A DNA stretch of 56,699 bases, the filler included, from Sphacelaria rigidula (taxonomy: Eukaryota), in the NCBI GenBank assembly GCA_964200075.2. It is 6 parts of 6 records of this genome, joined end to end, with 100 filler letters (N's around TTAATTAATTAA, not from the genome) between each part and the next. Parts side by side here need not be neighbours in the genome. Positions count along the whole stretch, not along the records: positions 1 to 9,368 come from CAXNAA020008663.1; 5 more parts are not named here. One strand, given 5' to 3'. A program made the translations under genes and the position numbers. Every line of letters begins with the position of its first letter. Within the stretch, counting starts at the first letter, position 1. This document shows positions 1-56,699 of the stretch, one piece after another. Below the pieces are notes generated by a model. That model was not told where the DNA came from. It made no database searches and worked only from the letters and a program-made list of their open reading frames with translations.

Positions 1-117
1 ACGTAAGCGATGGAGGTGAAGCAAATAACACGTGGAATAAAAAAATGACTCATTTAAAGCGAATGATCAAAGCCACTCTCAATCGCATCATCTACTCTCA
101 ATCTCACGAAAACACTG
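1..117 (-). mobile_element. End of a TIR DNA-transposon/MITE (family E, CAGTGTTTTCGTGAGATTGAGAGT terminus, hAT-like), truncated by the contig start
   Basis: Reverse complement aligns with 37640-37756. The same terminal motif occurs at about 660-683 and forms the TIRs of 20821-21311. Confidence 0.55.
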
Positions 118-724
118 TTCATTATAGATGAAGTTGGAACTGCCGGGAGCTCCGAACCCCCCATATCTGTACAGCCAAATCTGGGACCCCCAGGTAACCG
201 CGACCTGACCGATGGAGCCGGCCCAGCCGCAGGGGACCACTTTATACCTGTCCCTTGACGGGTGCACGTGATCCAGCCGTCTACCTTCTCGACTGCGGTC
301 AACATCCTTACCCAATTAATAAGGAAGAAAATCATTGTTTCGCCTTGACGGTTGCACACGTCGGACGAGTCATTACCTGTCGAAACGAGTGCACTTGTGG
401 ATGCTTGTTTAAAACACAGCGAGAATGACTCGTGCGCTCGAGTCATCAACTGCTGTCATAACGAGCAACCACTCGTTTCTCGAGTCATTCAGTTTTTTCA
501 CAACGAGCAATGATTCGTGTGCTCGCCCCATTATTATTTACGGCCAACAACAAGCAGCCCAACGAGTGCGATTGCCACGAGTCATACTAGTGCTCGTCCG
601 ACGTGTGGACGGTTGCTACCGTCACCCCGAAGTCCCGCGACTTTCCACATCAATGCTAAACTCTCAGTCTCACGAAAATATTGCTTATGGCGAATGTCAG
701 GCCGGAAAAAAACGTGGAATCAAG

Positions 725-3259
725 CTACCCCTGTCGCGGGTGGGATACGGCCGCGGACATGTGACGAGAGGGACCGAACACGTCTGGTTCTGACTTCACG
801 TCGGCTCCACCTTTCTCAGGCAACACATCACCGCCTGCTGCCACATCGAATATCGGCTCGACCTCCACGGTCAGGCGTTGCCGCTTTGTGTTCCTTCTGC
901 TTGTGATGCCTCCACCATAGCTCCTGTTCCGGGTAGCGCTACTGGACCCGCCTTCTTCCATGCTGTTGTAACTGCTGGGTCGAGAAGTAAGCACTTCGCC
1001 ACTATTTCCTCTACCCTCAAAAACTCGCGGAAGCGCAACCGTTGTCTCAACTTCCATCTTCATGCACGTCTCTGCCCCACCCAGACAAGCTGCATCTACT
1101 GTCGCCGCGCCGAGAGGCGGTCCCGAACCGGCAGGCGACGTTATCAGAGGATTCGCATCCCATCGCCCAACGCGAATTGCACGCGAGCTGCCACGAGAAT
1201 CAGCGTTACGAACACCATCGCTCGTGTCGGGCCCGGCATCCAAGGGATGGCTGGGCGCTTCACGCCGTCCATCGATACCGACACCAGTCACTCTCGCCGA
1301 CAAGTCATCGTTCAGGCGGTTCTTTTCCTGGACAAGTCCTCCGGCAACAAACGCCATGGTCAAGTCATGTGCATGATGACGTGTACTCCCGTGCTCCCGC
1401 ACCTGGTCAGCACAACGCTGCGGGGCACACTCATCGCTGTTCATAAAGATCGTTCCTACGCGGTCGTGCGTGGCGTAGAATCCCATTTCCTTGCTGCCTG
1501 TAGCATCAACCAATGATTGTGAGGAGCAGTCCTCGCGGCTGAACCGCTGGCTTACTACATTGGCTATGCCCACTTGGGCGTACGTGGCACGTGATTCGAC
1601 CTTTGTGCTACCGGCTGCACCGAACGATGGCTGCTCGGAGCAGCCCTCATTGCCGCACCGCGTTCTCACCACATCGATCATGCCCGGCCGGGCGTGCGTG
1701 GCGCAGAATTCCGCCTTCCTGCCACCGGCTGCCCCGACCGATGGTTGCTTGGAGCAGCCCTCGCTGCCGCACCCCTTGCTCACTACATCGACCATGCCCG
1801 GCCGGGCGTGCGTGACGCAAAACTCCGCCTTGCCCCCGGCTGCACCGAACGATGGCTGTTCGGAGCAGCCCTCGCTGGCGCACCGCTTGCTCACTACATC
1901 GATCATGCCCGGCTGGCCGTGCGTGGCGCAGAACTTTGGCTTCTCGCTACCGGCTGCACCATACGATGGCTGTTTGGAGCAACCCTCGTTGCCACACCGC
2001 TTGCTTACCACATCGATCATTCCCAGAGCGTGCGTGGCGCAGAACTCCGCTTTGCTACCAGCTGCACCAAACGATGGGTATTTGGAGCAACCATTTTTGC
2101 CGCACCTTTTGATTTGAACACGGATCATGCCGATTCTGGCGTGTGTGGCGCAGAACTCCGCCTTCCCACCATCGGCCGCACCGAACGTTGCGTGTTTGGA
2201 GCAGCCCTTGTGACCGCACCGTCTACGTGTTGTGACCATGCCCGGCCGCGCGTGTGTGGCGCAGAACTCCGCCTTCTTGCCACCGACCGTACCGAACGAG
2301 GGAAATTTGAAGCATCCCTCGCTGCCGCATCGCCTGCTCAACACGTCGACCATGCCCGGCCGGGCGTGTGTGGCGCAAAATTCCGCCTTCTTGCCCCCGG
2401 CCGCACCACGCGATGGGTATTTGGTACAGCCCTCGCTGTCGCACTGCTTGTTTACGACGTTGACCATGCCGGCCCGCGCGTGTGTGGCGCAGAATTCTGG
2501 TTTTTTGCTACCATCTGCACCATACGATGACTGCTTGGAGCAGCCCTCGTTGCCGCACCGCCTGCTCACCACATCGACCATCCCCACTCGAGCGTGCGTG
2601 GCGCAGAACTCCGGCTTGCTACCGGGTGCACCAAACGATGGGTATGTGGAGCAGCCCTCGTTGGTGCATCTCTTGATTTGAATCTGGATCATACCAACTC
2701 GGGCATGTGTGGAGCAGAACTCCGCCTTTCCACCACCGGCTGTACCGAACGTTGCGTGCTTGGAGCAACTCTTGTTGCCGCACTTCTTGGTTTTAACATG
2801 GATCATGCCCACGGCGGCGTGCCTGGCACAGAACTCTGCCTTCCGCGTATCGGCTGCACCGAACGATGCCTGTTTGGAGCAGCCCTGGTGGCCGCACCGC
2901 TTACGTCTATTGACCATGCCCGGCCGCGCGTGTGTGGCGCAGAACTCCGCCTTTTTGAAGCCGACCGCACCGAACGATGGGTATTTGAAGCATCCCTCGC
3001 TGCCGCACCGATTACGCACCACATTGACCATGCCCGGTCGGGCGTGTGAGGCGCAGAATTCTTCCTTCTTGCCACCGGCCGCACCATACAATGGGTATTC
3101 GGTACAGCCCTCGCTGCCGCACCGCTTGCTCACTACATTGACCATGTCCGGCCGGGCGTGTTTAGCGCAGAACTCTGCCTTCCTGCCAGCGGTGGCACCG
3201 AACGATGCGACTTTGACGCAGCCCTCGCTACCGCAACGTTTGTTCACTACATTGACCAT
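725..3259 (-). CDS. EsV-1-7 cysteine-rich repeat protein (IMMEDIATE UPRIGHT/EsV-1-7 family), about 844 aa, apparently intronless
   Basis: 14 intact 36-38 aa repeats of consensus MV.VV.KRCG.EGC.K.PSFGA.G.KAEFCATHAR.G (C-x4-C-x15/16-C-x2-H), then 2-3 degenerate repeats and a low-complexity tail. First in-frame ATG is at 3259; the ORF track starts at GTG 3265. Confidence 0.88.
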   Translation of the reverse strand: MVNVVNKRCGSEGCVKVASFGATAGRKAEFCAKHARPDMVNVVSKRCGSEGCTEYPLYGAAGGKKEEFCASHARPGMVNVVRNRCGSEGCFKYPSFGAVGFKKAEFCATHARPGMVNRRKRCGHQGCSKQASFGAADTRKAEFCARHAAVGMIHVKTKKCGNKSCSKHATFGTAGGGKAEFCSTHARVGMIQIQIKRCTNEGCSTYPSFGAPGSKPEFCATHARVGMVDVVSRRCGNEGCSKQSSYGADGSKKPEFCATHARAGMVNVVNKQCDSEGCTKYPSRGAAGGKKAEFCATHARPGMVDVLSRRCGSEGCFKFPSFGTVGGKKAEFCATHARPGMVTTRRRCGHKGCSKHATFGAADGGKAEFCATHARIGMIRVQIKRCGKNGCSKYPSFGAAGSKAEFCATHALGMIDVVSKRCGNEGCSKQPSYGAAGSEKPKFCATHGQPGMIDVVSKRCASEGCSEQPSFGAAGGKAEFCVTHARPGMVDVVSKGCGSEGCSKQPSVGAAGGRKAEFCATHARPGMIDVVRTRCGNEGCSEQPSFGAAGSTKVESRATYAQVGIANVVSQRFSREDCSSQSLVDATGSKEMGFYATHDRVGTIFMNSDECAPQRCADQVREHGSTRHHAHDLTMAFVAGGLVQEKNRLNDDLSARVTGVGIDGRREAPSHPLDAGPDTSDGVRNADSRGSSRAIRVGRWDANPLITSPAGSGPPLGAATVDAACLGGAETCMKMEVETTVALPRVFEGRGNSGEVLTSRPSSYNSMEEGGSSSATRNRSYGGGITSRRNTKRQRLTVEVEPIFDVAAGGDVLPEKGGADVKSEPDVFGPSRHMSAAVSHPRQG

Positions 3260-3552
3260 GCCCACGCCGGCATGCGTGGCGTAGAATTCCGCCTTCCTAC
3301 CAACGGCTGCACCAAACCATGGTTGTTTTGGGGCAGCTCTCGTTGCCGCACCGCTCGTTGACTACATCGACTATGCCCGGCCGGGCGTGAGTGGTGCAGA
3401 ACTCCGCCTTCCTGCCACCGTCTGTACCGAACGATGGGTTTTTGGAGCAACCCTCGCTGCTGCACCGCCTGTTCACCGAACTGACAATGCCCGGTCGGGC
3501 GTATGTGGCGCAAGCTCCGCCTCCCTGCTACAGGCTGCACCGAACGATATCG
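3260..3552 (-). pseudogene. About 2.5 additional EsV-1-7 repeats upstream of the ORF, broken by two frameshifts
   Basis: Manual translation gives SFGAACSREAE/.CATYARPGIVSSVNRRCSSEGCSKNPSFGTDGGRKAEFCTTHARPGIVDVVNERCGNESCPK/QPWFGAAVGRKAEFYATH, with frame breaks near 3513 and 3327. Confidence 0.75.
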
Positions 3553-3590
3553 CCCTAGACTAGAGAAGGGGTCAATGCGATGGTTGTTTC

Positions 3591-3614
3591 GCTGCTGCTG
3601 CTGCTACTACTGCT
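3591..3614. repeat. (CTG/CTA)n microsatellite
   Basis: gctgctgctgctgctactactgct. Confidence 0.7.
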
Positions 3615-5373
3615 CCTGCGATCCTGCGATCCACACCGCCACAAATCCGCTAACCAAGCCAGCTCACGAATCCAGCAGCAGCCTGCATCAATCATACAGA
3701 AAAAGTAAACGATGTTACCGTGATCATGATATTTTGGTGGCTAAACACGTAGGCTGGAGTATATTTGACAATCCAACCATCGAATCGACAGGCGACAAGA
3801 ATAGCTACTGCAGCACGGGGGAGACGGTGCTTTTCGATAAGCATCGCAGTGCCGATAATGATTCTGCAACACCGTGGGAAGGGACGGGTGCTCGACTCTA
3901 AACACGCACAGAAATCCCTAGTGCCGAGATCGCCCGTAAAGCCTCTGACCATTACAATTGCTGAATAAACGACGCGCCGACGACCACTTTGCTTTGCGCG
4001 CCCTGCATCGGGCGTCACACAGTCCGGTCAGTATATGTGAGTGATAGTCTTCCGCAATAAACTAGTAGCGCCAAAGTCCATACCAGTTCCGTTGCGGATT
4101 AAGCGTACTGTCATGGGCTGTTGGGAAACATCACCCTATCCTGTGTGGATAGGCAAAGGGTGCTCTACTGCATGCGGTGACGGTAGGCACCGGTAGGGGA
4201 ATTGTATGTGTCACTCTTCCCGCCATGCGGAACCCACCGGGAAGAATGTTTTCAGGGGCTGTACTCACATCAGTCGCCCTTGACGTCACCTGTACCGAAA
4301 AGCTAGAGAGCTTCGAACGAGCGAGGTTTACAGAAATGCCTCCCTCTCGGAAGGTTGGTGTTACGCCGTTGCTGTCCATTTTCCTGGAAGGTGTTTTCAC
4401 AACATCCTGCAACGCTTCAACTAGTCGGTATGAGCCCTCACGAGCTGGTGGAGTGCTGAGTCCGGAAGTATTGTACCACGACATCTGAACGTAGGAACAA
4501 GGACTCTTGGAGGTGCTCATACTTCCATCAACCGGCGCCCTTCGGCACAGGCCGTAGGCATGACACGAAACAGGAGTTATCGACAGGCCATTCGGCCAAT
4601 AAACGTCGGAAGCTGTGGATCTGTATGCATGTCCGTACAGCTATTTCCTGCGGCTGTGTGTACTGTGTGCAGATGCACAGCGGCACTGGCTGCTTTGTGA
4701 TGTTGCCGCATTCTGCGCTGCGCCGTCTGTCGATACCGTGCAAGCCGTACTTTTGCGTACGTAATATCTGTACAATTGGTTGCACCATGCCAGATGGACG
4801 CTTTCCCGACGACCCCCTGCTACGACAACTTTGATTTCTCGGGGAACAGTCAACTTTCCTCAACGAGATAAGCGCAGAAAGCATATCTCGAGGTAAACGT
4901 ATCTCGGAGAATTTCTTTCTTTGAAAGGTTCCATAAGAAGCGGTTTGAGGAATACAACCTGGTGAGAACGCTGGAAATTGTTGTTTGAACCATGACAGGC
5001 AGCGCTCAACTTTTTTGAGGTCTGCTGTGTTTATTGCTTGCATTTCTGACCGCGAGTCCCAGCAATACAGAATGTCGCTGTCGCATGAAAACAAAATAAA
5101 AAACGACTGCGGACATGCAAGAGTAAGTAGCTGGAGAAGTGGAGCTTTTGCCCCGCGCTCGAGGACATCAGGTTGTCTATCATGCGGTTATGGGAGAAGC
5201 GTCTGCTGTTGTACTGAGTGCAGTGAGCCAGGCAACTTTGACGTGTTGCAATTGTGTTCATTTTGATTTTGGTCAATTCTACGGCATCTGAGTAATGACC
5301 AACTTCTCATTTCTTGTTTTCATGTCGCACTTACAAGTGTGCGCATCCTACGGATAGTACAGTACAGTACAGT

Positions 5374-7604
5374 TATGGGTACGCCTGACCCCCCAAATTG
5401 GGCAAAAAAAGTGTCACCGACCAAAATCACGGAAAGACAAGAACATATCGACTTGTGGGGCTTATCCAGGCTCGTCGGGTAAAATATGCCTTACGCCATC
5501 GGAAGAGAATGGCATGGATCCAAAATTCATATACAAAACCCTACCGTTACTTCCGTTGTTGTTCCTCATACATTACATGCCACTGCGTCGCTTTTCGTCC
5601 GCGCTTACGATACGCTGGAATGCCAGGAGGCCAGCTGGATTGACCCAACCCAACGCACACCGAGAACCCTCGGACAAGGGCGGTACATACATTCTCTAAA
5701 CAAAGTGAGGCCCTGGTAGACCCCAAATCTGCGCTTGTGGCGCCGATTCCAACGAAAACACGTTCTGCTCACACGAAGAGCCCACGGAACCGTCAGTCTT
5801 ACATTCCGATTCTCGTTGTACACACTCAAGTAATTTCAACCATGAACATTTGTAGCCCAGCGCCGGTAACTGAAACCGGAACGCTGAACCATTTATTTTT
5901 GGGAACGCGGATCAAAATTGGGGCAAAATGATATATGCTCAATATGCGACAGAACCATATGTACTGATGAGAATCAACGAGGACGTCCTTTACACGGACG
6001 AGCGGAGTACAGTCGCCGGGTGTGTCATGTAGGCTGGGTGGATGTTGGTCGACTTCCTCATGTTTTGAGGAGTTTGATTTATCGGATACCATCGTTCTAC
6101 AATTTTAGCGGACGAATGACTCGCCCTGTGCAAGCGTATTTGTTGTTCCGTTGGTATGCCTTTTCGTTTCATGAATATGCATGATCTTCATCGGACTCCC
6201 AAGATATCGTGTTCCAAGAGGAAATAAAAACAAACCGTCGGCCGTCACCCACCGCTGCCGATACAACAGACGCGTGTCTTAGAACGGGTTGGTGCACTGA
6301 AAGACATGAATGGGGCTTCGGTGCCATGTGGCTTCAGCAAAAGTAGGCCGACGATTTTATCCTATCTTTTGTGTCGTCTTGACGCAGTATAGTTGAGCAT
6401 TCGGGAGGGTATGTTGGTCCATCTTGATTTTAGTGCCAACACCGAAATTCGGATATTTTCATGGGAGCTGTGCTCCTAGCATGCTCCTAGTGTGTCCACA
6501 ACGCGTTTTTGTCTGAATTAGCGCCTGGGGCAACGATCTGAGGTCTGGCGACGCACACTTCGCTTAGGGTACACGTTGCATCCGTCTCGCCCGAGGATTC
6601 TCGCTGTGCCCTTGTTGTGGTTAGGGTTAGGTTTGGTGTTATAATTTTTTCGCCTCGCTGCTGCAAGGTCGCAAACATGATTCTTGCTTTCGTTTGTGCG
6701 ACTCATGACCATGTCTATAACGGCTGCTGAAGTGTGTTGTCATTGCGGATACTGCTCCCTCTTCTTGAACGCCAGCTTGCTCTGTGGCTTGCTTTCCTCC
6801 TTCAGTTCAGAGTTTGTCCATGCTTGCCGCCAGGTGAGATTAGATACAATGCTACGCTATCGATGGTCGCGTGGTGATGGCACCGCGTGCAGGAGAACGA
6901 GCGCTACTCTTTCCACTATCACAAGCGATGCACAGATGGGGGTAAATGTCTCGCAGACACGGAAACTTCTAGGGGTTCGGTCGAAGGTTCAAATTCCACA
7001 CCTGTCGAACATTCCACACATGCGATGGATCAACAATCTGCACTATCAAGAGTCATTCATGGGTGTAACTATTCTGAGGCCCTTAGACACGGGTGAGGTT
7101 TTCGCATGTCATGGAAACCGGCGAGTGTTGGAGGCGCTGGTTTGCGCTCATAGCTCAAACGGTTGCCCCCATTACTCATCGCCAAGGCCATCGATTGGGA
7201 TGCGATTTTTTGCACCATCTGCGCCAAGACGACAGCTACAAATCCCGTGATCGATTTGTTCATCTCATCGGGGTTCGAGCTTTGTAACAAACGAAATGGA
7301 AAAAACATGTTTTTTTCTGCGATTTTCTCATCATCACAACTCCTTTGGTTCCACAATCGTATCAGATTGTAGATTGGACAAATGCGCGCCGCTGAGTGGC
7401 CGAGGCACGCCGTGGTTCGTAGCCCGGGACGATGAAAATGGAAAATCGTCAAGTGGAAACCACACTTAGACCACAAGTACTTTGAGGGATTTTACGGCGT
7501 GTATAGTCAGTGTATAGTCAGGGGATGAACGAGATCTCCGGTCTGTTCATGCTTTCGGTCGGTGACACTTTTTTGCCCATTTTGGGGGGTCAGGCGCACC
7601 CATA
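5374..7604. mobile_element. Non-autonomous TIR DNA transposon, about 2.2 kb, superfamily uncertain
   Basis: TIRs of about 65 bp: tatgggtacgcctgaccccccaaattgggcaaaaaaagtgtcaccgacc... and ...ggtcggtgacacttttttgcccattttggggggtcaggcgcacccata. Flanked by ACAGT direct repeats. No intact transposase ORF. Confidence 0.8.
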
Positions 7605-9368
7605 ACAGTACTGTAAAAAATACAACATGGTACAGTGTACCGTTTCACGTTAGGAATGGCAACAACGGAGGGTTTTCCTGTTCCTTTATATTTTGCTGTA
7701 ACTGATGAAATACCACTTGCGTTAATATCAAAAGTTACTTCAGTTTGAGGAACTTTCCGCGGTGGGGTATGGAGGCGTTCAATTCCTCTGTAAACGCATC
7801 GACTCCATACGCTACACGATTTGGTGAAGTATCACTACATGCCGATATTTTGCGTCCAAGAGAACTGTTCTCCATCGACCACTGCACATGCTCGTGTCGT
7901 GAGGCTGTGTCTTCCCAAGGTGGGGAAATCTGTCGCAACCGCCGCGGCATATGCAAACGTGACGCGGAATCCCACACGATACATGATCCTGAGAATCCCC
8001 GGACACCCGCAGAGCTCCTGATCAGCCGAGCATGTCGTGCTTTGCTTTGGCCAAATCGGTTCAATATCAAACGAGAAACAGTAGTTCACGTCAGACGCGC
8101 GCCGAAAACGTTCACGCATGAGGGTCAGCAACGACACATTTTCGGTTGAATTGGGCACAAATGCATCCACCCTTCCTCGGATACTAGACGGATTTCCATC
8201 CCGATCGTTCCGATGTATAGATGAGCACGGTCTAGCGGTGGAGCTCATGCACGTGAGCGGTGGGTATCTGCGCATGTTCCTCGCTCTGTAGGTATCATGC
8301 TTTATTGTCGCGTGTTTCGCATACCAGTACAGAGAAGTTGGACAAACAACCGCCGCTACAACCACCACATTTTTCGAACCTTTGCGGCTTGTACCCGGAC
8401 AGAACACGCATTCCTTCCTTGAGCGCGCGTGAGGCTGTTCCTCTCAAATTGGTGGTCGTCAGGATGTGCCACTTGGGTGTTGAATCCATACCCTGCAGTG
8501 ATCGTGCCGCAGTACTACACGGATTTAACGGACCCGCGACGTGCCATGCGATGAACATACCACCAGCAGCTAGCGGAGGGAATTGCGCCTGCAGTGCTAC
8601 CACAGTGCAGTGCACTACTGTAACATTGAGCACAGCAGCTAGTCACTGAACAGCAGCTGTGCAAGTTCGGCAAAGCTTCGAGACATGAATCGGGATGCCC
8701 TGGGGGAGCGCATGCCATTCTGGGATCTCTCATAACCAGTGAGAAAAATCACAAGTCGCTTTTTCATCAAAAGATTCGTGATCACCCGGCGCGCATGTCT
8801 GCAAAGCTCCGGAGTCCACCTCCACAAAAAGACGTGAAGATTTTCGCTGTTTTGCGATGAATTGAGCTTGAAAGATACCAAGTCTTACCATATGTTTCAT
8901 TAATTTCGAATTTTAGGGTGTGTTCAGGGTGAAAGCGAACCCACTTCCAACCGTTTTTCGAGTTATGCAGCGAAACTCTGGATAAATCTTGCTGAAGACC
9001 ACCCCGGAACGCGTTTTTTTTTTTCGAGACATTATGTACCGACTCCAGATGGTATTCACGCCGACACCTACAGAACTGACAAGTTCGAGGGCGGTCTGAG
9101 CTCTTCGACGGGAACAAAGGGGGCATTCTGGGTCTTCACCGCATACCATGAGTGCAAATTCCGACGCCACAACCACCTCGCCGAAATACCACGGTTTTCA
9201 TTCGTTTTGTGTTAGATTTCTTAGCTGATGGTGGTGAGTACGACTTGACGGATGCGGGAGTTGGGTGAAAGCTCTCTCATCCATGAATTCACTTAGGGCC
9301 GAAGCTCTTGAGAGCAGGGCGGCGCGTGTACTGCGCCAAGTTGACAGGGGGTTTTAGTGGGAGCATCC

Positions 9369-9468
9369 NNNNNNNNNNNNNNNNNNNNNNNNNNNNNNNN
9401 NNNNNNNNNNNNTTAATTAATTAANNNNNNNNNNNNNNNNNNNNNNNNNNNNNNNNNNNNNNNNNNNN
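9369..9468. other. Artificial contig linker (N44-TTAATTAATTAA-N44)
   Basis: 100 bp spacer with stop codons in all six frames. Confidence 0.97.
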
Positions 9469-11241
9469 TGACAAATGTCCTTCATATGGACCTCCCCTTC
9501 CCTCCCGTCCTCCCTAAAACTATTTCGAGGGATTTTTAGCCTTATATTCCCCCAAAGGGTGTGTGCGAAAGCACATTCTTGCCTCGATTTCGGGGTGAGA
9601 AAAAGACGTTTTTTGTCCCCAAAGCTGATGATGGGATTAAAGCCAGCGTGGCTACTGATGATGGCGATGGAAACCAGCTGTGCGCCCATGAATAGCCACT
9701 TGACGTGAAATTACAAAATTTACAACTTCGTGTAAACAGCATTGTTGCGTTTTCAACTTGGGTAAGAAAACAGTACCTGCCAATGGCAGTCGTTCTGAAT
9801 GCAATAATAGTACGGAAGCTCAGGTAATCCAGCAGAGACTACCGTCAACAAGTTTGGCAAGGTTTGAATACACGATTGTGCAGTGATAGGTGCAGCACAT
9901 GAGAGAGCCGCAGGCCGTCTGCGTGCGCGCTGCTGTACAACGAAACGTGACGTGTCCCATTTTACTTCTTGTGCCAGATTTTGAACTGGCGTTCAAGCGT
10001 TCAGAATCGCCCCCCAATTCCGAACGCTTGGCCAAAATTTTGTAATATTTTGGCCTCGTTCAGAATTTAGGAGGTCGAAATCTTGACGATTTTGTTCCAT
10101 AATGGTCGGTTTCGTGACCACCTGTTCAAAGTTTTCGAAAAATGAAATCTGAACGGCTCCCATTAAAGTCGGTATCATAACGAGAAATCACGCGTTCTAA
10201 TCGAGGGTTGGGAAAATATGACAAAGACAGTGACGGTACCAGCGCGTGAAAAGACCAGCGACTTCCAGCAACGCGGCAATCAAGCGCAAGGCGTATGGGC
10301 ATATTCGCAGGTCGAAACGCGGACCGCCTCCCGCACGAGATGAAGAAGCAGCAGCAAGAGCAACATTTAAGCAGATGGTTGCACGTGGTCCGTGCGCGTG
10401 AGGATAGCAGTCGGTCTTCCCCTCAACAAGCAAGCGGCTGCTGAGCGCAACTGTTCAGCACCACTACCGACAGAAATTCGGCGACTGCCGACGACACCAT
10501 TCTTACCGTCACTTCAGTGATTTTTTTATTACTGTATGTGTCAATATGTTGTAATTGATGCTGCTCGGAAACTCTGCAATCCTGTTCCCCATCTTCAAGA
10601 AACTCCTGCCGAACCTTCACTGTGGGTTCGAAAAGTTCAGGACGTGTCAACCATGGGAATTCGCGACATACTCCCGCACAGCTGTTCCTGAGACACGCCC
10701 GAGTTCAGCTGGGTGGTGATGTCCTGCTTGGTACAGACATCCAGCTTGGTGTAGATGCCCAGCTTGTGTGAATGTCGTTTGAGTTCTCGAAGTGTTCAGT
10801 TCAAGTTTTGCTTGAAACCTCTGAATCGTCGGCACGATTAGCCGACTGATGTGCATCGGCGGGGAAAGAAATTTTTGCGCAAGATGGTTCGTCCACAAGA
10901 AATTTCGCGAGACAATTCTTCGCAAACTCTGCTACCTACGTTCAGCGTAAATAGTTAACAAACGAAACTGCCAATTTCCCCTACTTCCGTGGGATCGTCC
11001 GTTTCTCCGATGTGACAGCGTCAGTACTGTAGTGGATTTCCTATTCTCTTGCCAACCATAGTATACCTAGGTTATCGCTGACTCTCTGGAACCTCTATCC
11101 AATAGTCCAGATTCCTACCCGCTCTCTCTCTCTCTCTCCCTGCCCCTCACACGCCCACTATTTCTCACTCCTACTGACTCTCAAGAACAGCGAACATCAG
11201 CCCCGCTCGTATCTACCTCCATCAAGACACTCGTCAGCAAC

Positions 11242-11299
11242 ATGCGCGCCTTTTCCCTCTTCGCTGTAATCTCGGCTGCTGTATTGTGCACGTCGTCTG
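11242..11299 (+). CDS. Exon 1 (signal peptide) of a secreted discoidin/F5-8 type C-like protein
   Basis: caacATG context, encodes MRAFSLFAVISAAVLCTSS, ends at donor G|GTGAGT (phase 1), in frame with the exon at 12959. Confidence 0.7.
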
Positions 11300-11484
11300 G
11301 TGAGTGCCAACGCCAATGATTTATGCGCGCGTCTGAGCGCACGCGGTTTGTCTTTCAGTCGACGTCATCTTCCTGAGAGAATATGCTCTCCGTCACAGTC
11401 ATCTATATAGCCACGTTCGAGTGGCGTTTCGAGTGATCCTACGATAGGGGGTGGGGGGGGTATTAAGTATCTCGCATACCGTCG

Positions 11485-11945
11485 TCATATGACCATCGAC
11501 CTCGCGTCCCTCAAAAGCCGGGACAGCGTACGCCGGGTTTTCGCCGGATCAGGCTCGCAAACAATCACCCAGCGCGAAGCGCCCAGGTGTGCTCGGCGAG
11601 TCTCATCAACGGTGAGCTGCATCCCGCTAAGACCGTTCAGCCCGAAGCGTACAAATGATCTTGCATATATGGATGACAGCCTCCAGTGAGCCGCTTCATT
11701 TTCTGATATATCACTTCTAAAACGACAGCCACGGGGTCCACACTGCTTCATGGGTGGCTCACCGTTGTTGAAACACCAAAAAGTATGATCATCCCCTCTG
11801 AGCGGAATTGAGGTGCTCCCACCACGCACCATATAATCGAGCTCAACCACCATCATCGTTACAGCAAGATAAACACAACCTGGTTGCCTATCTTTCGCAA
11901 TGAGTGAAACGTTGTACAGCGTCGATGCCAACCGACGCCAGCCAA
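11485..11945. repeat. Dispersed repeat of about 460 bp, also present inverted in contig 3
   Basis: Reverse complement matches about 22075-22590; both copies give the spurious peptide V.CEP..A.TRRTLS.L.RDARS. Confidence 0.75.
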
Positions 11946-12958
11946 TAAGCTACGAGAGAGGGGAGGAGAGGGCGTTTTTTTTACGAGAAACAGAGGCTCA
12001 AAGGTGTTTCAGACGACCCAACTGCTCGTGGTGCGTTTGTGTTCGGGTGAAAACGTCGTCTACTGGTACCAGTGGATGCATTTCATTGGTAAGAAGCATT
12101 TCGAACCATTCTTCGAAGCTCGGATGAATCACGTCGGCCAAGTCACCAAATCCACGATTCTTCAACCCTGACTGCTCGAAAGGGGAGAAAAGAGTGCCCC
12201 ACTGGTCAAGGAAGTCTCCACGCATTTTTTTTCGCCATTTCACGCGCCTGGGGTGCCCGTACAAGGGTTGCAACGCTATACACAACGTCCAAGGATTGAT
12301 TCGTACTGCGCGAGTCTATGACAATGAAAACAAGTAATTTCCAGAGGAATCATTAATTTGTCCGAAATGTTGCTGCTTTCAGCGACGGTTTCAATGTGGA
12401 ATTTTGCGAGAAGAATCACCTCCCACCCCCCATCCCCCTCATTTTGTCCGTGTCTGGTGTGGTCTGCATTGTGAGCTGCGTCGCCGTGTTGTTCTAGGAG
12501 AGCGATGTCTGGTGTGCGCATCTGTTGGTGCCTCTTTGACCCTTGGACCGCGACGTTAGTCTTCTGTTGAATCGGCATCAATTTCAAGTGAAACAAAGTA
12601 TGCATGGTCCAGAAAGACCAATCTCGCGGTCTAAGGGTTAACAAGAAATAATAGTGCAGGAGCGTTCACAATGCAAAACACATTAAATGTGGTGTAACGA
12701 ACCAATCTGGCCTGCAGGACTGCCGCGTATTCGCTGTTGTGAGGATCATCCGTGCCATCATAAATAAATACGAGAACCGTGTGCACCGTTCTAATGTTTC
12801 GGGGTGCGGCTCAAAATATCTTGCTTTTGTCGCACCGTACTCGAAAATCCTCAGAAACGTCTCCCCGTGTTCCACGCCACCATCCCAGATTCCCAACTCG
12901 ATGCTCGTTCCCGTTACCCCCCTGGTACCACTATTATTGTACACATACACCCGCGCAG

Positions 12959-13158
12959 CTGCTGAAGTCGATGCCGGGGAGAAAACCACGGTCACTGTAT
13001 CCCACTGCAGCGCCTACGATACGGCCAATTGCGGATCGGATGGGTGCAACTGCAACAAGACGCGCGACAACAAGCGTCACGATGTCTCCCGCTGGTCTTG
13101 CAAATATGACCTGAAGAGTACGCCGTGTAAAGTTTGCTACACCTTTGAAGAGCCGCAG
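12959..13158 (+). CDS. Exon 2 of the secreted protein, N-terminal part of a galactose-binding/discoidin (F5/8C, CBM32-like) domain
   Basis: cag| acceptor and |gtgag donor. Phase-1 join gives AAEVDAGEKTTVTVSHCSAYDTANCGSDGCNCNKTRDNKRHDVSRWSCKYDLKSTPCKVCYTFEEPQ. The TRD...SRW...YTF.EP pattern recalls the D.....TRW motif of F5/8C domains. Downstream exons not identified. Confidence 0.65.
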
Positions 13159-13315
13159 GTGAGAGCCCCCATTGCCAACGGTACAGCTTGTCTGTTGTCA
13201 CAGGGCCCTACATCCTGTGAAGTCAAGGGACAAGCAGCACACGCGCGTGTTTGCACGTCAACAAAAGGATCACTGCCACTCTTCTACTCGATCGTATGCG
13301 TCGAATGATTTTCAC

Positions 13316-13435
13316 TGTGATGCGTGAGAAGACCGCGTTGGTTTTGGACTGCATCAGAGTTTAAACAACCCTTTGGTCAGGATTAGGATTAGGATTATTA
13401 GGGCTAGGGTAAGTTTGTATGAATCGGGGCCATGA
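13316..13435. mobile_element. Old, partial copy of the telomere-repeat MITE (family A)
   Basis: tgtgatgcgtgagaagaccgcg...ggactgcatc resembles the family A TIR and is followed by degenerate ttagga/ttaggg repeats. Confidence 0.5.
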
Positions 13436-13459
13436 TTCAGAGCAATGCTACGCTAGGGG

Positions 13460-13786
13460 TGTCAGGATTAAACTGTGTGTAGTACCCTGAACGTGTTGCA
13501 GGGGAAGGCGCCACAGCTGCTAAGCTGATCGGGACAAGGATGTAAACACAAAGTACAGAGCTTGTATTGATGGTTCCAGAGAACGTGGAGAGAAGAGTAA
13601 ACAAGGACGTGGCCATCTACAGATCTACAGTACCATCACTCTGAAGGTTACAACAAGTTGAACCGAAACCAATCTCACCGATTATTCTGTGTGTGACAAT
13701 CCGCATGACAGGCTGCAACTATGACCACGCATTAATACTCTTGAACGTTGACTACTAAATGAATAGACACATATCATTTTTTGACA
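13460..13786 (-). repeat. Copia 3' LTR
   Basis: tgtcagg...ttgaca, adjacent to the PPT; about 24 mismatches against the 5' LTR counted by eye. Confidence 0.93.
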
Positions 13787-14155
13787 CTCCCCCTCAACGG
13801 AAATAGCGTCTTGAAAATACCATACTCCATCACGATCATCTTCAAATAAAAATATCAGTATAATGTTAAAAAATCACGACTAAAGAATCTACACATAGCA
13901 AGTAAATACATTCAAACTTGAAGCTAGTAACACTACTGCTACGATAAGCAATCCATTCCTTGTCCAAAGTGACAACACTACTGCTACGGTAAGCTATTCA
14001 CTCCGTGTCAGTCGTGCTTTCGTCGTCATCGTTGTCTTGGTCTTGATTGCTCGATCAGTCACATCGTTTTGGTCCAGTGAGAACCTGAGTAATTTTCTTC
14101 TAACAAATAACACGCAAAAGTTACACAGAAGACACAGAGGGACTGGCGCCCCCTT

Positions 14156-14565
14156 TCAAGCCTTTTGTTTGTTGTTGAAGTTCTTGATGAGATTCATAAC
14201 ATAACGGAATCTCTGAGTTGAAAGAAACTTTGTTCCGATGTCAGCAGCTATTTGATTATCTGTTTCAATGTAATAAACTTTGATCTTCCCAGATTCCACC
14301 AACTCTCTCACAAAAAAAACCCGCAAAGCGATGTGTTTCGTCCTTCCGCTGAAAATACGGTTGGCAATCACTTGAAGCGTTGCTGTGTTGTCTAGGTAGA
14401 TAGGTACAGTGTTGAACGATTATCCACATCCCATCTCAATAATCATATTCGAGTAGTAGACCGCCTCCGTGATAGCAAGTGCTCCGGCAACCTGTTCCAC
14501 TTCCATCGTTAATTGTGCAGTAAGTCCCTGCAGCCCGACTTTAAAGCTAACCGGGGCTTTCCCCC
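14156..14565 (-). pseudogene. Copia RNase H remnant
   Basis: APVSFKVGLQGLTAQ...IYLDN...RTKHIALRVFFVRELVESGKI...ADIGTK, with an internal stop. Confidence 0.85.
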
Positions 14566-16330
14566 GGCGTGCATCGAATCATAGCAGCCAGCGTCCCTCC
14601 ATCGCTTTCGGAATCCCAATCTGCTGAGGCGTGTTGGTGGCAACAAACTCAATGCGAACTCTCGAGCAGTATGTGTGAAATTCGTTCTCTGTGTACTCCC
14701 CTCCTTTGTCAGCACGGAGTCGCTTGACACGGGCTCCACGTGGGATCACTTCCGTGTGGATGAAAGTCTGGAATGTCTTCAGAGCATCGACCTTTGACTG
14801 CGTGAGATATACGTACTTCGATCGCGTCAGAAAGTCCGTCAACTTGGTCATGTATTTGAACCCCCAAATTGCTTCTGGGGTAATCAGTCCCATCATATCA
14901 CCAAGTATTAGTTCGTACGGACGAGATACTTTGTAGACGGCAGTCTTGGGGTGAGCCTGTTGTTTACTTTTGCTCAACGCACACGCATCGCACGGAGAAA
15001 GATTCCCCGTGAAAATCCCTCCATTGCCGTCTACGCCTCGTATTGTGTGAGGTGTCTTGCTAGACACGTATCCGAGGCGCCGGTGCCACCATTCTGCGTC
15101 CGCTGTTGTAAATGTAATGCGTGAGAGGACCGCGTGCTCAGAGGACCGCGCCGTCGTTCAAAATACCTCAGGATCGACGATTTTCAAAACCAATCGGGTC
15201 AGTCCCTGCAGGTACCACGCCCCTGACCCTAACCCCAACACTAACCCTAACCATAGGGATTTTCAAATTCCGATGCGGTCCTCTAAACACGCGGTCCTCT
15301 CACGCATTACAGTTGACATCGCCACTGTATTTGATTTTTCCCCCTCGGCTGAAGCCACCTGCTTTCCTGTACTCGCGCCGGCCGCACGACCCACACGTAT
15401 GATGAGTGTGTATAAACCATGGTCATGGAGTGACTGTTTCAGGGGTAGTTGGAAAGACGCGACTTCCAAGCGTGGATTCGCCGGGTCGAACACGACGTTG
15501 ATTCCTCTTGTGACAGCGTTCTTGACGGTGAACAAATGGCGCCCCAGACCTGGTACTACATAAGATGGGAGAGATACTTCGTGAGAGACTCCATGTTGGT
15601 ATGTCACCTTTCTCAGGACAGTAACTGAAGCTGTAGCATTTAACGCATGTCCTCCGGCCGCAGTTATTTGGAAGGGGTTAGGTAAAATTTTGTTGACAGG
15701 AAAAGTCTCCAGTAAGCCAGGGTTCAAAAAGTTGTCAACAAAATTGACGGTTGTCCCGCTGTCGACCAGTGGGGAGAGTAGAGTGTCAAGCCAGCAAAGC
15801 TACACCCATAGTAGGATGTACCGTTTTACTTTCCGTGGCTTCCCCAATCGCTACATATATCCGACCGTCCCCGGGGGGTGGCACTCCAGGCTGAATCGGT
15901 CTCCCAGCAGCTGGGTATCCTGTTGCTGTAGCATCAGCCGTTGGTTGCGGCTGGTGTAAGGGTGCACCGATGACTGCGTCAGAAGGGTACGCCGCCATAT
16001 TCGCGTAGTGCGCCACGCTAGCAGCGGCATTCTCTTTTTAAATGCGGCAGTCAGCTTCGTTATGAGTTTTGGAACGATGATAAGAACACCACTTCGCCGT
16101 CTTTTCTTCACCGTTGGTATTATTGGTGCCCGACTTACCCCCCTTTTTTTCTTCTTCCCTCTACATTGCAATTTAGAACGCCAGTCTCCAAATGTGGCAA
16201 TGTCATCCCTGTCAAAGACGTTCAGCAGGCGCATTGCCTGTGTAACACCTCTCTTCGCCTCGGTCATGTTTGCTTTCGGGACGTAAAAGTTGTGCCCAAA
16301 GAACCGCACTTCGGTCAGTGTGCTGACCAA
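14566..16330 (-). pseudogene. Copia gag-protease-integrase remnant
   Basis: Motifs as listed for the element; frameshifted and interrupted by a MITE at 15113-15311. Confidence 0.85.
15113..15311 (+). mobile_element. MITE family A (TGT...ACA, internal CCCTAA repeats), copy 1
   Basis: 37 bp TIRs tgtaatgcgtgagaggaccgcgtgc(t/c)..gaggaccgc. Removing it, one GTTG duplicate and 4 extra bases (TAAA) restores the copia frame AMSTADAEWWHRRLG. Confidence 0.9.
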
Positions 16331-16337
16331 GTTACAA

Positions 16338-17105
16338 CTCGTACTGTATAGACGAGTACGTCGCTTTGTGCTAACCCTAAGCACCCCTCGTTCTGTATAG
16401 ACGAGTTGCCAACACCTGCTGGAAATAGCTAGGTGTACTGTACTGGAATCCGCAAACACAAAACGTCAATGTGATGCTCCAGTGATGAAACCGCACGCCG
16501 TTTAGTGTGCGAACTCAACACACCACTCGTGCTGCATTGACGAGCGGACGAGGGTCTGTGCTTAACCTAACCACTACTCCTATTGTATAGACGAGATGTA
16601 AACACCTGCTAGAAACAGCCAGGTGTACTGTTGTAATGCGTGGGAGGACCGCGTGCTTAGAGGACCGCATCGGAATTTGAACACCCCTATGGTTAGGGTT
16701 AGGGTTGGGGTTAGTGTTGGGGTTAGTGTTGGGGTTCGGGTCAGGGGCGTGGTACCTCCAAGGACTGACCCGATTGGTTTTGAAAATCGTTGACCCTGAG
16801 ATGTTTTTACCTAAGGCGCGGTACTCTAAGCACGCGGTCCTCTCACGCATTACACTACTGGAATCCGCAAACACAAAAAGTCAATGTGATGCTTCAGTGA
16901 TGAAACCGCACGCCGTCCAGTGTGCGAACTCAACACACCACTCGTGCTGTATACACGAGCTGACGTCGGTCTGTGCTTACGCAAATCACTACTCGTACTG
17001 TACAGACGAGATGTAAACACCTGCAAACCAGCTAGGTGCACTGTACTGGGAACTGCAAACTCACAACGTCGATGAGATGCTCCCAGTGCTGAACTCCGAA
17101 CGTCG
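16338..17105. repeat. Three tandem units of about 190 bp in the copia leader
   Basis: Recurrent ctcgt.ctgtatagacgag...aacacctgc...ggtgtactgtactggaatccgcaaacac...gtgatgaaaccgcacgcc. Confidence 0.8.
16632..16854 (-). mobile_element. MITE family A copy 2
   Basis: Same TIRs; the empty site is visible in the neighbouring tandem unit (about 16431-16455). Confidence 0.9.
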
Positions 17106-17383
17106 GCTTTGTATGCCGATAATGAAAACTCAGAAGCAAGATACCGCTAAAACCGGGGCGAGACGCCGCAACTGTTCGTTTCCGTCGTTCCTTTGCAAAA
17201 CCCAGCCAGTGTGACCTACGGGTGTGCAGCTTAGCTTTAAGTCGAGATGCTCAGTCCCGAAGAAAAGCCAAAGGTGACTCAACTCACGTGGATATCCCGG
17301 TACAAGCGTCCGAGAAGCGTTGATCCTAATCCAAGCGCCTCAGCGGGGGTGGAGAACGTCTTCCCCAAAAGAGGCTCAAAACC

Positions 17384-17943
17384 TGTCAGGATTAAACTGT
17401 GTGTAGTACCATGACCGTGTCGTAGGGGCAGGCGCCACAGCTGCTAAGCTGATCGGGAGAAGGATGTAAACACAAAGTACAGAGCTTGTATTGATGGTTC
17501 CCGAGAACGTGGAGAGAAGAGTAAACAAGGACGTGACCATCTACAAATCTACAGTACCATCACTCTAACGGTTACAACAAGTTGAACTGTTGTAATGCGT
17601 GAGAGGACCGCGTGCTTAGAGGACCGCACCTGAATTTGAATATCCCTATGGTTATGGTTAGGGTTAGGGTTATGGTTAGGGTTAGGGTTAGTGTCGGGGT
17701 TAGGGTCAGGTGCGTAGTACCTGCAGGGACTGGCCCGATCGGTTTCGGAAAACGTCGATCCTGGGGTATTTCGGACTACGGCGCGGTCCTCTAAGCACGC
17801 GGTCCTCTCACGCATTACACCGTAACCAATCTTACCGACTATTCTGTGTGTAACAATCCGCATGACAGGCTGCAACTATAACCACGCCTTAATGGTCTTG
17901 AACGTTGACTACAAAATGAATAGACATATATCACTCCTTGACA
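17384..17943 (-). repeat. Copia 5' LTR containing MITE A copy 3
   Basis: 560 bp minus the 229 bp MITE minus a 4 bp TSD equals 327 bp, the length of the 3' LTR. Confidence 0.93.
17591..17819 (-). mobile_element. MITE family A copy 3
   Basis: Same TIRs, TSD CTGT/CCGT, absent from the other LTR; longest TTAGGG tract. Confidence 0.92.
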
Positions 17944-18334
17944 AGGTGTGCACTTTTTTCGCGAAGTTATGTCTAGTTCAGAGGCTCCTGTCGATTCTAG
18001 ATGCACAAAAATATGGGTCAGGGCAACCCCGTTTGGAAATTCATTCGGGATATCCCCAGCAGATTGAAGTAGTAATCCTGGCGTACCTTCACATGTGTTC
18101 ATAGGTCGTTTTTTGCATGAGATAAAGAGCTCCCAACAATTCTAACCTCAGACAATAGTTGTGCACCCCTACCGTAGCATCACTCTTCAGGTACCTACGT
18201 GTACGAATGCATATATGATGCCCGTTGTATCATCGAGCCTCAAAATGAACCTCGTGAACGTGTTGTTTGCCGGTATAGCGCACAGGCGTGAGCCCCAGGC
18301 TTATTTCATTACTCTGCTGCCCCGCAAAGAAGAC

Positions 18335-18548
18335 TGTAATGCGTGAGAGTACCGCGTGCTTAGAGGACCGCATCGGAACTTGAACATCACTACTATGGTG
18401 AGGGTTAGGGTCAGGGGTAGTGTCAGGGTTATGGTCAGGGGCGTGGTACTTCCAGGGACTGAGCCGATTGGTGTTGGAAAACGTCGATCCTGAGGTGTTT
18501 TGACCTACGGCGCGGTCCTCTAAGCACGCGGTCCTCTCACGCATTACA
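18335..18548 (-). mobile_element. MITE family A copy 4
   Basis: Same TIRs, perfect 5 bp TSD AAGAC. Confidence 0.9.
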
Positions 18549-18835
18549 AAGACGATGAAAGATAACGTGAACGGGCTGAATGTGAACGCCCAGCTGCAGC
18601 GACAGCGACTATTTCCGAAGCACAGCCAGCCATCATTAAGCGCTGTATAGATGCAGCTAAGGTACCCCCGCTTCTTCATCTCCCACCGTTACCCAAGCAT
18701 GGGACCAGCCACCGGGTGGCGAGACCGAACTTTGTTCAAAAACAATCCATAACAACAAATTGTGCGAATTGAGGTTCAACTTCGAGATGAGGCTCAAGCC
18801 CAAAACAGTGCTGTCCCCACACTTTCAGCGATGGT

Positions 18836-18935
18836 NNNNNNNNNNNNNNNNNNNNNNNNNNNNNNNNNNNNNNNNNNNNTTAATTAATTAANNNNNNNNN
18901 NNNNNNNNNNNNNNNNNNNNNNNNNNNNNNNNNNN
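18836..18935. other. Artificial contig linker
   Basis: N44-TTAATTAATTAA-N44. Confidence 0.97.
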
Positions 18936-19168
18936 GGTCTCAAGGGACCAACCCATCTCTCCCCCGGTACGTGCCTTACATTTTGGTCTCGCGGATTGGG
19001 TCGGCACTCCCGCACCGCGTCAACTCACGTCACACGAACTCAGTTGACTACTTTGTTCACTCACGTTCTCACGCTTTCCACGGTGAAAATTATACAGTAC
19101 GCATCGGGAATCGAACCCCCGTTCTTTCCACCCTACTGGCGACAGTCGGACCATTACACCACCGGGGC
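18936..19168 (-). mobile_element. tRNA-derived SINE, 5' part, cut by the contig end
   Basis: Minus strand begins GCCCCGG-TGGTGTAATGG (A box, 19151-19161) and contains GGTTCGATTCC (B box, 19107-19117). No acceptor stem or CCA; runs into an unrelated body. Confidence 0.75.
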
Positions 19169-19175
19169 GCGGCGG

Positions 19176-19387
19176 CATTGAAATCTCAAAATACCATGGT
19201 ATCGTAGGTATCGTAGGTATGAGTTTTGAAAATATCCGATTGGGCAAGTACGGTAGGTACTGGTATCTAAAAAAACCGTGGTATCGTAGGTATCGTAGGT
19301 ATGACATTTGAAAATACCCGATTTGGTCGGTATCGTAGGGTATGACATGTCCCAAATACCAGTACCGGGTACCTGCCTTACCCTCTA
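19176..19387. mobile_element. Repeat family D (GGTATCGTA-rich, MITE-like), partial copy
   Basis: Matches 20545-20754, including the end ccgggtacct(g/a)cct. Confidence 0.75.
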
Positions 19388-20349
19388 TACCGGTTTCAAA
19401 ATTGTCATCCGGCAGTGCGGAGAAGCGTTTCAGGGCGTGTCTCAGCCCTCTTTTCTTCGATCGAAAAAATGAGGCAGAGGAATCGATTTGAGCGAAAATA
19501 GCTTATTTTTCTAGAGTTGGGCCCAACCGAATTCCGAGCTTTCGATCAAATTCGTGACATGGTACATGGTCACTCGTGTGCAGTACAGACAGTCTGTACT
19601 GTCTGCATTGCTTGCAAGCAGTGTCTTGAGTGTGTGTGTGCGTGTTTTGTACAGTAGGATTTTACAGAGAAGTGGGCAACGTGCAGTGCAGACGGCCCAG
19701 GAATATCAGTTCTCTCTGCTCACAATGCGACGTGAAAAAAACTTCAACAACAACCTGCAGCTTTGTACTGCCTGCACTGGCCAGAAGCGTGTACGCAACT
19801 CGGTTGCCCACCGTACCCCGCAGTCCTGTCGCTGATCCTACCATTAAAGGAGATGCACAAGTTTTCGCCAACAAAAAATACAGAAAGCATACCCAACTAC
19901 TGCAGGGCATCTATCCCTGTGCTCAAGTCGTACTCGATGCTGCAGGGTTGCGGTGGTAGCTGAGAATAAAAGGATGGGGTCAGCATGGTTCCATGAACGG
20001 GTGTTATCTCGCGTGGTGGTCTGTAAGATAAGAGTAAAGTGTTGCTTCGTGCCTTTCGACCGCATTTTTTCGATCGAAAAGCTCAGCGTGATTGTTTTGT
20101 AGTTTCTCTCCGCGCGCCTCTCATTACAAGTTTGAGTTGAAGCCTTCTAAGAACAGAAATGTGGCGGGCCTATTAGATCGAGAAGAAGAATTCGACCGCA
20201 CTTCAGACTACATGATAATGACTTCATTCGAACTGATTCAAACACGAAAATCAGGAAGGAGCTAGGTATATATTACTTGTGACAACAAAACGTACTTCTG
20301 GCCATTGCGGAAGTCGTGACCAGCTGCTGCACCATGGGGAGTGCATCGC

Positions 20350-20754
20350 GTCCGATATTTACCGGGTATACCCCCGGATTTGCCGAGTATCCCATACCGT
20401 GGTATGCGTGGGTATGGTAGGTATGAGTGTTGAAAATACCCGATTGAGCGGGTACGGTAGGTACTAAAATCTCGAAAATACCGTGGTATCGTAGGTATCA
20501 TAGGTATGAGTTTTGAAAATATCCGATTGGGCGAGTACGGTAGGTATTGAAATCTCGAAATACCGTGGTGTCGTAGGTATCGTAGGTGTGAGCTTTGAAA
20601 ATACTCGATCGAGCTGGTACGGCATGTATTGACATCTCGAACCACCGTGGTATCGTGGGTATCGTAGGTATGGCATTTGAAAATACCCGATCGGACCGGT
20701 ATCGGTAGGGTATGAGATGTCCCAAATACCGGTACCGGGTACCTACCTCACCTA
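20350..20754. mobile_element. Repeat family D copy with four internal tandem units of about 82 bp
   Basis: Unit ataccgtggtatcgtaggtatcgtaggtatgagttttgaaaatatccgat...; left boundary approximate. Confidence 0.75.
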
Positions 20755-20820
20755 CGTTGCCTGTGCAAACTACTTGTTAGTGAACGAAGTTCACTCGTAA
20801 CTTGTGCATTCTACTGCAAA

Positions 20821-21311
20821 CAGAGTTTTCGCCAGGTTTAGAGTCTAGCGTTGATTGAGTTTGAATTTTATGACTTGCTCTAAGTTGACCAAATGTTCAT
20901 TTGTGTGTGTGTGTGTGCTTCTGATTGTAACATTGTCGTCGTGTGCGCATAGCCACACGTTGAGAACCTACTCGGGGATGTCAGAGGCTTCAGTGGCAAG
21001 CTACTACAGAAAGCGTGCATGGCCTCGAATAGGTCCTGAAGGGGCATGTCGGAACCGAAAGTTTGTCAGCATGAATCGGCCATACCTGGAACTTTGGAGC
21101 TCTATACTTCTGCTGATTGACGAGGCCAATGCAATGAAAATATACATTGGATTCATCCCCACAGCTGAGAGCTTTCGTCCGAGCCGCCCCTCGCCTGACT
21201 CGGCGAGGTATTCCTCAAGGTACACCACTTCATCAAGGGAGAAGGATTTCCGTTGCTCTGGTGTTTCACTCTCAATCAAACGCTAGACTCTCAATCTGAC
21301 GAAAAATCTTG
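20821..21311. mobile_element. MITE family E (hAT-like), diverged full copy
   Basis: Imperfect 40 bp TIRs cagagttttcgccaggtttagagtctagcgttgattgag / ctcaatcaaacgctagactctcaatctgacgaaaaatcttg; TSD not clear. Confidence 0.55.
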
Positions 21312-21428
21312 TTGTATCAGAAAATAAAACACGTGGTCATCAAACGGCGCATCGTTTTTCATATTTGAAGCGAATGAAACGGATGTTCATTTTTTCAGGG
21401 AAATACTAGATAGATTTTGCCAACACAC

Positions 21429-21535
21429 CTGCATATCCGTCCTGCTGCGAGATCTCCGACCGAGAAAATGGGTCTTCCTCGGGGGTGGTTGTCGTTCAGT
21501 CCGCATGGCCGCACCACGGCGTAGGGCACTCCAGC
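21429..21535 (-). CDS. Internal exon, NAD(P)-binding Rossmann-fold protein (atypical SDR; CIA30/NDUFAF1-associated or TIC62-like)
   Basis: ag|AGVPYAVVRPCGLNDNHPRGRPIFSVGDLAAGRIC(R)|gt, the G.PY.IVRP.GL...GD...G.I.R motif; phase-0 join with exon 27188-27268. Confidence 0.85.
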
Positions 21536-22074
21536 CTTAATGAAGAGGCGCGAACGGTTCAGGCATGTGCGCGAAGATGAACACGCGACAGTGACAGAAA
21601 TTGGGTTGCGGCAACGAAAGGGGTGAGTAAAAGATGGCAACGGTGAAAACTGCAGGGCGGCATACTTGTGTACTGACATTGACATGCACCCTAATGCGGT
21701 AAAGCACCCATCATGAGATATTTACTCGTGCGACGTGCCAAACAACGCCTGCTACAGCCGGTTCTCACGGTGCGCTATTTATACTATAATACCACCGGCA
21801 TGTGAAAAAGCGATAGTGCAGATAACCACCGAATCATGACGGATGCGCCATCGAACTCAGGGGATGACCTGCAAGTCCGAACGACTCAGCCGTCACCTCT
21901 TGGCATCACCGTGAAGCGTACTCTTTGTGAAGGAAGGATCCGACTGAATGACGAATGGTGGGATCGTTTCCTCATTACGTTCCCACGGCCGTGCCAGCGC
22001 TGTGCTGTGCTCGAACGGCTGATGCCGTAATACCCCCCACCCCCGGAAAAAAATTACGCCCGGACCCCCGATGG

Positions 22075-22590
22075 GGTTGGCATCGGTTGGCGATGACGCT
22101 GTACAACGCGCCACTCTTTACGGAAGCTAAGCAACCAGGCTACCGTTTTTTCTTGCGCGCTTGCATTTTGTTTGCGGTAAACATGATGGTAATCGAGCTA
22201 GATCATGTTGTGCGGCGTGGGAGAACCTCAACTCCGCACATAGGGAATGGTCGTACCACGTAGTGTTTAAATGGTGAGGCACCCACGAGGCAGTGTATAA
22301 GCCGTGGCTGTCTCAGGAAGTGGCGATACCAGATAGTCTCAGGAAGTGGCGATACCAGATAACAAAGCAACTCATTGTAGGCTGTCATCCAAATGCAAGA
22401 TAATCAGCAGGCCTCAAGTCGAACAATCTTAGCAGGATACTCGGGCTCACCCACCCTTCATGCGACTCGCCGAACACACCACGGCGCTCCGCGATTGGTG
22501 ATTGAGTGCGAGCCTGGTTCGGCGAGAACCCGGCGTACTCTGTCCTGGCTTTGTAGGGATGCGAGGTCACTGGTCGTATGCCATATGACT
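22075..22590. repeat. Dispersed repeat (inverted copy of 11485-11945), intronic
   Basis: Sequence match, plus a local duplication of tctcaggaagtggcgataccagata. Confidence 0.75.
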
Positions 22591-23834
22591 ATGGCATGCA
22601 TGATCATGAGTACACCCCGAAAAAAGTGGCTGGTTTGAGCAGGCAGAGTCTACATGTAAATCAAAACGACAAAAAGCCGAACATATCGAGCGGCTGGGAT
22701 TTTCCACCCTTGATATCGTTTTGGCCGATGTCGCCAACGTCAAGCACTTCATGCCGTCTGATACCAGCTATCTTGTGCTGTATGGCCATATTCTTCGTAA
22801 CAGGTTTGAGGCTAGTTAGGGGGGTGGGTGGGTGGGGGGCTATCGCGGAGTACTCCAACATGCCTGTGCCGTTTTTAATATCTCACCCGATCCGTCCTCG
22901 AACATATCTGCAAACGCAACCTGAGAAGACGCCATACCGAACGAAGGTAGAAACCAAGTACTCTTGTCTTGTCCCAAATTACCGCAGAGGTGTTTCATGT
23001 GCTGAGCAAGAGCGCTAACCCTTTCCATCCAAGACCGCACCAGATGATGTCGAAAAGGGTCCCGACCAAGAGGGTCGGGCAGGAATATGAGTGCTCCCCC
23101 CCCCTCCCCCTTCCCCCTCCCCCTGTTATTTTAATACTGGTTACATTGTTCTATTGTGTGTCACACCCGCGATGGTGGAGTCATGGTCAGTCTACTGTAT
23201 GCATAGTACTATCCCAACTGCCCGCTTACATCTTTTAGCTGCATTTTGTACACGTAGAGCCTCATGGCAGCGCTACACTCCAATTCGAGCCGGAAGTATG
23301 CTCCCACACACAGACGTACAACTCCACCCGAACATGATAACGCAAGCCGAAAAATCCAGATATGGACCTATAATAGATGAAGCACTTCCGTCGGTTGCTC
23401 CATTAGCGCGAAAGGCTTTCAAGGTCCGCTCCACGCCAAGTTTGCGGCATTTGGCGACTGAAGTACTGTCGCCGCGGCGCTGATCTCATCCCCTCCATTC
23501 TCTCGCTACGGCGGGTCATCAGCCGGTGACACGTTTCTGGCGGCAGGCTTCACCTCAAGGGGCCCAACTACCACGATTGCGACACGCCGAATATTTCGCG
23601 AACCGCACGTCGTCACTTTAATAGTCAAGGCTCCGCCTACCACCAAAAATCTCCGGCTGTTCGGTAAAGGAAGTTGATCACGAAACGCTATGTAAACGGT
23701 CCAATCGTGAGGTTTTTTTTAACGGAAACAAATAGTACAAGTACTTTGAGCTCGAATACACTCGGCGCACTCTCCGGGTCACCCCATCGCCAGCTCTACT
23801 GACGTGTTTGCGGGCCTGAACGAACTCATATGTT

Positions 23835-23874
23835 CCCTTCCCTTCCCTTCCCTTCCCTTCCCTTCCCTTCCCTT
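23835..23874. repeat. (CCCTT)8 microsatellite
   Basis: Seen directly. Confidence 0.9.
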
Positions 23875-26800
23875 CTCCGGACAAGGACTCTTCCGGTCGA
23901 GAAAGTAAGATCATTCCGAGGACCGAAATCGGGCATATTCTCTCCAAGCGACGAATGGTCAACATCAGACCATTCAATCAGCGCTGACCGAGTGGTGGGG
24001 TGATAACGCTCCCCTAACGCTGCTCCTTGTGATCTGAAAACAGGCGTCCCTCGGAAGAGTTTGTTTTTAACCTTTCCGTGAGGGTTTCGCCCAAGACAAG
24101 TGACTAGGCAGATTCTGCCACCTTCGAACGTTCAGTGTTTAGTGTTTGGTGTTTAGTGTTTAGTGACGTTTGCTCTTCTGCTCAAGGGCATCCCGGTACA
24201 GTGTGTTTGTGGCGTTTTCCGGTGCACGAAGTTTGACCTTTGCGTGAATTGCGGATTTTCCACGCCAATTCCCAAAATATATCATCTGCGCGGAAACGCA
24301 TATATGATCCAGGTTTGTCTGGACTTCGATCGTTCGTCCGAGAAATTTACTACAAGTTTGGGCAGATATTTTACTGCGGTCACCGGAAAACGCAAAGATG
24401 CCCCGGAACCGTCTCACCCAGTATAGCGAGATATTCCATCATCAAAATCGTCCTTGACACTCTTTTGAGACGTAGTACGACGCAGAAGGACCCCAGAAGG
24501 ATCACAAGGGCAGTTTTCCAGGAGACATGTATTTTTAGAGCATAAGAAGCAGCGTAACGAAGAAAACAAGTAGTTCGAGCTTGAAAGTCGTCGGTGCGTT
24601 CTCCTTTTCACTTGTCGATACTGACGTATTTCCGGAACTGATCCTAGCATCGTCGTTCCTTCCTTTCCCGCGAAATAATTCGACCGTCCGCAAAAGAAAG
24701 ATTGGACACGCCGAGAATCGAATCAAGTCCAGTCTACGTTCCGAGAGGGAAACTGTGTTATTAGACCGCTCAGTCAGCACTGACTGGTGACTACATTGGA
24801 TTCATCCAAAAAATGAATTTCTTCCCTCTCCTCCAGGGAAACTTCCTTCCCTCAAGAACGCACCGAGAATCGAAATCGCGTTTAATTTCTCTCGCCTTTT
24901 CAACTTCGTTTTCGACGCTTCGCCAAACTTATTTGTCCACCCCGAGTGTGGGACTTTGTGCAACAAATTACCCACGAAATCTGCGGATTCTACCACCCAC
25001 CGTGTTTGCATCACGCGTGGGCAATCCTGCAACTATATATTCTGTCCGTCGTTCTAGTGTTGAGGGCATTTTGTACTCCCAATCAGAAGGCAGTGACAGC
25101 AGCGCCACCGTTCCGCTCGGCACAACTTCACCAAAGCAGATTTTTTCCCGCCATTAGACGTCAGGTGTATCAAAACCGCGGATCTAGTGAAGATGCCGAA
25201 GACGAATATGGTTTTCAGGAACAGAACCAGCGCAAAGGAACAGAACCAGCGCAAAGCAGGACGTTAAAACTCAGCTCGACGAACACTAGTAAGCACGCCC
25301 ATCGAAGCGCCCGCCCCCGGGACCAATGATTCCCACGAAGACATGAAACTAATGAAGGGCGCAGGGCGCTGATATCGAGGACGAGGACGACAACGTGAGA
25401 GGCGGGGGAATCCGACATGAATCTAGACAACGACGACAACAGCGACGCGGGCAGCGATGCGGTCGCCACAGAGCCGGAGGATAACAGTACTGTACTGCAT
25501 AGGTACAGGCTCAGGGCAACCGCGTGCGTTTCGACGGACATGTATACTACAGTAGTGTTCGTCGGGCTGAGCCTTCAAGTACTACGCTGCACTGATTCTG
25601 TTCCTGAAAGCAGAGCTTGTTTTGCCACTGGCCTTTTGTTTATGGGACTAAGACGTCAACGGGATCAAAATCGCTCATCTATTGACCATGCCGAGTAGGT
25701 ATATGACTTTCACGAACAGAATCAGGACGAGGTACGACGTGAAGACTCAGCGCAACGAACACCATAATGCACGCCTGTCGAAACGCCCACGCTCACCATG
25801 AGCTTACATCTGTGCAGCACTGTTATCCTCTTGTTCCGTGGCGACCCTATTGCTGCCCGCATCGTGGCTGTCGTGGCTGTCTAGGATCATGTGGGATCCC
25901 CCGCTGCTCACATTCTCCTGTCTCGTCCGTTTGACCACTTTCGACCTCCAGTACTCGTAGTTCCACAAGGGAACGAGGTCCGTGTGTCAAGCGAAAACGC
26001 TGTAAAAACCAAGACCTTGTTTACGCTAATAGAATGAAAACCTGTTGACCACAATCCACACCGAAAGCGCCCATGTAAGAACTCGGCGACGAAATGCATT
26101 TATACCTCGAGAACGTTGTCTTCTATCAGCAACTTATACGTATACAGCATGTATGAAGCGTGCGTGTGTATGTATGAAGTGAATCTACTCGATGGGTAGT
26201 TCTTCCCACAAATTTACCCCCCGCGATTTCATGTTTATACAGGTGGCACGTACATTTTTGGTCGCAGATTTTTCGACTCACACTAATGGCTGCATGTGCA
26301 TCACAAAGTGTACCCTATTCGTGACATATGTGATAACTCCAATTATCGCCCCCGCATGCTTTTCACTCATTTTGCATCTTGCAACGAGCTGGCGGATCAC
26401 CTTTTCTTCAGCCCATGGGCTTTTTTTGCATATATATGCATAAGTTCCATGCATTGCCCATATTGCATACGTGTTCATCATGCCCTACGTCAGTGACGCA
26501 TTTCATTTCCGCGGCAATTTGTTGTCATAGTTGACGGCAGTCTTTGTCGCACGTTTGCGTGATTTCTGACTGCATGTATGTTTCTTACACGTTGACGAAA
26601 GTAAACAGCCCTATTTTTGTGTGGAAATCAGTGGCACTAAGGTACACCTCCTTCGGCGTACATCCGCCTAATTGTGAGCACTCCAAACCCAAAAGCTGTA
26701 GATTTGAACGTTACATGAGGGTTTAGGGGGTCACGGAGCGCCGAGTGGGTGGAGCAATGCACGATGCTCACGTGCAAAGAGAGCACGCATGGCGCGTACT

Positions 26801-27187
26801 TGAGTAACAAAACCTCCGCTCACCAATGCGTTATCCACGTGAAAAAATCGCGTATACCTCTATTTTCTGTGTTCAACAGCCGTGCGCATGTGTTTTGGAA
26901 CTTCAGGCGCGTGCGGGGAATGCGCACAGGCGACATGCACTCTCAGTTAGGACCAGCGAGACTGGCTGTGTAGCTGTGTCACTTAAATTATGTCGCGCTC
27001 CAGTTTCACGTTTGCAGTGAAATCGGGGATACTTCTGTGTACAAGGATCAGTCTTCATTTGCACCTGCTTTCGTTTGTCGACTCGGCTGTGACTTGGTGG
27101 AGAATCTCACGCGTTTGGAGGCCAAGAAGCGTACGAATTGGCCCTGACTACGGATTTCACGACAGTACGATAGCATGTAGTGCGTAC

Positions 27188-27268
27188 CTCTCGGAGCTCC
27201 GCCTCGCCCTGCGCCTTGACGGTGAGAATGTTGAGCGGGTTCAGCTTCACGATCGGCACGTCAGCAGC
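27188..27268 (-). CDS. Upstream internal exon of the same NAD(P)-binding protein
   Basis: cag|AADVPIVKLNPLNILTVKAQGEAELRE|gtac, 81 bp, with the K..GE..LR motif; splices over a 5.65 kb intron to AGVPY. Confidence 0.85.
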
Positions 27269-28260
27269 CTGCAGTTGCAAGTACCAGAGGCACACCCATT
27301 TGTTACACAACCAATTTCAAACATCCCGAGAGGCAATGAGTTTATGACAAGAAAAATGACCTAACAGCGCATATACTGTGCTCTATAAGCGGTCGGTGTG
27401 TATACAGCCTGTGGTGGCGGTGGCAGTCAGGCAATTCGTCGCAGAATTCGCGATAGCCCGATTGTGGTAACGTCCAAAGTCTACCTCTGCTAATCAGTCC
27501 GCTAGGCCCCATCAAATGAAGCACACCAATGAGGACGATGCGGAACTTCCCCGAAAGCAAGTGCACCATGATCAACTGTACAGACACAAGATCGGAAGTT
27601 GCAGCCGATTGTCAGTAGATCATTTGATATCCAAAGCATTTGATAACTTGAAAGTTAAAGATGTCTGCCTGCTGAATAAATTCATGATACAATAGGAGAA
27701 CCATGGCATGAAATATTCGCTGCGCACTCTCGACGATGAGGCGTTGACTCGTTCCAACCCAATAACGGAGCATGAATGCTATCCAGGGTACGGCAACCAT
27801 AATAACAGTGTACGTACGCATCGTCAGTGTAAAGATTTGTGTTGATTCGCTGGCACTATGTAGAGGAACTTCACCTGCCTGCCTCCATAACGACAGACAT
27901 ATCTGCGGAAACAACAGGTATCAACTACCAGAGCCGTTTTGAGCTCCGGTGCCTCATCGATTGTCACGACGGCTTTTCTTGTGGGTGCTTCATTGACTAT
28001 TAATACATTTGCCACACCGCAGGATAGGCCGCCTTCTCCTCGCTGCTCCATAAAGGTCTGGTCACGGCCGCGCTCGATAGCAACACAAACCTGAGCATAG
28101 CCAAAAACGCGTTGCACATTGGGTTGGTTGAAGTGGCATTGTGCGAACCAAATCCAGGTACATGGTGTAGGTCGCACCTCAAGATCATTCGTGTAGCACG
28201 CACATGTTCACTTGGCACGAAGAAGGGCGAAAACGAACGACAAACGGTCGGTTGATATGG

Positions 28261-28302
<42 letters not shown>
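28261..28302. repeat. (CTA)14 microsatellite at the contig end
   Basis: Seen directly. Confidence 0.95.
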
Positions 28303-28402
28303 NNNNNNNNNNNNNNNNNNNNNNNNNNNNNNNNNNNNNNNNNNNNTTAATTAATTAANNNNNNNNNNNNNNNNNNNNNNNNNNNNNNNNNNNNNNNNNN
28401 NN
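28303..28402. other. Artificial contig linker
   Basis: N44-TTAATTAATTAA-N44. Confidence 0.97.
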
Positions 28403-29492
28403 TTTTCCCATTTCGATTTACCTAAAGATTTTGCCTCCCAAAACCATGTACTTTTTTGGGGGGGGCTATCGTAGAAAGTGTCCGGGGTGTTTCGGGTCCA
28501 ACGATTCACGAGGGAGTGAAGGTCGTGGAGACGCAGGATCAAAAAGGAAAAAAATCAAAAGAAACGAGAGAAAACAAATATAATGGACACCGACACATGA
28601 CAGTTTGCTAAGGAAGCCCTTGGGGTATCGGGCATCCGTTGGCACAAATGTCGAACACAAAGCTGGTTACGTAAGTAACATTTACTAAGGACGCCCTTGG
28701 GGTATCGGTCATCCATTTTCGCAAATGTTGGGCTGGAAAGAAGAGACGGGTCGTCTCGGGTCCGACAGACCACTAGAATCGCCTGTGGTGGCGGCTTCCG
28801 TGGAGGTCGGAGAGACGCAGGAACAAAAACAAGAAAAACCAAAACAATATCCTAGAGAAAAATGTGGCTGAGACTCTCACGGCTAGCAAGGAGCAAGTGC
28901 AGGGAGTGTCTGAGCACAAAATGGATGACAGTAGAAGGAAAGACTACAACGTGGTCTCAGTTCTCCGGAAATGTCGAGCCAAACGGGGACGGAAGGGTGA
29001 AGTTGCGGAATATTCGCAACTCACAACTTGATATGAGCACACACACGTCCTCAAGTGATTCACCCGGTCACCAATTTCAGGTGGGTTGATGGATGTAAAA
29101 CCTCAATGTGGGTTCTTCATAAATACCGTACGGCGGGCTATGACAGTAGGTCGAGCCAACTGTCGAAAACAAACGCTCGTGCCAATGCGCTTGTATCACC
29201 TTGTCTGGGAACACAAATGTATTCGGAAAAGGGCACCACAGTTCCAGAACCAGATCAACCCCACCTACAACATGCGACGGCTCCAAAATGACATGGAAAC
29301 GCGACCAGGGCCAGGCACACACAAAGACATACACATACAGGCATACGCGCACATAGATATGCGCATACATACACACACATACACACACATTCACATACAC
29401 ATAACAACAAGGGGGGGGAGGGGGGGTTGCGGCCATGGCGTCGAAGCAGCTAGGCGACGAAACGGAGAAAATAGGACAGCACGCATCAAGTC

Positions 29493-31530
29493 TCATTTTC
29501 CCTCCATGACGGTATTCCGGAGAATGGCGTCGTCGAAGTTGCCGTCGTCATCACGCTGTAGACAGCAGGACCCGCGGCGAGCGGACGACGCTTCAGTGTA
29601 GTAAGCATCGTCTAAAATGAGCTTCAGGGGGCCGGGGTCATCGAGGAAGCGGGTATAGTAGGAGTTGTCGGAGTCGGGTGCTGGTGAGTGAATCTTGCAC
29701 AGCCACCGGAGGGAGTCCTGCGCCTTGTACCAGAAGTACGCACCCTTCGGTAGACGTTTCCTGCGAAAAGAAAGCAAGTATTGCGCACGCGAAACAAGGC
29801 TATATAGCCAGCCACGATGAACCGGGCCGAATGCTCCCGGGCCAGCTCCCGTGCCGCCGCGCCTTTCCGCATAGACCTGTATCTTCGGTTCAACGGACGG
29901 TGTTGCGCAACATCGCCTACCTAGTACAACAACATTTGTCTACAGGTGATCCGCATCAATCCTTTCCAGTGCGTCTGATACATCACTGCTATTTTACCAC
30001 CACGACCGCGGACTAGTTGGTGTCCGCTGATATGATCGACTACCACGCGTTCCACGGGGGCGTGAACATCTTCAGCCGTGACATAAAAAGGCGGCGACTT
30101 GGTGGCGTGCCTCGCCAATACGTACTGGCTGAGTCCTAACGGCAACTATTTGGGCATGTCAGTGGTGTCGTGCGGGGCATTGCAAGGTTTACAGCGCCAG
30201 ACAGACACGCAGTTTTTCTGCGGAGGCCCAGCTTTATCAGTGGGGAAATCGAGGTACAAAAGGTTTCCCTGATGGGTTGATCATCCGGTGCTGTAGCACA
30301 TGGCCCAACGCCCAACATTTTCCACGGCCTGGTCCAATTGAGGGACAGCTTGGCCTTCAACACCTCATCCGGCGAATCCTTACTCGCGCTGGCTCCTTGG
30401 CGAATCGTCTGTACACCGTTGTACACCCACGCCCATGCACCTACCTTCCACACTGGATGTTTATACATCGCCACATCCAACGTGGCAGTGGCACTGATCG
30501 CTTTTGCCAAATTGATTTGATTTTGCTCGCGCACCAACCTATGCCAACCGCAGACGATGACTCAAAAGGTCATGATGCTCCCTGATATCCCGGTCCAACA
30601 TCTGATGATCGCCCACGTTGCGGCGCTCGAATATGGTCAACGGCAGCCGTGGCATGCGACCAATGTGGATTTCATTTGGTGCAATGCCGGTGGCGGCGTA
30701 GATCGAGTTGTTCTAGTTCAGTTGGAATAAGGGCACATGCAGATCCTAATCTGTTTGTCGTTCGTTTGTGACGGCTGGCAGCATTTGCGCCATCGCATGG
30801 TTGACACGTTCCGTTCCACCGTTCGTTCGGGGGTGGTACGGACTTACAAAGATACGATGGAAACCCAGTAGTGTACTGACCGCAGCAAAACGTTTGCCGG
30901 AAAGACATTTGCCATTGACGAACAATAACTTCCGGGGACCGGCATGCATGACGGAGTGACAACTGAATCGATCATTTAGAAATAGAATGTACTTGTTGCT
31001 ACTTTCCATGAGCGGCAACGGTCCGAAATACTCCCAAGATATAACTTCACCGGGCCCATTGGGGAGCGGCATGGACATGATTGGTCAACGCACAGCTTCG
31101 GAAGACGTTTTGCGCGCCTGACAAATCAAACAACGACGTACCCACCAACAGACACTTTGGTCGACACCTACCCACCAGTAGAATCGCTCGATGAACTAGG
31201 TCGTCCGAATTGTTACCATATCGGTCGAACTGTTGAAATTGCACTCGTGCAGGACCCATGGTCGCAGCAGCATCGGCACGTACGTGCAAAGAGATCATCG
31301 ACCGAGTAGTCGAACATATCTACCAGTAGGACGGTCTGAGGTGTCCGCGTGGGTTTGCGGATTAAAAGTACAATGTCGTCATCATCCATGTGTAGTTTTC
31401 TTGTGCGGCCAGCTCAACAACTTCATCCTGTATGGGTGCCCGGCACCGTCCGAGGATATCCACAGAGGGGAATGGAAGTTGGCCATTTTGGAACAGGTGA
31501 AGTATTGTGAAGTATTGCTGCGCGGCACGT
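29493..31530 (-). mobile_element. Degenerate Ty3/gypsy integrase with chromodomain and PWWP/Tudor-like tail (copy 1)
   Basis: FYWW...VRRCLICQARK, W(E)YFGPLP, YHPRTNGGTERVN, KLSLNWT.PW, ISGHQLVRGRGGKIAVMYQTHWKG, GAYFWYKA; multiple frameshifts. Confidence 0.88.
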
Positions 31531-32212
31531 AGGCTTGGCTAACTGTTCTCGCGCCTTATTTTGGCGGGAAAGAAAAAAACGTTTTCTTTTCTTTTCGTTT
31601 ACCCTCATTCTACTAGAAATGAGATCGCGTACTTGTAGAATGAATACAAATGGGGGGGGCAGGGGGGGGGGGGGGGGGGTGAGCTCCGGTGCGGCGGCAA
31701 CATTGAAGCGGGGGCCCGTGACACGGAAAAGGCCCTATCCAAATATGGTTTTCGCATTGGTGTTGGCATTTCCAGAAACCAAGAGGAGGAATCGAGGGGG
31801 CAAGCCACCTGGCGCCGTTTCCGGGGCAGAAGGTATCAGCCCACTCATGCGCAAACCGAACGTTTTTTTTTCCGTGTCAGCCCACTCATGCCAAAACCCG
31901 GAGTCTCGGTGTCAGCCCACTCATGCTCAAACCTGGAGTTTTGGAGGCTTGCGCGAATGATCTCCGCCGTGAGGTCGCTGATTATGACTACTTGTACTTG
32001 ATCAGCCAGCAGCGGGTTTGTGCGAGACGGGCGTGTGGCGATGGGGGTCGTTCCTTATGGCACGTTGATTTTAAACGGGGCCATCGTGCATCGACCTAAA
32101 TCCAGAGGTGAGGTGGAAAATCGCGCGGCATAGCGGATCAGAACATCTACAAATTTGTCGATGACCACTGCAGTACAACCGACACCGTCGAGATTGAGGG
32201 TGATGTGACAGG

Positions 32213-32970
32213 TGTGGTGGAACGTCATTCCATAGTTGTCGACGTATTCGTTAGCAGAGCAAGCCGCAACCCAAGATGGGTGAGTACGTGACCCACTGGT
32301 CCTGTTTTCGAGTCGTTAACTCAAACAGTAGGGTCTCTCACACACAACGCACTCGTCAACAGCAGGCAGCAGTTATTGAAAGTAAGCACCAAGCTCTTTC
32401 GGAAAAAGTAAACACCAATTGAAACCAAAGGGGTTATGTTACTCGTGACTTACTCGTGTTATAGCTCGTCACGGCTTGCCGGCAGAAAGTGAGACGTCGC
32501 GTAGAGCAGATGAAAAGCTGATGGTCCTTCTTGTGATTAGTTCTACGATAGCTGTTTCTCTGGTAGGTGGAGTGCAAGTGAGCATCGTAGGCGATGCTGC
32601 TCACGATTACCCTCGAAAGCTCCTAGCTACGCATACAATCTTGTCATATAAATACCAATCAGCGTGACGCACTGTGCCTTAAGCCAATCAAAGCTGTAGT
32701 AGCAGCAGGTACACGCGGCTAATCGTGTGCAATCCTGTATCTACCTTCAAGCATCTGTGTCAACAATAAAAGGATCAAAATCCTGCCTCATACAAACATA
32801 TATTCGTCTAGAATCTTTCCATACCCGCCGGTCGTTTGTAGGGACCATCTGCATATCCACAAATAACTAGTTTTAATTCAGGCACTCAGTCATTTACCAT
32901 CACATTATCCCACCCTGGATCGTTCAAGTGCAGTCCTTTTTCAGAAGAGACGAACGTGCATCGAGCCACA
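32213..32970 (-). repeat. Probable 3' LTR of gypsy copy 2
   Basis: TGTGG...CCACA ends, abutting a minus-strand polypurine tract (cctctcccaccac at 32971); partner LTR not in the contig. Confidence 0.5.
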
Positions 32971-34553
32971 CCTCTCCCACACCACAGAAAAACTGAGACT
33001 ACATTTGAAAATCGAGTCCTCTTCGGTACGGGGAACGGCAAGGGGCGATCAACACAAAAAAAAACAAGAAAATACAAACACAAGCACAAAGCAAAGAGAA
33101 TAAAAAAAAATCGAACCGACACAATGATTCGGGTTCCTCATGTTCCGTGAGTTCTTGAGACGGGGTCATGGGAAATTAAAAATTAAAAAATTAAAAAGAA
33201 GACCCAAAATCAACGATCAAACCATATACCATAAAATGCAGTGTCTCCAGAATGTCGTAAGCATTTCCGTGATAGATACAGGAAATCAGAGACCAATCAT
33301 TGAAATGATTATCCTACCCTGCCATAACTATATCATGTATAAATAGTTTGCTCTTTTCCGAATGTCCGATTTGTTTTGGGTCATTGGTAGAAAACAAGCA
33401 AGCCCGCCAAGGCATTATATCACTTCGATAACCAAGTTCATACTAATCACTCGCCCCAGTCAATCAGCAAAAGCAAACAAAGTACAGCCGAGTTCATCGC
33501 GGAAATGATAGTTTCCCGCGAAAACCATACGTTGATGAAAAAAAAAAAAATGATACGGACAAACCAACTAGTTTGAGGTGAGTGAATTGTCCGTACATGT
33601 TTGTGAGAACAACGACTTGCTTGGGACGTCTGGTTAATGATCCAGTCGTACAGCATTTTTTGTTTTCTCACACGACGATACGAAAACAACTGACCGGTTT
33701 GTGAGGTCAGGTGTCCGTACACCTCAAAAGAAACGTGGTGGACAACACACAACCTTTGGGCCTACTACGCAGTTCCGAGGCGGATCACCCAACACATTTC
33801 TGAACCACGACAAATACACAGGACATAGAGGACCAACGCAGCCCACTCCTCACAGTATTTGCCCGTTCGGACTAAAACAAGACTGGCCCGAACACAAACT
33901 GGAGTAAAACCACAGCCGGTCGCACCGCCACGTTACTTCGTCCAATAATTCCTGATAAAAACAAAACACCACCGACCAATTTCAGGGGCGGGTAATTGTA
34001 CGCAAAAACTGGTAAAAGTGACAGAAAAAAATAGCGAGTCGCGGACTCTGAGCCTGTAGTCTGTACCAACGGTCGAGTATCGACATGGCGGAACGGACAG
34101 TTCCGAAAGAGAGATCTACCTCATGATGATACGTGATGGTCCTGTATGAGGAGACGTTTGCAACCGATCTTACCGCGACTTCATCAACAATTCTTCAACA
34201 TCGCTATGTACGACGCGGCCAGTGGTGGCCTCGTTGTAACTTATCAATCACCAAAGTATGAATCATCGCGTCGCATTACCCGTGACCCTCCTATAAACGA
34301 GGTCGGTCACATGCGTCAGGACTCGCAAAACAAAAGGCCAAGTGTTCTAGACTCGAGGGTCAGGAATGTTGGAACACTTGTGGCGAAATTCCCGACATAG
34401 ACGCAGAAACCAAAACCAAAAAAAATACAAAACCAGGGGCACGCTGGGCAACAGCGAAAACGAAAATCCGCAACATAAGGCAGAAAAGCTACACGTGGCA
34501 ACCGTCCTTGTGAAAGGGAGCGGTTATCGTGTGTGTACGAAGCAAGCAGGGTC

Positions 34554-35140
34554 AAAAGTTCCAGCCAAGAAGGTCAAAACATGTCAGGCAAACCCATGTT
34601 AATATAAAACTCAACGTAGGCGCACACAAAAAGGGAACACGTCACGACCGATCCCGAAAAGAGAGGGGGTATGTGTGTACGGAGCGGTTGGGCAAGAGTG
34701 TAATTATACCAGACGGGGAGGTTCGGTATATGCAGCGCTTGCTCCTAAAACTCTCAACCGAAAAAGTTCCAGCCAAGAAGGTTAAAACATGTCAGGCAAA
34801 CCCATGTTAATATAAAACTCAACGTAGGCGCACACAAAAAGGGAACACCTCACGACCGATGCCGAAGAGGGAGTGGGTGTATGTGTACGGAGCGGTTGGG
34901 CAAGAGCGCAATTATACCAGACGGGGAGGTTTGGTATATGCAGCGCTTGCTCCTAAAACTCTCAACCGAAAAGACAAAAATTGAAAAAAAATACAGACAA
35001 CATATGACACAAAAAGGCACGTCATGACCGATCCCGAAGAGGGAGGCGGCATTCGCGTGCGGAGCGATTGAACAAGAGCGCAAGTATTCCAGACGTGGGC
35101 GTCAGGTATGGCTAGCGCTTGCTCCGTTAATTCTTCCATC
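34554..35140. repeat. Tandem duplication of about 208 bp (two near-identical units plus one decayed) in the gypsy 3' non-coding region
   Basis: aaaagttccagccaagaagg.aaaacatgtcaggc at 34554 and 34762. Confidence 0.85.
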
Positions 35141-35725
35141 AAAACAAACAATCAAAAATAAAGAGACCATGTAATAACAAAGCAAGACAACATGTGCGTA
35201 CAACGAAAACAAATGAAGACATGAATAACTCGTGGTAACTGTTCCGGTGGACGGAACGGTTGTAAATGTGCGGCGCGGAGGACGGAGGTTCAAGGTTCCA
35301 GACTCGGGGTCAGGAATGGAACGGTCGTTACGTGTACTTCGCCAGATGAACCCAGAAGTACCCAAGAAAAGTACCCATTGGACACAAAAAATTGAAAAAA
35401 AAGCACGAGGCGAAAAGGAAAAAAAACAAAAACAAAAACAAACAAAGACAACAACAAGTCAAAACAATTGGCGCAAAGGCAAAGAAAATCGAAGCAGAAA
35501 ATCAGGGTCCAAAGCAAGAAAAAGCAAAACACAACCGAAAAAAATACAAAAACAAAAACAAAATACCATATACCAATTACAAAACACAACATCAACCACT
35601 ACAAGCACGAGGTGAAGGGGGGGGGGGGGAACACATGGTTTCCCAACGACGCTACAGTGCAAGACAAGCGACTCGAACGCGGTACACTACGCAAGGTGAA
35701 TGGGGAAGAAGACTCGGATGCGGCA

Positions 35726-37639
35726 TCAGGAGTCATCTGCATCCCAAGTGGTGTCCGTGTTCCGTAGAACGGCTATTCCGAGTTCGCCTTGGTCGTGTCG
35801 TTGGAGGCACCAGGATCCCCTCCGAGCGGTCGGCTCCTCGGTGTAGTACGCATCATCCAAGCGAATCTTAAGGGGGCTCGGGTCATCAAGGAAACGGATA
35901 AAGTAGGAGTGGTCAGATGCAGGGTCGATCAAATGAATTTTACCCAACCACCGCAGAGAATTCAAGGCCTTATACCAAAAATACGCCCCTTTTGGTAATC
36001 GTTTTCCGTGAAAACAATGCAGGTATTGTGAACGCAAAATAAGACTATGGCCTGTCACAACACACCGCGCTGAGTGTTCACGAGCAAGTTCCCGAGCGAC
36101 AGCTCCCTTGCGAATCGACCGATATATCTCTTATTCAACGGGCGGTGTTGGACGGTATCTCCTACCCAGTACAGTAATATTTCCCGACGAAAATGACGCA
36201 AATCAACCTCACGCTCCCATGTAACACGCATGATACCCTTCCAATGTGTTTGATACATTACCGCTATCTTACCTCCACGACCACGAACCAGTTGATGACC
36301 CGAAATCCTATCTACCTCAACGCGTTCCAGGGGTGCGTCCGCATCCTCGACCGTCATATGATACGGCGGAGTTTTGATGGCATACTTGGTCAACACATAC
36401 TGGCTAAGCCCTACCGACAGTTGTTTGGGCATGTCAGAGGAGTCATGAGGGGGGATACACGGTTTGCATCGTAGCATCGAGACGCGATTTTTCGGTTTCA
36501 AACCAGGTTCATCCCTGGGAAATCTAAATACAAACGTTTCGCTCCCACCGGACTCTTGTCGGGTGCGGTAGCGCTCGGACCAACAGCTCAAACTTCCCAA
36601 GGACCAGTAGTCCAATTCAAGGATAGTTTCGCCTTCAACACTTTATCCAAAGATGATGATTCCGAGCTAGCCCCTTGATTGATGGTCTTCACATCGTTAT
36701 ATACCCATGCCCATTGGCCTACCTTCCACACCGAGCGGTTATGCACTACATCATCCAACATCGAGTTCGCCTTGGCCACCTTGACCCAATTGATTTGGTT
36801 CTGTTCTCGTACCGCTTTATATGCAAGATGAAGACGATTTCTAACCGACAAATGATACTCTGCAACGTCACGATCCCGACTTTGATGTCCACCTGCATTT
36901 TTGCGTTCGAATACCGTTAAGGGTAACCGAGGCATGCGTCCAATATGAATTTCATTCGGCGACAATTCCGTAGCGGCATTGACTGAATTGTTGTAGTTCA
37001 TCTGGACAAGGGGCAGGTGCAGATCCCAGTCCATCTGTTTCTCATTTGCTACAGCAGCAAGCATCTGTGCCATCGTATGGTTCACTCCTTCCGTTCCACC
37101 ATTGGTGGAAGGATGGTATGAACTAGTGAAAATGCGATGGGTACCCAAAAGGTCACTGACGGCGGCAGAAAGTTTGCCTAAACATTGCGGGCCGTTGTCA
37201 GATAATAAGCGTTTGGGCACGCCCCACAGTGGGATGTACGTGTAGACAAGCATCTTGGCGGTACCTTCCGCGGTATAACTACTGGGGGGGACGGCGTGCA
37301 TCACCTCATGTCGACTAAATCTATCCGTACACAACAAAATATAATTATTCCCACTATCCGTCAGGGGCAAAGGACCAAAATAGTCCCACGAGATTACTTC
37401 ACCAGGCCCGTTTGGGAGTGGCATGGAAACAATCGGCCAATGAACTGTTTGACGAGAAGTTTTTCGCGCCTGACACAAAAGACAACGCCTCACCCACCAA
37501 CGACAACACGGATCCATACAAATCCACCGATAATAGCGTTCCAACATCTGGGAGGTCCTAATGGCGCCTAAATAAGTCGATGCCTGTGAATGGCATTCGT
37601 GGAGAACCCATGGGCGCAGTAGCGTCGGAACGTAGATAA
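35726..37639 (-). mobile_element. Ty3/gypsy integrase (Zn finger, DDE core, GPY/F-like, chromodomain, PWWP/Tudor-like), frameshifted (copy 2)
   Basis: 319 aa ORF with CLLC, WDYFGPLP, LSDNGPQ, YHPSTNGGTE; continues in other frames through I.GH...Y..HWKG....TWERE..L; cut at its 5' side by a family E element. Confidence 0.92.
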
Positions 37640-37768
37640 CAGTGTTTTCGTGAGATTAAGAGTAGATTATACGATTGAGAGTGGCTTCGATCATCCGCTT
37701 TAAGTGGGTCATTTTTTTATTCCACATGTGCTCTTCTTTACCTCCACCACTTGCGTGTGCTTACAGCT
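37640..37768 (+). mobile_element. Family E TIR element end interrupting the gypsy pol
   Basis: cagtgttttcgtgagattaagagtag..., matches the reverse complement of 1-117. Confidence 0.6.
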
Positions 37769-37868
37769 NNNNNNNNNNNNNNNNNNNNNNNNNNNNNNNN
37801 NNNNNNNNNNNNTTAATTAATTAANNNNNNNNNNNNNNNNNNNNNNNNNNNNNNNNNNNNNNNNNNNN
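37769..37868. other. Artificial contig linker
   Basis: N44-TTAATTAATTAA-N44. Confidence 0.97.
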
Positions 37869-40318
37869 GATTGCTTTTGCCTGATTGCCCGAAAGGGAGG
37901 GAAAAGTTGACCGCTGGTCCAAGGGGTGTCCCACGCAACTTTTGCGCCATTCCACGTGTCTGGGCTGCCTGGGTTGTAACGCTGAAATGAGTCATGGGGA
38001 TTCATTCATCACGAGTCAACTTATACTAAAACCAAGTAATTTCCTGACGAATCATTATTTGTCCTAACCGTGGAATATTTGCACCGCGGTAGATAGATGA
38101 TCACGTGCCGCTGTTGCTGTCGTTGTTGACGTTGCGTTGGTACGACAGCAGTGTAAAAACAGTCTTGACGATGAGAGCCGCGGTTTTTTCGTGCAGTAGT
38201 ACCGTAGACGGCACACTGTACGATTACACGCCTGTGCGCCTCTGCCTTCGGGAGATATTGTCGGTGTGGTGCTAGCATGATTGGTTCGCCTACTTAATAC
38301 TGTACATGGAATATCGCAAGTGCTGTGTCATGTTCCATCGCGGGCAGTGTGTGTCAGCCCCTGCAGTGAGAGGCGTGCAGGTTACTGAAGTATCAAAGAC
38401 GTGTATCGTTTTGTTGGTATACCGCAACTGAAGTCATCAGCCCTCGACCTTGGTTTGGTGGATTGACTGTCGTGCTTGTAGCAGGAGCATGTGAATATCA
38501 CCGGGGACCGGGTTGCGAAGAGAGCGGGTGTGACGGCCAGTGGGTTGTCTTACGGACCGATAGAGGTGAGAGTTAGTGACCCTATCGTGTCCCGCGATAA
38601 ACCACAGCACAATTTGACTGACTCTTTGTAACTTAAGCCATCCCATCAGTATCACCTACTCGCATCTATCTGGCTTGACTGAGTATGTGACTCACTTTTA
38701 GTGTTCGGGATTTTGTGTTGAACATAGTTGAAATGTTCCTGAGTTCCGTTGCCAAAACGTCATCTGTTCACATTTCTCTGCTTGCGGTGAAGTAAAATTT
38801 TTTTGCGATTGTATGTTTTTCTTCACCCTCTCTCTGAGTTAACAAACTTCTCCGGCTGCGAGTATTTCCTCGGAATATTTTCGCCACTTGATAACCAAGA
38901 GATATACGGGGGTTTCCAACGGATGGAGGCGTGGTTTCTGACGGGGGCGGTGTTTCGTCCCAGATCAAAAGTCAGCCATGCGTGTTCCAACGTCTCCAGG
39001 AAATAATCCAAGGCCGAAGGGCGGAGAGCAGCCATTTTGCCTGTTTTGATCGGTCAGTTTGGTCATCACGTTCCAGATAACATCCAGAACACCCACCTCA
39101 CACCGTAGCGTTATCGGACCATTTAAATCAACCATGACGCGACACAAATTGCCCCGGTGGTCCAGTGGGGAGATTGACTCGATTAGGGTGGGAAGAACGT
39201 GGAATCCATTCTCGCCAGATGGGCGTCTGGGCTTTTTCTTCGAAGTGTGTGACCTGGAGCTTGATAAGAGTTTGTCTGACGATAGTTGAGGGGGTGCGGG
39301 GGTGCTCATCCAATCGGCGAGTCCAAAGTGCAAGGCGTGTATCGGGTGAGACATGGAATGATCCCTTGAGACCACAGACTCGTCTTGAGGAGGGGGTGCT
39401 GGGCGGGGTGGAAGTGCGGTCGAAAATAGACGAATACATAAAAAAGTAGCAGGTGCTCTTTTGCTCTGTGCGTGGCCTTCACTTTTTAGCCCTTGACTGC
39501 CCCCCTGTGCTGTCAAGATAGGTGCACACTGTACTTGCTGTCTGAAGTGTTGGCGCGGAAAACTGATCAGAGGTAAAAACAGTGTGCAATAGACTGTGTG
39601 CATTGGGGTTGGATGGAAGACTGGTTGCTTTACAGTATCATGTCGGAATCAGCCGCTGATGGCATAAGTTGGTGTTTACGGTACAGCAGTAGCAGTAGTA
39701 CGGACAGTACAAAAAGGAGACATGTACAGTCGAGACGGTGTGTCATGCGTGCAGAAGCACAAGGTGGTCGAGGTGTGTCAGCACTGCCCCGGAAGTACCA
39801 CGACTGGGAAAATATAGAAAAGGAGTGTATGTGTCGTTTGTATGTATCGTTACAGTGATGGCTTCCGACGTGCACCGCTTGCAAAGCATGAAAGCATGTA
39901 CCCCGCAAAAACGGCTCAGCGAAGACATATAAATACGTAAGCATGGCTCTGACTCGTTGCTCAGCATTCACGTGTCCATGTAGAGAGGCGTTTCGTATTT
40001 TGAGCACACCACTATTCTAAACCACACGTGTGCCAAAGGCGTTACGTGTGTGGGGGGTCGCAGCCCGAGGGCTCACCCATGGAGGGCCAGAGTGGGTCAT
40101 CTGAGTTCTATTGTTGGTCCTTTCTCCAAAGGGTAGTGGTACCGATTCAACAGATGACCCACCTGGCATGCAAAGGGTTGGAACACGATTCAAACCAGCA
40201 GTTTCTAGTGAAGCACGTTCATTTTTCGATGCAGTCTGTGTGGCAACAGTCGTATGTATAGATTTCAGCGTCCGTGACTGGTGCATGCTTACATTCTATC
40301 ATCATAGTTTTATGATAG

Positions 40319-40562
40319 AGTACGACACGAATCCCCGATCCAATCTTTTGACCAATAACATCTCTTCTGATGCAAGTCCTTCCTTGTTTGCGCGGCATAG
40401 ACATGCGGAGTAGCTCCGCGATCTTCATGCAGATGGTGAGTGCACCGTCTGCATGAAGATCGCGGAGCTCCTCCGCATGTCGATGCCGCACAAGTACGGA
40501 CTTGCTTGCAGGAGAGCAATTGTTATTGATGGAAATAGTGGATCGGAGATTTATGCTGTACT
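40319..40562. repeat. Long inverted repeat/hairpin of about 245 nt with a 4 nt loop
   Basis: Inner stem 40392-40489 (47 bp) has 2 mismatches and 1 G-T pair; outer arms are more diverged. Confidence 0.85.
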
Positions 40563-41299
40563 GCACTGTACCACGTGCCAGGCACAGACTCTGCAATCGC
40601 CAGTATACCACCGCAGTAATGATGTTGGAACACTATAATAGCCAACCACGATGCGTGCTTTGCAGCGTGGTGTAGTGCAGCTGTCAGGGGGCGAGAAACA
40701 AACTGTGGGCACCGGAAACCTGAGGCAACTCGCCTCTAGTCTTCAGACCAATTATTGAATGAGGTTGAACTTGTTGGTATGTCTCCCATCAATTGCTGTC
40801 AGTTCGTGTTTCTCCCGTTTCTCCTGATCGCGATAAACTAGTCGTTATCCTGGATTTGTACCGCTTCCTTCACCCTCTACCAGCTCTACCATGAAAGCTG
40901 CACACTCGGAGGGCGAGGTTGGGTCATCTGGGTCTTGCAGTCACTTTCAGAATTAAATGGTATCGGAGCAACGTATGGCCCACCTGATCTTCCGGCATTC
41001 GCACTATGACGACAGCTGATATTGAATTGAAAAACACGCCCGCTTCCGATGCAGTCTGTGTCGCTGTAGAGCGGTCGTGTGCGAGGGGGACGTCCGTAGC
41101 TGCCTTTCATCACGTTGCTTGTTGGGCCAACACACGCGTGGTTGTCGTTGAAGGCAAAGAGGCAAGGACATGGCATGCTGTACAGATACAGAAGTACTGA
41201 TTTCTCTCATGCATCTTTGACTGTTACTGTCACCCTCGCCACACCGTCGGACCGGCCCGGGAAACGTTTTCAAACAACAGGACGACACTATACTTGCAG

Positions 41300-41351
41300 G
41301 CCCTGAACTCAAGCAGAAAGTGGAAGAGCCCGCCAGCACCCCAGCGGTACG

Positions 41352-41397
<46 letters not shown>

Positions 41398-41721
41398 GAC
41401 GCGAAGGGGCACCGCAGGAGTGTGGGCGGCGGTGGTAGCGGGGGCCCACCTCATGCCCCATTCGGTAGCGGCATGATGGCTCGTCACCGAGCCGTGCACG
41501 CGGCCCCCGCAGGACGCGCTCAGTACCAGGTGCTCCCTGCCGGCCGCATGGAGCACCCTCCACAGGCGGCGGCTGGGTGGACAGGCGGTGGAGCGGTGGG
41601 CATGGGAGCGGGGGGCGCGAGGTGGGTCCCCGACGGCCGTGCGGGGGGCAACCACATGATCTGGTTCCCCGATGGGCGCGGTGGCGGAGCATACGGGCCT
41701 GCGTACTGGGGTGCTCGCTGA
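41300..41721 (+). CDS. Probable terminal exon of an unknown protein; polyQ plus Gly/Trp-rich tail
   Basis: ttgcag| acceptor, GC-rich open frame PELKQKVEEPASTPAVRQ15DAKG...YWGAR-TGA; upstream exons not identified. Confidence 0.6.
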
Positions 41722-43089
41722 GGACCGTGTCGATGGCCAGGGGATACAATGCAAATGGGAGATTGAGGGAAACATGTCTCTATGTGTGGAGGGACGTGCT
41801 CCAGGTTGGGTGCGGACCTTTTTGCCGCTGTGGCTTGAACAAGCTCACGGGCTGCCACGGCATTGAGGCTTTTTTTTTGTGCAGCGTATACACACAAATC
41901 TAGTCGGGGTAATTGTCCGTTGAGCTGAGGAACTCAACACGCCACATGATATGTAGTTAGGGGTAGAACACATGAAGGGGCGGCAGCAGTTTTGTTTCAT
42001 CATAGGTGCTGCCAACGCTACGTGGACATGTTTCGCATCAATACGTGCACGTTTTGGAAGCCAATTGGCCCGGCGCATTGTGTCCTGCTCATGTATAGAT
42101 TATAGTGTAGACCTACTACTGTTATCATGTCCCATGTATTCTGTGTTGGTGTTGGCTTAGCCGTGTCCCTTGTGGTACGTTCAGCTGTTGTTGGTATTGT
42201 TGTCGCTTTGGTAACGTTCAGAACGGATGGATATGCTTGAGGTATCGTGCATGGGGTATCATACGGGCACGTCCGAACTTTCTGTGGTATTCCATCGCTC
42301 TAGCTATTCAGCGGTGATGGTGAAATGTAGAACCCCCCCCGCACCCCCCCTTAATCGCACACACACTAGCGGGTAGTACCAATGTAGCCGCATTTGTCTA
42401 TTTCGAGTTGTATAATGCGCTTTTTTTCGGGAGAGTTAAGAACAGCTCAGCTGTCCCCCAGGTGTTACATGCGGAGTACATGAGGAAGGGATCTGTGAAT
42501 CAGAGATGGGGCACGTTTTTGGCGCTTGAAAAGCGTTGCATTTTTTGTGTTTGTGGCGGTGACTGTTCTGGTCGACTAGTATGCAGCAGATATTTCTAGA
42601 AAGGAAAGTGGTGTGCTAGGGATGCGGTGAGGGGGGAGTGGGTGAATAGTGTCATTGTAGAAGTTCGTATTTGATCTTTTTGTCGTACCCGATATTCGAC
42701 GGCGCTTTTCGGTCCTGATCACCGGGAGTATGGGCATCACCTGTCGTGTACACCTGTTACTACCTGACTGAGAAAAGTGTAGCCCACTGTGCCGCCTCGC
42801 CAGTCTGCGAGGTGAGATATCCCACTCAGCGACGGTCCAATGTTGGAATCGGATCCCCATATCAGAGGGCTCGCGTTTTTTCGCGTCAGTGGTGTTTGGG
42901 CGAGTGGAACGGCCAAGTTTTGGATTATTTTATTTCCCTGTTCATTTGTTTTTTGATTATTTTCTCAAGGTAACGCTCGTTGTGTTGTTGGGAGGGAGGC
43001 ATCTGGGGCAATCTCTAGATGGGAGAAGACGGGGAATGGGTAATTTGATGTGCTCGTAGAAATAAGGTCTGTGCTGATCTATTTGTCGT

Positions 43090-45680
43090 CAACTAGAAAT
43101 TTGGGATGAATTGTGTTACACAGCTATTGCTGTTCGTCATATGCGGTGAAACAGAACATGGAATTGTCGGCAGGAAGGAGGGAGGAATCGTTGCTTTTGG
43201 GTCGTTGCATGTATAGTTAGTGATGATTATTTCACCTGTGTGTTGTAGAAGTCTTGGATGATGGCACTTGTACCCAGGACGAGTATGTGTGTGGTTGGTC
43301 AGTTGGACATGTGCGGTGAAGTAGGGCGCAGAACGGTCGGCAGGAAGGAGGGAGGTGTCGTTGTTTTTCTGTCCTTGCATGTGTTGTAGAAGTCTTGGAT
43401 GGTGACAGTTATACCCAGGACGTGTATGTGTGTGTGGTCAGTTCAAAATGTGGGATGGATGTTGTCACACATTGTTGGTGTTCTTATGTGCGGTGACGCC
43501 GAGCGCAGGAGGGAGAGAGGATTCGTTTTTTTTTTCGGTCCCTGCATGCTTAATCATCGTATTCTATTATTATCGTATTAGTGTGTTGTACAAGTCTTGG
43601 ATGGTAACAGTTCTACTCAGCACGTGTATGTGCGTGAAGTCAGTTCGAAATTTGGGATGGATGTCGTCACACATTGTTGATTTTCATCATGTGGGGTGAA
43701 GTGGAGTGCGTATCGGTCGACAAAAAGGAGGAAGGAGTCGTTGTTTGTCGGTTCTTGCTTGTATAATTATTTCATCATTGCTACATCAGCCGGTTTTTGC
43801 TATAGCAGTTTGGTACCCCGCTCCCGTAGGGTCCATGGATGCATGGATTCATATCCAAAAGAGTGCGGTCGTTGTAGATAAGCCGCAATCATTCCCCACG
43901 GCTTTTCCGTTTTATAGGGCTCGATATAATGGTGGTTCTGCGCAAGACCTTTTCCGCCGAAGCCATGTGGCAGAAGCCGACCATTTCTTTTTGTTCCCTC
44001 TGTTTTTTCTTCTCTTTTCTTTCATTCGTAATCCACTTTGTTGTCCCGTCCTTCCTTTCCTGTTTTCTTCCACCCTCCCCTTTCGCGAGTGTTGCAGTTT
44101 TATTTTGTCTCGGATACGTCCATCATGTTGCCTCAGCTGGATCTCTGGGGGATCAGTTGCAGTGCGACGATAAAATCAAATCAGTCAAATCAGTTGTGTG
44201 TGTTGTACAAGCCTCGGATGGTGACAGTTCTACCCAGGACGTGTATGTGTGTGTAGTCAGTTCGAAATGTGGGATGGGATGTTTTCACACATTGTTGGTG
44301 TTTTCATTGCGGTGGCGCCGAGCGCAGGACGGTCGGCAGGAGTGAGAGAGGAGTCGTTATCCGTCGGTCCTTGCATGTATAATCATCGTATCATGTTGTT
44401 ATCGTACTTGTGTGTTGTACAAGTCTTGGATGGCGGCAATTCTACCCAGGACGTGTATGTGTGTGTAATCAGTTCGAAATTTGAAATGGATGTCACTCAA
44501 TGTCGATGTTCGTCATGTGCGGTGAAACCGAGCGCAGATCGGTCGGCAGGAAGGAGGAAGGAGTCGCTGTTCGTCAATTATTGCTACATTAGCCGGTGTA
44601 TGCCAGAGCAGTTTGGTACCCCGCTTCCGTAGGTTTCATGGATGAGTGGTTTCATATCCAAAAGAGTGCGTTGTAAATCAGCCGCGATCGTTTCGCACGG
44701 CCTTTTTTGTTTCCCAGCACTCGATATGAATGTGGTTCTACTCAAGACCTTTTCCGCCGAAGCCATGTGGCAGAGGCCGACCATTTTTTTTCTGTTTTTG
44801 TTTTTTTCCATTCGTGGTCTACTCTGTTGTTCTGTTTTATGTTCTCGGGGGGGGGGGGTTCCTCTCCTTCCGCGAGTGTTTTAGTTTTGTTTTGTCTCGG
44901 ATGCGTCCATCATGTTGCCTCAGCTGGATCTCTGAAAGGTCAGCTGCAGTGCGACGATCAAATCAAATCAGTCAAATAATTTAAGTTGTGAAAGTCTCGG
45001 ATGGTGGCAGTTCTACCCGGGACGTTCATGTGTGTGTAGTCAGTTGATAGTTGGGATGCATGTTGCTGTCACACATTGTTGATGTTCTTCATGTGCGGTG
45101 AAGCCGAGCGCAGGACGGTCGGCAGGAAGAAGGGAGGAGTTGTTGCCCGTCGATCCTTGCATACATAACCATCGTATTCTATTATTATCGTACTTGTGTG
45201 TTGTAGAAGTCTTGGATAGTAGCCGTTCTACCCGGGACGTTTATGTTTGTGTAGTCAGTTCGAAATGTGGGATGCATGCTGCTGTCACACATTGTTGATG
45301 TTCTCCATGTGCGGTGAAGCCGAGCGCAGATCGTTCGGCAGGAAGGAGAGAGGAGTCGTTGTTGGTCGGTCCTTGCATGGATGATCATCGTACTTTATTG
45401 TTATCGTACTTGTGTGTATTGCGGAAGTCTCGGATGGTGGCAGCTCTACCCAGGACGTGTATGCGTGTGTAGTCAGTTCGAAACTAGGGATGAGTGTCGT
45501 CACAAATTTTTGATATTCTTCATGTGCGGTGAAGCCGAGCGCAGATCGGTCGGCAGGAAGGACAAAGGAGTCGTTGTTCGTCGGTCCTTTCATGTATAAT
45601 CATGATTTGCTTTTCATGTGTGTGTTGTCTTGCACGGTGGTAGTTACACTCAGTACGAGTATGTGTGTTTTTGGTGGCAG
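43090..45680. repeat. Tandem array of about 9 units of ~205 bp with two copies of a ~400 bp spacer block
   Basis: Unit tgtgttgtagaagtcttggatggtg.cagttctacccaggacgtgtatgtgtgtg...cggtgaagccgagcgcag..cggtcggcaggaaggag; blocks at about 43785-44195 and 44585-44980. Confidence 0.88.
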
Positions 45681-46490
45681 CAGCTAGTTTACGTGTATTT
45701 TTCTTGTACTGTAGTGATGATGAAGTTAGTGGAGGGGTAGGATGTTGAGACGGGAAAATGATGCGAATGATTTGGATGGACAACATACGAGACGGTAGTT
45801 GACAATATCCAAGACACTACCTACCGTCGGTTACGCTACAGGGTGGAGAGAGGGCGGAATGGAGGAGGAAGGAAAGAGAAAATATTGATTGATACATGCA
45901 CGATGAATTGAGACGGGACAAGGTGCACGGGAGATATATCGAAAAGATGAATCAAGCTCACCGTGACGTGTGGTGACGGTATCGGATAAGACGGGTGTTG
46001 TCATGATGTGGCGAATGTGACGCACATACCGTTCCTGGGACACATGCGTGGAGCGCGGTTTGGCTTGTCGTGCGCATCTTACATCTCATCTGGCTGCTGC
46101 CATTCCCACGATTTGCCTCGCATGAAGTGAGCTGAACGATGAGAGTTCGCAGGTTACGCGTTGACTCCTCGTTGTCAGATTTCGCTTGTTGAGATGAAGG
46201 TGCCTGAACGCCGTAACACGCTCTCGCAGGCAAACATGACAAGTTGTGAAAAATGCCGTTGTTTCGTTTAACAGCTACTATGTGCAATTATCAGATACAT
46301 GTTTCGGCCAAAAAAGCGAACGCCTACCATAGCACAACTTCCGAGCAGATGCGGGTAGAGCTCATAAATACACACACTGATGACCTTGTCGCCACGGCTG
46401 GGTTGTTAGTAGCCGGTCAGTCAAGGGGTTACAATTATGCGATACCAAGAAAAAAAAAAAAAAACATGCGTTCTTAGATATCAAGCTGAA

Positions 46491-46588
46491 CCCTCTGACC
46501 GTCAGGGTGGGGTCATGCGTTGAATCAGCACCATTTTCATCGAGAAATGTATGTAAGGTCCGTGTGACCCAACCCGACAGTCAAAGGG
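46491..46588. mobile_element. piggyBac-like micro-MITE (98 bp)
   Basis: CCC...GGG ends, imperfect TIRs of about 29 bp, flanked by TGAA/TTAA. Confidence 0.65.
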
Positions 46589-47234
46589 TTAAACTAGCAT
46601 GGAGAGAGGTCATGGTTTGTGATTTCCCGCGCTGATCGCTGACTTCAACAAAGACAGAGAGGCGGTCAGTCCAACACGTGAAAAAAAACTCGAACACTCT
46701 CCGCAAGGAGCAGAGACATCACTCATATTTGTATTGTACAACAGAACACACAGACAGTGTACACGTGGGAGATATATCCTCACCACTGGAAGAGCGTGAC
46801 GATCCAGACACCATCACCTCTCCAATCCGGAAAACTCCGATCCATGAAAAAAAAAAATTCAGGCCATTTTGGAGAGGATGAAATGGAGAACGTGCCAACA
46901 ACGTGACAAGGTTACACCCTCCCAAAGCCTTCCCTGTTACTCGTTCGACTCGGGCCTGAACCACTTGTTCGAGAAACCTGAAAAACCCCGTCTACCTGCA
47001 ACCGAACAATGGCGACTACCAGACAGTATACATAATATACGTACATACTGTTCCCGGGGTCCTCGCATTTCACAACGTTGTGTGCGGGCGTATACCATGC
47101 ACGCCTTTGGCGATTGAAAACAAAGGCAAGCGCCGCAGAAGGAAGGTTGCGTAGAATTAAAAGACAAATAACAAATAACAGCCGATTTTATATTTTGGGG
47201 TTCAAACAAAATATGGGGCTGAAGTGGCATATCT

Positions 47235-47334
47235 NNNNNNNNNNNNNNNNNNNNNNNNNNNNNNNNNNNNNNNNNNNNTTAATTAATTAANNNNNNNNNN
47301 NNNNNNNNNNNNNNNNNNNNNNNNNNNNNNNNNN
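47235..47334. other. Artificial contig linker
   Basis: N44-TTAATTAATTAA-N44. Confidence 0.97.
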
Positions 47335-47656
47335 GTTGTGGACAATTGGGGGGGAAGATGGCTTCGCTCGGTCGCAAGTGTTTCGCGTCATCCCTGCAAA
47401 AGAGAAATGCCACTTCAACCTCATTTTTTCCAGATGAATCCGATTTTCTAGGATCCACTGTTCTTTGATGGATCATGGCACACAGCGGATTGTTTTCTGT
47501 TGGTTTGATTAATTGATCTAGGATTTTAGAATATACGTTTGTTTTGGATACGGAAAAAACATGACTTGAGATTCCTATATATATTCGCGCAAATGGGAAT
47601 GTGATAAAGGATTAGGGGGGGGTGTAATGTAGGAGGTATCATTTTCTTGACAAGAA

Positions 47657-48095
47657 CACGGGATTTTACAAATTGGGGATGGCTTTTTTTGTTGAGGATG
47701 AGAAACCCGGAGAATTAAAATCTTCGTGTCCACACCAAATCTTCAAAATCTGCTTCCATTTCTTCACTTGCTGGTAGCTATTGACAACTGCTACACGTCA
47801 TGCAGATTTGGATTTGAATAACCGAAATGCTGGGGTCCTAGGTGAAAAATTATTTTGGAGGAATTTCGGCGATCTGATCGGATCATCAAAATTCCTCAAA
47901 ATTGTTTCTTCACTTAGGACCCCAACATGTTGGTTATCGAAATCCAAATTTGTATGACGTGTAGTAGTCATCAATAGCTACCAGAAAGTGAAGAAATGGG
48001 ACCATATTTCGAAGAGTTGGTGTGGATACGAAGTTTCAATTCTCCTGGTTCTCAACGTGAATAGAAAATCCATCCCCAATTCGTAAAATCCCGCG
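47657..48095. mobile_element. Foldback MITE family C, copy 1 (about 440 bp, almost entirely palindromic)
   Basis: cacgggattttacaaattggggatgg...ccatccccaattcgtaaaatcccgcg; arms of about 210 bp around ~47875. Confidence 0.85.
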
Positions 48096-48604
48096 TTTTT
48101 GGCCTTTTACATTGCTGAGTCTTTGAGTTTCACAGTAATTGTGTTATGAGCATCATTTGACTCTGACAGCATGCGTGAGGGATCGCGAATTTATCGATAC
48201 TCATCGGTGAGGACCCGCTCCAACCAGGGGGCTATTAGGATATGCCCGGACTGGATGCTTGTACACGTATACGCGTGTACTGTACTGGTGCACGTACAAT
48301 GCGATGGATATTGAACGCGGATAGAAGTATGGCCCACTACAGGGTTGAGCCAATCAGGAGCAAGGGGTTGTATCATGGCATTTGTACCGCAAATTACAGT
48401 GATACATTCCACCAATTTACTTTACTTTCGGGATACATTTGGGGTGCGTGTTTGTATAAGCAGCTCTGGAGGAGCGTACGTGCGGTGGGATGTGTGTGAT
48501 TCGTGACAGTATACGGGAGATCAATACAAGAAAGTAATACACTTGCTCCCCTGTCAAGAGGACCTTGTGTACGACGTTGTCAATTACTTCCTTCATCGGC
48601 GTCT

Positions 48605-49308
48605 GAGCAATGCTACGGTAGGGGTCTACGTTTTGTGCAAAACCGTGTCTAGTTCAGGGGCTCCTAGCGATTCTAGATGCACAAGAATATCGGTGTGTGT
48701 ATTATCGATTGCAAATTCATTCAGGATATCCCTGGCACATAAGAATAGTAATCCTGGCGTACTCTCACATATTTCATAAGAAGTCGTGGTATGCATGAAA
48801 TAAAGGGCTCTTAACAATTCTAATATGAGAAAATATTTGTGCACCCCTACCACGAGATTCTACTAATCGGGGATGGATTTTTTACTGGGGATCAAAACCC
48901 GGAAAGTTAAAATCTTCGTATCCATACCAAATCTTCGAAGTAGGGTTCTATTCTTCCACTTGCTGGTTGCTATTGAGAACTAGCACATGCCATACAAATT
49001 TGGATTTCGATGACCGCAATGTCGGAGTCCTAGGTCAAAAACCAATTTTGGCGTCCGATCGGATCATCTAAATCCCCCAAAATGGTTTTCCCCCTAGAAC
49101 CTCGACATTTCGGTGATCGAGATCCAAATTTGTATGGCGTGTAGTAGTTGCCAATAGCTACTAGGAAGTGAAGAAGTGGGATCATGTTTCGAAGATTTGG
49201 TGTGGATACTTGGTGGATATGAACATTTTAATTCTCCGGGCTCCCATCATCAATAAAATATCCATCCTCAATTTGTAAAAACCCATGCTCCCTACCGTAG
49301 CATCACTC
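48605..49308. mobile_element. Sola-like MITE family B copy 2, containing MITE C copy 2
   Basis: gagcaatgctacggtagggg...cctaccgtagcatcactc, perfect 4 bp TSD GTCT. Confidence 0.85.
48851..49287. mobile_element. Foldback MITE family C copy 2, inserted in the right TIR of MITE B
   Basis: Homologous to 47657-48095; imperfect ~8 bp TSD acccctac/ctccctac. Confidence 0.85.
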
Positions 49309-51708
49309 GTCTCTTCCAAGAGTTCACCATTGTCACCTTTTGGCGCATCATCTAGAAAACTCGAGTCTGAGACGATGGTCGGGCCGGGCTGGCTGCGAAC
49401 CGCTTTGCGATCGCGTCGACCAAGGCTACGCCGAAGATGTTGAACAACAGCGGGACGGAACGCTCTCTTGATTGAGTCCCTGGAAGAAGTGGGACCGCGT
49501 TGATCGTTCGACGGTTGCTGATATGGCGTCGACTAAGGTAGAGGAGTATCACTTCCATCACTCGAAGATTAGATCTTTGTCTCGTAGTATATTCTCGTTC
49601 TCGTCTCTGATGTATTGCTCACTCTCTACACGTTTCAGGTGTCTGCATTATCCTCTCATGTCCCCAACTCGAATATACTCCTCCAACTCTCTAGCACATG
49701 GATAACCTCTTGCAGTTCCCTGCACGTTACTCGCAATATGCGCCACGAAGATTCATCTCTCGGTGATCCCAATCGCACCGTCGATTTCGCTCTTTCCCTG
49801 TCATTCCATCCCTCATCGAAGTCCGTTAGGATTGCAGTACTATCCTCGCACTACCCAGGTATATGTGACTTTCGGATAAGGCGTGGTGCTATCTATTCGG
49901 AGGCACTCAGGAGTACGTCAGCAAAGTTTGTAGCCAGTGCACTGACTGTGTTGCCAGATCAACCCTGCTCGAGCTTGCTGATGAATAGCTGGATCGGCTG
50001 CTTACATCTGTCGGTGCCAGATATTATTGCCCGCCTGCCGATCGGTTTGCGCCAAATTGGGGTTCGCCTACGTCTGTTGTGCGCGAAGCGACCAAGGAGC
50101 CGCACTGAGGCGCAAACGATATTGTGGTCGGAGCCCGGCGAGTTGGGTGATTGAAGGTAGATGACGTTGCGAACAAAGCTGCGGGGATCTGCCGTATGAA
50201 GATATATCCAATGCGTTTTCAATACCCTGAAACGTACGCGATGTGCTTCCGTTAGGAGTGGAGAAAAACGTGTTGACAAGGTCGCGTCTATTGCCACCTG
50301 TGAATGGCAGTGAAGAGGTGTCGTTACTGTGGTTAGTTCGGGAACCCCGGCCGTATGGCCCCACTATTTTGCATTACTCCGTTCGTACCCCAGTCTTCGC
50401 GTTAGTGTCCACTAAAATATACAGGTATACAGGTGGTGTTTGCTCGGGACTCGGTTCACAGTGCTGTCCAACTAAGTCCAGAACATATCCTCTCCCGCGG
50501 TTGACTTTGATGCGTTCCTACGGGCATCGACAACTACAAACGTAGCAGCTTTTGACTTGTCTGCGAAGTTGAAAGTCATCGTCATGGAGCGCTTTGCTGA
50601 TGAATGCCTGAGTCCACGTCGCCTTAGTGCAGAATCAAGACCATGGAAACTTTCTTGGCATGCCCAGTGAAACAAGACACCTCTGGCGGAAGCTTTGCTG
50701 CTGCTGGCGTGGCCCACAGGGGGGCTGGCATACTGCAAATGGTGAGCTGCGGGGCGCTTCTTCTGATGTACAGTCGTTGGCCACTGTGAAGAGGGGTAGT
50801 GCCTTCAACTTTTCGATCATCCTTCACTCTGCTGAGGCCAACACAAGCTTTTGCCTGAGGCGAGATATGATTTGACCACGAGCAAGAGCGTTGTCGTAAT
50901 ATATGGGTCACTTGCTATTTCATTTGTGGCCCATGACGTAGAGCGCTGACCAAACAAGTCTTGTCTGAGATAGCTTGTGGATGAGGTTTCAAGCAGCCCA
51001 GCAGCAACCAGCCAAGAGATATGCCCATGTTGGTACGCCGTTGTTTTCTTAACCGGCACCACACAACAAGCAAGGGAAAGGACCTGAGGTATTTTAGACG
51101 TGCCGAGAAGACACGACTGTATTAACCACACAGGACTACTACCGGACTAGTATCGGGACATACATGTACACGATCCTGAGATGACCGTGTCGTCGCGACA
51201 GGTTGTTCGTGATGGTTCCATCTCTGCGCCTCGACACGGTACCACGCCCAGAGCAGCAGCTCAGTTTTTTACCCTCATGGCGCATGCTGTTGATCCCCTC
51301 TCTAAAGCCCATAAAATTTATCTTTTGATAGCCTCAAAACAGGTGACAAAAACTGAGAGGTGCTTTCCTCAGTTTCTCGAGTGCGCGAAGAAAAACAAGT
51401 TCACAGGTTTTGAAAGATATCTGGAAATTATATATAGGGGATACTATGTGAGAAAACTAAGCTGTATCATTCGTGTTTCGGAATCGAAATGTCGTTACTG
51501 AAGCCCCCAGGAAAAATCATGAAGGACAGATACTCTTTAATGAATCAAATTCTCCGTTTACACCTCTATGAAACATTTTGTTATGGATCGCGGCGTAATG
51601 GTGGAAGAGTAATACGAGGATGAGCCCAGCTGTTCGTCTGACAGGCTCGGAGGGCTAGTTGGTGTGACCTACGGGTATTCCAACTAGAGGAGAGGGAAGG
51701 TCTCCGTT

Positions 51709-54700
51709 TGTAACGGTTACAGACACGCCTCCGTGCGCGCCGTGGTTGCATTACCCGGCGGAACCCTTCGTTTTACTCTCTACGTGAGCAAAACAAGCTG
51801 CGAGCTCATGTGAATGTATTGAGGCAATCAAAACCACCACTACAAAAGAGAAATACCATCGCCTGAAGCTGTGATCAAGACACCCTGACATTCAGGATGA
51901 GCTGTTCTGCATTTAACTGATCATCCCTTGTGCCGGATACCGTTTGCTGTCATCATTCTGCCTTTTGCTGTCCGATAATGATGAGCCTGTATATACAGTC
52001 AATACATGCTGTACTGTACATGGATGAATATGTCGCATGTTTGTTTGAAGTAGCTAAATTCTATGTTTACTCCCCGACACTTGAAGATGCGTCCACAGCG
52101 TGTGTACAGCGATCATGATAACCTACGCGATTGAGACAATAGTAGAAACGAACTAGTGCACGGACAAGCCAAAGAGAGGCTCTCATACCTTGACTGTTCG
52201 TAACATGGTGTTTCCAACGTTGGTCCAACCTACTCCGACACAAGCTGTATCCCGCCAGGGATCCAGTCCTGAAAAATTGTCGATACCGGAAGCGTGGGAT
52301 TTTTGCACCATCGGAGGGGAGTAAACGCCATTTTAGCTGGAGCAAAGAACGATGCGCAGCAGCTGTGGAAACAAGCCTAAGTCTGGCACCACAGCAAGAG
52401 TAGCCACCGCCTACCAGTAACGGTTTTACTGGACACCGGGGCAGGGGGGGGAGCTACGCGTCGAAGCTTTGGTGGAGGTCGTTAGTGACGCGGGGTAATG
52501 TAGCAAATAAGTTACAACAACAAGGAACATAATTTTTAAGGTTGCTAACACTAGTAAGAGTAGGATACCTACGATGAAGATCCTAGGGTCAGCGGTAATT
52601 TCGATTCGTTCCACCCAAAGTTTAGGGTAAGGAAGGTATGGGGCAGGGTGGTCGACGGGTTATCTTATGTTATAATGATGGGATAGCTAATGCACTGGCT
52701 GAGGCCTCTCAGTGCGAGTACCGGGAGATACCATTGGGTCCAGCTAACCCAAGCTCTCACGTGGGCACACTGTACGACCTATAGCTATCCATCATGAACA
52801 ATCACACAGTAGGTTCATCCATGTGCAGACTGTTGCTTAGGAACTCACGTGTTTCATAGCGTCATGTTAAATCTACAAGCAGCTCTCTTACTCAGTACAG
52901 CCGCGGCGCAGCCATAGGAGCAGAGCGTGGTGATGGCCCAGGGTTGACCACGGCAAGGCCGGTAACTGATGGAGGTGAGTCAAAGTGGCCTGTGGTCGCG
53001 GCTGAACAATCCTAACTAATGACAGTAGCAAACGCAGTAACAACTCGTCACGGAATCCAGGGTCTACGAGCAGACCCGCACATCGTGACATCTTACTGCC
53101 ACCAAGCTTCATCACACCTATGGACTTATTTCGAGAGCGAGTTTCTCCTGGAGAAACAAGAGTACTGTATCTTTCAAAGCGCGATCAGGTTTTCGGTCTT
53201 CACCGGATGCGCCGTGGGTACAGTTCGTGTCTAACGATTCCCCAAAACTCGGAGCTGTTGACATCGACCTCCCCAACATCCAAGGAGGCTCGGCAGCGTG
53301 GGACCCCTTCTGTGCTGTCAAGCAAGCGCGCCGATCGACGACTCGACGGGGACTTTGTCTGGTGGGAGCGAATTGGCAGCATGAAATGAGGTGTGGAAAG
53401 ACCTTGGAGTGGCGTGGGAGGACGATGCTACGCTTCAATGGCTGCTGCATCTAATAAAGGACGTGAGGTTAGAAGATTTTGCTAGCAAGCTAGTCCTTGG
53501 TTACGTGCGATCGACGCCAGCATGGGCAGCCGCCTGTGCCACGGTTCGAGAGAAGGACGGACGGTAGTTTACGACTGTGTTAGGATTATCGTGGACTGAA
53601 CGAACTTCTGGAGTCATACAGGGGCGGTTTAAGGGATATGCAGACCATGCATAGTGGGCTAGCAGAATCCAAGTACGTTACGAGTGTTGATTCAGCGAAT
53701 GGATTTTTCCAGTTGGAGGTTGAGGAAGTGTTTTGGCAGCCAAAGATTTCGTGGAGGTGATATGCTGATGCGGACTGGAAGGCGTTGGATTTTGTTGGAG
53801 TAAACCAGATTGAAAAGGGAGTCAGGCTGGTACGTACGAGTCCGGGGCGCGGTTTTTTCCCACAACCTTGTGGAAGAGATGCAACCAGAAGTGTTGGTAG
53901 GCAATACAAGTCGAGTTGCACCAATCGAACGGGCCGAGCCGGAGTCGGCATTAGCCAGCGTCGCTAGAGAGTTAGTCGAGCCATTCCTTTCATCAACCCC
54001 TGTGACAACGCTGATCTTGGAGGGTACTGCTGTGATGATACGCCCTCCTGATGGGAAGGAGCTCGTTGCTCCGTTGTCAAGCGGAGCTGGGTGTCTCACT
54101 GAGCAGGCCTCAGTCTCAGCCGTGCAGGCGGGCGCACCGTATCGGAAAAGACGGACCTATGTGGTCGCCTTGAATGCTGATCGTCGGAGGGAAGGACGAC
54201 TGCGAGCGTGGAAGCAGCGAGTGGAAGCGTACGCCGTTGCCTTCCCCACGTTGGGTTAGTCATTAGGGCGGACATATATTTATTTTTCTGATGCCGATAG
54301 CACACGGCAAGGCGATTCGTACTTCCGAGGATCCGATGCCCAGGTTATGTCGTGCTCGGCTGACGAAAGGGAAACCAAGGCGCGAGGAATTTAGACCCCA
54401 TAGGGCAGACGCAGGTGGATGGGGAGAAGCAGTCGAGCTGGAAAGAGTCGATTTCGTGGAAGTTGCGACTACTCTCGACTGTTGCGAGGCACCACCCACG
54501 GAAAATGACGACGCCATGCCAGAGGTTGTGGCTTATTCCGTTCACCCGTGGATGATGAAGGCGGTTCTATCAAGTGGAAGCGGAAGGGTTGTTTAGCCTG
54601 ACTCAGATCCAGGGTGAGGATGAGGACTTGAGCACGCTCGCTGCGATGTGGCCCTGTGACCAAGTAGAGTTTCCAGAGGCTTGGGAAGCCGCTGTAACTC

Positions 54701-55560
54701 GTTCGTCGATTCAAGAGACAGAAATTAGACCAAGACCCTGGTGGGAGGGAGGCTTCAACTGAGAAGCCACGGATACCACGTAAAGGTAACCCTCGGATCG
54801 TTCTCGAGCAGCCGAGAGCGGTTCTGATGAACGAGCCGCGACTAGTTTTGCTGCAAGAGCGGGACTCCCCGCTTGGGTCCATCAGCGATAGGTTAATGTA
54901 GGAGAATGAGGACGGAGGAACAGTAAGAGGCAGGAAGCATAGGTTCTAAATGATGACGATCTTCTATGGCATACCTCGCCTAGGGCGCCAGGTGAGTTAG
55001 CTATTCCACGCAGTCTAGTGCCTGGCCTGCTGGCGTTGGTGCACACTACGCATGGGCACGCCGGAGTGATGAGGACGACTGCAGTAGTCAACGCACGCTA
55101 TGAGTGATATGGTCTTTTCGCCGACACTCGCAAATACGTACTGTCTTGTGGATGTCGCCGACGCAAGCGTGCTAATAGTCACACCATAGCGATGCGACCC
55201 GCCCGCTTCTTGCAGCACTGGGAGATGATGCAGATGGACATATCGGACATGAGCAGGTTTCTACTTAAGGTAATAGGTACTTGTTGGTTGTTGTGGATCG
55301 AGCGACCAAGCTTCTCTGTGCTTTCCCACTAGCAGCCAAGGTTACTGAGCACGTAGTTAAGGGTCTGTTAAAAATGTCCTTTGCGTTCGAAATACCCTAC
55401 CTCCTTTGAAGTGACGCTGGGGGGGAGTTCATTTCGAAAGTAATAAACCATGTATGCCACGTGGATGAAGGTGAAAGTGGATCACTTCCCGCATTTCACC
55501 CTCGCGACCAGGGCGCGGTGGAAGGATACGGAGGGTGCACCCGTGGACAAATAGCACCCT
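51709..55560 (+). mobile_element. Highly decayed Ty3/gypsy retrotransposon
   Basis: RT remnant (KDG...DYRGLN...D.ANGFFQL, about 53520-53720) precedes integrase (HTTHGHAG, RYLLVVVDRATK, SDAGGEF, about 55000-55550), the gypsy order. A possible LTR at 51709-~52428 with a TGG PBS-like site is less certain. Confidence 0.75.
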
Positions 55561-56699
55561 GTGGGGCGCACTGTGCAGGGTCCGTACAGGGTCCTCCACA
55601 GTCTTTGTGAAAAAACCCTGACAGTGAAAAGCCAAACCTGTACCCCTCGTAGCGTTTTGATCGGGCTTTCCCCAGGGTTGGATTTGCAGCCCTATCTAGG
55701 CACGTCGGCAAAGCCCTGCACAGTCCTGTGGTAGTGTTTTGGTAAAAAACCCTGACGTTCTTTTTTTCTTTATTCCAAATACTTTGGTACAAAATCTTTC
55801 AATTTATGTATTTTCAATAAATAGCTTGTCCTCCTGTCCGAGGTAAATTCCTCTTCACCCAATTTGAATCGAGCGAAAAGGAATTTATTTTGGACAGCAG
55901 GACAAGCTATTCAAAACAAATATTTTTTTCGCCCCACTTATTTCGGCCAAAACAAAATAATACTTCGAACCGCAGAAGAAGCTGTTCAAGATCGATCCTT
56001 TTTTCTCCCTTTTTTGAAATGAGCGAAAAAAAATCTATTTCGAACAGCTTCTTCTGCTGCGCAAATCCCATGCACACTCGCAGATTTGGAATTTGAACAG
56101 CAGAAGAAGCTCGAAATAAATATTTATTTTCCCCTCCAATTCATCCAGAGATTGGGGGAAAAATATTTATTGCAAGCAGCGTCAGCTGCGGGGCAAATCC
56201 CGCATACTGCATCGTCGCCAGCGCATGGGATCCGACACGCAGAAAAAGTTGCTGAAAGGTATTCATCCTTTTGCCCCCCCAGTCCGTGTGTACATGGGCT
56301 GAAGGATGAATAGCTCTCAACAGCTTTCGCTGAATAGAGATCCCACACGTTGGATACATGTGTATGTCCACACCTGTTCTTCGTCTGAAACCTCTGGGAA
56401 GGCGTGGAAAGATGCTGGACGGTCGGGTATACCTGTCTATGTATGCACACTTTTCACAAAACCCCGTATTGCATCGTCTACCAACACGAACCACGTTTTG
56501 AAAATATCACTTAATCAATCGTATACTAATAGTATATGTAGACCATCATCACCCCAAGATATAGCTATACGCCGTATATATATCACCGCACACAAATTGA
56601 ACATCAATGAACGCACCCGCCCGCACAACAGTATTATTCCGCCCGGCTATACCACCACAACCCCGCAGCAAAGAGCACGGGTTGGGCACAGGGATATAG

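What the first reader, a model, noticed from the sequence alone, without database searches (positions are those of the whole stretch)
1470..3259. EsV-1-7 array has a hypervariable position in a fixed scaffold: candidate modular recognition code
Seen: the 15 repeats share C-x4-C, FG/YG and (in 14 of 15) a C-x2-H. The residues right after the second Cys vary from a small alphabet: VKVA, TEYP, FKYP, SKQA, SKHA, STYP, SKQS, TKYP, FKFP, SKHA, SKYP, SKQP, SEQP, SKQP, SEQP. The third position is almost always Y, Q, H or F, all base-contacting or stacking residues, and the linkers are basic (KR, RR, KK). Known: EsV-1-7 repeats occur in Ectocarpus virus EsV-1 and in an expanded brown-algal family including IMMEDIATE UPRIGHT, and to my knowledge their ligand is not established. 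Inference: the array could be a TALE/PUF/C2H2-like, one-repeat-per-unit nucleic-acid reader, possibly diversifying against viruses or transposons.
Basis: partly seen in the sequence, partly recalled or inferred. Interest (0 to 1): 0.72.

Follow-up and report, generated by a model that had tools for sequence, protein, structure and literature searches.

The report
Brown-algal EsV-1-7 zinc-repeat array gene

Summary
On the minus strand, an 844-aa ORF (ATG 3259 to stop 725) carries 15 in-frame EsV-1-7 units (Pfam PF19114, E 4.6e-199).

Two corrections:
- The DNA array runs on to about 3548 as frameshifted, decayed units. A degenerate 16th unit follows at 1448-1537.
- Inside this array the flagged residue (column 10) is only the third most variable column.

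Across 117 homologous proteins (676 repeats), column 10 differs most between repeats of one protein (0.82; top in 1966 of 2000 bootstraps). It excludes acidic residues (1% D/E), and R and Q make up about half.

It is not conserved between closely related arrays (57% differ). It shows no excess of amino-acid changes here (pN/pS about 0.6). Here Y, H and Q, 13 of its 15 residues, are single-nucleotide neighbours.

Support for nucleic-acid binding is indirect:
- The array is basic (pI 9.4).
- A paper reports an Ectocarpus transposase with this domain.

This scan had already noted the nuclease fusion on other DNA.

Verdict: a new member of a known family. DNA binding is plausible. The code idea is untested and at best involves several residues.

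The parts
725..3259 (-). Main ORF of 844 aa, from ATG 3259-3257 to TAG 727-725. All three frames upstream are closed, so this is the first usable in-frame start.
   Evidence: Sphacelaria rigidula relatives P0001, P0002, P0013 and P0028 start at the same linker Met.
1547..3238 (-). Fifteen in-frame EsV-1-7 units of 36-38 aa with C-x4-C-x16-C-x2-H spacing. Units 2-7 and 8-12 are an old block duplication.
   Evidence: Pfam PF19114, 15 stretches, E 4.6e-199. Unit HMM E-values run from 8e-22 to 3e-25. Identity matrix.
1631..3211 (-). The 15 codons of the flagged position (column 10, third residue after Cys2). Their high-coordinate bases are 3211, 3097, 2983, 2872, 2758, 2644, 2533, 2419, 2305, 2194, 2080, 1972, 1858, 1747 and 1633. 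The codons are GTC, TAC, TAC, CAG, CAC, TAC, CAG, TAC, TTT, CAC, TAC, CAG, CAG, CAA, CAG.
1448..1537 (-). Degenerate 16th unit without the zinc ligands.
   Evidence: Unit HMM E 2.8e-4, 9.5 bits. Translation.
728..1447 (-). Non-repeat C-terminal tail, pI about 6. It carries an RRNTKR basic cluster (residue 788) and two psi-K-x-E motifs (MKME at 733, VKSE at 821). It is collinear with the tails of S. rigidula paralogues up to the stop codon.
   Evidence: BLASTP against P0001: 46% identity over 245 aa, E 6e-54. Against P0003: 43%, E 7e-44. Motifs. It is not the nuclease domain (hhalign probability 0.07%).
3239..3353 (-). Upstream unit broken by a one-base frame change next to a C4A4 run. Its third ligand position holds Tyr.
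   Evidence: HMM matches lie in two frames (3239-3328 and 3327-3353). Sequence. No indel at this place in contigs of four public runs from three studies.
3357..3512 (-). One full unit and one partial unit in another frame, closed by stop codons. They are decayed 5' units now lying in the transcript leader.
3683..3684 (-). Probable 3' splice acceptor: a pyrimidine-rich run, then CAG. The exon would start at 3682.
   Evidence: Contigs of two runs guessed to be RNA (X5, X9, one study) stop fitting at 3683 and 3685 and have no depth from 3759 on. DNA-like runs X1 and X4 continue. Sequence.

Best explanation

Shown:
- 15 intact units, then one degenerate unit, then a 240-aa tail that is conserved with Sphacelaria paralogues.
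- The intact part evolves under purifying selection.
- Decayed, frameshifted units lie in the 5' leader.
- The locus is probably transcribed and spliced.

Inferred:
- Each unit binds one zinc through Cys2, Cys7, Cys24 and His27.
- Successive units pack through the conserved G-M-V-(N/D)-V linker into a stiff rod.
- One side of the rod is basic and free of acidic residues (columns 1, 9, 10, 12, 19, 20, 28, 36, 37, 38). That side binds a nucleic acid, most likely double-stranded DNA.

The argument for DNA rests on relatives. In giant-virus relatives the same array sits in front of a Vsr-like homing-endonuclease-type nuclease, where it would aim the cut. In the alga the nuclease is replaced by a tail with a nuclear-localisation-like basic cluster. 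The protein would then act as a DNA-binding regulator, as has been proposed for the family.

Columns 8 and 12 alternate with it along the chain, and linker columns 36 and 37 may lie near it. Together these are the best candidates for contacts that differ from repeat to repeat.

Not shown: whether these positions read bases, and whether there is a simple code.
For: Identity:
- Pfam PF19114 at 644 bits.
- The best named relatives are Sphacelaria rigidula proteins at 45-55% identity.
- The four-unit AF2 model (pLDDT 93.3, pTM 0.63) matches the predicted structure of EsV-1-7 itself (E 1.3e-16, TMq 0.70).

Real gene:
- Pooled dN/dS between nearest units is 0.33, and 0.14 at ligand and core columns.
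- The tail is 46% identical to the P0001 tail (E 6e-54).
- Contigs of two runs guessed to be RNA cover 600-3683 without a break and stop at a CAG acceptor.

Nucleic-acid binding:
- Array pI 9.4.
- Acidic residues make up 0-3% at columns 1, 9, 10, 12, 19, 20, 28, 36, 37 and 38, against 22-35% at columns 3, 5, 16, 18, 22, 26 and 30.
- 68 of 120 homologues carry the C-terminal domain with invariant D, RPD, E-x-D-E-x-x-H and NPD motifs.
- Several BFVD matches of the window's array are named 'Endonuclease'.
- A transposase fusion is reported in PMC12477816 (passage).

Column 10:
- Within-protein diversity 0.82 against 0.86 in total, rank 1 of 38 columns.
- Columns 36, 8, 37 and 12 come next.
- Columns 3, 4, 5, 15, 16, 18, 26, 29 and 30 have total diversity 0.85-0.90 but only 0.57-0.67 within proteins.
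- Bootstrap: top in 1966 of 2000 resamples.
- Same-column coupling between neighbouring repeats is strong for many columns, but columns 8, 10, 12, 36 and 37 are absent from the 40 top-ranked pairs that one search printed.
Against: - No binding data exist, and no structure with DNA could be made.
- Column 10 is not conserved between close arrays (57% of 69 matched repeat pairs differ). That fits a weakly constrained surface residue as well as changing specificity.
- No sign of positive selection in this array (only 10 non-synonymous and 5 synonymous differences at the five candidate columns).
- Within this array column 10 ranks third, not first. Three of its five residues here (Y, H, Q; 13 of 15 units) are mutational neighbours.
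- The window's protein has no nuclease domain. The nuclease argument is by association with relatives that share only the repeats.
- Vsr-like folds also occur in RNA-handling proteins.
- The 5' units are broken, short upstream ORFs precede the ATG and unit 15 has lost two ligands. This copy may be decaying.
- The repeat sample is 120 proteins of 465-1481 aa chosen for likeness to this ORF. 118 of 794 partial repeat hits were dropped.
Confidence: 0.55

Rival explanations
1. Protein-interaction scaffold. The zinc units form a rigid rod that binds proteins, as LIM, RING or B-box fingers do. Column 10 is simply the least constrained exposed residue.
For: - Column 10 changes quickly between close arrays (57%).
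- pN/pS there equals that of other variable columns.
- About a dozen columns vary as much in total.
Against: - An unconstrained surface residue should accept D and E. Column 10 has 1%, and columns 12, 36 and 37 have 0-3%, while other variable columns have 22-35%.
- The array has pI 9.4.
- The repeats recur in front of a nuclease and a transposase.
Confidence: 0.2
2. RNA reader. The array binds single-stranded RNA. The nuclease-like domain of the viral relatives would act on RNA, like repeat arrays joined to Vsr-like RAP/FASTK domains.
For: - A paper title in the listing calls FASTKD4 a Vsr-like regulator of an mRNA (listing only).
- Cap-snatching RNA endonucleases are among the fold matches.
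- That RAP domains follow helical-repeat RNA binders is recalled, not tested.
Against: - The best match is a DNA homing endonuclease, and most others are restriction enzymes or resolvases.
- The transposase fusion points to DNA.
- The invariant acidic and His residues suggest an active nuclease.
Confidence: 0.1
3. This is a TALE/PUF-like code in which one residue per repeat (third after Cys2) specifies one base or short word. It diversifies against viruses or transposons.
For: - Column 10 ranks first in within-array diversity across the family.
- R and Q make up about half of its residues, followed by I, H, K, N, T and S. These are residues typical of base contacts (recalled).
- Duplicated unit pairs in this array mostly keep their column-10 residue: 6 of 8 nearest pairs.
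Against: - Many other columns vary.
- 422 distinct 8/10/12 triplets occur among 673 repeats, so there are no discrete repeat types.
- No positive selection was detected.
- The position is not conserved between close arrays.
- The local Y/H/Q part of the alphabet (13 of 15 units) is explained by single-base steps.
- Nothing ties repeat number or order to a target.
Confidence: 0.08
4. This particular copy is a transcribed but decaying gene with no present function, whatever the family does.
For: - Two and a half 5' units are frameshifted with stop codons.
- The frame change is present in four runs from three studies.
- Short upstream ORFs precede the ATG.
- Unit 15 lacks Cys3 and His, and unit 16 is degenerate.
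- Transposon fragments lie elsewhere in the window.
Against: - An open frame of 844 codons persists through units that differ by 13-38% in DNA, with dN/dS 0.33.
- 58 of 60 zinc ligands are intact.
- The tail is collinear with paralogues to the stop codon.
- Annotated paralogues start at the same Met.
Confidence: 0.15

Closest known systems
EsV-1-7 domain family (Pfam PF19114; EsV-1 gene 7; Ectocarpus IMMEDIATE UPRIGHT)
   Same: - Same repeat, ligand spacing and tandem layout.
- The predicted array geometry superposes on EsV-1-7 of the virus.
- The family is expanded in brown algae: 2018 proteins in 31 genomes (10.1101/2024.02.19.579948, passages).
   Different: - 15 intact units, more than in any of the 120 homologues by my unit HMM (2-11 units). 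Pfam counted 14 in P0016.
- It has its own tail subfamily, shared with Sphacelaria paralogues, not the IMM N-terminal domain.
- Decayed units lie in the leader.
Giant-virus EsV-1-7 array proteins with a Vsr-like nuclease; I-Bth0305I / 'EDxHD' homing endonucleases (PDB 3r3p; PMC3239194)
   Same: - Same repeat array at the N-terminus.
- I-Bth0305I also has an N-terminal DNA-binding region followed by a C-terminal Vsr-like catalytic domain (PMC3239194, passages).
   Different: - The window's protein has no nuclease domain.
- I-Bth0305I uses NUMOD/helix-turn-helix motifs, not zinc repeats.
- Residue-by-residue equivalence of the catalytic residues was not checked.
TALE, PUF and C2H2 zinc-finger arrays (modular nucleic-acid readers)
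   Same: - Tandem small units.
- One face is basic.
- A few positions vary from repeat to repeat within an array.
   Different: - Ligand order and spacing differ from C2H2.
- No fold match.
- Many variable columns and no discrete repeat types.
- No target, no code and no binding have been shown.
- The properties of TALE, PUF and C2H2 arrays are recalled, not tested here.
Plant EFFECTOR OF TRANSCRIPTION factors (ET repeats plus a GIY-YIG domain)
   Same: Cysteine-histidine repeats that the paper describes as zinc- and DNA-binding, joined to a nuclease-type domain in a nuclear regulator (PMC6585611, summary and introduction passages).
   Different: - A different nuclease fold, and the nuclease lies N-terminal of the repeats.
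- Homology between ET and EsV-1-7 repeats was not tested, because no ET sequence was at hand.

Membership tests
EsV-1-7 cysteine-rich repeat family (PF19114) | Match to the Pfam model above its gathering score | tested here: met
   644.3 bits against a cut-off of 25; 15 stretches.
EsV-1-7 cysteine-rich repeat family (PF19114) | C-x4-C-x16-C-x2-H ligand pattern in tandem units of about 38 aa | tested here: met
   14 of 15 units have all four ligands. The period is 114 bp.
EsV-1-7 cysteine-rich repeat family (PF19114) | Same predicted fold as the founding viral protein | tested here: met
   BFVD match to Q8QNQ2 (EsV-1-7): E 1.3e-16, TMq 0.70. Both structures are predictions.
EsV-1-7 cysteine-rich repeat family (PF19114) | Zinc binding by each unit | not testable with these tools
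   Inferred from the invariant Cys and His residues only.
Modular one-repeat-per-unit nucleic-acid reader (TALE/PUF/C2H2-like) | Few repeat-specific positions on an otherwise constant scaffold | tested here: inconclusive
   Column 10 ranks first in within-array diversity. About a dozen columns have equal or higher total entropy.
Modular one-repeat-per-unit nucleic-acid reader (TALE/PUF/C2H2-like) | Repeat-specific residues conserved between corresponding repeats of related arrays | tested here: not met
   Column 10 differs in 57% of 69 matched repeat pairs from 12 protein pairs. These pairs may not share a target.
Modular one-repeat-per-unit nucleic-acid reader (TALE/PUF/C2H2-like) | The residues line one continuous face that meets the bases | not testable with these tools
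   A model was made, but its coordinates are not readable and no DNA co-folding is offered.
Modular one-repeat-per-unit nucleic-acid reader (TALE/PUF/C2H2-like) | Sequence-specific nucleic-acid binding | not testable with these tools
   This needs a bench assay.
Vsr-like / EDxHD homing endonuclease | Vsr-like catalytic domain in the window's protein | tested here: not met
Classical C2H2 zinc finger | C-x2-4-C-x12-H-x3-5-H ligands (pattern recalled) | tested here: not met
   The ligands are Cys, Cys, Cys, His with spacings 4, 16 and 2.

The most novel reading that the evidence does not exclude
EsV-1-7 arrays are a so-far unrecognised class of modular DNA-reading zinc repeats. An exposed strand (columns 8, 10, 12) and two linker residues (36, 37) of each unit would contact a few successive base pairs. 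The array would then spell out a long target. Giant viruses use it to aim a Vsr-like homing nuclease. Brown algae have domesticated it, without the nuclease, as a large family of transcription regulators. If the contacts follow rules, the array would be a new programmable DNA-binding scaffold.
Probability: 0.15. Interest if true: 0.85.

Novelty: new member of a known kind. Interest (0 to 1): 0.52.

Why it matters
EsV-1-7 proteins form one of the largest gene-family expansions in brown algae. The family includes the developmental regulator IMM, yet its biochemical activity is unknown. [quoted passage not shown]

This work names a concrete, testable surface:
- a basic, acid-free face;
- column 10 as the most repeat-specific residue;
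- columns 8, 12, 36 and 37 as its likely partners.

It also ties that surface to the nuclease-fused viral relatives, where a target site could be found experimentally. A shown DNA-binding mode would explain the family's role in brown-algal development. It might also yield a new DNA-targeting module.

Tried and rejected
Whole genome:
- None is held for this window.

Solved structures:
- By sequence: none for the array. Only chance-level hits for the nuclease-bearing profile.

Other searches:
- PHROGs gave nothing useful for the C-terminal domain (best: 'homing endonuclease' at E 0.076 for P0019).
- Pfam names no family for that domain.
- The protein-atlas look-up only showed that the nearest clusters are giant-virus proteins, one auto-named 'Endonuclease (Fragment)'.

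Analyses that added little:
- Direct-coupling analysis of 481 adjacent-repeat pairs mainly recovered same-column coupling from shared descent. It gave only weak contacts, such as 11-35, and could not define a face.
- Model coordinates are not in the script box, so no solvent exposure was computed.

Expression:
- No listed run is on record as RNA. Four are 'RNA?' guesses.

Literature:
- Macaisne et al. 2017 is not held. I know it only through citations.
- Searches: 'EsV-1-7' (11 papers), 'PF19114' (1), 'EsV-1-7' with 'DNA-binding' (3), and giant-virus / homing-endonuclease / cysteine-rich / repeats (49 found, 15 listed).
- In the passages and abstract openings I read, none described the nuclease fusion or a repeat-to-base code. 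I read no whole texts and no supplements. Table S17 of the Phaeoexplorer preprint may bear on this.

Rejected readings:
- A provirus context. No viral core gene was seen among 13 ORFs scanned, only retrotransposon integrase fragments.
- An assembly error as the cause of the upstream frameshift.
Full report
WHAT IS THERE

The minus strand between 725 and 3265 is open for 846 codons. All three frames upstream are closed. The first usable start is therefore ATG 3259, which gives 844 aa ending at TAG 727-725.

[quoted passage not shown] Tandem Repeats Finder sees a 114-bp period over 1606-3548 (17.2 copies, 74% matches).

Cutting the protein at each C-x4-C gives 15 units of 36-38 aa.
- Cys1 and Cys2 are present in 15 of 15 units. 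Cys3 and His are present in 14 of 15.
- F or Y before the invariant Gly is present in 13 of 15.

A six-frame scan with an HMM of the unit shows no other EsV-1-7 gene in the 56.7-kb window. It does show more of this array:
- a degenerate unit at 1448-1537;
- upstream, a unit split between two frames (3239-3353);
- a full unit in another frame (3357-3467);
- a partial unit (3471-3512).

THE GENE

The frame change lies next to a C4A4 run. Contigs of four public runs from three studies cover 3117-3455 without any indel there. It is therefore a property of the genome, not an error of this assembly.

Contigs of two runs that the tool guesses to be RNA (one study) cover 600-3683 without a break. They stop fitting at 3683 and 3685, right after a pyrimidine run and CAG, and have no depth from 3759 on. 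The two DNA-like runs continue. I read this as a probable spliced transcript whose large exon starts at 3682. The RNA label is only a guess.

The 423-nt leader holds the decayed units and short upstream ORFs.

Annotated Sphacelaria rigidula relatives (P0001, P0002, P0013, P0028) begin at the same conserved linker Met. The 247-aa tail after the repeats is 46% identical to the tail of P0001 (E 6e-54) and collinear with it to the last residues. It is 43% identical to the tail of P0003.

The tail carries a basic RRNTKR cluster and two psi-K-x-E motifs. Reading them as nuclear-localisation-like and SUMO-site-like rests on recall.

The best named relatives are brown-algal. The rest of the window shows retrotransposon integrase fragments and no viral core genes among the 13 ORFs I scanned. 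This looks like a host nuclear gene, not a provirus.

IS THE FLAGGED POSITION SPECIAL? THIS ARRAY

Inside this array it is only partly special. Column 10, the third residue after Cys2, has 1.97 bits. Column 19 has 2.37 and column 34 has 2.10.

The units are also not independent. Units 2-7 and 8-12 are an old block duplication, with 80-87% nucleotide identity between partners.

Among 8 nearest unit pairs, column 10 changed in 2 and column 8 in none. The mean is 2.0 changes per column.

Nei-Gojobori counts over these 8 pairs:
- dN/dS is 0.33 overall.
- pN/pS is 0.14 at ligand and core columns.
- pN/pS is 0.63 at columns 8, 10, 12, 36 and 37 (10 non-synonymous, 5 synonymous differences).
- pN/pS is 0.67 at the other variable columns.

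There is no sign of diversifying selection. The local alphabet partly has a plain explanation: TAC (Y), CAC (H) and CAG/CAA (Q), which fill 13 of the 15 units, are one-base neighbours.

IS THE FLAGGED POSITION SPECIAL? THE FAMILY

I took the 120 listed homologues. These are proteins of 465-1481 aa; 149 passed E 0.001 and the best 120 are listed.
- I found 794 repeat hits with the unit HMM.
- I kept the 676 that span the model, from 117 proteins. 673 of them are unique.

In total entropy, column 10 (3.49 bits) is one of about a dozen equally variable columns. Column 8 has 3.69, column 15 has 3.65, columns 3 and 26 have 3.59, column 29 has 3.44 and column 4 has 3.43.

Splitting diversity into 'between repeats of one protein' and 'overall' changes the picture.
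- Column 10 has within-protein diversity 0.82 against 0.86 overall. This is the highest of all columns.
- Next come column 36 (0.77), column 8 (0.74), column 37 (0.73) and column 12 (0.70).
- Columns 3, 4, 5, 15, 16, 18, 26, 29 and 30 have overall diversity of 0.85-0.90 but only 0.57-0.67 within proteins. Their variation is largely shared by the units of an array.

Resampling the 103 proteins with four or more full repeats puts column 10 first in 1966 of 2000 bootstraps. It ranks first in the 52 proteins without the nuclease motif. It ranks second, just behind column 12, in the 65 proteins with it.

Composition separates the same columns.
- Column 10 has 1% D/E, 31% K/R and 39% Q/N/H/S/T.
- Columns 12, 36 and 37 have 0-3% D/E.
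- Columns 3, 5, 16, 18, 22, 26 and 30 have 22-35% D/E.
- R and Q alone make up about half of column 10.

Together with the conserved basic columns 1, 9, 19, 20, 28 and 38, this describes a basic, acid-free set of positions and an acid-tolerant set.

Evidence against a simple code:
- 422 distinct 8/10/12 triplets occur among 673 repeats.
- In 12 non-overlapping pairs of close proteins (46-82% identity over matched repeat columns), column 10 differs in 57% of 69 positionally matched repeat pairs. That is as fast as other variable columns.

STRUCTURE

AF2 on units 6-9, with an alignment of the window's own unit quartets and 110 homologues, gives pLDDT 93.3 and pTM 0.63. The units are mostly irregular. 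They show short strands or bridges at columns 13-14, 23 and 33-34, a one-turn helix at 25-27, and in one unit bridges at columns 1 and 10.

Columns 9, 11 and 13 are conserved (K, P, F/Y), while 8, 10 and 12 vary. On an extended segment this places the variable residues on the side away from the core. That is an inference, because I could not read coordinates.

No solved structure resembles the array. Predicted viral structures do: 27 matches at E 0.001 or below. They include EsV-1-7 itself and several proteins that UniProt calls 'Endonuclease'.

WHY NUCLEIC ACID

Of the 120 homologues, 68 carry an E-x-D-E-x-x-H motif about 100 residues after the array, usually 12-15 residues after an R-P-D. 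Most are unnamed metagenome proteins. Their nearest protein-atlas clusters are giant-virus proteins.

An alignment of 40 of them shows invariant D, RPD, E-x-D-E, H, and R-x-N-P residues.

AF2 of one of them (P0040, pLDDT 87.2) gives an alpha/beta domain.
- Foldseek alone was not significant.

I-Bth0305I is a Vsr-like enzyme with an N-terminal DNA-binding region and a C-terminal catalytic domain (PMC3239194, passages). That is the same domain order as here.

A Genome Biology paper reports an Ectocarpus Tc1/Mariner transposase with an N-terminal EsV-1-7 domain (PMC12477816, passage). Plant ET factors offer a parallel: Cys/His repeats described as zinc- and DNA-binding, joined to a GIY-YIG domain (PMC6585611, passages).

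The window's array itself has pI 9.4. Its tail is not the nuclease.

All of this is association, not proof. Vsr-like folds also serve RNA work, so RNA remains a rival.

Earlier notes of this scan on other genomes had already described the nuclease fusion. I reached it independently here and repeated the fold match.

WHAT IS KNOWN AND WHAT IS NEW

The family is well described: 2018 proteins in 31 brown-algal and sister genomes, often as tandem genes. [quoted passage not shown] No Ectocarpus member has another Pfam domain (10.64898/2026.04.27.720984, passage). [quoted passage not shown]

The gene is therefore a new member of a known kind. In my searches (passages and listings only, no supplements) I found no description of the nuclease fusion or of repeat-specific positions.

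VERDICT

- The 'reader of nucleic acid' idea is plausible. I put nucleic-acid binding at about 0.6.
- Column 10 as a contact residue is possible, at about 0.3.
- A one-residue-per-repeat code that diversifies against parasites is unlikely as stated, at about 0.08.

Noticed in passing
window 3239-3560 (-): Two and a half decayed EsV-1-7 units with frame changes and stop codons lie upstream of the ATG, inside the probable transcript leader. Short upstream ORFs overlap the start region.
   Followed up: partly
window 3683-3684 (-): Probable splice acceptor. Contigs of two runs guessed to be RNA stop fitting here, while DNA-like runs continue. The upstream exon was not located.
   Followed up: partly
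window 728-1447 (-): The tail shared with Sphacelaria paralogues ends in a conserved psi-K-x-E motif, has a second one about 90 residues earlier, and carries a basic RRNTKR cluster. Similar V-K-x-E endings occur in other brown-algal homologues. This may mean SUMO sites and a nuclear signal (recalled consensus).
   Followed up: no
homologues P0006, P0017, P0054, P0066, P0089: Some EsV-1-7 repeats also hit the Pfam model Zf_WRKY19 (PF24906) near or above its cut-off. Others weakly hit the coronavirus nsp13 zinc-binding domain. This hints at a land-plant relative of a repeat said to be absent from land plants.
   Followed up: no
alignment A2 columns about 520-680: In the nuclease-bearing relatives, the last canonical repeats grade into two or three shorter Cys-rich knuckles with different spacing before the nuclease domain.
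   Followed up: no
window 36588-37655 (-) and 14579-15157 (-): Retrotransposon integrase fragments: Integrase_H2C2 plus rve in the first, gag_pre-integrase plus rve in the second.
   Followed up: partly
window 20394-20709, 34554-34972, 44985-45603: Tandem repeats with periods of 82, 208 and 215 bp. There is a strong AT skew at 28-36 kb and a strong GC skew at 42-46 kb.
   Followed up: no
window 9369-9468, 18836-18935, 28303-28402, 37769-37868, 47235-47334: Pairs of 44-base N runs recur about every 9467 bases. They look like masking rather than biology.
   Followed up: no
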